53,201 nt of DNA from an uncultured Clostridiaceae bacterium. GTDB lineage: Bacteria; Bacillota; Clostridia; TANB77; CAG-508. The stretch is taken from positions 1 through 53,201 of the forward strand of contig CATXTS010000001.1 of the NCBI GenBank assembly GCA_958402495.1, in the 5' to 3' direction. The translations under genes were made by a program, and so were the position numbers. Below the pieces are notes generated by a model. That model saw nothing but the letters and a program-made list of their open reading frames with translations. It was not told where the DNA came from and did no database searches. This document shows positions 1 through 53,201 of the stretch, in pieces (position 1 is the first letter of the stretch; each line of letters begins with the position of its first letter).

Positions 1-472
<472 letters not shown>

Positions 473-659
473 TCAATAAGTTTTAATATGTTCTAAAAAG
501 TGCTAAAAATAAAGGTTTTATTTTTGAAAAAAGAATAAAATAATAATTTATATAAATAAAGAAATATATTAAATGAATTGATAAAACAGCTATAAAAAGC
601 AATTTAGAAAAAAACGACTTTACTTGTTTTAGATAAATTTGTTTTAATGGAGATGTATT

Positions 660-1172
660 ATGCAGGAAGAATTAAGTGATTTTTTAAAAATAGCATATCA
701 ATATAATCGAGTTAAAGATTTAAAAGAAGCATTTGAAGAATTTCCAGTAGAAGAAGAATGGCATAAAGGAAAAATTGAAAATGTTCTAAAAGAAGATAGC
801 GAATCTTATAATATTACTTATGAAATCGGAGATATAGTATTTGTTAAAGAATGCAAATATCCTGATGGAAAAATAGGAAATAATCATTTCTTTGTAATAA
901 TAGATAAAAATAATACTGCCGTTCCTATCGAAAACTTTGGCATGATAATATCCTCTAATTTAAATAAATTAAAATTTAAATCAAATAAGTTATTAAAAAA
1001 AGATGAAATAAATAACTTACATAAAGACAGTATAGTAAAAACAGATGTTGTATACAAAATTTTAAATGAACAGATAATTTTTAAAATTGGCATCGTAAGT
1101 TATGAAAAAATAGAAGAATATAAGGAGAGTTTTTATGATAGTTTAAAAAATGAAAATTCTAATGAAAGCTAA
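660..1172 (+). CDS. hypothetical protein; C-terminal two thirds resemble the PemK/MazF-type toxin fold
   Basis: 170-aa ORF. GDIVFVKE...GNNHFFVIIDKN...FGMIISSNLNK...VKTDVVYKI follows the order of conserved MazF/PemK segments (GDxxxVxF, hydrophobic strand, xxxS/T loop, C-terminal helix). No database check was possible. Confidence 0.35.
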   Translation: MQEELSDFLKIAYQYNRVKDLKEAFEEFPVEEEWHKGKIENVLKEDSESYNITYEIGDIVFVKECKYPDGKIGNNHFFVIIDKNNTAVPIENFGMIISSNLNKLKFKSNKLLKKDEINNLHKDSIVKTDVVYKILNEQIIFKIGIVSYEKIEEYKESFYDSLKNENSNES

Positions 1173-1288
1173 TAAGTTCTAAAAAATTCAATGACGTAGC
1201 AGTACTTTAGCAGTATTTTCAGATAAAAAAGAATTGAAAGAATAGACAAAAGGTGGATTAAAGGTGGAAATATAAAAGGAGGTGCAAT

Positions 1289-2170
1289 ATGATAGATTTT
1301 TCAAAAGCAACAGAAGAATTAAATAGTTATAAGGGGTCAGAAAAAAAGAAAACCCTAATTTATGAGGATACAAGATATTTAGTTAAATTTCCAGACCCTA
1401 TAGGAGAAAAGAATAAACATATATCCTATATAAATAATGCATTTTCAGAATATATAGGGAGCAATATATTTAAAATATGTGGATTTGAGACTCAAAATAC
1501 AGTATTAGGTACATATATATATAATGAAAAAGAAAAAATAGTATGTGGATGTGAAGATTTTACTGATGAAAATCACATATTATATGAATTTGAAAATCTA
1601 GCATTAAGTGCCAATCCAGATAAAAAAATTGAAACAGAATTATCAGATATTATGGAAGTGATAGAAGAAATAAAAATGATGTCTAAAATTCATATGATTA
1701 TAAAGGATAATGTGAAAGAAAAATTTTGGGATATGTTTATAATGGATAGCTTAATAGGAAATACAGATAGACATAATGGAAATTGGGGTCTTTTAGTAAA
1801 TGTAAGAAGTAGCAGTGCAAAATTTTCCCCAATATATGATTGTGGCTCTTGCTTAAATCCGATGTTAGAAGATAGTGAAATTGAAAAATTAAGTGAAAAA
1901 GAGCTTGAAAATGTAGCCATTAATTGTTATTCTTGTATAAAAGAAAACGGAAAGAAAATAAATTATATGGACTATATTCAAAGTGCTAAAAATGAAGATT
2001 GTAATAGTGCTATTCTGAGAACCTTTACTAAAATGAATATGGATAAAATTGATAAATTTATAAATAGCATAAATTGTATGTCCATTGAAAGGAAAGAATT
2101 CTATAAAAAAATAATGAGAATCAGATATGAAATAATAAAAAAATCTTATAGTAGGCTAAATAAAGTTTAA
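1289..2170 (+). CDS. HipA-like serine/threonine kinase (C-terminal kinase domain only)
   Basis: RBS aaaggagg is upstream. Catalytic-loop motif LIGNTDRHNGNWGLL and downstream IYDCGS match the HipA_C family. The long HipA N-terminal domain is absent. Confidence 0.65.
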   Translation: MIDFSKATEELNSYKGSEKKKTLIYEDTRYLVKFPDPIGEKNKHISYINNAFSEYIGSNIFKICGFETQNTVLGTYIYNEKEKIVCGCEDFTDENHILYEFENLALSANPDKKIETELSDIMEVIEEIKMMSKIHMIIKDNVKEKFWDMFIMDSLIGNTDRHNGNWGLLVNVRSSSAKFSPIYDCGSCLNPMLEDSEIEKLSEKELENVAINCYSCIKENGKKINYMDYIQSAKNEDCNSAILRTFTKMNMDKIDKFINSINCMSIERKEFYKKIMRIRYEIIKKSYSRLNKV

Positions 2171-2334
2171 TCAATGTTCATAAGTCAATCGTTATTTATA
2201 GGAAGATTACTTAGCATTTAAAGCAGATGAGTTATAGAATAGAGAAGTTATAAAATAAAATCGATTAAGTAGAGAAAAAGAAAATAAGAGAAAATCAAAA
2301 ATAGGGGTGCTTAAAAAAGAGAAAGGAGAACAAT

Positions 2335-3078
2335 ATGTTTGGATTTACTTTTGATAGAAGAAGTCTATATATTATAATGGCTATTTTAATAATAATGATG
2401 ATAGGAAGGTATTTAGGAAATCCACAGGAATTATTAAGCCTATTACTTACTGTACCAGGTGTTTTAATAGCTATTACTTTCCACGAATATGCTCATGCAT
2501 TAGCAGCTGACAAATTAGGAGATGATACACCCAGAAGACAGGGAAGACTAACTTTAAATCCATTAGCACATTTAGACCCTATAGGTTCTATCATGTTATT
2601 ATTTGCAGGATTTGGTTGGGGAAAGCCAGTAGAAATTAATCCTAGAAATTTTAATAGAAATATAACCATGAGTAAAGGAGATGCCATTGTATCTATAGCA
2701 GGACCTTTGATGAACTTATTACTAGCACTAATATTTTCGATTATCTATTTTGCCATAGGTACTTTTGCACCAGTCTTTGCAATTGGTAGCCAATTAGGAT
2801 TGATTATTATGACAATATTACAAATGACGGTTATTATAAACATTGGACTAGGTATTTTTAATCTCATTCCATTACCACCATTAGATGGTTCAAAAGTTTT
2901 AAAAAACTTCTTACCATATTCTGCGCGTACATGGATGGAAAATTATGAATCCATTTTTTACATTGTTTTTGTTGTATTATGGGTAACAGGTCTTGCAGGA
3001 CTAATTATTTCACCAGTAATTAATGGGGTATATAATGGAATTACCAGTATAGTTGCTAGTTTATTTGGATTATTTTAA
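2335..3078 (+). CDS. site-2 protease family (peptidase M50) membrane zinc metalloprotease
   Basis: HEYAHAL (HExxH) lies in a TM helix and the second motif is NLIPLPPLDG. The protein is multi-pass and hydrophobic. RBS aaaggag. Confidence 0.8.
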   Translation: MFGFTFDRRSLYIIMAILIIMMIGRYLGNPQELLSLLLTVPGVLIAITFHEYAHALAADKLGDDTPRRQGRLTLNPLAHLDPIGSIMLLFAGFGWGKPVEINPRNFNRNITMSKGDAIVSIAGPLMNLLLALIFSIIYFAIGTFAPVFAIGSQLGLIIMTILQMTVIINIGLGIFNLIPLPPLDGSKVLKNFLPYSARTWMENYESIFYIVFVVLWVTGLAGLIISPVINGVYNGITSIVASLFGLF

Positions 3079-3106
3079 AAGGCAATAGAAAGGAAAAACA
3101 AGTAAA

Positions 3107-4132
3107 ATGAAACAAGATACAGATATATTGGTATTAGGAATTGAATCTAGTTGTGATGAGACTTCTGTAGCCATAGTCAAAAACGGAAGAGAAGTACTAT
3201 CTAATGTGATAAGCTCGCAAATTGACATCCATGAAAAATTTGGAGGTGTCGTGCCGGAAATTGCCTCTAGAAATCATGTAGAAGCTATTTCTAATGTCAC
3301 TAAAAAAGCCTTAGAAGAAGCACAAGTAACCATGGAAGATATTGATGCCATTGCTTGTACCTATGGACCAGGTTTAGTAGGAGCACTTTTAGTTGGTGTT
3401 TCCTATGCAAAAGCATTAAGCTACGCTACAGGAAAACCACTTATCGGTACCAATCACTTAGAAGGACATATAGCAGCTAACTATATTACCCACAAAGATT
3501 TAAAACCACCATTTTTATGTATGGTAATTTCTGGTGGACATACACATTTGATTCATATTAAAGATTATAAACAATTCGAAATATTAGGAAAGACAAAAGA
3601 TGACGCGATAGGTGAAGCCTTTGACAAAGTAGCAAGAGTAATCGGTTTAGGATATCCAGGAGGACCAAAAGTAGACAAACTGGCAAAAGAAGGAGAGCCT
3701 AATATTGTACTTCCTAAAACGCATTTTGAAAATTTAGACTTTAGTTTTAGTGGAATTAAGACAGCAGTCATTAATTTACATCATAAGCAACCAGATATAA
3801 ACAAAGCTGATTTATGTGCTAGTTTTGAAAAAACGGTAACAGATATTTTATTAACCAATGTACAAAAAGCCATGAAGGAATATAATATCCATACCGTAGC
3901 TTTAGCAGGTGGTGTATCTGCTAATAGTTATATTCGAGAACGATTTAAACAATTAGAGGAAATACCAGGTATTCAAGTCTATTATCCAGAACCTGTTTTA
4001 TGTACGGATAATGGTGCTATGATTGCAGCAGCAGGGTACTATAATTATATCCATAAACAGGTATCTGACTTAACATTAAATGCCATACCCAATTTAAAAA
4101 TAGAAGCAAAGGAAATGGAAGGAAAAGAATAA
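3107..4132 (+). CDS. tsaD: tRNA N6-adenosine threonylcarbamoyltransferase
   Basis: [14 protein letters not shown] at the N-terminus, HLEGH, and GGVSAN...CTDNGAMIA are typical of the Kae1/TsaD family. Length 341 aa. Confidence 0.9.
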
Positions 4133-4149
4133 TTTAGAAAGGATTCAAA

Positions 4150-4866
4150 ATGGCAATTTATATCATAGGGGATTTACACTTGTCTTTTGCAGAAAACAAA
4201 CCAATGAGTATATTTGGGGCAAACTGGGAAGGACATAGTGATAAAATAAAAGCAGATTGGTTAGCAAAAGTAAAACCAGAAGATACCGTTATTTTAGCGG
4301 GTGATTTTTCTTGGGCCATGTATCTGGAAGATACTTACTTAGACTTCATGTACTTGAATGAATTTCCAGGAAAGAAAATTTTATTAAAAGGAAATCATGA
4401 TTATTGGTGGACCACTATTACAAGTATGAAACGTTATTTACAAGAAAAAGAGATTAAAAATGTCGATTTCTTATATAATAACTCCTTTTTAATAGAGGAC
4501 AAAATTATTACAGGTACAAGAGGATGGAGTTTATTAGACTCGGACAATAGCCAAAAAATGATTAAAAGGGAATCTTTGCGCTTAGAATTATCTATGAAAG
4601 AAAGTCTAGAGGCCTATGGTGAAGAAAAAGAAAGAATTGTCGTTATGCATTATCCGCCAGTAACGAAAGCGACGATGAACAATGGAACGATTTATCATCC
4701 AGAATTTATCCAAGTGATGAAAAAGTATAATGTCAAAAAATGTTTTTATGGACATCTACATGGAAAATCTCATAAAGATGCTATAGAAGGAATAGTAGAT
4801 GGCATCCATTTAAAACTAATTAGTGCGGATTACTTAGATTTTCAATTATATAAAATAGAAACTTAA
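4150..4866 (+). CDS. metallophosphoesterase family protein
   Basis: Calcineurin-like motif series is present: GDLHL, GDFSW, GNHDYW, VMHYPP, GHLHG. Confidence 0.75.
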   Translation: MAIYIIGDLHLSFAENKPMSIFGANWEGHSDKIKADWLAKVKPEDTVILAGDFSWAMYLEDTYLDFMYLNEFPGKKILLKGNHDYWWTTITSMKRYLQEKEIKNVDFLYNNSFLIEDKIITGTRGWSLLDSDNSQKMIKRESLRLELSMKESLEAYGEEKERIVVMHYPPVTKATMNNGTIYHPEFIQVMKKYNVKKCFYGHLHGKSHKDAIEGIVDGIHLKLISADYLDFQLYKIET

Positions 4867-4905
4867 AGGAAACAAAATAAAAATAGAAAAATAAGTGAAA
4901 CAAAA

Positions 4906-4944
4906 GTAGTACTATCTAAAAAAACAGAATAGTACTATTTTTTC
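4906..4944 (+). terminator. rho-independent terminator after the metallophosphoesterase gene
   Basis: Stem gtagtactat / atagtactat is followed by a T-run (tttttt). Confidence 0.6.
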
Positions 4945-4961
4945 TAAGGAGGAAAATATTT

Positions 4962-6749
4962 ATGAAAAAAACAGAAGAATGGAATTTAACAGATATTTTT
5001 AAGGATGAACAAGCCTATGTTGCTTGTAAAGAAGAACTACTAAACATCATAGAAGAAATAGGTAAAAAAGAAGGAACCATTACTAGTACAGCAAAAGATT
5101 TGTTAGAAGGGTATACTTTATACGAAAAAGTTTTAAAACTATATGAAAAGATATATGCTTATGGCATGTTAACCTATCATTTAAATATGGCTAATGAAAT
5201 AGGCATGAAACTTTTTAAAGAAGTAGAAAATATAGGTACTTATTTTAGTGAAAAAACAGCTTATATAAGACCAGAAATGATTGCTTTAGAAGAAGGAAAA
5301 CTCCAAGCATATATGCAAGAGCAACCTGCTTTACAAAGATATGAAAGAATCTTTAAGAGAATACAGGAAGAAAAAATACATACATTATCTAAAGAAGCAG
5401 AAAATTTATTGGCCAATTTTACACAAGTGTTTTCAGCACCAGAAAATATCTTTGATATATTAACCAATACAGAATTTAAATTTGGTATGTTAAAAGATGA
5501 AGAAGGAAAAGACGTGCCTCTAACAGATGCTACTTATAGCAACTTTTTAAAAAGTCAAGAAGAAAGGATTAGAAAAGAAGCATTTGATTTAATGTATGAT
5601 AAATATGCACAATTTAATCATACATTAGCAGAAATCTATCTAACAATGGTTAAAGAAGATACTGTGGAGAGTAAAGTCAGAAATTATGCATCTTCTTTAG
5701 AAAAAGCAGTGACACAAGATGATGCTACTCCAAAAGTCTATGAAGCGTTAATGCAAACAGTCCAATCCCATATGACAGAAAATCATCAATTTATGAACAT
5801 AAAAAAACAATTATTGCATAAAGAGCAAATGCATATGTATGACTTATATGTAAATCCTTTTTCTAAAAGCACAGATACGATTACATTTGAACAAGCCAAA
5901 CAAGAAGTATTAGAAGCACTATCTATATTAGGAGAAGAATATCATCAAAAATTACAAGAAGCATTTGATAACCAATGGATAGATGTATATGAAAGAGAAA
6001 ATAAGAGAAGCGGTGCCTATAGTATGGGTGTTTATGGAATTCACCCTTTTGTACTAATGAATTTTGTAAATAGTAGTCGAGATGTGAGCACCATAGCCCA
6101 TGAATTAGGACATAGTTTGCATTCAGATTATGCAAACCGTACACAAAATGTACTAGATGCCAATTATACCATTATGGTAGCAGAAGTGGCTTCTACGGTT
6201 AATGAAATATTATTAGCTGAATATCAGTTAAAACAAGAAACTAGTCCTATGAAAAAGGCAGAAATTCTATATGAATTATTAGAAATGATAAGAGCCACTT
6301 TTTATAGACAGTCTATGTTTGCAGAATTTGAAAAACAAGTCCATGAAGCAGTCGAAAAAGGAGAAATGCTATCAGCAGAGGATTTAAACAAACAATATTA
6401 TGCCTTAAATGAACAGTACTTTGGAAAAGAAGTTGTGATAGATGAACCTATCCAATATGAATGGTCTAGAATACCACATTTCTATACACCTTTTTATGTC
6501 TACAAATATGCTACAGGGATAAGTGCTGCTATAACCATAGCCATGAAAATACTAAGTAAAGAAGAAGGATACACTCAAAAATATATAGAAATGTTGAAAC
6601 AAGGTTGTAGTAAAAAAGCAGTAGATTTATTAAAAATGGTGGAGGTAGATTTAGAAAGTACAACTCCTTATGAACAGACAGTGCAATATTATGAAAAGAA
6701 AATGGAAGAATTAACAAAAATTTTAGCTAATGAAAAAAATAATTTATAG
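4962..6749 (+). CDS. pepF: oligoendopeptidase F (M3B family)
   Basis: 595 aa. Zinc motif is IAHELGHSLH. The overall M3B layout is present. RBS aaggagg. Confidence 0.85.
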   Translation: MKKTEEWNLTDIFKDEQAYVACKEELLNIIEEIGKKEGTITSTAKDLLEGYTLYEKVLKLYEKIYAYGMLTYHLNMANEIGMKLFKEVENIGTYFSEKTAYIRPEMIALEEGKLQAYMQEQPALQRYERIFKRIQEEKIHTLSKEAENLLANFTQVFSAPENIFDILTNTEFKFGMLKDEEGKDVPLTDATYSNFLKSQEERIRKEAFDLMYDKYAQFNHTLAEIYLTMVKEDTVESKVRNYASSLEKAVTQDDATPKVYEALMQTVQSHMTENHQFMNIKKQLLHKEQMHMYDLYVNPFSKSTDTITFEQAKQEVLEALSILGEEYHQKLQEAFDNQWIDVYERENKRSGAYSMGVYGIHPFVLMNFVNSSRDVSTIAHELGHSLHSDYANRTQNVLDANYTIMVAEVASTVNEILLAEYQLKQETSPMKKAEILYELLEMIRATFYRQSMFAEFEKQVHEAVEKGEMLSAEDLNKQYYALNEQYFGKEVVIDEPIQYEWSRIPHFYTPFYVYKYATGISAAITIAMKILSKEEGYTQKYIEMLKQGCSKKAVDLLKMVEVDLESTTPYEQTVQYYEKKMEELTKILANEKNNL

Positions 6750-6796
6750 TTAAATTGTATTGGAAAGACCCCTTTTCAAAAAAATAAGTGTAAAGT

Positions 6797-6825
6797 TTGA
6801 CAAATGTAACAAGATGTGGTAAAAT
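6797..6825 (+). promoter_or_regulatory. sigmaA-type promoter of the rplU-rpmA operon
   Basis: TTGACA (6797-6802), 17-nt spacer, TAAAAT (6820-6825), with an extended -10 TG at 6817-6818. Confidence 0.6.
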
Positions 6826-6831
6826 AATTAT

Positions 6832-6912
6832 CTGTAAGCCGCCTGAGTCGGGTATTTAAAAGCTAAATGAATTAGCTACCTAGTATTTTATGCTTAGCGA
6901 GTATACATATAA
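6832..6912 (+). ncRNA. structured 5' leader of rplU (candidate ribosomal protein L21 leader)
   Basis: About 100 nt of UTR lies between the promoter and the RBS. Long-range pairing taagc (6835-6839) / gctta (6892-6896) encloses hairpin gctaa-atgaa-ttagc (6862-6876). An L21 leader family exists in Firmicutes, but I could not score it against a covariance model. Confidence 0.35.
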
Positions 6913-6930
6913 AGGGAGGTGCATTTTATA

Positions 6931-7320
6931 ATGTACGCAATTATTGAAAGCTGTGGAAAGCAATACAAAGTTTCTGAAGGAGATGTTGTATTCTTTGAGA
7001 AATTAGATGCTGAAGAAGGAAAGAAAGTAACTTTTAATGAAGTAGTTTTAGTATCTGATGACAAAAAAGTAGAAGTAGGAGCTCCTTACGTAAAAGGTGT
7101 AAAAGTAGAGGGAAAAGTGATTGCACATGGTAAAGGTAAAAAAATTATCGTTTACAAGTACAAAGCAAAGAAAAACTACAGAAGAACACAAGGACATAGA
7201 CAACCATTTACAAAGGTAGAAATTACTAAAATAGCTATGCCAGCTGCTAAGACAGAAGCAAAAGCAACTGCTGCAAAACCAGCTACTAGCAAAGCAAAAA
7301 CTGAAAAAGTAGAAGCTTAA
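6931..7320 (+). CDS. rplU: 50S ribosomal protein L21 with Lys/Ala-rich C-terminal extension
   Basis: [14 protein letters not shown]... starts at ATG 6931, 9 nt after agggaggtg. The track start at 6919 overlaps the RBS. The tail is [27 protein letters not shown]. Confidence 0.9.
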
Positions 7321-7375
7321 AGTTATAAAAATAGAAGGATAATAAAAATAGATAACACGAAGGGAGTGAGAAAAC

Positions 7376-7645
7376 ATGGCTCATAAGAAAGGTCAAGGTA
7401 GTGTTAAGAACGGTAGAGATAGCGAGTCAAAACGTCTTGGATTAAAAAGAGCAGATGGACAATTTGTTTTAGCTGGAAATATTCTAGTAAGACAAAGAGG
7501 AACTAAATTTCATCCAGGAACAAATGTAGGCATCGGAAGTGATGATACTTTATTTGCTCTAACAGATGGAAAAGTAAAATTTGAAAGACTTGGAAGAGAT
7601 AAAAAGAAAGTCAGTGTTTATCCCGTAGAGGAAGCACAAGCTTAA
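7376..7645 (+). CDS. rpmA: 50S ribosomal protein L27 (no N-terminal propeptide)
   Basis: [22 protein letters not shown]...[12 protein letters not shown] aagggag. An in-frame TGA at 7367-7369 excludes an upstream extension. Confidence 0.92.
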
Positions 7646-7655
7646 GAAAGAAAAG

Positions 7656-7689
7656 AGAAATTCTAAAATGATTTAGAGTTTCTTTTTTT
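7656..7689 (+). terminator. rho-independent terminator after rpmA
   Basis: Stem agaaattctaaa / tttagagtttct, atga loop, then a T6 run. Confidence 0.7.
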
Positions 7690-7761
7690 AGGAAAAAAAG
7701 CAATGCAATTGTTAACATAGAATTTATGGATATTATGTAAAATTAACCGTATAATAAATTT

Positions 7762-7787
7762 GTAACCAAACATAAGTAACCAAACAT
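7762..7787 (+). repeat. tandem direct repeat gtaaccaaacat x2 (2-nt spacer) between a -10 box and the RBS of the high-GC ORF
   Basis: gtaaccaaacat aa gtaaccaaacat was read directly. TATAAT lies at 7750-7755 just upstream. Confidence 0.8.
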
Positions 7788-7803
7788 GGTAGGAGGAGAC
7801 AAC

Positions 7804-8199
7804 ATGGTAAATCTGCGGGAAAAGTATCACAAAGAGATTAGTTTGCTGACACAGGATGCACTGGCAAACCAGAAAGAGGCTACTCAGAATTTGCAGGAGT
7901 GCGAGGAAGCGGTTGTAGACTGCAAAGAGGAAGTTAAGAACCTCAAGGAAACTGCCAGAACGGCGCATAAGGCTTTCGTGGATGTTATCAAGGTTCTTGG
8001 GAGATTAGCTTTTACCAAAAATCCCAATCCGGAAGAGGTGTTAAAGGCAACCGAGCCGTGCAACACATACGTCCAGGCAGCAGGCCAGAGACCTATTGCA
8101 GAAGAAAGATTGGAAGAAGCCAAAGAAGAACTGTCAAAAGCGCAGCAGGAGATGTATGAAGCATCGGCGGCGGTAAACAGCCTTACATTCTTTGGATGA
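7804..8199 (+). CDS. hypothetical helical protein, compositionally foreign (high GC)
   Basis: ATG 7804 follows aggagg. Two 60-nt stretches counted by hand are 42% and 52% GC, against 25% for the start of the next gene. It uses CTG, GCG, CCG and CGG codons that are rare elsewhere in the window. Confidence 0.6.
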   Translation: MVNLREKYHKEISLLTQDALANQKEATQNLQECEEAVVDCKEEVKNLKETARTAHKAFVDVIKVLGRLAFTKNPNPEEVLKATEPCNTYVQAAGQRPIAEERLEEAKEELSKAQQEMYEASAAVNSLTFFG

Positions 8200-8206
8200 G
8201 TTACGA

Positions 8207-8240
8207 AAAGAGAGGACAAAAATGTCCTTTCTTTTTTTGT
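8207..8240 (+). terminator. rho-independent terminator after the high-GC ORF
   Basis: Stem aaagagaggaca / tgtcctttcttt (one mismatch), followed by a T-run. Confidence 0.7.
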
Positions 8241-8310
8241 ATTATAGGAAATTTCTACTTTTAGGCAAAAAAACATTGTGAACGTATGTACTGTATGCTA
8301 CAATATAGAA
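8229..8310 (+). repeat. intergenic module copy 1 (T-run, 22-nt identical block, promoter)
   Basis: ataggaaatttctacttttagg (8244-8265) is identical to 9288-9309. It is followed by TTGTGA (8276-8281), 17 nt, then TACAAT (8299-8304). Confidence 0.85.
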
Positions 8311-8407
8311 TATGGACAAGAGGTGATGAAGATATGCTTAAACTTTAAGTATATGTGAAAACCTCAAAAGATAAATCAAGAGATAATAGAAGACATTATG
8401 TGGCATT

Positions 8408-8445
8408 GTGCAGAAGTATACAACACCTTCCATTACGAGCTACAA
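8408..8445 (+). repeat. conserved 38-nt core, copy 1
   Basis: gtgcagaagtatacaacaccttccattacgagctacaa versus 9365-9403 gtgcaaaaagtatacaacacattccattatgagttacaa. The differences are a few substitutions and one 1-nt indel. Confidence 0.8.
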
Positions 8446-8704
8446 AAGGAAAAATAGAAATATATAAAAGCACCAAGTAAAAAAGTCTATGAAGTAAAAG
8501 CATATCAATAAATGACATACCAGGACAAAGCGTGCATGAAATGTGAAGTATGTGCAATGAAATGTTTAACAGAAGAATTAAAGAAATTAGAAGAAAGATA
8601 TTATCCATATACAATAATAGATATATACAAGATTAAGATTAATATGGTTTGTGAGAGATTTTATTGTAATAAAATATTGGTGATTTTTTAAAGGGGTGTT
8701 TTAT

Positions 8705-9229
8705 ATGAAGAAAAAGTGGCTTTTAATTACGATTATTATTAGTGTGATTTTATGTATTGTAGGAATTCTTATTATTGAGAATAAGAAAGAAAAAACACAA
8801 AAAAATGTTATTAATGAATATATTTCAAATGAAGTGGACATGAATTCCAATGATGTAAATACACTAACAGAGAATTGGGATATGAATCGTAATGAAGAAA
8901 ATGTAACTATTGAAATTTTAAATGAAACAGTAACAAGAGAAACAGTGGAAATATTAATTACAGATAAAAATGAAAACCCATTTTATTGGGGAGAAAGTTT
9001 TAAAGTTCAGAAAAAAATCAATGGAGTTTGGGAAGAACTCCAATATATAAGTAATGATTTCATTTTCAATGACATTCTCTATAAATTAGATATCAATAAT
9101 CAGATGAAAATGAAAATAGATTATGGAAAATATTATGGTGCATTAGAAAATGGTAGTTATAGAATAGTAAAAACGGTTTATAATAATAAAGAAATGGATT
9201 TATATTCTAACGAGTTTGAAATTAAATAG
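8705..9229 (+). CDS. membrane-anchored hypothetical protein (N-terminal TM, beta-rich ectodomain)
   Basis: ATG 8705 follows aaagggg. MKKKWLLITIIISVILCIVGILII is a signal-anchor. There are no catalytic motifs. Confidence 0.6.
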   Translation: MKKKWLLITIIISVILCIVGILIIENKKEKTQKNVINEYISNEVDMNSNDVNTLTENWDMNRNEENVTIEILNETVTRETVEILITDKNENPFYWGESFKVQKKINGVWEELQYISNDFIFNDILYKLDINNQMKMKIDYGKYYGALENGSYRIVKTVYNNKEMDLYSNEFEIK

Positions 9230-9273
9230 AGTATATTTCATTAGTAGAAAGCAAATAGTTAAAAAACTATTTG

Positions 9274-9356
9274 TTTCTTTTTATTTTATAGGAAATTTCT
9301 ACTTTTAGGTAAAAAAACTGTTACAAATAACCGTACTTTATATTATAATATAGAAA
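9274..9356 (+). repeat. intergenic module copy 2 (T-run, 22-nt identical block, promoter)
   Basis: Block 9288-9309 is identical to 8244-8265. It is followed by TTACAA (9321-9326), 17 nt, then TATAAT (9344-9349). Confidence 0.85.
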
Positions 9357-9364
9357 TAAGTAGT

Positions 9365-9403
9365 GTGCAAAAAGTATACAACACATTCCATTATGAGTTA
9401 CAA
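9365..9403 (+). repeat. conserved core, copy 2
   Basis: See copy 1. Here the core starts about 16 nt after the -10 box; in copy 1 it starts about 105 nt after it. Confidence 0.8.
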
Positions 9404-9651
9404 TGAGGAAAAGAAGAAATCTATAAAAAGAAAAGTAGAAATATAGAAGGTAGTAGAATCTATAAAAGATATAGAGAAAAAAATTGGTATAGTAAGTATT
9501 TACATGCCCATACTTTACAAGAAGCAATACTGGAATTCCAATAAAAATACTATGCTTTATAAAAATATATAATAAAAATAGTAAGCTAAGGGAGTAAAGT
9601 TCACTTTTATTCTATAGAAACCTAATAAACCTAGGAATTCTTCTTAGATAC

Positions 9652-9680
9652 TTGTAAAAATGGCAAAAATTAGATATAAT
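9652..9680 (+). promoter_or_regulatory. sigmaA-type promoter proximal to trpS
   Basis: TTGTAA (9652-9657), 17-nt spacer, TATAAT (9675-9680). Confidence 0.5.
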
Positions 9681-9726
9681 AAGACTATGTTGAAAATTAG
9701 AAAAAGAAAAATGGAGGAATATATAA

Positions 9727-10740
9727 ATGACAGATAAAAAGCGTATTTTAACAGGAGATAGACCAACAGGAAGATTACATATTGGTCATTATTTTGGTTC
9801 CTTAAAAACAAGAGTAGAGATGCAAAATTCAGGATTGTATGACCCTTATATTTTAATTGCAGATGTGCAAGCATTAACCGATAATTTTAACAATCCAGAA
9901 AAAGTAAGAAATAATGTAAGACAAGTAGCTATGGACTACTTAGCTTGTGGGATAGACCCACAAAAGAGTACCATTTATATACAATCGATGATACCAGAAG
10001 TAGCAGAACTAACGGTATTTTATTCTAACTTAGTAACGATTGCTAGATTACAAAGAAATCCAACGGTAAAGACGGAAATTGCCCAAAAAAAGGATTTATT
10101 TGGTGAAAGTGTAACTTATGGATTTTTAGGATATCCAGTTAGCCAAGCGGCAGATATTACAGCATTTGAAGGTGCTCTAGTTCCAGTAGGAGAAGACCAA
10201 TTACCATTAATAGAACAATGTAGGGAAATTGTTCGTAAATTTAATAGTATTTATGGAGAAGTCTTAGTAGAACCAGAAGCGGTTCTATCTAGTGGAAAAA
10301 GAATTAAAGGATTAGATGGAAATGATAAAATGGGAAAATCTCTAGGAAATGCCATTTATTTGTCTGATACAGAAGAAGAAATTACCAAAAAAGTAATGAG
10401 CGCAGTTACAGACCCTAGTAGAATAAAAAAAGATGATTTGGGAAATCCTGATATTTGTATGGTATCGTATTACCATCAATTATTTAGTTCCAAAGAAGAA
10501 ATTGAAACAGTATGTGCAGAATGTCGTGCCGGAAAAAGAGGATGTGTGGCTTGTAAGAAACAATTAGCACATAATATTATAGAAACTTTAAGGCCAATTA
10601 GAGAAAAAAGAAGATATTATGAAGAACACCCAGAAATTGTGGATAAAATTTTATTAGAAGGTACAACAAAAGCACAAGCTGTGGCTAAAGAAACCATGAG
10701 AAAAGTAAAAAAAGCTATGCAGTTAGATTACTTTGTATAG
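9727..10740 (+). CDS. trpS: tryptophan--tRNA ligase
   Basis: 337 aa. HIGH motif is GRLHIGHY and KMSKS motif is KMGKS. The class Ic TrpRS layout is present. Confidence 0.88.
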   Translation: MTDKKRILTGDRPTGRLHIGHYFGSLKTRVEMQNSGLYDPYILIADVQALTDNFNNPEKVRNNVRQVAMDYLACGIDPQKSTIYIQSMIPEVAELTVFYSNLVTIARLQRNPTVKTEIAQKKDLFGESVTYGFLGYPVSQAADITAFEGALVPVGEDQLPLIEQCREIVRKFNSIYGEVLVEPEAVLSSGKRIKGLDGNDKMGKSLGNAIYLSDTEEEITKKVMSAVTDPSRIKKDDLGNPDICMVSYYHQLFSSKEEIETVCAECRAGKRGCVACKKQLAHNIIETLRPIREKRRYYEEHPEIVDKILLEGTTKAQAVAKETMRKVKKAMQLDYFV

Positions 10741-10777
10741 AAAGAATAGAGAATCAAATATAGATAATAAAATCTAA

Positions 10778-12061
<1,284 letters not shown>

Positions 12062-12097
12062 TATAAAAGAAAAATAAAATAGAAATAGAATAGAAAA

Positions 12098-12130
12098 TGT
12101 CAAACAAAAAATTGAAACTTTTGTTTGACA
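12098..12130. terminator. 12-bp perfect inverted repeat after obg; its right arm doubles as the lexA -35
   Basis: tgtcaaacaaaa-aattgaaac-ttttgtttgaca followed by tttatttg. The right arm contains TTGACA (12125-12130). Confidence 0.6.
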
Positions 12131-12153
12131 TTTATTTGTTTGTATGATAAGAT
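12125..12153 (+). promoter_or_regulatory. lexA promoter
   Basis: TTGACA (12125-12130), 17 nt, TAAGAT (12148-12153) with a TG extended -10. The palindrome AAAC-TTTT-GTTT (12115-12126) immediately upstream is a weak match to the Gram-positive LexA box GAAC-N4-GTTC. Confidence 0.45.
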
Positions 12154-12182
12154 AGTATAAAATAAAATTAGGAGTGATGTAA

Positions 12183-12839
12183 ATGAGAACAAAGAAAGAT
12201 CCAATGGAAATTAATAGAAGAGAAAAAGCTATTTTAAGATTTATTGAAAAGCAAGTAGATGAAAATGGATATGCACCTTCTGTAAGAGAGATTGGAAAAG
12301 CCGTAGGATTAAATTCTACAGCAACTGTACATGGTTATTTAGGAAAATTAGCAGAAAAAGGTTATATTAAGAAAGAAGACCAAAAAGGAAGAACTTTAAG
12401 ATTAATCAAAAATGCTTCAGGAGAAAAGAAACAAGAAATGAAAAACTTGTATACTGGAAGAGAAATGGTAGAAGTGCCAGTTATAGGTAAGATTACAGCA
12501 GGAGAACCAATTTTAGCAGTAGAAAATGTAACCGATACCTTTCCAATTCCATTGGATTTTGTAGGAAATAGCGAGAGCTTCATGTTAACCGTTAGAGGTG
12601 AAAGTATGATAGAAGCGGGTATTTTAAATGGAGATTATATATTAGTAAAAAAACAAAATACAGCAAACAATGGAGAAATTGTGGTAGCTTTAATTGGAGA
12701 AGAAGCAACTGTAAAAACATTTTATAAAGAAAAAGACCATATTCGTTTACAACCAGAAAATAGTACAATGGACCCAATTATTGTTCCTAATTGTGAAATT
12801 CTAGGAAAAGTATCTGGTGTATTTAGAAAAATAAAATAA
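12183..12839 (+). CDS. lexA: LexA repressor
   Basis: N-terminal winged HTH (YAPSVREIGKAVGL), Ala-Gly cleavage site in ITAGEP, catalytic Ser in VRGESM, and Lys in ATVKTF. Confidence 0.9.
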   Translation: MRTKKDPMEINRREKAILRFIEKQVDENGYAPSVREIGKAVGLNSTATVHGYLGKLAEKGYIKKEDQKGRTLRLIKNASGEKKQEMKNLYTGREMVEVPVIGKITAGEPILAVENVTDTFPIPLDFVGNSESFMLTVRGESMIEAGILNGDYILVKKQNTANNGEIVVALIGEEATVKTFYKEKDHIRLQPENSTMDPIIVPNCEILGKVSGVFRKIK

Positions 12840-12900
12840 GAAATTATAAGAAGAATCCAAAGAAGAAAAATAGAAAAAAATGTAGAATGGAGAAAAAAAT

Positions 12901-13374
12901 ATGAAGAGAATGAAAACATTTTTTATTTATGCAATACTAGTAGTTGCCTTTTTTCTATTTTCTCAAATAATGATTAATTTTGCTATTCATACCACCTATC
13001 ATGAAAAAAATTATAAAATTTTAACGCATGTGTGTATGGATGTACAAGTAAAAGCAACTTCTGTTAATGGTGTAGTGACCGGAAGCTTATTAAATGACAC
13101 ACCAGAGACAATAGAAAACCAATATATTAAAATGGATTTTTATTCAAAACATGATGTTCTCATGGGAACAAAATATGTAGAAGTAAAAGACTTAGCTTCT
13201 AAAGAAAAACAAGATTTTGAAATGAAATTTAATTATAGTAAAGTAGATAGAGTAGAAATAGATTTAGTAGATACCATTTCGAATGATGTTACACAAGAAC
13301 AAAAAGAATCAGACCCAACTATGAACTTTGCTGTGTTAATGACTAGTATTATATTGTTATGTTATTTTGGATAA
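12901..13374 (+). CDS. hypothetical membrane protein (N- and C-terminal TM segments, beta-sandwich-like middle)
   Basis: 157-aa ORF with an RBS. Hydrophobic segments are FFIYAILVVAFFLFSQIMINF and FAVLMTSIILLCYF. Confidence 0.5.
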   Translation: MKRMKTFFIYAILVVAFFLFSQIMINFAIHTTYHEKNYKILTHVCMDVQVKATSVNGVVTGSLLNDTPETIENQYIKMDFYSKHDVLMGTKYVEVKDLASKEKQDFEMKFNYSKVDRVEIDLVDTISNDVTQEQKESDPTMNFAVLMTSIILLCYFG

Positions 13375-13395
13375 AATGGAATAAAATAGTTAAAA

Positions 13396-13421
13396 AGAAA
13401 ACCGTTTAGGTTTTCTTTTTT
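13396..13421 (+). terminator. rho-independent terminator
   Basis: Stem agaaaacc / ggttttct, gttta loop, then a T5 run. Confidence 0.65.
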
Positions 13422-13471
13422 GCTATTTGGGTATACTCTTTGTAGAAACATGAAAAAATTTTATAAAAAGA

Positions 13472-13500
13472 TTGATATTTTTATAAAAACGTAATATAAT
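13472..13500 (+). promoter_or_regulatory. sigmaA-type promoter of mreB
   Basis: TTGATA (13472-13477), 17 nt, TATAAT (13495-13500). Confidence 0.55.
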
Positions 13501-13566
13501 TGTAACAGATTTGTAACAAAACGGAAATAATGAAATGAAATCAAGAATCTTGAAAGGAAGATGGAA

Positions 13567-14571
13567 ATGTTCGGCTTTGGACAAGATATAGGAATAGATT
13601 TAGGAACAGCTAGTGTGATTGCTTATGCAAAAGGAAAAGGAATTGTACTTCGTGAGCCATCTGTAGTAGCAGTGGATAATAATACAGGAAATGTACTAGC
13701 TGTAGGAAAAGAAGCAAGAAGAATGCTAGGGAGAACACCGGGCAACATAGTAGCCACTAGACCATTAAGAGATGGTGTTATCTCTAATTATACGGTAACG
13801 GAAAAAATGTTAAAATATTTTATAGGAAAAGTATGTGGTAAGTTTGTATTTTCACCCAGAATTATGATATGCATACCTTCACAAGTAACCGAAGTAGAAA
13901 AGAAAGCCGTTATTGATGCAGCTTCACAAGCTGGTGCTAGAAAAGTGTATTTAATAGAAGAGCCAATTGCAGCAGCTATTGGCGCAGGTATTGATATATC
14001 TAAGCCATGTGGAAATATGGTAGTGGATATTGGCGGTGGGACAACCGACATTGCAGTTATATCTCTAGGTGGTTCTGTAGTGAGTACTTCTTTAAAAATA
14101 GCAGGAGATAAATTTGATGAAGCGATTGTTAAATATATTAAGAAAAAACACAATGTCATGATTGGTGAAAGAACCGCAGAAGATTTAAAAATAAATATTG
14201 GCTGTGTATATCCTAAAATACAGGATGCACAGATGGATATTAGAGGAAGGGACCTATTAACAGGTCTTCCAAAAACAGTTACTATTCGTTCTAGTGAAAT
14301 GCTAGAAGCACTAATGGAGCCAGCGCTTATGATTGTAGATGCCGTACATTCTGTTTTAGAAAAAACGCCACCAGAGTTAGCAGCAGATATTAGTGATAAA
14401 GGAATCTATATGACAGGAGGAGGTTGCTTGGTAGATGGTTTAGATAAACTTTTGCAAGAGAAAACCGGAATCAATGTGATGATAGCCCAAGATGCCGTTT
14501 CCTGTGTAGCATTAGGAACTGGAAAGGCATTAGATAATTTAGATACTTTAGATGGTAAAAGTAGAAAATAA
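13567..14571 (+). CDS. mreB: rod shape-determining protein MreB/Mbl family
   Basis: MFGFGQDIGIDLGTASV..., DIGGGTTD, and the actin-fold phosphate motifs. ATG 13567 is preferred over 13561 on RBS spacing. Confidence 0.9.
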   Translation: MFGFGQDIGIDLGTASVIAYAKGKGIVLREPSVVAVDNNTGNVLAVGKEARRMLGRTPGNIVATRPLRDGVISNYTVTEKMLKYFIGKVCGKFVFSPRIMICIPSQVTEVEKKAVIDAASQAGARKVYLIEEPIAAAIGAGIDISKPCGNMVVDIGGGTTDIAVISLGGSVVSTSLKIAGDKFDEAIVKYIKKKHNVMIGERTAEDLKINIGCVYPKIQDAQMDIRGRDLLTGLPKTVTIRSSEMLEALMEPALMIVDAVHSVLEKTPPELAADISDKGIYMTGGGCLVDGLDKLLQEKTGINVMIAQDAVSCVALGTGKALDNLDTLDGKSRK

Positions 14572-14576
14572 GAAAC

Positions 14577-14610
14577 AAAGGAAAGAAGCTCAGGTTTCTT
14601 TCCTTTTTAT
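14577..14610 (+). terminator. rho-independent terminator after mreB
   Basis: Stem aaaggaaagaa / ttctttccttt, followed by T-rich sequence. Confidence 0.7.
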
Positions 14611-14620
14611 TGGAATTTGC

Positions 14621-14649
14621 TTGCAAAAATACCAATAAAATTATATAAT
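14621..14649 (+). promoter_or_regulatory. sigmaA-type promoter of the TetR / acyl-CoA synthetase pair
   Basis: TTGCAA (14621-14626), 17 nt, TATAAT (14644-14649). Confidence 0.55.
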
Positions 14650-14685
14650 TGTTTAAGATTTTATTAAAAAAAGGTGAAGAAAAGC

Positions 14686-15255
14686 ATGAATAAAACAAAA
14701 AGAAAAATATTTGAAACTTCTATGAAATTATTTGCAGAAAAAGGATATGATGCAACGAGTATAGAGGAAATAACCGCAACAGTAGGCGTTGCAAAAGGAA
14801 CTTTATATTACCACTTTTCAAGCAAAGAGGAAATTTTTAAATTTCTAGTAGAAGAGGGAGTAAAGCTATTAAAAAATAGTATCGCTATTAAAACAGATAA
14901 ATTAACGAATTCTATTGATAAACTAAGAGCCATTGTATTAATTGAACTTAAAGTATTGGTTAAATATGAAAGCTTTATGACGATTATTTTAAGCCAGATA
15001 TGGGGAACTGGTCCTAGAAGTAAGATGTGTAGAGACTATGTATTTGAGTACATTCAGATGATACAAGAGATTGTAGAAGAAGGAATGAAAAAACAAGAAA
15101 TAATAGCAGCTGACCCAAATGTGATTGCATCAGGGGTCTTTGGTTTTGTATGTTCTAGTTTAATTTACAAATTAAGAAGAGAAAAAAATATAGAAGTTCC
15201 AGAATTATATGCAGAAATAGATAATGCTTTTATCAGAAAATTAAGAAAAGTATAA
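14686..15255 (+). CDS. TetR/AcrR family transcriptional regulator (FadR/YsiA-like by context)
   Basis: N-terminal HTH is FAEKGYDATSIEEITATVGVAKGTLYYHF. ATG 14686 follows aaaggtgaag. It sits next to a long-chain acyl-CoA synthetase, as in B. subtilis lcfA-fadR. Confidence 0.75.
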   Translation: MNKTKRKIFETSMKLFAEKGYDATSIEEITATVGVAKGTLYYHFSSKEEIFKFLVEEGVKLLKNSIAIKTDKLTNSIDKLRAIVLIELKVLVKYESFMTIILSQIWGTGPRSKMCRDYVFEYIQMIQEIVEEGMKKQEIIAADPNVIASGVFGFVCSSLIYKLRREKNIEVPELYAEIDNAFIRKLRKV

Positions 15256-15295
15256 GATGTATTAAAAAATCGAAAAATAAAAGGAGAAGAAGAAA

Positions 15296-17185
15296 ATGAG
15301 AATCTTAAAAGACTTTAAAATGCCTAATTTTAAATTTCCAAAGATAAAGATGAAAGAAATAGAAAATATAGAAGAAGTAAAAGTAGATTATGAAGCATTA
15401 AAGAAAAAAACAGAAGTGGCACCAAAAGAAAAGCAAAAGCAGTATGAACCAACCAATTATCAAACTATCAAAGAAATTTTTACAAGATCAAAAGAAGTAT
15501 ATGCCAATAATGTATTTATGTTAGAAAAGTTTAATCCTAAAGAAGAGTTTAAACAAATTACTTATACAGAATTTGCAGATGATGTTATTGCCTTAGGAAC
15601 AGCGCTTACACAAAAATATCATTTAAAAGAGGAAAGGGTTGTCATTATTGGAGAAAATACCTATAACTGGTATGTATCCTATATGGCTATGCTTTGTGGT
15701 GTAGGAATTGCTGTACCAGTTGATAAGGAATTGCCAGCTAATGAAATTGAAAATGTAATCCGTAGGTCAAGAGCATCTGCTGTTATTTATTCTACGAAGA
15801 AAAAGGAAGTTATTAAAAAAGTAGAAGATAAATTACCAGAAGTAAAATACTTTATCCAAATGAATAATGAAGATACTTTAGATGGAAGAGATATAGGATT
15901 TGATACTATAGTAAAAGAGGGAAAAGATTTAGTAAAAGCTGGGGATAACTCTTTTATGGAAATAGTCATTGACCCAGATGCTTTTAAAGTTTTAATTTTT
16001 ACATCAGGGACTACCTCTAATTCTAAAGGTGTTATGATTTCTAACAAAAATTTAGCACAAAATGTTAATGCGGTAAGTGCCTATGTGAAATTATATGAAC
16101 ACGATAGATTATTTTCAGTATTACCACTACATCATACGTATGAATCTAGTATTGGTTTTTTATTACCAATGGCCAATGGATGTTCAGTAGCTATATGCCA
16201 AGGTTTAAAACATATAGTACCAGATTTAAAAGAAACAAAACCAACAGCATTGCTAGCAGTACCATTATTAATTGAAAACTTATACAAAAAAATTAATGCA
16301 ACTATTCAGAAAAGTGGAAAAGCTGGACTAGTTAATTCTATGATTCACATCACCAATGCTTTAAAAGGTGTAGGTGTAGATATTAAGAAAAAGGTATTTA
16401 ATGAAATTTATGAGAATTTAGGTGGCAAGTTAAGAATTATTGTATCAGCAGCAGCACCAATTGACCCAAAAGTAGGAAAATGGGTACAAGATATTGGGAT
16501 TTCTTTCTTACAAGGATATGGTTTAACAGAGACTGCACCAATTGCAGCGTTAACACCGGAATTTAATCCAAAAGTAGGTTCAGCTGGAAAAGCGGTTATT
16601 TGTGCAGAAATAAAAATAGACCATCCAAATGAGAAAAAAGAAGGAGAAGTATTAATAAAGAGTGATACGTTAATGCTTGGATATTATGAAGACGAAGAAG
16701 CTACTAATGAAGTGATTGAAGTAGATGAAAATGGCAATAGATGGTTCCATTCTGGTGATGTGGGATATTTAGATGAGGAAGGTTTCTTATACATTACAGG
16801 AAGAACTAAAAATGTAATTGTTACACAAAATGGAAAGAATATTTATCCAGAAGAAATTGAATTATTATTAGGAGATATACCAGAAATTGCAGAATGTATG
16901 GTGTATGGAAAAGAACAAAAAGGTGAAAAAGAATTATTAATTTCTGTAAAAGTTATTCCAAATTATGAAGAGATAGAAGCAAGACATGGAAAAGATTTAA
17001 CAGAGGAACAGATTTATAATATCCTTTGGGAACAAATTAAAATGATTAATAAAAAATCACCATCTTATAAAGCTATTAAAAATTTGGAAATCAAAAAGGA
17101 TGAATTTGTTAAAACAACGACTATGAAAATTAAAAGATATGTAGAGATTAATAAAGATAAAGAAACCCAAGAAGACAAAAAATAA
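15296..17185 (+). CDS. long-chain-fatty-acid--CoA ligase (AMP-binding enzyme)
   Basis: AMP-binding motifs are FTSGTTSNSKGV, GYGLTET and SGDVGYLDEEGFLYITGRTKN. Length 629 aa. Confidence 0.85.
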   Translation: MRILKDFKMPNFKFPKIKMKEIENIEEVKVDYEALKKKTEVAPKEKQKQYEPTNYQTIKEIFTRSKEVYANNVFMLEKFNPKEEFKQITYTEFADDVIALGTALTQKYHLKEERVVIIGENTYNWYVSYMAMLCGVGIAVPVDKELPANEIENVIRRSRASAVIYSTKKKEVIKKVEDKLPEVKYFIQMNNEDTLDGRDIGFDTIVKEGKDLVKAGDNSFMEIVIDPDAFKVLIFTSGTTSNSKGVMISNKNLAQNVNAVSAYVKLYEHDRLFSVLPLHHTYESSIGFLLPMANGCSVAICQGLKHIVPDLKETKPTALLAVPLLIENLYKKINATIQKSGKAGLVNSMIHITNALKGVGVDIKKKVFNEIYENLGGKLRIIVSAAAPIDPKVGKWVQDIGISFLQGYGLTETAPIAALTPEFNPKVGSAGKAVICAEIKIDHPNEKKEGEVLIKSDTLMLGYYEDEEATNEVIEVDENGNRWFHSGDVGYLDEEGFLYITGRTKNVIVTQNGKNIYPEEIELLLGDIPEIAECMVYGKEQKGEKELLISVKVIPNYEEIEARHGKDLTEEQIYNILWEQIKMINKKSPSYKAIKNLEIKKDEFVKTTTMKIKRYVEINKDKETQEDKK

Positions 17186-17366
17186 AAGATTGTTACAGTT
17201 CTGTTACATTTTACGGAAAATGGGATTTTACTATTGACACCTAGGCTAGAAATGTATTAAAATGAGATAGAAGTTGAAATATAATAGATTAAGAATCCTA
17301 TTGTAGTTTTTTGTAAAATGAAGTAGATAAATGACAAATACATAGGACAAAGGAGGAGAGTTTACA

Positions 17367-18200
17367 ATGTCTAGATCCGGCATAGTAAATGTGAGAATGG
17401 TAATCACAGAAGAGAAAATATTATCTAATATAGATAAAGTAGAAAAGCTTATCAACCCTAAGAGTAAGAAACAAATTATTCAGTTAGAGGATGACAGTTA
17501 CTTTAAGGATTTAATAGAGTCTATCAAAACGTATTTAATAGAATATCCAAAAAAGAAGAACTTTCCAGCAAGTGTGTATAAAGCAGCTTACGAATTAGTA
17601 GAATTTGCAACTAACCAATTTGAAGAAAATACAAAACAAATTGAAGAACTAATTCGTCAAAGAGAGGCTAATATTGCAGCTGCCGGTGTATTAAAAGATG
17701 TTCTAGAAAATGTAGAAAATAAAGAAGAGGGATGGAAAAACTCTATTAAAGAAATAGAAGATGACTTCCCAGAAGATATTATAGAGACCTTAGAGATTAT
17801 AGGTAAAGCAAAATCTAAAAAATCACAAAATTATCAAGATGCAGTTAAATTAATTAATGCAAGAATTGTGAATCTAGAATCTAACTTACATATAGAAATT
17901 GATATGGAAAGAATAGAAGATAGGTCAAAAGCATTAAGTTATATTGGAATTGAAGTGGCAGATGCTTTAAAATTGATTCCAACACCAGAAGAAAATGTAA
18001 CCGATATGGTAGAAGAAAAAATAGAAGAAGCACCAGTTACACAAAACACTTATGAGCAGGAGACTACTTTTGAAGTAAAACCTTCTTTATGGCAAAGAAT
18101 TAAAGAAAGTAAATTTGTAAGAGCTGTAAAATATATGTTTAAGGTCAGAGTAGTATTAGATGTACCAGCTTTACCAGAAGGTAGAGATGCTCAAAATTAA
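17367..18200 (+). CDS. hypothetical acidic coiled-coil protein
   Basis: 277-aa ORF with a strong RBS aaaggagg. It is Glu/Lys-rich with no recognisable motif. Confidence 0.5.
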   Translation: MSRSGIVNVRMVITEEKILSNIDKVEKLINPKSKKQIIQLEDDSYFKDLIESIKTYLIEYPKKKNFPASVYKAAYELVEFATNQFEENTKQIEELIRQREANIAAAGVLKDVLENVENKEEGWKNSIKEIEDDFPEDIIETLEIIGKAKSKKSQNYQDAVKLINARIVNLESNLHIEIDMERIEDRSKALSYIGIEVADALKLIPTPEENVTDMVEEKIEEAPVTQNTYEQETTFEVKPSLWQRIKESKFVRAVKYMFKVRVVLDVPALPEGRDAQN

Positions 18201-18348
18201 TTTAAGAAATAAAGTGAAATATTGTAAAAAGAAAAGTTTATCTAAATTACTTAGGTAAACTTTTTGTTATATTAGTATATTTTAAAATTATTAAAAATCA
18301 GAATATATAAGGAAAACCCCTAATGCAATGCATTAAGGGCTCCTTTTT

Positions 18349-18621
18349 TCAGAAAAGTATTTGCCAAATGTACGAATATAAATATTCAGTACAAAACATT
18401 ATTAAGTCAACAAACCGATAAAGAGATGGGACCTGCTGACGCAGTTCAGGGGCAATATGTGCTAAAACCACTAAAACGATTGCACTTGATAAAATTTTTG
18501 CGATAAGATGGATAATAGAAAATAGTATTTTCCAAAACCGCTTTTCCAAATCCTTATAGTTTATTTTCCGTTCCTTTCCTGTAGTAGTAAAAAAAGTTTT
18601 AATTCTGTTAAAAATATCCAT
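18349..18621 (-). CDS. hypothetical small membrane protein
   Basis: 90 aa with RBS aaggag. The central hydrophobic segment is FSIIHLIAKILSSAIVLVVLAHI. It contains three in-frame CGG codons and is locally higher in GC. Confidence 0.45.
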   Translation of the reverse strand: MDIFNRIKTFFTTTGKERKINYKDLEKRFWKILFSIIHLIAKILSSAIVLVVLAHIAPELRQQVPSLYRFVDLIMFCTEYLYSYIWQILF

Positions 18622-18730
18622 AGCTTTCTCCTTTTAATGATATGAGTTATTACTACTCATAGGTATTTAAGAACTTCTGTATTTATTATAACATAATTAA
18701 CATAAAATGTATATACCAAAGATAATTTGT

Positions 18731-20279
18731 CTAGGGTATTTGGATAGATGGTATTTGATTATGAATTTGCATTAGATGACTTTCAATCTTGTTTTTTAAT
18801 GAATTATTATAAAGTGGATTCTTTTCGCAAAGTTGTTTATAAAAGTTTAATTTTTCAAAATAATATGTCTGTTTTTCATCATTCTGTAAATATAATTCAT
18901 AATAAATATATAACAATTCCAAAGAAGCTTCTAGTAATTGACCAGAGACATCTTCTAATAAGGTAATCGCTTTAGAAAGATTCGGCTTCATATTTAATTC
19001 AAGATTTCCATCTTTATAAAAGTATTTTGCTAAATTATATTTTGACCAAGGACATAATGTAAATTTAAAGGATTCGCTAGATGCTGTATAATAATCGAAT
19101 GCCTTTTTTAAGTCTTTGGGTATGGTAATACCAGTTCTATAAAATTCACCAATTTTATTACAAGCCCAACTTTCTCCTAAATTAGCAGAAATTATATAAT
19201 TATCAAATGCCTTCTGATAATTTTTTTCACTTTCATATAGGTTACCTATATTATTATAAGCATAAACATTACCAAGAGAGATAGCTTTAGTAAACATTTT
19301 CATGGCTGTTTCTTTATGGTTTCTAATATGAGGGATTTCTCCATGTAGTATCATAAGTCCAAGACTATTAAAGGCATTAGAACAATGACATTTTCTTGCT
19401 TTATTAAAATATTTAAAAGCTAAATAAGTATTTCTTTTAGATTTGTTTTTTCCGTATATGTCCCTGATAATATAAATAGCCAATAGCCCAATTAGCTACG
19501 GGATGATGATAGTCAGCTGCTATCTTATAATAGTTATAAGCTTCTTCATATCTTGTTCTTCCAGTTATAAAGCCGTAATATTCCATAGAAGCCATTTCAA
19601 AACAAGCAAAAGGATTATTTCTTTTAGCTAATTGTTGGATACCTCTAATTGACCAAATGCCAGAATTCAATTGAATTTTTAAAAAATCTTGAATAGAAAG
19701 AAGTGATATATTGGTTTCATAAATACTCTTCTCTATAACCTCATTCACCTTTTCGTGAAGAAAAATAGGTTGCTTTTTTTCTAGTATAACATAAAATAAT
19801 ACTTGAACAAAAAAATTGTAGAAATTTCCATTTTCTAGATTTTTATAAAGCTCATTAGATAGAAGAATACTTACATCTGAATCATTTTTACTAATAGAAT
19901 ATAGTCTATCGCAGATATGTTTCCATTTTTCATTTTTGTTAATTTTCTCTATAGTCAGTGCTTCTATAGTAACTTCAGGATTTTCTATTAATTGCAATAT
20001 CTTTCCTATAATGGTTATAAAAATCGTTTTATCATTTTTATAATCATTTTTGATTTTCATAAAAGTACTTTTATATTTAGGATGTATGGCTCTAAGACCA
20101 GTACAATAGTTATTAACGGTACTATCTGCAATTTCATCTGTACCAAAAATAACGGCAAATAAAGTTGGTTGCCAAAAAGTATTATGATAATTAGAGAATT
20201 CTTTTATAATTCTAAATACATTACCTAAAGAAAGATAGTTGTCATTTGTATTTAACCTGATAAATGGATTCTTTGCCAT
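18731..20279 (-). pseudogene. Sel1-repeat (SLR/TPR-like) protein gene split by a 1-nt frameshift near 19454
   Basis: The upstream ORF (20279..19437) ends ...ANWAIGYLYYQGHIRKKQI*. The downstream ORF (to 18731) continues GKNKSKRNTYLAFKYFNKA... with several Sel1 repeats. Removing plus-strand G19454 fuses them into a regular repeat. ATG 20279 follows agaggtg. Confidence 0.7.
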
Positions 20280-20440
20280 AGGATTCACCTCTTTGCTATT
20301 ATACTATGCTAATAAAAAATAGTCAAATTATTGTGAATTATAAGTGAAATCTATAAAAATACGTGAATTAATGTGAGTTGAATTGAAAAAGAGAAAAGTA
20401 TAAAATAGCCAAAATAGAAAATAACTAGAGAAATTAGGAG

Positions 20441-21226
20441 ATGGTACAGATAAAAACAAAAGTAGATAATGTATATATACAGTATATAAAAAAGGGGGAA
20501 GGAAAAGCGGTTTTAATTTTACCAGGATGGGGAACTACTATAGAGACATATAGAAATATGATAGACGCTATTGCAACATATGCTAGAGTGTATTGCTTAG
20601 ATATACCAGGGTTTGGAAATTCACAAGAACCAGAAAAAAGTTGGCATTTAGAGGATTATGTAGATTGCATAATTCATTTTATAGAAAAGCAACATATACA
20701 AGAAATAAATTTAATTGGACATTCTAATGGTGGCAGAATTCTTATAAGATTAATGAACAGAAAAGATTTGAGTTTTAAGGTAAATAGAATCATATTAATA
20801 GGAAGTGCAGGAATTATTCATCAGAAAACAGGTATACAAAGAATAAAAATACAATGTTTTAAATTAGGAAAAAGGATTTTAGAATTAAAGCAGATAAATG
20901 CTATATTCCCAAATGCTTTGATAAAACTAAAACAATTATTAGGTTCAAAAGATTATAAAGAAGCAACACCAATTATGAGACAGTCTCTGGTGTACTTAGT
21001 AAATGAAGATTTACAATCAGAATTAGAAAATATAATGGTTCCAACCTTATTAATATGGGGAGAACAAGATAAACAAACACCAATAGAGGATGCTGAAATT
21101 ATGCAAAGATTAATACCAAATGCAATGCTACTTAAGATAGAAGGAAGTACACATTATGTGTTTTTAGAAAAGCCAGACTATGTAAATGAAAAAATAAAAG
21201 CATTCTTGAAGAAGGGGGGATATTAA
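20441..21226 (+). CDS. alpha/beta hydrolase
   Basis: Nucleophile elbow GHSNGG, with LPGWG upstream. The C-terminal His lies in GSTHYVF. Confidence 0.75.
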   Translation: MVQIKTKVDNVYIQYIKKGEGKAVLILPGWGTTIETYRNMIDAIATYARVYCLDIPGFGNSQEPEKSWHLEDYVDCIIHFIEKQHIQEINLIGHSNGGRILIRLMNRKDLSFKVNRIILIGSAGIIHQKTGIQRIKIQCFKLGKRILELKQINAIFPNALIKLKQLLGSKDYKEATPIMRQSLVYLVNEDLQSELENIMVPTLLIWGEQDKQTPIEDAEIMQRLIPNAMLLKIEGSTHYVFLEKPDYVNEKIKAFLKKGGY

Positions 21227-21229
21227 AAT

Positions 21230-22792
21230 ATGTATATATTAATGATAGTAGGATACAGTGTTAGCTTATGCTTATTATTAGCATACTATATGCATATGTT
21301 TCAATTAAGTTCATATGTTTCTAAAAAATATATACATTGGATGAAAAACAATAAAAAGAAAATAGCTATACAAACTCTTTTAATGACAATGGCAATATTA
21401 TTATTTCATATTCAAAAAATAACAACGCAAGTATTTTCTTTGGCTTGTATATTGTTTTGTATGATTTATAGTGTTCCAAAAAATAAAATAAAAATACCAT
21501 TAAAAATAACCAATAGAGTTAAAAGAATGGTTGTGACAGAAGTACTATGTATAATTCTTATATTGGGGATAAAGGATATAGGTAAATATATGTTACTAAA
21601 ACTTTATATTTTAAATGTTATAGCGCCTATTTTGGCTTGGATAGCCAATTTCATAAATTATCCAATAGAGTATCTAATAAGAAGTAAATATATTCGTCAA
21701 GCTAAAAAGATTATACAAGATATGCCTCAATTAATAGTGATTGGTATTACAGGAAGTTATGGGAAAACAAGCGTTAAAAATTTCTTAAAAGATGTATTAA
21801 GTGAGAAATTTGAAGTAATTGTTACTCCAGAAAATTATAATACTACAATGGGGGTTGTAAAAACCATACGTGAAAATTTAAAGCCAACACATCAGTTTTT
21901 TATATGTGAAATGGGAGCTACAAAGATAGGAGATATTAAAGAAATTTGTGATATTGTAAAACCTAAATTAGGAATTATAACAGCAATAGGTCCACAACAT
22001 TTGGAAACTTTTAAAACTATAGATAATATTATAAAAACAAAATTTGAATTAGCAACCGCTGTAAAAGAAAATCATGGAGTTATCTTTTTAAATAAAAATA
22101 ATACATATATACGTGAGCAAAAATTAGATATGGAAGTAATTTCTTATGGTACAGAGGATAAATCTTTAAATTATAATGCTTATCATATAAATTCTTCTTC
22201 GAAAGGAATTTGTTTTAATGTATTAGATAAAAACAATCAAGAAAGAATCTTTAAGACAGAATTAGTAGGAAAACATAACGTTGTAAATCTAATGGCAGCT
22301 ATAGCGGTTGCGAGTTATCTAGAAGTTCCGATAAACTACTTAGAAACATGTGTAAGAAATATGAGAGGTGTACCACATAGATTGCAATTAATACATAATA
22401 AAAAGTTTACGATAATAGATGATTCTTATAATGCTAATCCTGTAAGTTCAAGGTTAGCACTAGACACATTAAGTGAATTTGAAGGTATTAAAATAATAGT
22501 AACACCAGGACTGATAGAATTAGGAAAAGAAGAGAAGAAATATAATTTTGAATTAGGAGAATATATAGCCTCTGTATGTGATTATGTTGTTTTGGTAGAA
22601 GGAGGACAAGCCCAGCCGATTTTAGAGGGTATGCTTTCTAAAGGATTTAATCGAGATAAAATTTTGATTGTAGATTGTGTTCAGAAAGCTATTTCTAGAA
22701 TTCAACAACTAGATATAAAAGAAAATAAAACCATATTATTAGAAAATGATTTACCAGATAATTATGGTATAAAAATGTTAGTAAAGGATTAA
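21230..22792 (+). CDS. MurF-like Mur ligase with ~150-aa N-terminal multi-TM extension
   Basis: GITGSYGKTS P-loop sits at about residue 173 and the DDSYNANP motif is typical of MurF. The first ~150 residues are hydrophobic helices rather than MurF domain 1. Confidence 0.7.
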   Translation: MYILMIVGYSVSLCLLLAYYMHMFQLSSYVSKKYIHWMKNNKKKIAIQTLLMTMAILLFHIQKITTQVFSLACILFCMIYSVPKNKIKIPLKITNRVKRMVVTEVLCIILILGIKDIGKYMLLKLYILNVIAPILAWIANFINYPIEYLIRSKYIRQAKKIIQDMPQLIVIGITGSYGKTSVKNFLKDVLSEKFEVIVTPENYNTTMGVVKTIRENLKPTHQFFICEMGATKIGDIKEICDIVKPKLGIITAIGPQHLETFKTIDNIIKTKFELATAVKENHGVIFLNKNNTYIREQKLDMEVISYGTEDKSLNYNAYHINSSSKGICFNVLDKNNQERIFKTELVGKHNVVNLMAAIAVASYLEVPINYLETCVRNMRGVPHRLQLIHNKKFTIIDDSYNANPVSSRLALDTLSEFEGIKIIVTPGLIELGKEEKKYNFELGEYIASVCDYVVLVEGGQAQPILEGMLSKGFNRDKILIVDCVQKAISRIQQLDIKENKTILLENDLPDNYGIKMLVKD

Positions 22793-22811
22793 GAGAAAGG
22801 ATGAATAAATA

Positions 22812-24008
22812 ATGAAAATAAAAATTGGTGTATTTTTTGGAGGAAAAAGTGTAGAACATGAGGTTTCTATTATTACAGCTATGCAAGCTATAGAAAATAT
22901 GGATAAAGAGAAATATGAGATAGTACCTATTTATATAACTAAAAACAACGAGATGTATTGTGGAAATTATGTGGGAGATATAAAACAATACAAAAATATA
23001 GAGAATCTGTTACACATTAGTTCACAAGTAACATTAGCTAAAAGAAAAAATAAGGTAATATTACTAAAATGCAATAAAAAGTTTTATGAAAGTAGAATTT
23101 ATGATTATATAGATATAGCTTTTCCAATGGTGCATGGAACGAATGTAGAAGATGGAACATTACAAGGATTCTTAAAAATGTTTGATATTCCATATGTTGG
23201 TTGTGATGTCATATCTTCTGCAATAGGTATGGATAAATCAGTTTGCAAATGTATATTAAAGGCAAATAATATTCCTGTGCTAGATAGTAAATGCTTTACT
23301 TTAAAAGATTATAAAGAAAACTTTGAAAAAATTATAGAAGAAATAGAAAATAGCTTTCCATATCCTGTAATTGTAAAACCGATTAATTTAGGTTCTAGTA
23401 TTGGAATTAATATTGCTAAAAATCAAGAAGAATTAGAAAGTGCTATTATCGATGCATTTTTATATTCTAAAAAGATATTGGTTGAAAAAGCAATTGAGAA
23501 TTTACAAGAGATAAATTGTTCTGTATTAGGAGATTATGCATTTGCACAAACTTCAGAATGTGAGGAAGCTATTAAAACAGAGGATATATTAAGCTATAAA
23601 GATAAATATATAGGAAATGGAAAAAAGGGTATAATAAAAAAAGAGCATGTAAAGGATGAAGAGGAGGCAAGACTTCCTGCTAACATTAGTTTAGAAATGA
23701 AAAAGAAAATTCAAGAAATTAGTTTGAAAACATTTAAGATTTTAGGTTGCTCAGGTGTTATTCGTATAGATTTTATGATAGATAGAACGAATAATCAGAT
23801 ATATGTAAATGAAGTAAATACGATTCCAGGTTCTTTATCCTTCTATTTATGGGAGCAAACTAGTCTAACATATTCAAAACTAATAGATAACTTAATTGAA
23901 CTAGCTTTAAAGAGAAATCGTGAAGAAGAAAAAATAATTTATTCTTTTGAGAGTAATATATTATCAGGGTATTATCAAAATGGAATAAAAGGAAGTAAGA
24001 GAAAGTAA
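22812..24008 (+). CDS. ddl: D-alanine--D-alanine ligase family ATP-grasp enzyme (long form, 398 aa)
   Basis: KIGVFFGGKSVEHEVSIITA and the ATP-grasp core NEVNTIPGSLSF. It carries a Lys-rich insertion, KDKYIGNGKKGIIKKEHVKDEEE. Confidence 0.75.
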   Translation: MKIKIGVFFGGKSVEHEVSIITAMQAIENMDKEKYEIVPIYITKNNEMYCGNYVGDIKQYKNIENLLHISSQVTLAKRKNKVILLKCNKKFYESRIYDYIDIAFPMVHGTNVEDGTLQGFLKMFDIPYVGCDVISSAIGMDKSVCKCILKANNIPVLDSKCFTLKDYKENFEKIIEEIENSFPYPVIVKPINLGSSIGINIAKNQEELESAIIDAFLYSKKILVEKAIENLQEINCSVLGDYAFAQTSECEEAIKTEDILSYKDKYIGNGKKGIIKKEHVKDEEEARLPANISLEMKKKIQEISLKTFKILGCSGVIRIDFMIDRTNNQIYVNEVNTIPGSLSFYLWEQTSLTYSKLIDNLIELALKRNREEEKIIYSFESNILSGYYQNGIKGSKRK

Positions 24009-24179
24009 AAATAGAAAATTACAAGAGAAAACATGATAGCCAATTTTCCTTGAAAGAAACAAAGGATATATTCTAACACGATTGATAAAAGGATAGAAGG
24101 AATCCAAATTTTATTGAAAGATTTTTGAAAATATAGTATAATAAATAAGAGGATAAAGGGAAAGGTTAGTTGTGTGTAT

Positions 24180-24392
24180 ATGAAAAAAGAATATATATTA
24201 AATATTTCATTTGAGAATTGGACAAACCAATTATGGTTTATAAATGATGATACATTAGAAACAAAGAGGCAATGGGAAGAAAGCTTAGAGGAAATTTTGT
24301 TATTAAAGAAAACAGCAAAGGATGCTTTGCATTTTCAAAAGTTAGTAATAGAATATTTAGAGAATATCGGTTTTATAAGAGTTGAAAAATAG
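24180..24392 (+). CDS. hypothetical small protein
   Basis: 70-aa ORF starting at ATG 24180. No motif was recognised. Confidence 0.35.
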   Translation: MKKEYILNISFENWTNQLWFINDDTLETKRQWEESLEEILLLKKTAKDALHFQKLVIEYLENIGFIRVEK

Positions 24393-24416
24393 CTAAAACC
24401 AAAAATAAAAGAGGAT

Positions 24417-25278
24417 TTATAAATTCTCTTTTATTTTTGTGTATATATCTTTCATTTGTTTGGCATCTATACTTTGGGTACCTGCAGATTCACAAATGAT
24501 TCTAGGTTCTAAGTCCAATTTGAGCAATACACGTGCTAGTACTTCAAAATCAGGTCCACAATCTTTTTGTGCAAAGGTAACATGACATTTTTCACCACCA
24601 TGTTCTGTATAAAGCATTTTACTAAAGTGGCTATGAAAGTGTTTCATTCTTTCATAACCTAAAGCGTGAATGTATAAATTTAATTCTTTTTCCCAAGCTT
24701 CAAAAGTATTTAACCTACCAAGACTTCTACAATAGAGATGTCCAAAATCAATAGCAGGAATAAGCCTAGTGTCTAATTGACACAAAGCAATAACTTCCTC
24801 AGAATTTCCTAATTGATTGAATTTCCCCATTGTTTCTGGACAAAGGGAAATAGCACCCAAACCAAGTTGGTTTAATTGCTTAAGGGCTAAGCTTAATAAT
24901 TGCATAGCATGCTGTAAAGCAGTAGGCCTATCCATTCCAAGTACAGCACCGTGAATGAACAATGACTCTATCTGCACCCATTTTTTGCGCAGCCTGTACG
25001 GTATTTATAAGATAGGTAATAGAGTTTTGCCTTTTTCTTTCATCTTCTGTAGAAAGTGAAATATAATAAGGAGCATGTACACTAAGAGAAATGCCATATT
25101 TCTGACTTTCTTGTTTAATTAGCATAGCTTTTTCATCACTAACGCGAACACCTCTGGAACATTGATATTCATAGGCATTTAAGTCAAAAGTACTTAAATA
25201 TTGTGGCATAAATTCAGATTTATTAAAACCCTTATCATAGAAATCTTTTGGATTTCCCGCTGAACCAAATTTTATCAT
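24417..25278 (-). pseudogene. AP endonuclease family 2 / endonuclease IV-like TIM-barrel gene split by a 1-nt frameshift near 24951
   Basis: The upper ORF ends ...GADRVIVHSRCCTWNG*. The lower ORF reads ...FIHGAVLGMDR...PETMGK...IDFGHLYC...HSHFSKMLYTEHGGEKCH, which are the metal-ligand motifs of the Endo IV / xylose isomerase-like fold. Removing plus-strand G24951 gives VIVHSGAVLG. Confidence 0.7.
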
Positions 25279-25386
25279 GATTTTCTTTCCTTTTTATAGA
25301 TTTTCCTTATTATATACCAATTAATAGAGGTTTCATACCAAAATAGCTAAGAATATAACAAATTCATGTAAAAAAGAAAAATTCTT

Positions 25387-25436
25387 AAAAATAGCACTTA
25401 TTTAGGAAGATAAAAAACCTAAATAAGTGCTATTTT
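25387..25436 (-). terminator. terminator of the 88-aa gene (19-bp perfect stem)
   Basis: aaaatagcacttatttagg / cctaaataagtgctatttt. A T-run follows on the minus strand. Confidence 0.8.
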
Positions 25437-25457
25437 TATATATCTATGATTTAAAGT

Positions 25458-25724
25458 TTATAATTCACAATTGAATAATTCTAATTTTGCTTGAAACATA
25501 GCTTCAAGACGTGTAATGACACTAACCATTAGCTCAACAGATTTATTGAGTGCTAATAGTTGTTCTGGAGTTACATTTTCCATAGCGATAATGGCTTGCA
25601 TCTTTTCGCCTTCCGCATTTAAAATGTGGGAAAGCGCGGTTTCTTGCATAGCTACGGATTCTATCAAATCGGTAATTGCTTGCTCTCTGGTACCTTCTCC
25701 AGGAGTAATGACTGGCATACTCAT
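25458..25724 (-). CDS. stand-alone copy of the ~70-aa helical module (hypothetical, candidate spore-surface component)
   Basis: 88 aa with RBS aaaggag. QAITDLIESVAMQETALSHILNAEGEKMQ... matches the C-terminus of the 693-aa protein at 49 of 70 positions in my hand alignment. Confidence 0.7.
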   Translation of the reverse strand: MSMPVITPGEGTREQAITDLIESVAMQETALSHILNAEGEKMQAIIAMENVTPEQLLALNKSVELMVSVITRLEAMFQAKLELFNCEL

Positions 25725-25771
25725 AAAAAGACTCCTTTATTTATAATTTTAATAGCAGATGACTATTAATA

Positions 25772-25798
25772 TACTATATGTTTTTTGTCGATTTTTGT
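25772..25798 (-). promoter_or_regulatory. sigmaK-like promoter for the 88-aa gene
   Basis: The minus strand reads AC-N16-CATATAGTA (-10 at plus 25772-25780). This matches the B. subtilis sigmaK consensus AC-N16/17-CATA-N3-TA. Confidence 0.35.
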
Positions 25799-25799
25799 T

Positions 25800-25827
25800 A
25801 CAAAAAATGAAGGAGTTACATAAAATA
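25800..25827 (+). promoter_or_regulatory. sigmaK-like promoter for the 134-aa / 693-aa gene pair
   Basis: AC (25800-25801), 17 nt, CATAAAATA (25819-25827). It sits back-to-back with the minus-strand element. Confidence 0.35.
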
Positions 25828-25844
25828 GATTAGGAGGTCTTTTT

Positions 25845-26249
25845 ATGAAATCAAAAAAAACAAATAGTTTAGTTAAAAAATTATCAGAGCTATTTTCATG
25901 TAAAAATCTAGAAAATAATAGATGCAATCAATGTTGCTTTAAGATTATTTGTGATAGCTGTGAATGTAAAGAGGATACTTGTGATGATGATAGATGCATT
26001 TGTGATGTTATCGAATCCATTGCACTGATGGAAGCTGGTTTAGCACATATTCTAAATGCAGAGGGAGAAAAATTACAAAAAGCAATTCAACTTTCTGACA
26101 ATGTATGTGATTTATTAGCAATCAATCAAAATGTTACCAATACGATTAAAAGTATAACAGACTTAGAATGTCTTTTAAATAGAAAATTAGATAATGCTTT
26201 ATCAAGAGAAATAGAAGGAGGTGGAGATTGTGGCAACTATATCAGGTAG
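25845..26249 (+). CDS. cysteine-rich protein carrying the helical module
   Basis: 134 aa with RBS aggagg. The Cys cluster is CNQCCFKIICDSCECKEDTCDDDRCICD, followed by VIESIALMEAGLAHILNAEGEKLQ... Confidence 0.65.
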   Translation: MKSKKTNSLVKKLSELFSCKNLENNRCNQCCFKIICDSCECKEDTCDDDRCICDVIESIALMEAGLAHILNAEGEKLQKAIQLSDNVCDLLAINQNVTNTIKSITDLECLLNRKLDNALSREIEGGGDCGNYIR

Positions 26250-28311
26250 AGTAATATTTGACAGAGCTAGAACAGCAAATGCACTTCCAGGAATGGAAGG
26301 AATTGCAAATGTTCCAGTTGTGTTGCAAAATATAGAAACGAACGAAAGATTAGCAGTTTTAACAGATAGTAATGGAAATTACGTGTTTTTAAATGTGCCA
26401 AATGGAAATTATCGTATTGTGGAAGCTTTTGGAGCACCAGCTGTGCCTACACCAGGCAATTTTAATAATGCAGTAGTAGGAAGTATTCCAGAAGAAGCAA
26501 TGCCACCAATTAGCTATGTAAGCAATCCACCACCAGGTACTACTAATTTAGATGCGACTACACCTAATACGATTTTTATAACAGTGGAAGATGCAGACTT
26601 AGAAAATCAAGATTTTTTAAATGGTCCTGTTCGATATACACCAATTAGCACTATTACAGATGAATGTGCAATCATTTCTCCTATTAATTTAATTAACGTG
26701 GCAGATAATGGTACGTTTGGTACTTTCCCAGCAGGAACACCTGCTAATACTGGTGCAAATCCAAACCCTTATCCAGGGATTGCGCCAGATTTCACGTATG
26801 TATTACCAAACCCAGACACCTACACACCAGATGCTGGTGAGTACACTATTCAAAATTTAATGAATAATTCTTTAAGTAATAGAATAGGGGCTTGGTGGCG
26901 TATTGCAGACCATACAAGTGGCAATGAGATTGGAAGAATGATGGTAGTCAATGGATTTGAGCCAGGTTCTGTATTCTTTAGAGATGTCGTAACCGTACAA
27001 CCAAATACTAATTATTTATTTAGTGCTTGGATTTTAAATATGTTTAAAGCACTAGGCTATGAAAATCCTGCATTAGGAGTAAGAATATTAGATGAAAATG
27101 GAAATGTATTATATAATGCGACCTTAGGAATCTTAATACCTGTTAATGTCAATACACCAGAGTGGAAACAAATTGGTACAGTTATTAATTCTAGGAATAA
27201 TACAACATTAACTGTAGAATTCTTAAGTGAGGGGCCAGAAGCAATTGGTAATGACTATGCAATAGATGATATTTCATTAAATGAAATAGAAGTGCCTGTC
27301 TTTACACCTATAAAAACAGCAAGTACTACAGAATTAGCAGTAGGAGAAGCGGTTACGTATACAGTAACACTTACCAATACTTGTGAAAGTGATTTAACAG
27401 ATGTCTTTTTCCAAGATATTCTTCCAGAGGGACTTTCTTTTGTTCCAAATTCTGTGGTTGTTAATGGAATAGCACAAACAGGTGTAAATCCTAATACAGG
27501 ATTTACTATACCTGATATAGCAGGTGGGCAAACAGCTACTATCACATTTTCAGCAGTGGCAACTTCTGTACCAACTCAAAATCCAACATTAAATCGTGCG
27601 ACTATTACGTATAACTATACGCCAGTAGAAGGAGGAATTCCAGAGACTTTTCAAGTAACGTCCAATGAAGTACCTGTAGAAATTTCAGAAGAAAGTGCCG
27701 ATGTGATGGTTGTAAAAACAGCAAGTCCAACTAGTGTAAATCCAGCAGATAGATTAACTTACCGTATTACGGTTACTAATAATGGACCATCTAATGCAGA
27801 AAATGTAGTATTAACAGATATGATTCCTAATAGTATTCTTAATCCAGAGTATTCTATAAATGGAGGAGTTACTTTTCAACCGTGGACAGGAAGCTTGAAT
27901 ATAGGAACCATGAACAGTTCAGAATCGGTAGTAGTTATTATAAGAGGAACGGTTATGCAAGATACCGATATGCCAATTACAAATACAGCACGAGTAACTT
28001 CTTCGACGCCAGACCCTAACTTAGAAAATAATACGTCTACTATTACAATTAATATTAGAGGTTCAAGATGTCAAGCTATTACAGATATTATAGAATCTGT
28101 AGCTATGCAAGAGACAGCTTTATCACATATATTAAATGCAGAAGGGGAGAAGATACAAGCAGCAGTGGCTATGGAAAATATTACACCAGAACAATTATTA
28201 CAAATCAATCAAAGTGCAACAAATTTAATTAATGGAATTTTTAGATTAGAAACTATTTTACAAGGAAAATTACAATTATTTTCTGGAAAATGTGAAGAAG
28301 AAAATAGCTAA
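26230..28311 (+). CDS. large multidomain surface-type protein: SdrD-B/Cna-B-like domain, jelly-roll (CBM-like) domain, two DUF11-like repeats, C-terminal helical module; no signal peptide
   Basis: GTG 26230 lies 8 nt after aggagg and overlaps the upstream stop by 20 nt. GNYRIVEA is the SdrD-B-like motif. AIGNDYAIDDISL marks the end of a CBM-like domain. LTYRITVTNNGPSNAENVVLTD and VTYTVTLTNTCESDLTDV are DUF11-type repeats. The C-terminus is QAITDIIESVAMQETALSHILNAEGEKIQ... Confidence 0.7.
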   Translation: MATISGRVIFDRARTANALPGMEGIANVPVVLQNIETNERLAVLTDSNGNYVFLNVPNGNYRIVEAFGAPAVPTPGNFNNAVVGSIPEEAMPPISYVSNPPPGTTNLDATTPNTIFITVEDADLENQDFLNGPVRYTPISTITDECAIISPINLINVADNGTFGTFPAGTPANTGANPNPYPGIAPDFTYVLPNPDTYTPDAGEYTIQNLMNNSLSNRIGAWWRIADHTSGNEIGRMMVVNGFEPGSVFFRDVVTVQPNTNYLFSAWILNMFKALGYENPALGVRILDENGNVLYNATLGILIPVNVNTPEWKQIGTVINSRNNTTLTVEFLSEGPEAIGNDYAIDDISLNEIEVPVFTPIKTASTTELAVGEAVTYTVTLTNTCESDLTDVFFQDILPEGLSFVPNSVVVNGIAQTGVNPNTGFTIPDIAGGQTATITFSAVATSVPTQNPTLNRATITYNYTPVEGGIPETFQVTSNEVPVEISEESADVMVVKTASPTSVNPADRLTYRITVTNNGPSNAENVVLTDMIPNSILNPEYSINGGVTFQPWTGSLNIGTMNSSESVVVIIRGTVMQDTDMPITNTARVTSSTPDPNLENNTSTITINIRGSRCQAITDIIESVAMQETALSHILNAEGEKIQAAVAMENITPEQLLQINQSATNLINGIFRLETILQGKLQLFSGKCEEENS

Positions 28312-28544
28312 AGGATATAAAATGGACTCACATAAAGCATGAGGTTATTTGATATAAAATCAGTAAAAACAATTAGCAAAAAACATTTTAAAAATTTTTG
28401 AGTTAGAAATAGATTCAATTGAATACCAAGAATATTTGCTTAGAGTTAAAGAAAATCAGAATACCGGAAAATTTATATGAAAGTATATTTCACAGATATT
28501 TATTCTAGGTGCATGCATTCTGTTAATTCGTATTTAATTTGACG

Positions 28545-28596
28545 TAAGTGGGGTAAAAGATTTAGTTTTAAAGTTTTACTCCACTTATTATTTTTT
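28545..28596 (+). terminator. hairpin plus T-run about 240 nt downstream of the large gene
   Basis: Stem agtggggtaaaa / ttttactccact, followed by tattatttttt. Confidence 0.45.
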
Positions 28597-28700
28597 AGAA
28601 AAAATTTATAATACAAGTGCTGTGATACAATAGGAGAAAAATAGAAAAGAAGTAAAGAATATGAAACATCTATATAAAAAAGAAAAATAATTTATGAAAA

Positions 28701-28832
28701 TAGCACTTTACTAGATAGCTATTATGTCATAATCTTGTGTATCGTTTAAAGGAATAGATATCGTATAACCATTAGATACATAATAAGCTATAGCAATTGC
28801 AAGACTAGTATTTCCTTTTTCTTTATTAGTGT
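28701..28832 (-). pseudogene. truncated PD-(D/E)XK endonuclease-like ORF (43 codons)
   Basis: RBS aggagg then MHFHTNKEKGNTSLAIAIAYYVSNGYTISIPLNDTQDYDIIAI*. This follows the N-terminal pattern KGxxxExxxxxxxxxxGYxVxxPxxDxxxYDLIxD of the small PD-(D/E)XK family annotated as group I intron endonucleases. It stops where the catalytic core should begin. Confidence 0.4.
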
Positions 28833-28905
28833 GAAAATGCATAGAAAAACCTCCTAACATTTATAAAATAAAAACAATGTAATATTTTTTATTACATTGT
28901 TTTTG

Positions 28906-29220
28906 TGGTGGGCAGGGATGGATTCGAACCATCGTACTCGTATGAGAACAGATTTCTTACTACTATAGTTTTCACTACCATAAAATGTTTGTAGTCTGGA
29001 CTTTCTCTTTATCTTCTTGTGAGAAGATACCAGGTATAAAGTCTCTACACTCGAAAATTAAATTTTCTAGCTCGGGATTGTCATAGATAATAAATATATC
29101 CTTAGAATTCCCCGAATTAGCCTGGTTATCATCATACAATCACTTGTATGAGCTGCAAATTTAGGTTTTGATAAACCAAAGACCACAGTCTGCCGCCTTT
29201 AGCCACTCGGCCACCTACCC
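28906..29220 (-). tRNA. tRNA-Tyr(GUA) interrupted by a 229-nt intron (exons 29220..29185 and 28955..28906)
   Basis: 5' exon: GGGTAGG-TG-GCC-GAGTGGCTAAA-GGC-G-GCAGA-CTGT. 3' exon: AAA-TCTGT-14-nt variable arm-GATGG-TTCGAAT-CCATC-CCTGCCC-A-CCA. Joined, they give an 86-nt class II tRNA with anticodon loop CTGTAAA. Confidence 0.85.
28956..29184 (-). ncRNA. group I intron (IC3-like) between anticodon positions 35 and 36
   Basis: The 5' exon ends in U and the intron ends in G. Core strings GUGUAGAGACU and AUAAAGAGAAAGUCCA match the P7/P3/P8 and J8/7-P7 regions I recall from the Azoarcus tRNA-Ile and Anabaena tRNA-Leu introns. Also present: P3 CCAGG/CCUGG, P2 hairpin UCAUACAA-GUGA-UUGUAUGA, P8 UAUCUUC/GAAGAUA, and candidate IGS GCAG pairing with exon CUGU (U.G at the splice site). 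Confidence 0.8.
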
Positions 29221-29272
29221 ATAAATATAAAATTTTAACGTTAGTGGAATACCAGTATCATAAAAAGATAAA

Positions 29273-29349
29273 TGGTGCTCCCTCAAGGATTTGAACCTTG
29301 GACCCACCGGTTATGAGCCGGTTGCTCTGACCAACTGAGCTAAGGGAGC
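29273..29349 (-). tRNA. tRNA with CAT anticodon (elongator Met or lysidine-modified Ile2; sequence looks Ile2-like)
   Basis: 77-nt cloverleaf: GCTCCCT..TAGCTCAGTTGGTCAGAGC..ACCGG-CTCATAA-CCGGT..AAGGTTCAAATCCTT..AGGGAGC-A-CCA. There is a G1-C72 pair and no GGG/CCC anticodon stem, so it is not an initiator. Confidence 0.85.
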
Positions 29350-29368
29350 AAATCCTAACGCGATTTTT

Positions 29369-29397
29369 ATTATACAAAATATTTATAAGAATGTCAA
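29369..29397 (-). promoter_or_regulatory. consensus sigmaA promoter of the tRNA pair
   Basis: The minus strand reads TTGACA (29397-29392), 17 nt, TATAAT (29374-29369), about 20 nt upstream of the first tRNA. Confidence 0.75.
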
Positions 29398-29545
29398 GAG
29401 AAATTATTAAAAAAAATAAAAAGTAGGGAAGAAATAATTGAAATTGAGAAACATAAAGAGAAAAGAAGTCAATACATAAAAATACCACTTTTACTAAATG
29501 AATTTATTTAATAAAGAAGTGGTATTCTTAAAAAATATGAAATTC

Positions 29546-30238
29546 TTACTGTATAATTTTATCGGCTTCTTCTTGGGAAAGGTAACCATATTTAACCATA
29601 GAACGAATCACTTTTCCTTGTCTACTTCTAGCTAAATCTGGATTAATAGTAGGTGCATAAACAGAAGGGGCATTAGGTACACCTGCTAACATAGTTGACT
29701 CATATAAAGTAAGGTCTTTTGGTTCTTTTTTATAATAGCCATTAGCAGCTTCTTTAATGCCATAATAGCCTTCGCCGAAATAAATGGTATTTATGTATAA
29801 TTCTAAGATATCATCCTTAGAATAATTTTTTTCTAACTCCATAGCCATAAAAATCTCAGCAATTTTTCTAGAAACAAAATCGTCCTCTGTAATAAAATAT
29901 AAATTTTTAGCTACCTGTTGGGTAATGGTACTACCACCTTCATTTAACTCACCAGCACGAATATTAGAAATAACAGCTCTACCAATCGAAATTACATCAA
30001 TAGCACCATGTTCCTTGAAGCGATGGTCCTCTACAGCAATAACAGCATTCTTATAATCATCTGGTACATCCTCTTTTTTAGTATAATTTTCATCACTTTG
30101 AATCTTTTCTATTTTGTCTTTCAAACTCATTTCCTCTATAGCGGATTTATATAACTTATGACCATTTAAAATTACAACAGTTGAAGCAATAATTATAACC
30201 GCTAATAGAAGAAGGAGCCCTCTTTTCACATATTTCAT
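29546..30238 (-). CDS. monofunctional peptidoglycan glycosyltransferase (GT51), paralog A
   Basis: N-terminal TM anchor, with GT51 motifs AVEDHRFKEHGAID and GGSTITQQVAKN. Length 230 aa. Confidence 0.85.
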   Translation of the reverse strand: MKYVKRGLLLLLAVIIIASTVVILNGHKLYKSAIEEMSLKDKIEKIQSDENYTKKEDVPDDYKNAVIAVEDHRFKEHGAIDVISIGRAVISNIRAGELNEGGSTITQQVAKNLYFITEDDFVSRKIAEIFMAMELEKNYSKDDILELYINTIYFGEGYYGIKEAANGYYKKEPKDLTLYESTMLAGVPNAPSVYAPTINPDLARSRQGKVIRSMVKYGYLSQEEADKIIQ

Positions 30239-30384
30239 ATTTGATTCCTCCTTATGATAATGGTATTATACAACATCGTTATGAAAAAAGACAAACTATT
30301 TTCTTAAAAAATTATGAATATTATGATTGAAAAACAGATAAGCATACGATATAATAGAAAAAACAAAGGAGGAAGATAAACAAA

Positions 30385-31557
30385 ATGGAAGAAAAGAAAA
30401 AGATACAAATAACCAGAATTAGTTTAATAGCACTTATAGCAGTTGTCATTCTTGCAATAAGCATCTTAGCTGTTATTTTACTAAGAGGTAAAGAAGAAAC
30501 CAAACCGCAAGAAAATATAATAGAAAATAAAGAAGAAAATACACAAATAGAAGAACCAACAAAACCAGAAGAGCCAGAAATTGCAAAAGAACCATTACCA
30601 CAGATTGCCTTAAATACCATAGCCAAAGAAAATGCAACGATTAATGGTAAGGTACCATGTTATTATAACCCTGTCATTCCTAAAGGGTTTAAAGCTATAG
30701 GAAGCATGCAAGATAGCACAATAGATGCAAGTGCTGATTGGGAAAAAGAAAATAGCTATTTAAATGGATTAGTTATAGAAGATGAAAAAGGAAACCAATT
30801 TGTATGGATACCTGTAGAAAATATGGAATTATTTCATACAACAGACTGGCAAAAAAATGTACCAAAAGAAAGCATAGACAAAACCTATATAGAACCAGCA
30901 GATAACGAGAAAGAAGAATACACCAACATGTATCAAAAGGTAAGAAAATATGGTGGCTTTTATGTAGGTAGATTTGAAGTAGGAGATGTAGAAGCACAAA
31001 CTGCCAGAACAGAAGTGAAAAACACAGACAATATTGCCATCAAAAAAGGACTACAAGTATATGACTATGTACCATTTGAACAAACAACTATCAATAAAAG
31101 AGAAATCATAGGTGCCAAAGAATTAGCTATCAAATTTGGAAAAACCAATCAATATGAAAATATTACCACATCGGTTATGTATGGTGTACAATGGGACTCT
31201 ATGCTAAGATTTTTAGCAGGAGACAAGTACAATGTAAATGACAGTTTAACATGGGGAAACTATCCAAATGCTACTTTAGAATATAAAGACTTACAAGGAA
31301 ACACTTATGAAAAACCACAAGGAGAAGCTAGATTATTACTAACCGGTAGTAGTGAAAACACCAAAGCCAAAAATATTTATGACGTAGCAGGAAATGTATA
31401 TGAATGGACAACAGAAACAGCGGGAAATAATGTAAGAGTTGTAAGAGGCGGCTGCTATATGGTAACCATCGGGCAATTAGCAGCAACCAGATATGCTTAC
31501 AATGCAGCAACAGCCAATAATGCAATAGGCTTTAGAATTAGTTTTTACATAAACTAA
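30385..31557 (+). CDS. membrane-anchored protein with C-terminal formylglycine-generating-enzyme (SUMF1)-like domain
   Basis: TM anchor ISLIALIAVVILAISILAVILL, a Glu/Pro/Lys-rich linker, and C-terminal YEWT...RVVRGG...AIGFRIS resembling FGE-sulfatase family signatures. Confidence 0.5.
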   Translation: MEEKKKIQITRISLIALIAVVILAISILAVILLRGKEETKPQENIIENKEENTQIEEPTKPEEPEIAKEPLPQIALNTIAKENATINGKVPCYYNPVIPKGFKAIGSMQDSTIDASADWEKENSYLNGLVIEDEKGNQFVWIPVENMELFHTTDWQKNVPKESIDKTYIEPADNEKEEYTNMYQKVRKYGGFYVGRFEVGDVEAQTARTEVKNTDNIAIKKGLQVYDYVPFEQTTINKREIIGAKELAIKFGKTNQYENITTSVMYGVQWDSMLRFLAGDKYNVNDSLTWGNYPNATLEYKDLQGNTYEKPQGEARLLLTGSSENTKAKNIYDVAGNVYEWTTETAGNNVRVVRGGCYMVTIGQLAATRYAYNAATANNAIGFRISFYIN

Positions 31558-31681
31558 TGGGGACGGGCTTATTTTGTTTAATAGGAAGAAGAGAAAGAAA
31601 CAGATTTTTTCTGTTTCTTTTCTCTTTTTTTTGACAGGTTTCTAAAAGCAGTGTATACTAATAAAAAAGGTGGGAATCGAT

Positions 31682-32368
31682 ATGCAAAAAATAATGATTA
31701 TAGAAGATGATGAAAAATTAAGAACGCAGTTAGAAGATTTTTTAAGTCATCATGGATATCTAATAGAAAAAATAGTCAAGTTTGAAAGTGCCGTAGAAGA
31801 AATTACGAAAAGTGAGCCAGACTTAGTATTGCTAGATATTCAGTTGCCACATACAGATGGTGAGTTTATTTTGCAACAATTAAGAAAGGTGTCAGAAGTA
31901 CCCGTAATTATGATTACTAGTAAGGATAATGCCATGGACGAATTGTTAAGTATGAACTATGGGGCAGATGATTATGTAACAAAACCATTTCATATACAAA
32001 TTTTATTAGCTAAAATTGCAGCTATTCTAAAAAGGGTAGGAAGAACACAGAATTCGTTAAATGTGATAGATGCTGGGAATTTTATTGTAAATCTTTCAAA
32101 AAGTAGAATTGAACGAGGCGAAAAACAAATAGAATTAACAAAGAATGAATTAAAAATTATCCACTTTTTGTTGCAAAAAAGAGGACAAATTGTTTCAAGA
32201 GAAGAAATGATGGAATATTTATGGGATACCGATAGTTTTATTGATGATAATACCTTAACTGTAAATATTACTAGACTAAAAAATAAACTTTTAGAAATTG
32301 ACTTAAAAGAAATCATAGAGACCAAAAGAGGACAAGGATATCTTTTAAAAGAAGAAACAGAAAGATAA
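31682..32368 (+). CDS. OmpR-family response regulator (BceR-like)
   Basis: Receiver domain (MIIEDD...DLVLLDIQLP...TSKD) and winged-helix C-terminus (TVNITRLKNKL...RGQGY). ATG 31682 follows aaggtggg. Confidence 0.85.
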   Translation: MQKIMIIEDDEKLRTQLEDFLSHHGYLIEKIVKFESAVEEITKSEPDLVLLDIQLPHTDGEFILQQLRKVSEVPVIMITSKDNAMDELLSMNYGADDYVTKPFHIQILLAKIAAILKRVGRTQNSLNVIDAGNFIVNLSKSRIERGEKQIELTKNELKIIHFLLQKRGQIVSREEMMEYLWDTDSFIDDNTLTVNITRLKNKLLEIDLKEIIETKRGQGYLLKEETER

Positions 32369-32381
32369 AAGGAGAAAAATA

Positions 32382-33395
32382 ATGAAATGGATAGAATGGA
32401 TAAAGGATAGATGGATAACCATTATCTTATTATTACTGGTCATTATGACGATTTGCATATTCTTATTACCATATAATTTACCAATGATATTAGTCTTATA
32501 TATGATTATCAGTATATTAGTAGCCTATATGGTAGGAATTGGTATAGAATTTCACCAAAGAAAAGTGTTTTATGAAAAAGTACAAAGATTGTTAGAAGAA
32601 TTACCAGAAAAATATTTAATAGTAGAACTGATAAAAGAACCTGGTTTTGTAGAAGGAAAAATATTAAAAGATATTTTGCAGCAGACCAATAAATCTATGT
32701 TAGAACATGTTAACAGTTATAAATATAATGAGGAAGAATATAAAGAATATATTGAAACTTGGATACATGAGATTAAGACGCCCATTGCGACAGGAAAAAT
32801 GATTGTGGAAAATCATAAGAATGAAACGACTAAAAGTATTGAAGAAGAGTTGGATAAAATTGATAATTATGTAGAACAAGCTTTATTTTATGCTAGAAGT
32901 AACACGGTGGAAAAAGATTACTGTATTACGAAAACTTCTTTAAAAGAAATGGTAAACTCTGTTATAAAGAGAAATAAAAATGCTTTTATACAAGGAAAAA
33001 TAAAAGCCAATTTACATGATTTAGAGATAAAGGTAAATACTGACCCAAAATGGTGTATCTTTATTTTCAATCAAATCATACAAAACAGTATTCGTTACTT
33101 AGATAAAGAAGAAAAAGAGATTGAGATTTTTGCTGAAAAGGAAAAAGAAAAAGTAGAATTATATATAAAGGATAATGGAATAGGCATTAAAATAGAAGAA
33201 TTACCACGTGTATTTGAAAAAGGCTTTACAGGGACGAATGGAAGACAGACTAATAAAAAGTCTACAGGAATAGGATTATATTTATGCAAAAAACTATGTG
33301 CTAAATTACAAATAGGTATCCAAATAGAATCTGTAGAAAAGGAAGCAACTTGTGTAAAGATGACTTTTCCTATGAACAGTTTTATATTAAAGTAA
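32382..33395 (+). CDS. intramembrane-sensing histidine kinase (BceS-like)
   Basis: Two N-terminal TM helices are separated by a very short loop (PYNLP). H-box is HEIKTPIA. N and G boxes are DNGIGI and GTGIGLYL. At 337 aa there is no extracellular sensor domain. Confidence 0.8.
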   Translation: MKWIEWIKDRWITIILLLLVIMTICIFLLPYNLPMILVLYMIISILVAYMVGIGIEFHQRKVFYEKVQRLLEELPEKYLIVELIKEPGFVEGKILKDILQQTNKSMLEHVNSYKYNEEEYKEYIETWIHEIKTPIATGKMIVENHKNETTKSIEEELDKIDNYVEQALFYARSNTVEKDYCITKTSLKEMVNSVIKRNKNAFIQGKIKANLHDLEIKVNTDPKWCIFIFNQIIQNSIRYLDKEEKEIEIFAEKEKEKVELYIKDNGIGIKIEELPRVFEKGFTGTNGRQTNKKSTGIGLYLCKKLCAKLQIGIQIESVEKEATCVKMTFPMNSFILK

Positions 33396-33427
33396 GCTAT
33401 CTATAGGCTTACTTTTTCTAATGGTAT

Positions 33428-33443
33428 CTTACAAAACTGTAAG
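33428..33443 (+). promoter_or_regulatory. BceR-type operator upstream of the ABC transporter genes
   Basis: Perfect inverted repeat CTTACA-AAAC-TGTAAG fits the published BceR-like consensus TNACA-N4-TGTAA. TATAAT lies at 33487-33492. Confidence 0.6.
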
Positions 33444-33522
33444 GTAAATGAAAGATAAATCGATGGTAAGTAAGGTAGTAATTGTTTATAATGAAAGTAC
33501 AAATAAAAAAGGAGGATAAAAA

Positions 33523-34290
33523 ATGAGTCAAGTGTTAGAGGTAAAAAATATAGAAAAGTACTATGGAAACAAATCTAATTTAACAAAGGCAATAGACAAT
33601 ATTAGTTTTACTGTGGAAGAAGGAGAATTTGTTGGTATCATGGGTGCATCAGGAAGTGGTAAAACAACTCTTTTAAATTGTATTTCTACCATCGATAGAG
33701 TAACGGCTGGAAATATTATCATTAACAAACAAGATATTACGAGATTAAGAGGAAATAATCTTAATAAATTTAGAAGAGAAGAACTAGGATTTATTTTCCA
33801 AGATTTCAACTTATTAGACACACTAACTGCTTATGAAAATATCGCGCTTAGTTTAACAATCCAAAGAGAAAGTCCAAAGAAAATCAAAGAAAGGGTACAA
33901 GAAGTTGCTAAAAAATTAGAAATAGAAGAGGTATTGAAAAAATATCCTTATCAAATATCAGGAGGACAAAAGCAAAGAGTAGCTGCTGCAAGAGCGATTA
34001 TTACTAACCCAAAATTAATTTTAGCAGATGAACCAACTGGTGCATTAGATTCTAAAGCTGCTAGGATGTTACTAGAAAGTATGGAAAAATTAAATAAAGA
34101 AAATAAAGCAACTATTTTAATGGTAACACATGATGCCTTTACCGCTAGCTACTGTCAAAGAATCTTATTTATTAAAGATGGTAAAATCTTTAATGAAATT
34201 CGAAAAGGAGAGAAACCTAGAAAAGAATTCTTTGATGAAATTATTAATGTAGTTACTCTTCTGGGAGGTGACTTAAATGATGTCATTTAA
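33523..34290 (+). CDS. ABC transporter ATP-binding protein (BceA-like)
   Basis: Walker A GASGSGKTT, signature ISGGQKQRV, Walker B LILADEPTGALD. Confidence 0.88.
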   Translation: MSQVLEVKNIEKYYGNKSNLTKAIDNISFTVEEGEFVGIMGASGSGKTTLLNCISTIDRVTAGNIIINKQDITRLRGNNLNKFRREELGFIFQDFNLLDTLTAYENIALSLTIQRESPKKIKERVQEVAKKLEIEEVLKKYPYQISGGQKQRVAAARAIITNPKLILADEPTGALDSKAARMLLESMEKLNKENKATILMVTHDAFTASYCQRILFIKDGKIFNEIRKGEKPRKEFFDEIINVVTLLGGDLNDVI

Positions 34291-36340
34291 ATTAGCTTTG
34301 CGAAGCATGAAAAAGAATATGAAAGACTATGTCATTTATTTCATAACCTTAGTATTAGGCGTAGCCATCTTTTATATTTTTAACTCTATGGATGCTCAAC
34401 AAGCCATGATACAAATGTCAGAATCCAAAAAGGAGATTATGAGTTTAATGATACAGATGTTAGGAATGGTCTCTGTATTTGTATCTTTAGTATTGGGTTT
34501 TCTAATAGTGTATGCTAATAACTTTTTAATAAAAAGAAGGAAAAAAGAATTTGGATTATATATGACTTTGGGTATGGGAAAGGGACAAATCTCAAAGATT
34601 TTATTAATAGAAACTATTTTAGTAGGTCTTTTTTCTCTAGGCGTAGGATTAGTAGTAGGTGTATTTGCGTCACAACTTATGTCTGCATTAGTAGCCAAAA
34701 TGTTTGAGGCAGATATGAGTAATTACCAATTTGTATTTTCACAAGCAGCTATGGTAAAAACGATTCTTTACTTTGCGGTGATATACTTAGTGGTAATTTT
34801 ACTAAATATGTTTGCTATTTCTAGATATAAATTAATTGATTTATTAACTGCCAGCAAGAAAAATGAAAAAATAAAAATTAGAAGTTCTATAGTATCCGTT
34901 ATTTTATTTTTAGTATCCATAGCAGTACTAGGATATGCTTATCACCTAGCTATAACGGAAATTTACTCAATGGAAGCAGATGGCATTTTAAAAGCAATAG
35001 CATTGGGATGTGTAGGTACTTTCTTGTTTTTCTATTCTCTTTCTGGTTTTGCTTTAAAATTAGTACAAAGTAGGAAAAGATGGTATGAAAGAGATTTAAA
35101 TATGTTTGTTATGAGGCAGATTGATAGTAAAATTAATACAACAACGATATCTATGAGTATTATTTGTGTGCTTTTATTTTTAACCATTTGTATATTTTCT
35201 TCAGCAATTTCACTAAATAATAGCTTAACAGACCAATTAAAAACATATACACCAGTAGATATTACTATTACTAAAATTAGCCACATACCAGAAAATGAAA
35301 AAGGATATACTAAAGAGGACAACGATAAATATCATAAAACGATAGAAGAAACATTAAAAGAACTATCTTTTGATTATAAAGCAAATTTTAGCCAATATGT
35401 AGAAGTAAATGCATATACTACGCAGCAAGTAACTTTTGAAAAATTATTAGGAGATACTGTAGAGGAAGTAAAGGCTAAACTTCCAAATTTAAGAATCAGT
35501 AATTCTTATCCAATTATGCGCATGTCAGATTATAATCAATTGGCTAAATTATATGGTATTTCTCAGGTTAGTGTTAAAGATAATGAATATACCATTATTG
35601 GAAATTATGAAGAAATAATTTCTTTATTAGATAAATCTTTAAGTAGGCATACTCCACTCAATATTGATGGAAAGACCTATTATCCTAATACAAAAGAACA
35701 TGTAGAAGGATTTATCTCTATTTCTTCACAGGCAACAGAAACAGGCGTGGTAATTTTACCAGATAAAGCGATTAATTCAAATTGGAAAAGTGTAGCTTAC
35801 TTTAGTGCTAAATATAATGGGACAACAGAAGAGGAAAAACAAGAGATAGAAAACAAGATTCTAGCTTTAGATGATGGAAATGGTACAGCTAATACGAGTT
35901 CTTTTAATGATATGATGGCCATGTCTAAAATTTCTTTATATGAAATGAGCAAAGGGTTAAGTGCAACGGTTACTTTTATTGGTTTATATTTAGGCATTGT
36001 ATTTTTAATTTCTAGTGCAGCTATTTTAGCCTTAAAGGAATTATCAGACACTTCGGATAACCAAGAAAGATATCGTATTTTACGTAAAATTGGTGTAGAT
36101 GAAAAAATGATAAATAGAGCTTTATTTAAGCAAATTGGTATTTTCTTTATGATGCCATTACTACTGGCTATTATTCACTCTATTTTTGGATTAAGAGTAG
36201 CTCAGATTATTTTAGCAACTCTTGGAAAACAAGATTTAATGGGTTCCATTATTACAACAGCCATCTTTATTGTTCTCATTTACGGTGCTTATTTTGTAGC
36301 AACTTATTTTGGTAGCAAGAATATTATAAAAGAGGAATAA
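34277..36340 (+). CDS. FtsX-domain ABC permease (BceB-like, 10 TM with large extracellular domain)
   Basis: 687 aa. There are four TM helices, then TM 5-7, an approximately 230-aa hydrophilic loop, then three C-terminal TM helices. It overlaps the ATPase gene by 14 nt. Confidence 0.8.
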   Translation: MMSFKLALRSMKKNMKDYVIYFITLVLGVAIFYIFNSMDAQQAMIQMSESKKEIMSLMIQMLGMVSVFVSLVLGFLIVYANNFLIKRRKKEFGLYMTLGMGKGQISKILLIETILVGLFSLGVGLVVGVFASQLMSALVAKMFEADMSNYQFVFSQAAMVKTILYFAVIYLVVILLNMFAISRYKLIDLLTASKKNEKIKIRSSIVSVILFLVSIAVLGYAYHLAITEIYSMEADGILKAIALGCVGTFLFFYSLSGFALKLVQSRKRWYERDLNMFVMRQIDSKINTTTISMSIICVLLFLTICIFSSAISLNNSLTDQLKTYTPVDITITKISHIPENEKGYTKEDNDKYHKTIEETLKELSFDYKANFSQYVEVNAYTTQQVTFEKLLGDTVEEVKAKLPNLRISNSYPIMRMSDYNQLAKLYGISQVSVKDNEYTIIGNYEEIISLLDKSLSRHTPLNIDGKTYYPNTKEHVEGFISISSQATETGVVILPDKAINSNWKSVAYFSAKYNGTTEEEKQEIENKILALDDGNGTANTSSFNDMMAMSKISLYEMSKGLSATVTFIGLYLGIVFLISSAAILALKELSDTSDNQERYRILRKIGVDEKMINRALFKQIGIFFMMPLLLAIIHSIFGLRVAQIILATLGKQDLMGSIITTAIFIVLIYGAYFVATYFGSKNIIKEE

Positions 36341-36347
36341 AACAGTA

Positions 36348-36372
36348 AAAAGTGGCTTTAAAGGCCACTTTT
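36348..36372 (+). terminator. hairpin after the permease gene (no clean T-run)
   Basis: Stem aaaagtggc / gccactttt with a tttaaag loop. Confidence 0.4.
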
Positions 36373-36403
36373 ACTCTAAAAGAAGAAAGAGGTGAAGTAA
36401 AAA

Positions 36404-37108
36404 ATGAAGATAGTAAAAAGAGTGTTATTAATCATTATGTTGATGGTAATTAGTATAGGCCTATATATAGTGGATAGTGGTCATGAGATGTATAAAAAAG
36501 CTTTAGAGCAGACTAGTTTAACAGATAGAGTAGAGCAAATCCGTGCAAAGGAAAACTATACCACTCTAAAAGAAGTACCACCTATTTACCTAAAAGCAGT
36601 GATTTCAGTAGAAGACCATAGATTCTATGAACATGGGGGTATCGATATCATTGCAATAGGAAGAGCTGTAATTAACGATATAAAAGCTATGAAGTTAGTA
36701 GAGGGTGGTAGTACGATTACACAGCAATTGGCAAAGAACATGTATTTTACACAAGAAAAAAAATTTACCAGAAAAGTAGCAGAAGTATTTATGGCATTTG
36801 AAATAGAAAAACAATATAGTAAGGAGGAAATTTTAGAATTGTATCTAAATACTAGTTATTATGGAGATGGCTACCATACAATAAAAGAGGCCTGTAGAGG
36901 CTATTTTCAAAAAGAGCCAAATCAAATGACAGATGCAGAGAGCATTTTATTAGCTGGTATTCCGAATGCACCATCTATATATGCTCCTACTAAAAATCCA
37001 GAGTTAGCAAGACAAAGACAATTGCAAGTGATGAATAAAATGATAAAATATGGTTATTTGACAGAAGAAGCCAAACAAAATATTATAAATATGAATGCAC
37101 AGGAATAA
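36404..37108 (+). CDS. monofunctional peptidoglycan glycosyltransferase (GT51), paralog B
   Basis: Same architecture and motifs as paralog A (SVEDHRFYEHGGID, GGSTITQQLAKN). Identity to A is roughly 55% by eye. Confidence 0.85.
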   Translation: MKIVKRVLLIIMLMVISIGLYIVDSGHEMYKKALEQTSLTDRVEQIRAKENYTTLKEVPPIYLKAVISVEDHRFYEHGGIDIIAIGRAVINDIKAMKLVEGGSTITQQLAKNMYFTQEKKFTRKVAEVFMAFEIEKQYSKEEILELYLNTSYYGDGYHTIKEACRGYFQKEPNQMTDAESILLAGIPNAPSIYAPTKNPELARQRQLQVMNKMIKYGYLTEEAKQNIINMNAQE

Positions 37109-37187
37109 AAAATAGTTAAAATTTTTAGAATATGAATAAGGAAGTAAAACGAACATATACTATAAATAATATTTTTATTATAAATTC

Positions 37188-37216
37188 TTGACAATATAGG
37201 CATTTGACGCTATAAT
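37188..37216 (+). promoter_or_regulatory. consensus sigmaA promoter of the type III TA locus
   Basis: TTGACA (37188-37193), 17 nt, TATAAT (37211-37216). Confidence 0.75.
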
Positions 37217-37234
37217 AAAAATATGGAATATAAG

Positions 37235-37330
37235 CAGCCACCTAGTTGGCGATGAGGAAATACACTAGTGAAACGATATAAACAGCCACCCAGTTGGCGA
37301 TGAGGAAATGTACTGGTGAAAAAATATAAT
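37235..37330 (+). ncRNA. tandem 48-nt repeats (2 copies): candidate type III antitoxin RNA
   Basis: Repeat 1 (37235-37282) is cagccacctagttggcgatgaggaaatacactagtgaaacgatataaa. Repeat 2 (37283-37330) is cagccacccagttggcgatgaggaaatgtactggtgaaaaaatataat. They lie between the promoter and a terminator, directly upstream of the toxin ORF. Confidence 0.65.
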
Positions 37331-37360
37331 AAGGGGGCCAAAAAGCCTCCTTATTTTTTT
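37331..37360 (+). terminator. rho-independent terminator between the repeats and the toxin gene
   Basis: Stem aagggggc / gcctcctt (one G.U pair), followed by attttttt. The toxin RBS ggaggg starts at 37361. Confidence 0.7.
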
Positions 37361-37370
37361 GGAGGGAAAA

Positions 37371-37895
37371 ATGGAGATACATGAAGGAAGGTTATATTTT
37401 ATAAAAGATGATTTTTTAGAAAAATATGCAGAAAAATATAATCTAATGGACAATAAAATAGAAAAAGGAACGAAAAGACCTACTTATTTTTGCTTTAAAG
37501 ACCATAAAGAAGAAAATATGTTATGGTTTGTGCCTATGTCTAAACAATATGAGAAATATAAAAAGATATATACGAAAAAGAAGATGAATATAAATAGAGA
37601 GCCTAACAACTTTGTTTTTTTTGATAATATAGTTGGAATTAAAGGCGTATTTTTAATACAAAATATGTTTCCAACCACAAAACAATATATTCAAGAAGAA
37701 TATTACAGAAGAGGGCAAGAAGTAAAAGTCCCCAAGAATATTCGAAGAGAAATCCTACAAAAGGCGAAAACAATGATAGCGTTTGCTAGTAGAGGAGTGA
37801 ATACTACTTATACAAACTTACCAGAATTTATGAAAGAAATCAGAAGTGAAATAGCGATGGACTCAAAAGAGAATACTTCTTTTCCAAATAAATAG
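37371..37895 (+). CDS. type III toxin-antitoxin system toxin (ToxN/AbiQ/CptN-like endoribonuclease)
   Basis: ATG 37371 follows ggaggg. GRLYFIKDDFLEKYAEKYN...KRPTYFCFKD...MLWFVPMSKQYEKY parallels the AbiQ/ToxN N-terminal pattern (LYxVxxxYxxYLxxxD...RPYxGxxx...YxAPLSSPK). The locus architecture is diagnostic. Confidence 0.6.
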   Translation: MEIHEGRLYFIKDDFLEKYAEKYNLMDNKIEKGTKRPTYFCFKDHKEENMLWFVPMSKQYEKYKKIYTKKKMNINREPNNFVFFDNIVGIKGVFLIQNMFPTTKQYIQEEYYRRGQEVKVPKNIRREILQKAKTMIAFASRGVNTTYTNLPEFMKEIRSEIAMDSKENTSFPNK

Positions 37896-37999
37896 TAGGA
37901 CGAGAAAGGATAATAGAAGATTTGACAGGAGAAGCCGAACAAAGTATAATGAAAGCACAAAACTAAAGGAAATACAAAAGTAAAAAATGGGGGACAATT

Positions 38000-38683
38000 A
38001 TGAAGAAAAAGCCACATAATAAAGTGATTTTATGGTCTATCCTAATTAGTATTTTAATTATTTTGACTGATGTGATAGTGATATTTTGTTTTCCAGAAGC
38101 ACAAACTGTTTTTAAAACGGTCTATGAAGCAAAAGATTTTGGAATAGAGATTCTTTACAGTGATAAAGATGAAAATCAAAATGGAATAGATGATTATACC
38201 GATATTTTATTAGGTGCTAAAGAAGAGGCTAAAAATCGACCAACCTATAAAAATGCCTATTATGCAGGTGGTTATCCACCAGATGGGGAAGGGGTGTGTA
38301 CAGATGTGATATGGAGGGCTTTTAAACATGCCGGTTACACGTTAAAAGATATGGTAGATGCCGATATTAAAGAACATATAGAGGCATATCCTAGAACAGG
38401 AGGAACTGCTGATTCAAATATTGATTTTAGACGTGTAGATAATTTAAGAGTATTTTTTAGTAGAAATGCTAAAAATTTAACCACAGATTTAACGAAAATA
38501 GAGCAATGGCAACCAGGAGATATAGTGACTTTTGGAAAGTCCCATATTGGCATTATTTCAGATAAACGAAACGAAAAGGGAATTCCCTACTTAATTCATA
38601 ATGCATCACAGCCTAATAGAGAAGAAGATGCCTTAGAACGTTGGAATACATATGAACCTATTTCAGGACATTTTAGATGGTAA
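38000..38683 (+). CDS. DUF1287 domain-containing protein with N-terminal TM anchor
   Basis: YYAGGYPPDGEGVCTDVIWRAF...NIDFRRVDNL...WQPGDIVTFG..HIGIIS...LIHN matches the DUF1287 (NlpC/P60-like) pattern. Confidence 0.65.
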   Translation: MKKKPHNKVILWSILISILIILTDVIVIFCFPEAQTVFKTVYEAKDFGIEILYSDKDENQNGIDDYTDILLGAKEEAKNRPTYKNAYYAGGYPPDGEGVCTDVIWRAFKHAGYTLKDMVDADIKEHIEAYPRTGGTADSNIDFRRVDNLRVFFSRNAKNLTTDLTKIEQWQPGDIVTFGKSHIGIISDKRNEKGIPYLIHNASQPNREEDALERWNTYEPISGHFRW

Positions 38684-38891
38684 AAGGTAAGATAGAAATC
38701 TTACCTTTTTCTTTTGTGTAATTACGAAAACGATTCCTTATATTTAGATATAAGTATATTATTGACATACTTAACATAATTTGATATACTAAAAAAGTAG
38801 CTTTTTTAAATCTTACTTATTAAAATTAAAAGGAGGATAGAATTTTTATTTGTATTTCTAGTAGCTAAACTAAAGTGAAAAAAGGAGAAAA

Positions 38892-39929
38892 ATGATGCAA
38901 CGGCAAAAGAAGTGGTTAAAAATAGGTGTATGGAGTGTTTTAATAGTTTGTACAGTGTATAATTTGATAACACTATTGAACGAAAGAGGTATCCTGTTGC
39001 TAAGAAAAGTTCCAGAGATTTTGGTAGAAGATGATATAACCTACATGAAATTTCCGGTAGAAAAATTACAGGAATTACCAGAGGAACCTGATTGGGAGAA
39101 TGATTTAACATCTTGGAAAATCTTAGATGAAGAATTAAACAAAGAAAATAGAATAGAAAGAATGAATGAATTTATCGAAGAAGAAATTAAAAGAAGCGGA
39201 GCAGATGAATTTATTTATGTTAATCAAAATGGAGACATTATGATGCCAGAACCCATATCAGAGGAGACACAAATTAATAAGTGGCAAGTTTTCTTTCGTT
39301 CTAAAAAAGATGGATTGGTGAAGATAGATATTGAGCCGTATGATTCCATCAGAAGAGAAGAATACCACACACATACACAAAGAATAGGTCTTTTTAAAGA
39401 TACAAGATATGTTGGCTCAAGTGAAATCATAAATTCCACAACTGGTCATTGGAAGAATATAGATAACACGGTGTACTATCTTATAAAGTATAAAGAAGAG
39501 TGGGAAAACTGTGAAATAACAAAAGGAGAATCCATTAGTGGTTTTGTGGAGACATTAGATGAACAAATTGCGTATCCTATTATAGAAATAGACGATAAAC
39601 CATATGTTTATGTGGTAGAGAATGCTATACCTTATAATTATGCCTATTATACGCAAACAAAGCCGGAGATAAAAAAGATTGATTTATCAGAGATGGAAGG
39701 AATATGTGAAATTTATGAAGGTATATTCGGAGAAATCTTTATGGAAGCAGAAATAGGAGTTTATAGAGTGTATTTGGACATACCTCCTTCAAATATCCTA
39801 AAACTGGGAGAAAATCAAGATTTCTCGGAATGTTTTAGCAAAATAGAAACGTTCTACTATTCAAGAGAAGAAAGTAGAACAGAAATGTATTGGAAAAAAG
39901 ACGGAGATGCGAAAGTATATATATACTAA
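38892..39929 (+). CDS. hypothetical membrane-anchored protein
   Basis: 345-aa ORF with RBS aaggag and an N-terminal TM (WLKIGVWSVLIVCTVYNLITLL). Codon 4 is an in-frame CGG. Confidence 0.5.
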   Translation: MMQRQKKWLKIGVWSVLIVCTVYNLITLLNERGILLLRKVPEILVEDDITYMKFPVEKLQELPEEPDWENDLTSWKILDEELNKENRIERMNEFIEEEIKRSGADEFIYVNQNGDIMMPEPISEETQINKWQVFFRSKKDGLVKIDIEPYDSIRREEYHTHTQRIGLFKDTRYVGSSEIINSTTGHWKNIDNTVYYLIKYKEEWENCEITKGESISGFVETLDEQIAYPIIEIDDKPYVYVVENAIPYNYAYYTQTKPEIKKIDLSEMEGICEIYEGIFGEIFMEAEIGVYRVYLDIPPSNILKLGENQDFSECFSKIETFYYSREESRTEMYWKKDGDAKVYIY

Positions 39930-39988
39930 ACAGATACCACAAATAAAAATTAGCCCCCGGCGACATTGTCACTGGGGGTAAACCATAG

Positions 39989-41470
39989 TTATAGAATAAT
40001 ACAAATTAATCCACCACTACCTTCATTTACAATACGTTCTAATGTCTCTTGTAATTTGGCTTGTGCATCTTCAGGCATTCTACATAATTTATTTTGTAAT
40101 CCTTCATTAACTAGTTCATGCAAACTCTTTCCGAAAATATTAGATTCCCAAATCTTTTGAGGGTCAGATTCAAATTCAGAAAGTAAATAATTAACTAGTT
40201 CTTCAGATTGCTTTTCACTACCAACAATAGGAGAGACTTCTGTCTCAATATCTGCTCTTATCATATGGATAGAAGGTGCTTTTGCTTTTAACTTCACACC
40301 AAAGCGAGAACCTTGTTTTACCATTTCTGGTTCATCTAAAATTAATTCATCCATAGAAGGTGTTACAATACCATACCCTTTAGCTTTTACTTCTTCTAAG
40401 GCATAGGCTACTTTATCATATTCCTTCTTAGTTTGTGCAAAAGAAGTAATCGTAGAGAATAAATCTCCTTCATTGTTAATTTGTACACCCGATATTTCTG
40501 TTAAAACCTTGTAGAATAAATCATCCATTAAAGCAATGGAAATATTCACACTACCAGTACCTAGTAAAATTTCATCAATCATTGTCTTCTGAATAATATC
40601 TGTTTTCTGAATTTTAGAAATACCACTATCAATTTGTTTTAACAAACGTACATCTGAAAAAGCATCTTTGATTTGGCTATAAAGTTGTTTCTTTAACCAA
40701 TGGTCATCAGATAAACCATCTACCCAATGAGGAAAATGAATATGCATAGTCTCAATAGGGAATTCATATAAAATTTTACTGAAAATTTCATCAATATCTT
40801 CTAAACTCAAAGTAGAACAATCCGTAGGAATGACAGGAACAGCATATTTGTCTTCTAATTTCCTAGTTAAATTTCTAGTATAATCGGAAGTAACATCTGC
40901 AGAATTTAAAACAATAACAAATGGTTTATTTAAAGCTTTTAATTCATTGACCACTCTTTCTTCTGCTTCTATATAATCTTCTCTAGGAATATCAGTAATA
41001 GAGCCATCTGTAGTAATCAAAATACCAATGGTAGAATGTTCTTGAATAACTTTTTTAGTTCCAATCTCAGCAGCTTGCTCAAACGGAATTTCATCTTCAG
41101 ACCAAGGTGTCTTTACCATTCTAGGCATATCATCTTCTAAATAACCAATTGCATTGTCCACTAAATAGCCAACACAATCCACTAAGCGAGTTTTTAGTTT
41201 AATATGGTCTCCTAGTGTAATTTCCACTGCCTCGTTAGGAATAAATTTAGGCTCTGTCGTCATAATGGTTCTTCCAGAAGCACTTTGAGGAAGCTCATCT
41301 AAAGCTCTTTCTCTTTTGTATTCGTTATCAATATTAGGGATAACTAATAAGTCCATAAATCTTTTAATAAATGTAGATTTTCCAGTTCGTACAGGACCAA
41401 CTACGCCAACATAAATATCACCATCTGTACGTTTTGCTATATCTTGATACAATTGTAAATTCTCTTCCAT
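39989..41470 (-). CDS. spoIVA: stage IV sporulation protein A
   Basis: MEENLQLYQDIAKRTDGDIYVGVVGPVRTGKSTFIKRFMD... with Walker A GPVRTGKST. Length 493 aa. RBS aaggagg. Confidence 0.92.
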   Translation of the reverse strand: MEENLQLYQDIAKRTDGDIYVGVVGPVRTGKSTFIKRFMDLLVIPNIDNEYKRERALDELPQSASGRTIMTTEPKFIPNEAVEITLGDHIKLKTRLVDCVGYLVDNAIGYLEDDMPRMVKTPWSEDEIPFEQAAEIGTKKVIQEHSTIGILITTDGSITDIPREDYIEAEERVVNELKALNKPFVIVLNSADVTSDYTRNLTRKLEDKYAVPVIPTDCSTLSLEDIDEIFSKILYEFPIETMHIHFPHWVDGLSDDHWLKKQLYSQIKDAFSDVRLLKQIDSGISKIQKTDIIQKTMIDEILLGTGSVNISIALMDDLFYKVLTEISGVQINNEGDLFSTITSFAQTKKEYDKVAYALEEVKAKGYGIVTPSMDELILDEPEMVKQGSRFGVKLKAKAPSIHMIRADIETEVSPIVGSEKQSEELVNYLLSEFESDPQKIWESNIFGKSLHELVNEGLQNKLCRMPEDAQAKLQETLERIVNEGSGGLICIIL

Positions 41471-41583
41471 TAAAATATATACCTCCTTAAAAATGTTTGT
41501 ACTAATAAAACTTTATTTAATGTATATTAGGAAAATGAAAAGATATGACTAAATTTTAAAAAAAGAAAAATATTAAACAGAAA

Positions 41584-41986
41584 ATGCTTGCTAAAGTGAA
41601 TCTGCATAAAAAAATAAGCTTGTTAGAAGACGGATATGATACTATACTTCAAGCAAAATCGGATGTATTATCTTATGGAGAAAAACAGTTGTTAAATTTT
41701 GCAAGAGCTATTTTAAAGAAAGCAGATATCATTTTATTAGATGAGGTAACCTCTAATTTAGACTTAGAATTTGAAAATCAAGTAATGTGCGCTATGGAAG
41801 AAATGTAAAAAGATAAGTTTTCAATTGTGATTGCACACCGATTAAATACAATAAAAAATGCAGATAAAATCGTATATCTGAAAGATAAAACTATTGTAGA
41901 AGAAGGAACACATGAGGAGTTATTAAATAAAAAGGAAATCTACTATACAATGTATTTTCAAAAAGAAAGAAGTTTATGCAATTAAA
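41584..41986 (+). pseudogene. decayed remnant of an ABC exporter ATPase C-terminus
   Basis: It starts within the NBD (LSYGEKQLLNFARAIL, ILLDEVTSNLD). There is an in-frame TAA at 41806-41808, then ...[20 protein letters not shown]... and a further 1-nt frameshift near 41941 before ...YYTMYFQKE*. There is no N-terminal or TM part. Confidence 0.75.
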
Positions 41987-42037
41987 AAATTAGAAGTGAT
42001 AGAATAATAAAATATAAACGGAAAGAATCATCATAAA

Positions 42038-42071
42038 ATAGTGCAAGAGTAAGGAACTTGCACTATTTTTC
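42038..42071 (+). terminator. rho-independent terminator
   Basis: Stem atagtgcaag / cttgcactat, followed by a T5 run. Confidence 0.7.
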
Positions 42072-42149
42072 TGCATATGATAGAATAAGAAAATAAAATA
42101 ACATAACATGAAATTTATTATAATAAAATAATCATAAGGAGAAAACAAA

Positions 42150-43397
42150 ATGAAAAATCAAAATTACGAAAAGGCGAAGGCAATTCTAAAAGAATATAAA
42201 CAAGATACTATCTTACAAGAATTAGAAAACAAGAAAGAAGAGGGAGCAAAACAAGAACTAGTAGAACAGATTTTATCCATCGATTTTGAACAAATACAAA
42301 CATTATATGAGCAAAGTAAACAAATGCCAGAGATTCATGATGAAGAGATAGAGAACATATCCTATGTAGATGGTAATCAATTAAAAAAAGAAGAAAAGGA
42401 AACTTATCAAAAAATAGGGGAAGATATTATTAAACAAGAAAAATATGCAGTTGTTACTATGGCAGGAGGACAAGGTACAAGATTAGGACATAAAGGTCCA
42501 AAAGGTACTTTCTTAATGCCGTTATCACCAAAGCCAAAATATCTTTTTGAAATATTAGTAGAAACATTAAAAAGAAATAATATAAAATATGGTATTACAC
42601 TTCCTTGGTACATTATGACCAGTCAAGAAAATCATCAAGAAACAGTAGATTTTTTAGAAGAAAAGCAATACTTTGGCTATCCAAAAGAAGCGGTTACCTT
42701 CTTTATACAAGGAGAAATGCCTTTAATAAATCAAGAAGGAAAGCTACTATTAGATGAAAATGGAATGATAAAACAAGCATCAGACGGAAATGGAAGTATT
42801 TATCGTGCTATGAAAAAAGAAGGTATTATTGAAGATATGAGAAAAAAACAAATAGAATGGGTATACATCTGCTCAGTGGATAATGTCTTATTACAAATGG
42901 TAGAGCCAGTATTATTAGGTTTAACGATTAGCCAAAACAACCAAGTAGCTTCTAAATCCATTGTCAAAAACAGTGCTAAAGAAAGAGTAGGAGCTTTCTG
43001 CAAAAGAAATGGAAAACCATCTGTTATAGAATACTCAGAACTACCAGAAGACATGGCACAAATGCGAGATGAAAAAGGAGAACTAATCTTTGGAGAAGCC
43101 CATATTATGTGTAATTTATACACAGTAGATGCCATAGAAAAAATAGCTAAACAAAAATTACCATATCATAAAGCCTTTAAAAAAATAGGTTATTATCAAA
43201 ACGGAAAATACATAGAGCCAAAAGAAGAAAATGCCTATAAATTTGAAGAATTCATTTTTGATGGCTTTGCTTTCTTTGACAACATGACTATCATGAGAGG
43301 AAAAAGAGAAGAAGACTTTGCACCAGTCAAAAATGAAAAAGGAATCGATAGTCCAGAAACAGCTAGTAAATTATATGAACAATATTGGAAAAAATAA
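42150..43397 (+). CDS. UDPGP-family uridylyltransferase (UDP-N-acetylhexosamine / UDP-sugar pyrophosphorylase-like)
   Basis: MAGGQGTRLGHKGPKGTF nucleotide-binding loop. Length 415 aa. The layout resembles eukaryote-type UAP1/UGP. Confidence 0.7.
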   Translation: MKNQNYEKAKAILKEYKQDTILQELENKKEEGAKQELVEQILSIDFEQIQTLYEQSKQMPEIHDEEIENISYVDGNQLKKEEKETYQKIGEDIIKQEKYAVVTMAGGQGTRLGHKGPKGTFLMPLSPKPKYLFEILVETLKRNNIKYGITLPWYIMTSQENHQETVDFLEEKQYFGYPKEAVTFFIQGEMPLINQEGKLLLDENGMIKQASDGNGSIYRAMKKEGIIEDMRKKQIEWVYICSVDNVLLQMVEPVLLGLTISQNNQVASKSIVKNSAKERVGAFCKRNGKPSVIEYSELPEDMAQMRDEKGELIFGEAHIMCNLYTVDAIEKIAKQKLPYHKAFKKIGYYQNGKYIEPKEENAYKFEEFIFDGFAFFDNMTIMRGKREEDFAPVKNEKGIDSPETASKLYEQYWKK

Positions 43398-43447
43398 GTG
43401 TCCATGTGGACCTGGTCCCAATGGACAAAATTGTCCACAGGGGACAC
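43398..43447. repeat. GC-rich imperfect palindrome built from GGAC/GTCC units
   Basis: gtgtcc-a-tgtggac ... gtccaca-gg-ggacac are the arms (6 + 7 bp). The 21-nt loop contains further ggtcc/tggac units. It starts immediately after the stop codon. Confidence 0.7.
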
Positions 43448-43464
43448 AGCTGATATAAAAATAT

Positions 43465-43497
43465 CGCTATTTCAATTAGAAGTAGCGGTATTTTTTG
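43465..43497 (+). terminator. rho-independent terminator
   Basis: Stem cgcta / tagcg, followed by gtatttttt. Confidence 0.45.
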
Positions 43498-43630
43498 TTT
43501 TTAAATTTTGTTTTTCAAATTTGTTTTTTAGTTTCCTTTTTTATTTTGTCTTTAAATTATTTTTGTAGTTTACTTTAAAAAATTATTTTTAAAAGTGTTT
43601 TGATTTACTATGGCAAAATGTATTTTAAAA

Positions 43631-44008
43631 TTACATTTGTTGTTCGCCAGGTAAAAAGTAGTCAACCACACCATAGATAAGTGCACCTATGATAGCAGCC
43701 ATCCAAGATATTGTATATCCTGCTACAAAATATTGTGTAACATATAGAACGATAGCAGAAAGAACAAATCCTACGAAACCTTTACCGAAAGAGCTAGCAT
43801 GAAGTCCTGTAAATTTTACGATTAGATAATCTATTACTGTAAGAACAACAGCAGCAGCGATTAAAGTCCATAAGTTATTTATTTGAAAGCCTGGTGTAAA
43901 AAATGCTGTAATAGCAAGGACGATGGCAGCTGTTACAAGTCTTCCGATTATTTGCCAAATAGTACTAGTACCATTTTTGGATTGACTATGCGCTTGATTT
44001 TCTGACAT
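43631..44008 (-). CDS. 4-TM membrane protein, phage-holin-4_2 / YvlD (DUF360)-like
   Basis: 125 aa with four hydrophobic helices and RBS aaggagg. The family assignment is by overall pattern only. Confidence 0.5.
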   Translation of the reverse strand: MSENQAHSQSKNGTSTIWQIIGRLVTAAIVLAITAFFTPGFQINNLWTLIAAAVVLTVIDYLIVKFTGLHASSFGKGFVGFVLSAIVLYVTQYFVAGYTISWMAAIIGALIYGVVDYFLPGEQQM

Positions 44009-44175
44009 AATGAAAAACCTCCTTAATTTGAAATTTGCAAATATTTTGCTAATTTACATGGTTTTATAGTGTTAGTATGAACAAAAAAAATAAAATTATT
44101 CAAAAAGCGCATACTTTCTAAAAAACTGTAAAAAATAAACAAAAAGAAACGTATAAAATTTTAAGGAGGATTTTT

Positions 44176-44865
44176 ATGTTATTGACTTTTTTGAGAACAA
44201 TCTTCTTGTACATAGTCGTTTTAATTGTTATGCGATTTATGGGAAAAAGAGAAATTGGACAGTTGCAACCATTTGAACTTGCAATATCCATTATGATTGC
44301 AGATTTGGCTACCATACCAATGGCTGAACCAGGTATTCCTATTTCTAATGGTATTATTCCTATTTTAGGATTGTTAGTTATGCACTTGCTAATTTCTATG
44401 ATGAACTTGAAAAGTTTAAAAATGAGAGAATTAATTTGTGGAAAACCTTCTATCTTGATTTATAGAGGGAAAATTGACGAGCAGAAAATGAAAAAAGAAC
44501 GTTTTACGATTAATGAATTAGAAGAACGTTTAAGGGGAAATAATGTGAGTAATATTGGTGATGTAGAATATGCCATTTTAGAGACTAGTGGACAAATTAC
44601 GGTTATTCAAAAGCCAAATAAGAGAACTACCATACCAGAAGATTTCAATATTATGCCGGAATATGAAGGTATTTCTTATGATTTGGTAGTGGATGGCAAA
44701 GTAATGAAGCAGAATTTAGATAAATTGCAAAAAGATTATCATTGGTTGGAAAAGGAAGTTAGTGCTTTTGATATTAAGCCAGAAGAGGCTTTACTAGTGA
44801 CGATTGATGGAAAAGGCAATTTCTTTTGCCAGGCAAAGGATAAGAAAGATAAAAAGAAAAGATAG
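44176..44865 (+). CDS. DUF421 (YetF/YdfS-like) membrane protein
   Basis: N-terminal TM helices followed by GKPSILIYRGKIDEQKMKKERFTINELEERLR, typical of DUF421. RBS aaggagg. Confidence 0.65.
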   Translation: MLLTFLRTIFLYIVVLIVMRFMGKREIGQLQPFELAISIMIADLATIPMAEPGIPISNGIIPILGLLVMHLLISMMNLKSLKMRELICGKPSILIYRGKIDEQKMKKERFTINELEERLRGNNVSNIGDVEYAILETSGQITVIQKPNKRTTIPEDFNIMPEYEGISYDLVVDGKVMKQNLDKLQKDYHWLEKEVSAFDIKPEEALLVTIDGKGNFFCQAKDKKDKKKR

Positions 44866-44874
44866 AGGGAAAGT

Positions 44875-45264
44875 ATGAATAAAGAATGGATAATTAGTAT
44901 TGTAATTATTTTGGTGATTGTAGCTTTAAATATTTTTACACAAAATTATACGAAAGAAGTAGTTAGTTACATGGATGATACTTTGAAAAATTTGCGAACG
45001 GATATTACACAAGAAGAGGTAGAAAAAGAAATGGTGCAGGAAAAAATAGACTATATTATGCAGCAGTGGGAAGAACGATATCAAAAATTGGCTTTTTTTA
45101 TAGAACATGATGAATTAGAAAAAGTGGAAACACAGTTGACCGCTTTAAAGGCTAATATAGAGGTGGAAGAATATACGCAAGGGGTACCAGAATTAGATAC
45201 TTGTGTTTTTATCTTAACTCATATTAAAGATAAGTTTTCTTTACAAATTAAAAATATTTTTTGA
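44875..45264 (+). CDS. DUF4363-like small protein (usual partner of DUF421)
   Basis: 129 aa with an N-terminal TM. The assignment rests on synteny with the DUF421 gene. Confidence 0.4.
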   Translation: MNKEWIISIVIILVIVALNIFTQNYTKEVVSYMDDTLKNLRTDITQEEVEKEMVQEKIDYIMQQWEERYQKLAFFIEHDELEKVETQLTALKANIEVEEYTQGVPELDTCVFILTHIKDKFSLQIKNIF

Positions 45265-45317
45265 TAGAATTTGAAAAATAGAACATAAAAGTTAGTGTAA
45301 ATATTTAGAATGAGAAA

Positions 45318-45358
45318 AACAAAAAAATAACCATCTACTTAAGTTTTTATAGATGATT
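45318..45358 (-). terminator. terminator downstream of dapB
   Basis: The minus strand reads aatcatcta-loop-tagatggtt followed by a T-run. Confidence 0.55.
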
Positions 45359-45390
45359 ATTTTGGTTATCTATTATATTATTACTATTTT

Positions 45391-46140
45391 TTAGTTTATC
45401 AAATCTTCCATAGAATATAATCCAATAGGTTGCTGAAGAAGAAAATGGGCAGCTTTTAGGGCACCATCGGCGAATACACGTCTAGAATAAGCTTTATGGG
45501 TAATTTCAAAAGTTTCATTTTGACCAATGAATTGTACACTATGTTCACCTACAATATTGCCACCACGTATAGAGGAAAAACCAATTTCATCTTTAGAACG
45601 TTTTTCACGTTTTTGAAGACGATTAAAGTCATAAGTATAACGATTGTTCATAGCTTCATTAATGCTGTTAGCTAACATAAGAGCAGTTCCGCTAGGAGCA
45701 TCAATTTTACGATTATGGTGGGCTTCTATAATTTCAATATCTGTATCCTGCAAAGCTTTTGCAGCAATTTGTAGTAATTTAGTCATTAGAAAGATATCAA
45801 AGGACATATTAGAAGATTGAAAAATAGGAATTTGTTTAGCATAGTTTCTAATTTGTTCTTCTTGCTCTACTGAAAATCCAGTGGTGGCAATGACAACTGG
45901 TATTTTTTTAGAAGCAGCAAAAGCTAACATATTGAAAGTGGCTACTGGGACAGAAAAATCAATGATGACGTCAGGTAGTTCAAGGATATTTTCAAAAGAA
46001 GTATAAACCGGAAAAGAATATTTGCCTGTGTTTTCTTGGTCAAAACCTCCTATTAAAACGAAATCTTCATAGGTATCCATTTGGGCAATTAATTCTTGTC
46101 CCATTTTCCCATTACAACCATTTACAAATACAGATATCAT
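45391..46140 (-). CDS. dapB: 4-hydroxy-tetrahydrodipicolinate reductase
   Basis: VNGCNGKMGQ NAD(P)-binding loop and EAHHNRKIDAPSGTA signature. ATG 46140 is preferred over 46149 on RBS spacing. Confidence 0.9.
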   Translation of the reverse strand: MISVFVNGCNGKMGQELIAQMDTYEDFVLIGGFDQENTGKYSFPVYTSFENILELPDVIIDFSVPVATFNMLAFAASKKIPVVIATTGFSVEQEEQIRNYAKQIPIFQSSNMSFDIFLMTKLLQIAAKALQDTDIEIIEAHHNRKIDAPSGTALMLANSINEAMNNRYTYDFNRLQKREKRSKDEIGFSSIRGGNIVGEHSVQFIGQNETFEITHKAYSRRVFADGALKAAHFLLQQPIGLYSMEDLIN

Positions 46141-46242
46141 AATTATCATCCTTTCTATTAAAAAATATAAAATAATAAAAATATAAAAAACAACCCAGTA
46201 TTTAACTTTTTTTCTTTTAAATACTGGATTACAAAATATGTC

Positions 46243-46797
46243 TTAAACAACCGCTAAAGAACCTAAAAGACATAAAAATACATAAGCATAGCGATAAATT
46301 TTCTTTTTGTTTAAAATTTTAGCATAATAATGAGTAGACTCTGTTATAGCACAATATTTATCTACAAAGGTAATGATAAAACTTTCCTTATATTTAGGAA
46401 GAGCAAAAGTTACTGGCCACATGTGTTTGACAATAATATCTTTTTCTTTCTCATTTAGAGTAAATAAAGCAGAGGCGCTTTTTAAAGCAATTTTAGGATG
46501 TACAAAAGCATGTAAACCTTCTATTTCCATATCTCTTTGATTTTTTCTCCAATCATATAAAAACAAATCATGTAACATGCCAGCTCTAGCTATTGCTACA
46601 TAATCTAAGTGCAGTTTTTTGGCAAGCTTATAACTTAAATAAGCAACATGCATGCAATGCTTGTAAGTACTGGTATCATAATGTTGTCTATAATTTTTCA
46701 TTTGCATGACCACTTCATTGGTAGCAATATCTTTAATAATACTATAAAAATTTTTATTTTCTAAAGATTCATTTGTCTTAACTAACAATTCATCCAT
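46243..46797 (-). CDS. HD-domain phosphohydrolase with C-terminal TM segment
   Basis: HCMHVAYLS...GMLHDLFLYDW forms the H...HD motif. The hydrophobic tail is YAYVFLCLLGSLAVV. Confidence 0.7.
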   Translation of the reverse strand: MDELLVKTNESLENKNFYSIIKDIATNEVVMQMKNYRQHYDTSTYKHCMHVAYLSYKLAKKLHLDYVAIARAGMLHDLFLYDWRKNQRDMEIEGLHAFVHPKIALKSASALFTLNEKEKDIIVKHMWPVTFALPKYKESFIITFVDKYCAITESTHYYAKILNKKKIYRYAYVFLCLLGSLAVV

Positions 46798-46955
46798 GTT
46801 CTTCTTTTCTCCTAATTAAAAGTGAATTCTTACTAACTCTTATTTTAGCACAAAGAGCCTAAAAAGGGAAGGGTATTAAGAAAATTTTAATACCTAGAAT
46901 ATCCTATAATTAGTAAAGACATGATGTGTTGTCATCATGTCTTAAAAACAGATAA

Positions 46956-47846
46956 TTATACCGATTGTTGAAATGTTTTCATTGCTTTTTCTAATTTCTC
47001 TTTTCCCGCAGGGCTCATTTCAACTAATGGTAGACGAGGAATACCAAATGAATAGCCTTTATAGTTTAGGGCATATTTAACAGGAATAGGATTTACCTCA
47101 GAAAATAAGGCTTCTACAAGTGGTAAACATTTTAATTGTGCTTCTCTTGCTTTTTGGATATTTCCTTCTAAAAAATCACTAACCATTTGATGGGTAAAGT
47201 GTGGTTCTATATTAGATAATACAGAGATGACGCCTAAGCCCCCTAGGGATAAGATAGGAATGATTTGGTCATCATTTCCAGAATAGATAGCTAGATTATC
47301 ACCACATAAAGAAGCTGTTTTAGCAATCTGTGCAATATTACCAGAAGCTTCCTTGATAGCTACAATATTTTCTATTTTAGATAATGCTAAACAAGTTTCA
47401 GGTAAAATGTTGACACCTGTTCTGCTGGGAACATTATATAAAATAATAGGAATCGAAACACAATTGGCTATAGCTGTGTAATGGGCAATTAAACCAGCTT
47501 GTGTCGTTTTATTATAATAAGGTGTAACAAGTAACAGACCATCAGCTCCAACAGATTGGGCATATTGGGACATTTCTATAGCTACTTTGGTATGATTGCT
47601 ACCAGTTCCTGCTATAACAGGTACCCTCTTAGCAACTGTATCTACTGTAAATTTAATAGTCTCTTTTCTTTCCTGTTCTGTCATAGTAGAACTTTCGCCT
47701 GTAGTACCACAAACAATAATAGCATCTACACCTTGCTCAATTTGAAATTCTAATAGTTTTTTTAATTCTTCAAAGTTAACGCCATCATCTTCGCTAAATG
47801 GAGTGGCGATGGCAGTGCCACATCCTTTAAATAATATTTTTTTCAT
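46956..47846 (-). CDS. dapA: 4-hydroxy-tetrahydrodipicolinate synthase
   Basis: [20 protein letters not shown], and AIKEASG (Schiff-base Lys). Confidence 0.92.
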
Positions 47847-47957
47847 AATTTTCCTTCTTTCTGAAAAGGCAATATAGCAAAGAAAATATACTTATAATTT
47901 CTCTTAAGGCTTATTATAAAATAAAGTCATCAAAAAGAAAATAGTTTTCCTCCATTT

Positions 47958-48977
47958 TTATAAAGAGGAATTCTTTTCTATTAATTTTTCTACAATTTGA
48001 ATAGCATTAGAAGCAGCACCTTTACGAATATTATCTGCTACCACCCATAGGTTTAAACCAAAGGCAATACTATCATCTCTTCTAATTCTACCAACAAATA
48101 CTTCATCAAAACCAGTAGCATAAGTAGCTAGTGGGTAAAGATAATAAGAAGGATTGTCTTGCACAACGACGCCAGGGCTATGTTTTAATAAATCTTTTAC
48201 TGCTTCTATGTCGAAATCTTTTTCAAATTCTAGATTGATAGACTCACTATGGGAATTGAAAACAGGAACTCTAACAGCAGTTGCTGTAATGGGTAAATCT
48301 GGTTTTTTCAAAATTTTCCTGGTTTCTTGTATCATCTTTTCTTCTTCTTTGGTATAGCCATTGTCTAAAAAGACATCAATATGGGGTAAGCAGTTACTAA
48401 AGATAGGATAAGGAAATTTTTGAAGATAGCTGGTGTCTTCGTCATTTCTATGGACGATACCATTTTCTAAATCAGCAATTCCTTTAGAACCGGCACCAGA
48501 CACTGCTTGATAAGTGGAATAGACCACTCTCTTAATATGATAGACATCGTCCAAAGGCTTTAAAGCTACGACAGCCTGAATCGTAGAACAATTAGGGTTA
48601 GCAATGATACCATGATGATGTAAAATTTCTTCTGGATTTACCTCTGGTACAACTAAAGGAACATTTTCATCCATACGAAAAGCACTACTATTGTCTACAA
48701 CAACACAACCTTTGCTAGCAGCGATAGGAGAATATTTTTTAGATGTTTCTCCACCTGCTGAAAAGATAGCAAAATCAAAGCCATCATCAAAAGAATGCTC
48801 CGTCAATTCTTGTATTTCATATTCTTTTCCCATAAAGGAAACTTGTTTTCCAGCAGACCTGCTAGATGCAAAAAGAACATATTCTGCAATAGGGAGTTTT
48901 TTCTCCTCCAATACTTTTAGAACTGTTCTTCCTACAACACCTGTAGCTCCTACTACAGCTAATTTGTAATTTTTCAT
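47958..48977 (-). CDS. asd: aspartate-semialdehyde dehydrogenase
   Basis: VVGATGVVG Rossmann loop and active-site NPNCSTIQ. Length 339 aa. Confidence 0.92.
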   Translation of the reverse strand: MKNYKLAVVGATGVVGRTVLKVLEEKKLPIAEYVLFASSRSAGKQVSFMGKEYEIQELTEHSFDDGFDFAIFSAGGETSKKYSPIAASKGCVVVDNSSAFRMDENVPLVVPEVNPEEILHHHGIIANPNCSTIQAVVALKPLDDVYHIKRVVYSTYQAVSGAGSKGIADLENGIVHRNDEDTSYLQKFPYPIFSNCLPHIDVFLDNGYTKEEEKMIQETRKILKKPDLPITATAVRVPVFNSHSESINLEFEKDFDIEAVKDLLKHSPGVVVQDNPSYYLYPLATYATGFDEVFVGRIRRDDSIAFGLNLWVVADNIRKGAASNAIQIVEKLIEKNSSL

Positions 48978-49241
48978 GTAAAAAGCACCTCGCTTATATC
49001 ATAAACCATATAGAACATAGTTATCTCCTACATTAGATATGTACATTATATGGTAATTTCTTAAAAATAGAAACCTTTTTTTGCAAAATAATAGAAAAAA
49101 TAAAATAAGGTTACCAATTGGAAAGAAAAAGAATAAAAATTTAAAATACTTTGCCAGCAACTCTTTTAAAATGCAAGAAAACATGTTAGAATGAAAAAAT
49201 AAAAAGCATTTTACTTTCATAAGAAAAGGAAGGGAGAAAAA

Positions 49242-51291
49242 ATGCAAGAACTAAAAAAGGAAGTACAATATATTAAAGGGGTAGGACCAGCAAGAGCGGT
49301 ACTATTAAATAAGTTAGGCATTTATACTTTAGAAGATTTAATTACTTACTATCCTAGAGAGTATGAAGATAGAGGAAAACCAAAGTTAATTGCTAATTTA
49401 GAAGAAGGAGAAGAGGTTCTAATTGAGGCAGTAGCTGTTTCTAGGATTAGTGAAGCAAGAATTAGAAAAAGTATGACGATTTATAAATTAGTGGTGCGCG
49501 ATGAATCTGGAACTTGTACAATTACTTGGTTTAATCAAAGTTATTTGAAAAATCGATTTGAAATCGGGAAGACGTATAAATTTTATGGAAAAGTTTCTAT
49601 CAAATATGGAAAAGTAGAAATGAATTCTCCCGTTTTTGATGATGAACATACGTCTAAAAACACAGGTAAAATTATTCCTATTTATCCTTTGACTTATCAA
49701 TTATCACAAAACACCATTCGTAAAATTATCGAAAATGGTTTAGAAATAGTTAAAGGAAAATTACCAGAAACATTACCGGAATATATTAAACAAGAATATC
49801 AATTAGAAGAGGAAAATCAAGCGGTTTATCAAATTCATTTTCCACAAGATTTTTCTGAATTTGAAAGAGCTAGAAAGCGTTTGGTGTTTGAAGAATTACT
49901 ATCTATGCAATTGGCCTTAATGAGTTTAAAAAATGAAACCATAGAAGAAACAGGTATTGCTTATAGTAAAGCTATAAAAATGTCAGATGTGATTAATGAA
50001 TTGCCATTTCATTTAACAAAAGCACAATTAAAAGTCTTAGAAGAAATCGATAATGACATGGAACAGATAAAGCCAATGAACCGTTTACTACAAGGAGATG
50101 TAGGCTCACGGAAAAACGGTAGTTTCTATTATAGCAAGTTATAAAGCGGTAAAATGTGGCTATCAAGTTGCCATTATGGCACCAACGGCAATTCTAGCAG
50201 CACAACATTTGGAAAGTTTTGAAGCTATTTTATCTAAGTGGGGAATTAGGTGTGCATTGCTAATTGGTAGTGTTACGAAAAAGAAAAAAGAAGAAATCTT
50301 AGAACAATTACAAAGTGGAGAGATAGATATACTAATTGGTACACATGCCTTGTTAGAAGAAAATGTAGTTTTTAAAAAGTTAGGATTAGTAGTAACTGAT
50401 GAGCAACATAGATTTGGTGTTAAACAAAGGGGAAAAATGATTGCAAAAGGAGAAAATCCAGATGTATTGGTTATGACAGCCACACCAATTCCAAGAACAC
50501 TGGCTTTGATTTTATATGGAGACTTAGATATTTCTATTATTGATGAATTACCACCCAATAGGAAAAAGATTGATACCTTTGCAGTAACTAAGTCCATGGA
50601 AGATAGAGTAAATCGTTTTATCAAAAAACAAATTGAGGAGGGTAGGCAAGTATATGTCGTTTGTCCTTTAGTAGAAGAAACAGAAGAAATTAAGGCAAAA
50701 GCAGTCCTAGAACTGGCAGAAAAATATGAAAAAGAAATTTTTAAAGAATATAAAGTAGCCTTTTTACATGGAAAGATGAGACCTAAAGAAAAAGATGAAA
50801 TTATGGGGCAATTTAAACAAGGGAACATAGACATATTGGTGTCTACCACCGTTATTGAAGTCGGCGTAAATGTCCCTAACGCTAGTATTATGGTGGTGGA
50901 AAATGCGGAACGATTTGGTTTAGCACAATTGCATCAGTTAAGAGGGCGTGTAGGAAGAGGAGAATATCAATCCTATTGTATTTTAAAATATAATAGTCAA
51001 TCAGATGTAGTAAGACAGAGAATGCAAATTATGCAAAGTACGAATGATGGATTTCTGATTGCAGAAAAGGATTTAGAATTAAGAGGAACAGGAGAATTTT
51101 TTGGAACTAGACAACACGGTCTTCCAGAATTTAAAATTGCTAATTTATTTGAAGATATGCCTATTTTAAAACTGGTACAAGAACTATGTATTCGTATAGA
51201 ACAAGAAGACCCTAAAATACAATTAGAAAAAAATACAAGATTAAAAGGACTAATACAGAAGAAATTTCAAAGAGGAATGATTGAATTATAA
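49242..51291 (+). pseudogene. recG: ATP-dependent DNA helicase RecG, reading frame broken by one extra C (50109) in the Walker A codons
   Basis: The 49242..50144 part encodes the N-terminal wedge domain and ends ...[16 protein letters not shown]...*. The +1 frame from 50110 reads [33 protein letters not shown] and continues into 50176..51291 with [15 protein letters not shown] and [12 protein letters not shown]. Confidence 0.85.
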
Positions 51292-51333
51292 AATACAAAA
51301 GATAGTTATAAAACAGGATTTAAGGGGTATGAA

Positions 51334-52545
51334 ATGAAAGAGGAAAAAATAGAGAATATTTTCAATCATAAAATGAAAGAGATAGATAAAGAACGTGTTT
51401 TAGATACTATTATATATTTTGAATGGAAACGATTACAAGAAGAGAAAACAGAAGAATACTATGAAGAGGAAGATAAACAACAAGAAAGTGAGAAAATGTC
51501 TCTTAAGGGACTAGGAAAAGAAGAGAAGCAGGCATGGAATAGGCTTAGAGAGTTAATTTTATCTGCTAGTGAAGTGTATGAACAATTCTATCGCTTTTCT
51601 ATTCAATATGATGAATTGGAATTAGTAGATAAAATAGAAATTATTTGGAGAAAAGTACAAGAACTAAATCAAAGAAGAGTGCTGGTTTCTCAAGATAGTT
51701 TAGTTACAGAACCTATACTAAACATAACAGAACAAGGAATTGTATTTGCAGCTTCTTATCAAAAAGAAATGGAAGAAGATAAAAATAATGTGAAAGCTAT
51801 CTATAATAGATTAAAGCAATTACAAAGTTGGGAATCTGAAAATACGGAAGCATATGCAGCATTATTTGAAGAGATACAGAAAGTTAGAAAACAGGATAAG
51901 AATTATCCAGTATTTTTTTATCATGGAATTGATAATAAAAAAGAAGTTATCCAAAGTATTTTTTATTATCATACTAAAGAACTTTCAGAAATAATGCCAC
52001 AGATGGAAGAAAAGCAACAAAAAGAGTTGTTAAAAAGAGAAGCTAAAAAAACATATAAACAATTTTACCGTTTTGTTGACTTAAATGATGCATCTGTAGA
52101 AGAGAAAGATTTAAACCATTATGCAGGTAAAGTAGATAATCAAAAGCTAGAAGAAATTTTAGAGGAGCAATTAGAAGAGATAATACAGATGCAAAGACAA
52201 AACAGAGGAAACTTACCAGGAGAAAACCAACCAGAAGAGCCACTTTCTTGTTACAAATGTATAGAAGCTAATGGAATAGAAAAAAAATTTGATAGAAAAG
52301 AAAATGATGGAACAGGATGTTGGACTCAAAAGATTTTTGACGAATTAAAAAAACTAGAAGCATTGCAAAGAGAAGACCCCATTGCTTATTATGAAAAATG
52401 GTTAGAGACAAAATTGTATAGAGCTAGAGAAAGAAATGATGCTACAGAGATAGAAATGGTCAGAAAGATTTACCAGGCGTTTGAAATGCAAAAAGAGCAT
52501 TTAGAAAAGGAAATTAATTCTTCTAAATTGCAGCAAAGAGGATAA
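51334..52545 (+). CDS. hypothetical Glu/Lys-rich protein
   Basis: 403-aa ORF with RBS aagggg. No recognisable motif. Confidence 0.5.
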   Translation: MKEEKIENIFNHKMKEIDKERVLDTIIYFEWKRLQEEKTEEYYEEEDKQQESEKMSLKGLGKEEKQAWNRLRELILSASEVYEQFYRFSIQYDELELVDKIEIIWRKVQELNQRRVLVSQDSLVTEPILNITEQGIVFAASYQKEMEEDKNNVKAIYNRLKQLQSWESENTEAYAALFEEIQKVRKQDKNYPVFFYHGIDNKKEVIQSIFYYHTKELSEIMPQMEEKQQKELLKREAKKTYKQFYRFVDLNDASVEEKDLNHYAGKVDNQKLEEILEEQLEEIIQMQRQNRGNLPGENQPEEPLSCYKCIEANGIEKKFDRKENDGTGCWTQKIFDELKKLEALQREDPIAYYEKWLETKLYRARERNDATEIEMVRKIYQAFEMQKEHLEKEINSSKLQQRG

Positions 52546-52645
52546 AATAAGACAAAAAACTTGACATTTACATAAAAAAACAATATGATAAAGAAGAAAA
52601 AAGAAACGAGACAAGTAAAATTAGAAGTAAAAGGAGTCGTTATTT

Positions 52646-53201
52646 ATGCATACACAAATATTAACTTCGAATATGGGAGCTGAATTAGTTAGTTTCAAAT
52701 TAGATGGAGAAGAAAAAATACACCAAGGACAAGATTGCATAGATAGTAATGGAAGAATATATTGGAAAAGACATTGGCCAGTTTTATTTCCGACAGTTGG
52801 AAAATCAAAGAAGAATCAAACCATTATAAATGGAAAAACTTATGAAATGCCACAACATGGTTTTGCAAGAGATATGGAATTTGAGCCAATTACCAAATTA
52901 GATAATTTTCATTCCTATGTATTAAAAAGTAATAAGAAATTAATGGACAAATTCCCTTATGAGTTTTCTTTATTTGTTACTTATAGACTAGATGAAAATA
53001 AATTAACTACTATTTACAAAGTCGTTAATGATGGGGATGTGGATATGCCTTTTGGAATAGGAGGACATCCAGCATTTCAAATTCATTTAGAAGACTTACA
53101 AAAAGGAAATTACTATTTGGAATTTGAACAAGAAGAAGATAAAATTCATTTTTTATATTTAGTAGATGGATTAGTGGGAACCGAATATGCTAAAAATATT
53201 A
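52646..53201 (+). CDS. aldose 1-epimerase family protein, N-terminal part (3' end outside the window)
   Basis: ATG 52646 follows aaggag and the frame is open to the window end. ...GAELVSFKLDGEE...WKRHWPVLFPTVGK...MPQHGFARD...GGHPAF matches LacX/GalM-like mutarotases. Confidence 0.7.
   Translation, partial: MHTQILTSNMGAELVSFKLDGEEKIHQGQDCIDSNGRIYWKRHWPVLFPTVGKSKKNQTIINGKTYEMPQHGFARDMEFEPITKLDNFHSYVLKSNKKLMDKFPYEFSLFVTYRLDENKLTTIYKVVNDGDVDMPFGIGGHPAFQIHLEDLQKGNYYLEFEQEEDKIHFLYLVDGLVGTEYAKNI

Follow-up and report, generated by a model that had tools for sequence, protein, structure and literature searches.

We found that the tRNA-Tyr(GUA) gene on the minus strand at 29220..28906 of the window (the whole stretch of DNA analysed, 53,201 nt from an uncultured Clostridiaceae bacterium) is interrupted within its anticodon, between positions 35 and 36. 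The overall explanation that we favour, and regard as very probable, is that this is a functional tRNA-Tyr(GUA) gene with a self-splicing intron of the Tyr.4Ug type, now immobile beside a dead endonuclease gene. The tRNA-Tyr intron is an already known type that is common in uncultured bacteria and not a new kind; what is added here is the assignment of the ORF at 28860..28711 as the stump of an endonuclease gene that is associated with the intron in relatives. The split gene consists of three parts:

29185..29220, minus strand: tRNA-Tyr 5' exon, 36 nt, ending ...CUGU with U(-1); it holds the acceptor 5' strand, the D arm, the anticodon-stem 5' strand and the loop bases C32 U33 G34 U35
28956..29184, minus strand: group I intron, 229 nt, ORF-less, ending ...UAAG with omega-G at 28956
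28906..28955, minus strand: tRNA-Tyr 3' exon, 50 nt, with AAAUCUG at its start and CCA at its end; it holds A36, A37, A38, the anticodon-stem 3' strand, the long variable arm, the T arm, the acceptor 3' strand, A73 and the encoded CCA

The original prediction had held that the two exon halves assemble into a class II tRNA only when 29184..28956 is removed, that the break separates anticodon positions 35 and 36, and that the 5' exon ends in U and the insert in omega-G, all of which was borne out. ARAGORN read the joined exons 29220..29185 and 28955..28906 as an 86-nt class II tRNA-Tyr(gta) whose variable arm is long, the expected exon junction after splicing being ...GGCAGACUGU + AAAUCUGUU..., and with introns allowed the same program called the genomic gene as c[28906,29220] (gta)i(37,229). 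Exon 1 ends with U35 and exon 2 starts with A36, and only a single solution for the exon-intron boundaries gives both U(-1) and omega-G. Moreover, in all 104 split tRNA-Tyr genes extracted, exon 1 ends ACTGT, exon 2 begins AAATCTG and the insert terminates in G. Neither ARAGORN in its default mode nor Rfam with gathering thresholds, each run over the whole window, picked up the split gene, and both found the tRNA-Met gene as the sole tRNA, which reflects the limits of the tools and not absence of the gene. A second tRNA-Tyr gene was not found within the 53-kb window.

The insert gave a match to the Rfam model Intron_gpI (RF00028) of 40.2 bits (E 1e-8, 751 nt searched) that covers model positions 1-253, the full model, with 33% G+C over the match in a very A+U-rich intron. 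The RF00028 check set by the original prediction thus came out significant by E-value but below the curated Rfam 15 gathering score of 50, a threshold reached by 3 of 17 related Tyr introns and by none of the Clostridia/Bacilli type. Williams 2020 (bioRxiv 10.1101/2020.01.27.920355) states that its Rfam seed was without bacterial members and was applied at 18-20 bits. An nhmmer profile built from nine published Leu/Arg/fMet/Met/Ile2/Thr tRNA introns, with no Tyr intron among them, matched 29125..28958 with E 7.3e-13 in a search of the 53 kb on both strands, and gave no further significant match on either strand of the window. In 28956..29184 no ORF and no Rfam family match other than Intron_gpI was found. 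The RF00028 E-value, the independent profile and the covarying helices described below place the match far beyond chance, and they support the claim that the 229-nt insert is an IC3-like group I intron of the bacterial tRNA-intron lineage, as its sequence indicates.

All core helices P3-P9, the P3/P7 pseudoknot and the P4-P6 domain are present in the intron, whose elements are, in 5' to 3' order of the transcript:

29160..29180, minus strand: P1 extension hairpin UUUGGUUU/AAACC-U-AAA, with double changes in 6 of 8 pairs
29153..29159, minus strand: internal guide sequence 5'-UUUGCAG-3'; GCAG with exon CUGU forms P1, with G.U at the splice site, and UUU pairs with the AAA that opens the 3' exon (P10)
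29132..29151, minus strand: P2, 8 bp with a GUGA (GNRA) tetraloop, 8 of 8 pairs compensatory, also in the minimum-free-energy fold
29121..29126, minus strand: P3 5' strand ACCAGG, pairing with CCUGGU at 29034..29029, 5 of 6 pairs compensatory
29072..29115, minus strand: P4-P5 domain; P4 is UCGGGG/UCCCGA (100% paired, 4 of 6 pairs compensatory), and P5 UCUAAG...UAUGA fits the 11-nt GAAA-tetraloop receptor (compare Azoarcus CCUAAGC...UAUGG)
29049..29071, minus strand: P6 hairpin GCUAGAAAAU/AUUUUCGAGU, 5 of 7 pairs compensatory, in the minimum-free-energy fold
29039..29045, minus strand: P7 5' strand G(A)GACUU with a bulged A, pairing with AAGUCC at 29003..28998
29011..29034, minus strand: P3 3' strand CCUGGU, then P8 AUCUUCU/AGAAGAU of 7 bp, with 6 of 7 P8 pairs compensatory
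28998..29010, minus strand: J8/7 AAAGAGA and P7 3' strand AAGUCC, near-invariant columns within the homology matches
28959..28995, minus strand: P9 (ACUAC/GUAGU, 85.6% paired) around P9a (GUAGU/ACUAU)

Pairing and covariation were counted in an alignment of 50 relatives less than 94% identical to one another, in which 87.8% of cells were paired vs 33-42% when the partners were slid, and double changes occurred in 49 of 72 pairs, values reached in none of 500 shuffles. Compensatory changes were found in P2, P3, P4, P6, P8 and P9a (P9a being 100% paired with 4 of 5 pairs compensatory), so that P2, P3 and P8, proposed originally together with the GCAG guide for exon CUGU, are not only present but also upheld by compensatory changes. 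The two strings first picked out as catalytic-core sequences of tRNA introns, GUGUAGAGACU and AUAAAGAGAAAGUCCA, likewise lie in the insert, and GUAGAGACU...AGUCC is common to this intron and the published Azoarcus and other tRNA introns. P7, presumed to be the guanosine-binding helix, is 100% paired, with five invariant pairs and one UA/AU swap in 8 sequences. The GCAG/CUGU pairs are retained in 43-50 of the 50 relatives and the splice-site U.G in 50 of 50, which is conservation and not covariation since both sides are invariant; P1 and P10 have no covariation support because their exon partners do not vary. A GAAA tetraloop at 28973..28970, invariant in the relatives, caps P9a, and this L9 GAAA, the 11-nt receptor in P5 and the GNRA loop L2 would together supply the peripheral contact elements of an IC3 intron. 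The minimum-free-energy fold recovers P2, P4-P5, P6, P8 and P9a (z = -3.0). The P5a distal hairpin is particular to the window copy: its pairing is out of register in the relatives (37.6% paired), and it is kept here as a local hairpin only.

The classical hosts of bacterial tRNA group I introns are tRNA-Leu, tRNA-fMet, tRNA-Ile and tRNA-Arg, and against this list the original remark that a tRNA-Tyr host is unusual stands. It does not stand against Williams 2020 (bioRxiv 10.1101/2020.01.27.920355), which extends the bacterial tRNA group I introns to 21 types and whose seed alignment includes Mba143.Tyr.4Ug at the same insertion site, nor against the at least 110 genomes described below. Apart from Williams 2020, the literature found on tRNA-Tyr and group I introns was organellar and eukaryotic only. 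By sequence the window intron is assignable to Tyr.4Ug, with a tRNA-Tyr host, insertion after loop base 4 (CUGU/AAA), U(-1) and omega-G. It also shares with Mba143.Tyr.4Ug the guide UUGCAG, the helix plan and the core strings GUAGAGACU and AAGAnAnAGUCC; however, Mba143.Tyr.4Ug is of a Patescibacteria type with GAUAACGGUGAA at J3/4-P4, a short P1 and a short P9, whereas in the window intron, which is of a Clostridia type about 55-60% identical to the Patescibacteria type, the P1 extension hairpin is long, J3/4-P4 reads CUAAUUCGGGGAA and P9 has two tiers. With the IC3 introns of Azoarcus tRNA-Ile(CAU) and cyanobacterial tRNA-Leu(UAA), the window intron has in common a length of about 200-250 nt, the lack of an ORF, a place in the anticodon loop, a GNRA P2 loop, L9 GAAA together with a P5 receptor of the CCUAAG/UAUGG type, a P7 of G(A)GACU/AGUCC and J8/7 AAGnnAnAGUCC. 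It differs from them in its host tRNA and in its position (after loop base 4, vs 3 in Leu and 5 in Ile2), and unlike those classical self-splicing introns it is very A+U-rich and its self-splicing is a prediction from sequence.

At least 110 species-representative genomes carry the same split tRNA-Tyr gene; most of them are uncultured gut Clostridia, and the rest include Bacilli, Patescibacteria and one Omnitrophota MAG. At least 120 genomes gave matches, and the closest among the matches listed had 91% identity over the split gene and about 72% in the flanking genes, so that the window comes from a relative of uncultured gut 'Clostridium sp. CAG/UMGS' MAGs and from no species among those listed. 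The intronless tRNA-Tyr genes found include 4 whose sequence equals the spliced tRNA of the window and 80 with 10 or fewer differences from it, and when intronless alleles were aligned to the window gene with blastn the alignment ended exactly at 29185. Further, the intronless contig L150 is 98.7% identical to the intron-bearing contig L077 up to the 5' splice site and the match resumes right after omega-G, with unrelated sequence 3' of the tRNA. Intron-plus and intron-minus alleles thus occur at one site in close relatives, as for a mobile group I intron. Viral contigs of IMG/VR, scanned by pattern, yielded 11 matches, all of them tRNA-Leu(taa)-like or tta-anticodon genes and none a tRNA-Tyr intron, and therefore gave no sign of phage carriage of this intron.

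Just 3' of the tRNA-Tyr gene lies the following feature:

28711..28860, minus strand: stump of an I-Ssp6803I-type PD-(D/E)XK endonuclease gene, a 49-codon ORF

Homology begins at the ATG at 28842 (MHFHTNKEKGN...), two stop codons follow codon 42, and the stump scores 29.2 bits against PF11645 (PDDEXK_5) over profile positions 2-39 of 138. It retains the DYD motif (a stop codon follows ...DYDIIAI), but the QVK half of the active site is missing, and nothing of the C-terminal two thirds of the endonuclease was found in any frame at this locus. The window copy, whose catalytic domain is incomplete, therefore reads as a remnant and not as a working member of the family. Full-length relatives score 66 bits against Pfam PDDEXK_5 and E 8e-5 against I-Ssp6803I (PDB 2OST), with which the Clostridia endonuclease aligns over residues 6-118; NCBIfam holds no model for the endonuclease. 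Full-length homologues have 126 aa in L046 and 127 aa in L077. The Synechocystis tRNA-fMet intron with I-Ssp6803I is alike in joining an anticodon-loop intron to a small PD-(D/E)XK endonuclease of PF11645, and a 2012 review describes the close homologues of I-Ssp6803I as generally cyanobacterial. Unlike in Synechocystis, the Clostridia gene lies outside the intron, mostly 55-110 nt 3' of the tRNA and in a few cases up to about 550 nt; in Bacilli the ORF is within the intron, in the P1 loop (L016 and L060) or the P6 loop (L071); and the window keeps only 42 codons.

An intact endonuclease gene adjoins 31 of 62 intron-bearing vs 1 of 67 intronless tRNA-Tyr genes (Fisher p = 2e-11). Known cases of collaborative homing come from phages and involve other nuclease families (cyanophage psbA/F-CphI, T4 mobE/I-TevIII). 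The arrangement in the relatives resembles them in that an ORF-less intron adjoins a free-standing endonuclease gene to which it is statistically linked, and differs in its cellular tRNA host, its nuclease family and an enzyme target that is so far putative. We tentatively suggest, as a possibility to which we give less than an even chance, that the intron of gut Clostridia and the downstream endonuclease gene form a two-part mobile unit, in which the free-standing enzyme would cut intronless tRNA-Tyr genes in the anticodon region, the ORF-less intron would protect its own chromosome and both would be co-converted, a case of collaborative homing outside phages. On the same tentative reading, the P1- and P6-loop copies of Bacilli may be snapshots of an endonuclease entering the intron, and the window may be the end stage, with the enzyme gene decayed and the intron stranded. 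As the endonuclease gene of the window is dead, mobility of this copy would be historical at best.

The stump might instead be unrelated to the intron, either as a free-standing selfish gene or as part of an island integrating at the 3' end of tRNA-Tyr, which we consider unlikely although it retains a real share of the probability. An intact endonuclease gene beside an intronless tRNA-Tyr (contig L201) fits poorly with a simple model of an enzyme that cuts every intronless allele; the unrelated 3' sequences of the two 98.7%-identical contigs look like those of a tRNA-linked variable site; and in L041 and L087 the endonuclease gene lies 270-290 nt 3' of tRNA-Tyr with further tRNA genes between (Rfam). 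Such independence is hard to square with the intron link of 31/62 vs 1/67, with the occurrence of this protein family in Bacilli within two different loops of the same intron, and with the fact that the one characterised enzyme of the I-Ssp6803I family belongs to a tRNA-fMet intron.

Returning to the functional gene with a self-splicing intron, its setting comprises three further features:

29369..29397, minus strand: promoter-like site, TTGACA, 17 nt, TATAAT, a 12/12 consensus match, 20 nt upstream of tRNA-Met
29273..29349, minus strand: uninterrupted tRNA-Met(CAT) gene, 73.3 bits (Rfam), 52 nt upstream of tRNA-Tyr
28866..28904, minus strand: A+T-rich perfect 15-bp hairpin, then a T run, directly 3' of tRNA-Tyr

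The consensus promoter-like site probably drives a joint tRNA-Met/tRNA-Tyr transcript, and the Met-Tyr pairing is also present in most Clostridia relatives. The A+T-rich hairpin is a possible terminator; a scan with a G+C-based rule found no terminator, this hairpin failing the rule. In the intron-bearing relatives the tRNA cloverleaf shows 99.4% pairing and compensatory changes in 15 of its 23 pairs, among them acceptor-stem pairs and 27-43, whose two sides are separated by the insert, and these changes across the insert show that the spliced product is under selection. Moreover, the spliced tRNA of the window recurs unchanged at 12 other intron-bearing loci besides the 4 intronless alleles. 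It is hence very improbable that the gene is a dead pseudogene which has lost splicing while a second tRNA-Tyr gene outside the window serves: although the 53 kb visible leave room for a second gene, the adjoining endonuclease gene has already decayed and the RF00028 score is sub-threshold, all core elements are intact and identical to those of the relatives, intron helices and insert-spanning tRNA stems keep pairing by compensation across at least 50 lineages, and a consensus promoter lies upstream. Protein-spliced tRNA introns sit at the 37/38 site, and a route other than group I splicing (a protein endonuclease/ligase, a group II or IS-like element, or a permanently split tRNA) can hardly apply to an insert within the anticodon that has a full group I core, omega-G, U.G and the P7 G-binding helix, and carries no ORF or other Rfam family.

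With the functional, self-splicing gene as the preferred explanation, the following course may be proposed. The tRNA-Tyr would be transcribed along with tRNA-Met, probably from the consensus promoter, and the intron would fold into P1-P9 with the P3/P7 pseudoknot, L9 GAAA, its matching P5 receptor and the GNRA L2. The guide 5'-UUUGCAG-3' would grip the CUGU end of the 5' exon and next the AAA start of the 3' exon. We infer that the 229-nt intron catalyses its own removal: free guanosine would attack after U35, and the freed 3'-OH would then act on the bond behind omega-G (28956) to ligate the exons as the 86-nt tRNA. In the relatives the spread of the locus is most likely due to an I-Ssp6803I-type endonuclease; in the window the enzyme is a 42-codon stump, which would leave an intron that is immobile but still spliced.

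The finding leaves the known principles of group I introns unchanged. For studies of folding, the intron family provides a naturally occurring variant of the Azoarcus-type ribozyme with a very high A+U content. It also combines one intron family and one endonuclease family in three positions (3' of the tRNA, P1 loop and P6 loop), and with empty, full and decayed states all in nature it makes a compact system for the association and parting of introns and endonucleases. Because tRNA finders in default mode and Rfam at its curated thresholds miss the gene, many genomes of uncultured Clostridia, Bacilli and Patescibacteria will seem to lack tRNA-Tyr, and such an apparent absence can be misread as incompleteness or altered decoding. 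Should the split gene be the only one for tRNA-Tyr, these organisms would depend on a ribozyme for translation.

On the minus strand, the tRNA-Tyr(GUA) gene consists of exon 1 at 29220..29185 (GGGTAGGTGGCCGAGTGGCTAAAGGCGGCAGACTGT) and exon 2 at 28955..28906 (AAATCTGTTCTCATACGAGTACGATGGTTCGAATCCATCCCTGCCCACCA), separated by a 229-nt insert with the 3' end ...GTAAG. The original prediction held that halves of 36 nt and 50 nt would form a class II tRNA once the insert was removed. Indeed, ARAGORN called the joined 86-mer tRNA-Tyr(gta), with a 7-bp acceptor stem, a long variable arm, A73 and an encoded CCA, and when introns were allowed it reported c[28906,29220] (gta)i(37,229) from the genomic DNA. 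The break lies between anticodon positions 35 and 36 (CUGU|AAA), as had been proposed, with U ending the 5' exon and G ending the insert; because the loop must be canonical, with U preceding the 5' site and G preceding the 3' site, only one boundary solution exists and the sequence admits no alternative. Default ARAGORN and the Rfam curated thresholds missed the split gene in the window and detected only the neighbouring tRNA-Met, so such genes stay unannotated. No second tRNA-Tyr gene was present in the 53-kb window.

The insert is a group I intron, according to four independent lines of evidence (Rfam, profile, covariation and folding). The Rfam model Intron_gpI matched 29180..28979 over its whole length (model 1-253; 40.2 bits, E 1e-8 in a 751-nt search); the match is therefore significant, as anticipated, but falls short of the curated cut-off of 50, so that the insert is not a called member under the Rfam rule. 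A sequence profile of nine published bacterial tRNA introns of non-Tyr isotypes (Leu, Arg, fMet, Met, Ile2 from Azoarcus, and Thr), taken from the Williams 2020 seed alignment, gave a single significant match on both strands of the 53 kb, at 29125..28958 (E 7.3e-13), spanning P3 to two bases short of the terminal G. For covariation, the helices of the window were projected on an alignment of 50 related tRNA-Tyr introns less than 94% identical to each other (A1). Among the aligned cells 87.8% were paired, against 33-42% when the 3' partners were slid by 1-3 columns, and both sides had changed in 49 of 72 intron pairs, values reached in 0 of 500 shuffles.

Covariation by helix in A1
P2: 8 of 8 pairs
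P3: 5 of 6 pairs
P4: 4 of 6 pairs
P8: 6 of 7 pairs
P9a: 4 of 5 pairs
P7: invariant except one UA/AU swap

Helices P2, P3 and P8, named in the original prediction, thus all carry compensatory changes. Thermodynamic folding of the intron alone recovered P2, P4-P5, P6, P8 and P9a (z = -3.0). In the guide 5'-UUUGCAG-3', GCAG pairs with exon CUGU, with the expected G.U at the splice site, and UUU pairs with the AAA that opens the 3' exon (P10); since the exon bases are invariant, conservation is what supports P1 and P10. The catalytic fold is conserved.

The core fits the Azoarcus/Anabaena type in P7 (G(A)GACUU/AAGUCC, including the bulged A), J8/7 (AAAGAGA), L9 (invariant GAAA) and L2 (GUGA), and P5 holds the 11-nt receptor motif (UCUAAG...UAUGA) also seen in the Azoarcus row. 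Classical bacterial tRNA introns reside in Leu(UAA), fMet, Ile2(CAU) and Arg, and all of these are classed as IC3. Williams 2020 (bioRxiv) extends this list to 21 isotype/position classes from 80,413 genomes, and its seed alignment includes Mba143.Tyr.4Ug, clearly the Patescibacteria type of the same intron family. Together with the remark of Lui et al. 2021 that group I introns make tRNAs of candidate-phyla genomes hard to find, this puts the tRNA-Tyr kind of intron on record already, if in no more than a preprint and the accompanying software. Moreover, scanning species-representative genomes for a J8/7-P7 core joined to the 3' half of tRNA-Tyr, we found the same split gene in at least 110 loci, and at least 4 further loci were interrupted by contig ends or N runs. 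The presumed unusual host is thus outside the classical list, but it is shared by all these loci and the class Tyr.4Ug appears in Williams 2020; the intron is real and correctly interpreted, yet neither rare nor new in kind. It is a new addition to a branch of Clostridia type, which has ~55-60% identity with the Patescibacteria type, from which the window intron differs in that its P1 carries a long extension and its P9 has two tiers. A MAG labelled Gammaproteobacteria (L017) carries a tRNA-Tyr intron and upstream tRNA-Thr genes of Patescibacteria type, which hints at a mis-binned or laterally transferred contig.

Across the insert, the cloverleaf was 99.4% paired in 50 sequences, with compensatory changes in 15 of 23 pairs; five of the 15 belong to the acceptor stem, joining 5' exon with 3' exon, and the anticodon-stem pair 27-43 varies in a compensatory manner (G.U, A-U, C-G, G-C, U-A). 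Therefore the two halves must act as one molecule, and the ligated tRNA-Tyr is under selection. Upstream of tRNA-Met lies a 12/12 match to the consensus promoter (TTGACA, 17 nt, TATAAT).

Further features of the window
28866..28904, minus strand: perfect 15-bp A+T-only hairpin, then a T run, directly 3' of tRNA-Tyr
28860..28711, minus strand: 49-codon ORF, endonuclease-gene remnant, 3' of tRNA-Tyr and the A+T-rich hairpin
25845..26249, plus strand: Cys-rich 134-aa ORF
26221..28311, plus strand: 696-aa DUF11/SdrD-B-like surface protein

The hairpin is a possible terminator of a kind overlooked by G+C-based scanners. The two plus-strand ORFs have a common ending motif (...ALxHILNAEGEKxQxA...), which suggests a shared C-terminal module unrelated to the tRNA-Tyr intron.

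Scanning metagenomes for the spliced junction, we found at least 4 intronless genes identical to the window's spliced tRNA and at least 80 with 10 or fewer differing positions, of which at least 64 have tRNA-Met upstream. In blastn, alignments of the window with intronless loci end exactly at 29185. The best empty/full pair consists of the intronless L150 and the intron-bearing L077 (Clostridium sp. CAG:354-like): a 3.1-kb stretch that closes with the last exon-1 base aligns at 98.7% identity, and the match picks up again at the first exon-2 base. Such near-identical backgrounds with and without the intron indicate that it was recently gained or lost.

The product of ORF 28860..28711 matches the first 38 positions of PDDEXK_5 (PF11645, Pfam; 29.2 bits). 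In relatives, an intact gene of 126-127 codons occupies the same place (66 bits on PF11645); along its length the product aligns with PDB 2OST (E 8e-5), which is I-Ssp6803I, the tRNA-fMet intron endonuclease, and one of these proteins carries the NCBI name 'group I intron-associated PD-(D/E)XK endonuclease'. The window copy retains ...PLNDTQDYD and ends ahead of the QVK motif, and no trace of the rest was found beyond its stop in the window; it is therefore a remnant, a stump left from the N-terminal part of a PD-(D/E)XK homing-endonuclease gene of I-Ssp6803I type. Among the matches listed, and counting members of the clade whose downstream sequence reached 550 nt or more, an intact endonuclease gene lay within 700 nt downstream of 31 of 62 intron-bearing tRNA-Tyr genes (fragments accompanied another two) and of only 1 of 67 intronless ones (Fisher p = 2e-11); the intron is linked with this gene type. 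The one clear exception among these matches is the metagenome contig L201, where an intact endonuclease ORF on the reverse strand starts 78 nt downstream of intronless tRNA-Tyr 7251-7336; either the enzyme spares some intronless alleles or the contig is a strain chimera, and the arrangement may reflect an intron lost recently, a gene that is mobile on its own, or chimeric assembly. In two Bacilli MAGs (L016, L060) the gene occupies the P1 loop of the 602-nt tRNA-Tyr intron itself; it starts with GTG behind GGAGG, and its last codons overlap the guide sequence and P2. In a third Bacilli locus (L071) the P6 loop of a 621-nt intron contains a PF11645 gene that is more distant. In the literature we found neither a free-standing gene of this type next to tRNA-Tyr nor the three alternative positions of the gene described; a 2012 review describes close I-Ssp6803I homologues as generally cyanobacterial.

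Other split tRNAs were also observed. Eleven IMG/VR viral contigs (L241-L251) carry tRNA-Leu(taa)-like genes, and one a tta-anticodon (stop-reading) tRNA, all split by 204-686-nt inserts with the J8/7-P7 pattern of group I introns; according to a 2014 review, phage group I introns were at that time known in protein-coding genes only. In a Lachnospiraceae MAG (L118) a further tRNA is split, by an insert of ~449 nt whose core is IC3-like (exons 5' ...CAGACTTT, 3' AAAATCTG), probably a tRNA-Lys(UUU) intron for which the ARAGORN call Asn is mistaken.

Following established group I intron knowledge (summarized in PMC3984707), we infer that guanosine would attack after U35, that the exons would then be ligated after omega-G, and that the intron would spread through endonuclease-triggered gene conversion. 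In the window, with its endonuclease gene decayed, the intron would be resident and probably immobile, with splicing still required. These results are of value for correcting how tRNAs are annotated in uncultured Firmicutes and Patescibacteria genomes, and for the natural history of the intron/endonuclease pairing around tRNA-Tyr.

Follow-up and report, generated by a model that had tools for sequence, protein, structure and literature searches.

A CptIN-family type III toxin–antitoxin cassette with two non-identical RNA units, recently inserted behind a transglycosylase gene in an uncultured gut Clostridium

The systems closest to the locus analysed here are CptIN of Eubacterium rectale (CptIN-Er), for which a structure has been solved (4RMO; Rao et al. 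2015, PMC4627078), and the cptIN family (Blower et al. 2012, PMC3401426), which like this locus is chromosomal and found in Firmicutes, and which, as is already known, can occur in several non-identical copies within one genome. Published cptIN loci carry repeats of 40–48 nt in 1.9–3.4 copies and a toxin of 45–213 aa (PMC3401426, Table 2). ToxIN (P. atrosepticum, B. thuringiensis, E. coli) and AbiQ/antiQ follow the same type III principle, sharing with CptIN the gene order, a Kid/MazF-like core and a toxin that processes its own repeat RNA. ToxI units, unlike the CptI units described below, measure about 36 nt, occur in 2–5.5 copies and form 3:3 triangular complexes, and abortive-infection (Abi) activity is proven for ToxIN/AbiQ but not for CptIN. 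TenpIN (PLoS Pathog 2026, PMC13682666; Nadig et al. 2025, PMC12283969) also has two non-identical, H-type-capable units per locus, and its solved complexes are 2:2 heterotetramers, but its toxin belongs to a different family from CptN.

The present locus lies on the forward strand of the window, the whole 53,201-nucleotide stretch of DNA that was analysed. [quoted passage not shown] The sigma-70-type promoter (37188–37216) matches the consensus at 12 of 12 positions, with TTGACA at 37188–37193, TATAAT at 37211–37216 and a spacer of 17 nt, and transcription probably starts near 37223; the 53-kb window contains three exact TTGACA-17-TATAAT sites, where shuffles predict 0.03. Two tandem 48-nt cptI units follow, unit 1 at 37228–37275 and unit 2 at 37276–37323, recognized by repeat search, pseudoknot scan and covariation. 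TRF reported a tandem repeat at 37227–37329 (period 48, 2.1 copies, 85% matches, score 157), and direct comparison of the two units gave 85% identity, or 7/48 differences. The repeats end 41 nt upstream of the cptN ATG, on the same strand and behind this single 12/12 promoter.

Between antitoxin and toxin lies an intrinsic terminator (37328–37362), found by sequence scan and again in the minimum free energy (MFE) fold, which contains the same hairpin (37328–37355); it comprises an 11-bp stem with five G-C pairs and a 6-nt loop, followed by TTTTTTT. The terminator is presumably leaky, setting an excess of RNA over toxin, a role taken from the ToxIN/CptIN literature (PMC3401426, PMC5086642). A strong ribosome-binding site, GGAGGG (37361–37366), overlaps the end of the terminator U-run and stands 4–5 nt upstream of the ATG of the 174-aa cptN gene (37371–37895).

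Profile, fold and invariant residues show that the product of this gene is a CptN-family endoribonuclease with a Kid/MazF-like fold, in which helices enclose a twisted β-sheet core, its RNase activity being predicted from sequence and model. The ORF scored 129.1 bits (E = 1.1e-37) against NCBIfam NF047359 “CptIN family toxin”, an equivalog (NF047359.1) with a cut-off of 90 bits, the match spanning profile positions 2–148 of 150. phmmer aligned residues 8–153 with PDB 4RMO_A (CptN) at E = 2.4e-19, and a Foldseek search of the PDB with the AF2 model (pLDDT 89.9, pTM 0.85) returned 4RMO_A as the best match (E = 1e-10, TM 0.84/0.75, rmsd 2.5 Å), with MazF/Kid family members ranking after it. The sequence-only reading had drawn a parallel between the N-terminal half of the protein and ToxN/AbiQ-type toxins. 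A Pfam search of the toxin gave no match, ToxN_toxin (PF13958) being absent even at E ≤ 1, and in Foldseek AbiQ (4GLK) ranked 9 and ToxN (7D8O) ranked 39, with TM values of only about 0.5–0.55. Membership in the ToxN/AbiQ family was therefore rejected; the sequence relatives of the protein are CptN toxins, and the profile comparison proposed in that reading came out positive for CptN (NF047359, 129 bits) and negative for ToxN.

The toxin is only about 27–30% identical to CptN-Er, and it has an additional C-terminal helix (about residues 150–169) that lies past the 150-position family model. Every one of the 17 columns that do not vary in a family alignment of 40 sequences is preserved in this toxin, including R36, P37, W52, P55, S57, K62, Y63, Q97, N98, F100 and P101; the conserved S57 equals S51 of CptN-Er, and Y111 aligns with its Tyr104. 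S57-K58-Q59 stands where CptN-Er has Ser51-Ser52-Arg53, presumably the published Ser-Ser/Thr-Arg triad, as judged from the sequence PLSSR, and the adenine-specifying Asp81 and Ser85 of CptN-Er are not conserved, V88 and G92 being aligned there. Because of these two departures, catalysis and specificity of the window toxin could differ from those of CptN-Er. The [KR]-Q variant is common in the family, with K or R at the first position in 23/88 sequences and Q at the second in 25/88, and it also occurs in a second cptIN copy of the same genome.

With 48-nt repeats in 2.1 copies and a 174-aa toxin, the locus falls inside the published cptIN ranges, its unit being longer than the 45 nt of CptI-Er and at the top of the 40–48 nt range. 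It is another member of the known CptIN family and not the undescribed subfamily that had been suggested, although the expectation of about two repeats in CptIN-type loci was correct. Of 301 genomes sampled from this bacterial family, 90 contain homologs of the same layout. TRF on 35 distinct homologous loci gave 27 matches (46–49 nt × 2.0–2.3 copies, 38–79 nt before the ATG); loci L013–L020 have two diverged units that TRF missed, and L008 has one unit only. The second cptIN copy of the genome, on contig C120, is divergent and its start is apparently frameshifted; close relatives of its RNA region were sought in the family genomes, with AT-rich noise as the only result.

The pseudoknot scan placed a core in each unit, at 37237–37268 and at 37285–37316 of the forward strand, and both match the H-type topology of CptI-Er. 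In unit 1, stem S1 pairs GCCA (37237–40) with UGGC (37247–50), loop L1 is the single nucleotide C37241, stem S2 pairs CUAGU (37242–46) with ACUAG (37264–68), and the A-rich loop L2 occupies 37251–63, followed by a 3′ tail of UGA|AACG. Unit 2 has the same S1 (GCCA/UGGC) and an S2 of CCAGU (37290–94) and ACUGG (37312–16). The U37243–A37267 pair of unit 1 is thus replaced by C37291–G37315 in unit 2, so that two of the seven differences between the units form one compensated pair, a divergence that sets them apart from the units of CptIN-Er. The 1-nt L1, the long A-rich L2 containing AAAU and the tails ending in UGA|AA are shared with CptI-Er, whereas L2 is 13 nt long instead of 9, S1 has 4 bp and S2 directly adjoins S1′ with no spacer.

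Covariation among relatives supports, in silico, an H-type pseudoknot in the CptI units. When 26 distinct units from relatives were aligned with MAFFT, 96.2% of cells were paired, compared with 29–35% when the partners were slid by 1–3 columns and 74% in column shuffles, none of which reached the observed value (0/500); these units had been chosen by a scanner demanding perfect helices, which inflates the paired percentage but not the covariation of homologous columns. Seven of the ten pairs vary on both sides across the 26 units, and the covariation score was 0.61 vs. 0.04–0.15, in a sample where many loci are close kin. A nested MFE fold recovered nothing beyond the S1 hairpins, the terminator and a pairing of the two units through their near-palindromic S2′ segments; such a fold cannot represent pseudoknots and was not counted as pseudoknot evidence. 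An Rfam search of the repeats found no CptI model, just sub-threshold snoRNA/sRNA noise.

Compensated S2 differences between the units occur in 27 of 31 loci, and the two RNA units of a cptIN locus usually differ by compensated stem changes. The description of cptIN repeats elsewhere as near-identical, with “1-2 differences” typical (the TenpIN paper, PMC13682666), is at odds with the loci studied here. L2 retains an invariant AAAU, which also lies within the L2 of CptI-Er (AUAUAAAUG), where the mutations A29U and ΔU30 abolish antitoxicity (PMC4627078). Where the two units differ in the stems the changes are compensated, and the tails and the L2 AAAU are left intact, a pattern characteristic of purifying selection that maintains the RNA fold. 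CptI-Er is cleaved after A45 of the unit (PMC4627078); if cleavage here likewise follows the A in the conserved UGA|AA, a fully processed 48-nt antitoxin is predicted at 37272–37319, with ends that may be off by 1–2 nt.

The cptIN cassette (37105–37919, forward strand) was recently inserted, duplicating the 3′ end of the upstream gene, and two related genomes lack it at this position. In these empty sites (G323:C60 and G121:C5) a DUF1287 gene directly follows the gene for a monofunctional transglycosylase (GT51), and the matches to the two flanks overlap by 37 nt at the repeat. The cassette measures about 0.82–0.86 kb (~864 bp), its borders being accurate to a few tens of bases, and DNA homology to cptIN cassettes in other contexts (L006/L007) begins at 37105. 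The left duplicated segment (37056–37108), identified by direct repeat, Pfam and the empty-site junction alignment, is the working 3′ end (..YLTEEAKQNIINMNAQE*) of the GT51 gene (36404–37108; Pfam Transgly, E = 1.7e-62) and includes an 11/12 promoter-like site at 37058–37086. The right segment (37920–37966), identified by direct repeat, promoter scan and the same alignment, reads as a relic alternative GT51 3′ end (DLTGEAEQSIMKAQN*) and bears a 12/12 promoter at 37922–37950 that would serve the downstream DUF1287 gene (38000–38683). The two copies correspond to a direct repeat (D2, 37056–37089/37920–37953) with 85% identity.

A search for flanking duplications at five other loci (L002, L003, L006, L012 and L013) gave only weak AT-rich repeats, 24–27 nt long with 78–88% identity, in L012 and L013, and the pattern therefore cannot be generalised. 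No other locus among L001–L040 has a GT51 gene upstream of cptIN, so these loci point to no donor for the diverged half of the left repeat.

These data make it highly probable that the locus represents a type III toxin–antitoxin module of the CptIN family which looks functional. In the proposed mechanism, the strong constitutive promoter would transcribe the two tandem 48-nt units, most transcripts ending at the intrinsic terminator and a minority extending into cptN, which would yield RNA in excess over toxin. CptN would cut the precursor at the conserved single-stranded UGA|AA junctions and remain bound to the product, an H-type pseudoknot (S1 of 4–5 bp, L1 of 1 nt, S2 of 5 bp and a long A-rich L2) whose two tails would bridge two toxin monomers into a closed, inactive protein–RNA ring of 2:2 stoichiometry, as in the solved relative. 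Once transcription ceased or the RNA were lost to degradation, unbound CptN would cleave cellular RNAs and arrest growth. A toxin of the CptIN kind would be neutralised by its cognate RNA only, and would process it to ends bearing a 2′,3′-cyclic phosphate. Cleavage position, stoichiometry, terminator leakiness and toxicity are here modelled on the solved E. rectale homolog.

Biologically, the locus most likely acts as a small mobile cassette that secures its own retention by addiction. Two cptIN loci tested in E. coli gave no phage resistance but stabilised plasmids (PMC3401426, PMC4627078, PMC5086642). A dedicated abortive-infection system, in which a phage that halts host transcription or degrades CptI would cause CptN to kill the infected cell, is a less probable but serious alternative: the type III systems ToxIN, AbiQ and TenpIN abort phage infection (PMC3401426, PMC5086642), the cptIN cassette is patchy, often multicopy (90/301 genomes) and recently inserted, as defence genes often are, and in one relative (L006) cptIN is followed, at a distance of about 2.7 kb, by a ToxN_toxin (PF13958) gene. 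However, PADLOC matched the toxin to no defence system, the neighbours are cell-wall and housekeeping genes and do not form a defence island, and reviews record no observed activity of CptIN against phages, a literature search yielding no later report of one. Phage defence by the CptIN family is possible but unproven, and the label “abortive-infection type” used in the sequence-only reading is not established for CptIN.

That the locus is instead an inactive relic, with a dead toxin (S-K-Q for S-S-R) or without expression and with decaying repeats (7/48 differences), is improbable. The toxin motif does depart from the solved E. rectale enzyme, the repeats are less alike than the one or two differences called typical of cptIN (PMC13682666), and the start of the second cptIN copy is seemingly frameshifted; however, the ORF is intact behind its strong ribosome-binding site and keeps every family-invariant residue, the promoter is perfect and the terminator strong, and the repeat differences are compensated in the stems and leave the tails and the L2 AAAU untouched. 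Roughly one family member in four carries S-[KR]-Q, suggesting that this is an active variant whose basic residue has shifted by one position. It is hardly credible that the repeats are a cis-regulatory leader (e.g., a protein- or ligand-binding attenuator) of an unrelated RNase gene, for although they lie in a 5′ leader ahead of a terminator and are named by no Rfam model, the downstream gene exceeds the curated cut-off for CptN, the RNA matches the solved CptI antitoxin in pseudoknot topology, unit length and copy number, and no alternative anti-terminator pairing is evident in the MFE fold.

The locus itself is routine, in that NCBI's annotation model would name its toxin; it adds a clean case of CptIN, intact and from an uncultured gut Clostridium of low GC, for which an empty site exists naturally. 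The empty site is direct evidence that chromosomal type III modules move as sub-kilobase units, a mobility suspected by Rao et al. (PMC4627078) and Goeders et al. from plasmid-stabilisation data. The set of relatives gives the CptI pseudoknot strong covariation support beyond the lone solved structure, and shows that non-identical, compensated units are common in cptIN, against the statement in the recent TenpIN paper (PMC13682666). Cognate specificity could be tested on a naturally occurring pair, given the S-[KR]-Q variant and the presence of two divergent copies in a single genome. A joint reading, which we put forward as speculative and rather unlikely, would have this family of small-genome gut Clostridia host autonomous, recombinase-free mini-cassettes at gene 3′ ends together with selected, non-identical pseudoknots. 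The cassettes, of about 0.8–1 kb, may on landing duplicate the gene end with its embedded promoter, and the non-identity may be selected against mispairing of adjacent units in the precursor or, alternatively, may reflect a complex that holds one RNA of each kind; either of these two explanations of non-identity, if true, would be a CptIN design rule so far undescribed.

The locus carries, in order and all on the forward strand, a perfect match to the sigma-70 consensus promoter (TTGACA-17-TATAAT, 37188-37216), a tandem repeat array, an intrinsic terminator, a ribosome-binding sequence (GGAGGG, 37361-37366, read from the sequence) and an ATG-initiated ORF of 174 codons (37371-37895). The 53-kb window contains three exact instances of this promoter pattern vs. 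0.03 expected from dinucleotide shuffles. Tandem Repeats Finder (TRF) placed a single array at 37227-37329, with 2.1 copies of a 48-nt period, 85% matches and a score of 157; within it, a repeat search delimited cptI unit 1 (37228-37275) and unit 2 (37276-37323), with 7 mismatches between them. The terminator (37328-37355, followed by TTTTTTT) has an 11-bp stem with 5 G-C pairs and a 6-nt loop, and its hairpin was also recovered in a computed nested fold of the window transcript. The layout described in the sequence-only reading (promoter, two 48-nt repeats with 7 differences, terminator, ribosome-binding sequence and 174-aa ORF) is confirmed, with every element at its claimed position.

Searches of the ORF against Pfam-A and PADLOC gave no match, even at E ≤ 1. 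In NCBIfam it matched one model alone, the equivalog NF047359 ("type III toxin-antitoxin system CptIN family toxin"), with 129.1 bits where the curated threshold is 90 and with E 1.1e-37, over positions 2-148 of the 150 in the profile. The only real match in a PDB sequence search was 4RMO chain A, the "CptN Toxin" of Eubacterium rectale (Er; E 2.4e-19, residues 8-153). An AlphaFold2 model computed from a 40-sequence alignment was confident (mean pLDDT 89.9, pTM 0.85), and its top structural match in the PDB was again 4RMO_A (E 1e-10, target-normalised TM 0.84, rmsd 2.5 Å), followed by MazF/Kid-type toxins; AbiQ ranked 9th and E. coli ToxN 39th, both with TM ~0.5. On the strength of the NF047359 match and of the 4RMO sequence and fold matches, the toxin is CptN, related to ToxN and AbiQ at the superfamily level only, and the earlier proposal of a ToxN/AbiQ-like N-terminal half is not supported at the sequence level.

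CptN-Er has a Ser-Ser/Thr-Arg triad, Asp81 and Ser85 that specify the scissile adenine, and Tyr104 (Rao et al., PMC4627078); from the sequence PLSSR, we infer that the triad is S51-S52-R53. An 88-sequence alignment including the 4RMO fragment shows that the window toxin retains the counterparts of Er S51 (Ser57) and Er Y104 (Tyr111), as well as all family-invariant positions (R36, P37, Y39, W52, P55, K62, Y63, L95, Q97, N98, F100, P101, and Y106). It differs from Er in having K58-Q59 in place of S52-R53, and V88 and G92 aligned with D81 and S85. The family columns contain 56 Ser, 19 Lys, 9 Thr and 4 Arg at the K58 position, and 58 Lys, 25 Gln and 5 Arg at the Q59 position, so that the basic residue appears to take one of two places in the family, third in S-[ST]-[KR] or second in S-[KR]-Q. 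The S-[KR]-Q variant, found in the window toxin (S-K-Q) and in the second copy of its own genome (S-R-Q), is one of three modest side observations worth recording.

The antitoxin RNA CptI-Er (unit AAGUUUACCACUGACCGAUAUGUGGUAUAUAAAUGGUCGGGUUGA, taken from primer CptI-WT) forms an H-type pseudoknot whose L1 is a single base (G13) and whose L2 is long and A-rich (A27-G35); the RNA is cleaved after A45 to leave a cyclic phosphate (PMC4627078). A pseudoknot scan showed that both window units fit this topology. On the forward strand, unit 1 has S1 GCCA/UGGC (37237-40/37247-50) with L1 = C, S2 CUAGU/ACUAG (37242-46/37264-68), L2 GAUGAGGAAAUAC and the tail UGA↓AACG; unit 2 has S2 CCAGU/ACUGG (37290-94/37312-16) and is otherwise as unit 1. 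Two of the seven inter-unit differences form a compensated S2 pair (U-A in unit 1, C-G in unit 2), three lie outside the helices at the 5′ and 3′ unit ends (37234, 37274, and 37275), and L2 carries the final two at its 3′ end. AAAU is invariant in the L2 loop of the units, and the L2 of the larger clade of relatives, AUAUAAAUG, is the identical string to that of Er, where the mutations A29U and ΔU30 abolish antitoxicity (PMC4627078). The conserved 3′ tail (G)UGA↓AA resembles GUUGA↓AAG in Er; by analogy, we predict cleavage after A37271 and A37319, releasing a 48-nt unit (37272-37319), good to 1-2 nt.

Covariation was assessed in a MAFFT alignment (A1) of 26 distinct units, many of them from loci that are close relatives of one another, pairing columns 11-15 with 22-26 (S1) and 17-21 with 40-44 (S2). 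Units with another geometry, such as those in the second copy of the genome itself (4-nt L1), were left out, as were L018/19. Standard pairs filled 96.2% of cells, a percentage inflated by a purpose-made scanner that picked units by demanding perfect helices, vs. 74.3% in column shuffles (0/500 reaching the observed value) and 29-35% when partners were slid by 1-3 columns. Seven of the ten pairs changed on both sides, vs. 0-3 in the slid versions and a shuffle mean of 6.0 (129/500 reaching the observed value). The covariation score was 0.61 vs. 0.04-0.15 in the slid versions, and covariation at homologous, sequence-aligned columns is not a product of the scanner. Units of the second copy, inspected by eye, form S1 UGACC/GGUCA and S2 CUUGU/ACAAG (unit 1) or CCUAU/AUAGG (unit 2).

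In a survey of cptIN loci, repeats were 40-48 nt long (mean 44.8) in 1.9-3.4 copies, with toxins of 45-213 aa (Blower et al. 2012, PMC3401426, Table 2); all loci were chromosomal, mostly in Firmicutes, with several copies in some genomes (PMC3401426). The window locus lies within every published range (repeat length, copy number, and toxin size), and homologs are frequent in the same bacterial family (90 of 301 sampled genomes, 30 of 50 genera, often several per genome); these data therefore do not support an undescribed subfamily, as had been suggested. Decayed cptN copies also exist: a split remnant in a related genome (G170:C1:599976-600302; 77% identical over residues 1-71, 59% over 124-164) is nearer to the window toxin than most intact homologs. 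In a relative (L006, ENA ERZ4240422 NODE_237), a gene matching Pfam ToxN_toxin (PF13958; 6160-6489) lies ~2.7 kb downstream of cptIN, with genes for an HTH_3 regulator and for a 545-aa protein without a family between the two. Type III toxin-antitoxin or defence genes may thus form a small cluster in this region.

The host genome (1.89 Mb, 168 contigs, 94% complete, ~30% G+C locally) has a second cptIN module on contig C120 (L002 1290-1962), with a toxin 46% identical to the window copy, 49-nt repeats of different sequence (2.1 copies, L002 1326-1428), its own terminator and a promoter-like TTGCAA..TATACT. Its well-placed ATG (1482, after AAGGAG) meets TAA after 10 codons, and the CptN frame starts at ATG 1495 without a good ribosome-binding sequence, which suggests that an A/T run has gained or lost one nucleotide, in a pseudogene or through an assembly error. 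Since CptN toxins are reportedly neutralised by their cognate CptI only (PMC4627078), two non-cross-reacting modules within the host genome are plausible. As to function, neither of the two experimentally tested cptIN loci protected E. coli against six coliphages (PMC3401426, PMC4627078, PMC5086642), no later account of anti-phage activity by CptIN emerged from the literature searched, and the toxin has no PADLOC match. The label "abortive-infection type" is accordingly not established, and we regard it as an extrapolation from ToxIN, AbiQ, and TenpIN. CptIN-Er stabilised a par-deficient plasmid (PMC4627078).

The module is bracketed by an imperfect 34-nt direct repeat (37056-37089/37920-37953, 85% identity). 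The duplicated segment (37056-37108/37920-37966) reaches stop codons at 37106-08 and 37964-66 and corresponds to the last ~15 codons, diverged, of the upstream transglycosylase gene. On the forward strand, the left copy (37056-37108) is the working end of that gene (Pfam Transgly, E 1.7e-62), and the right copy (37920-37966) is a relic gene end (DLTGEAEQSIMKAQN, then a stop) containing the perfect promoter (37922-37950) of the downstream DUF1287 gene. A transglycosylase paralog (29553-30164, ~67% DNA identity to 36478-37083) is encoded on the opposite strand, 7 kb upstream. In two genomes of the same genus, G323 (90-91% identity) and G121 (81-82%), the DUF1287 gene directly follows the transglycosylase gene at an uninterrupted junction, leaving empty sites at G323:C60:3435-3471 (L042) and G121:C5:~68937-68970 (L043). 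In G323, 37 nt are shared by the two flank matches, and this overlap coincides exactly with the repeated segment. In the junction alignment, the left copy is identical to G323 over its first 23 nt, and in the right copy it is the second half that resembles G323. DNA homology with the cassette of L006/L007, which sits in a quite different context after a HemN-like gene, starts at 37105, the transglycosylase stop codon.

These comparisons point to the cptIN cassette being a ~864-bp insertion. It possibly entered by recombination at a short homologous core, or was possibly captured together with a donor fragment; no recombinase gene lies within the ~864-bp insert, and other cptIN loci showed only weak AT-rich repeats as flanking duplications. 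A deletion between the repeats could instead have removed the cassette from the relatives, but this is less parsimonious, given that the cassette is missing from both of the nearest ones and that a relic gene end is present. The insertion with its empty site is a modest side observation worth recording. A motif, AACATATACTATA (CATATAATATTA in relatives), recurs ~20-35 nt upstream of the cptIN -35 box in unrelated contexts (window 37153-37165, L002 ~1248-1260, L006 2779-2792), and farther out in L013-L017 (up to ~35-40 nt by one count, ~85 nt by another); the motif may mark the left cassette end or act as an operator.

Among 35 distinct homologous loci drawn from genome and metagenome collections, 27 have a TRF array (46-49 nt, 2.0-2.3 copies) 38-79 nt 5′ of the ATG. 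L013-L020 lack one and carry two units diverged beyond TRF detection: for example, L013-L017 have GCCU/AGGC and CUAGG/CCUAG in unit 1 but GCCA/UGGC and CCAGU/ACUGG in unit 2, and the S2 of L020 changes from ACCUAU/AUAGGU in unit 1 to ACUUGC/GCAAGU in unit 2. L008 (Logan SRR25904991 contig) encodes a toxin identical to that of L006 but has one cptI unit vs. 2.2, most likely through assembler collapse of the tandem repeat, which calls for caution when counting repeats in short-read contigs.

A 2026 TenpIN paper describes toxIN and cptIN repeats as near-identical, with 1-2 differences, in contrast to tenpIN (PMC13682666). In the 31 loci with two delimitable units, the ~33-nt pseudoknot cores of paired units show a median of 8 differences, and S2 differs between units in 27 of these 31 non-independent loci, compensated every time. 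The usual non-identity of cptI units within a locus, seen in L013-L017 and L020-L040, contradicts the near-identity statement. The nested fold of the window transcript pairs the S2′ segments of units 1 and 2. Compensated non-identical units are a modest side observation worth recording, and we speculate that non-identity may avoid mispairing between neighbouring units in the precursor.
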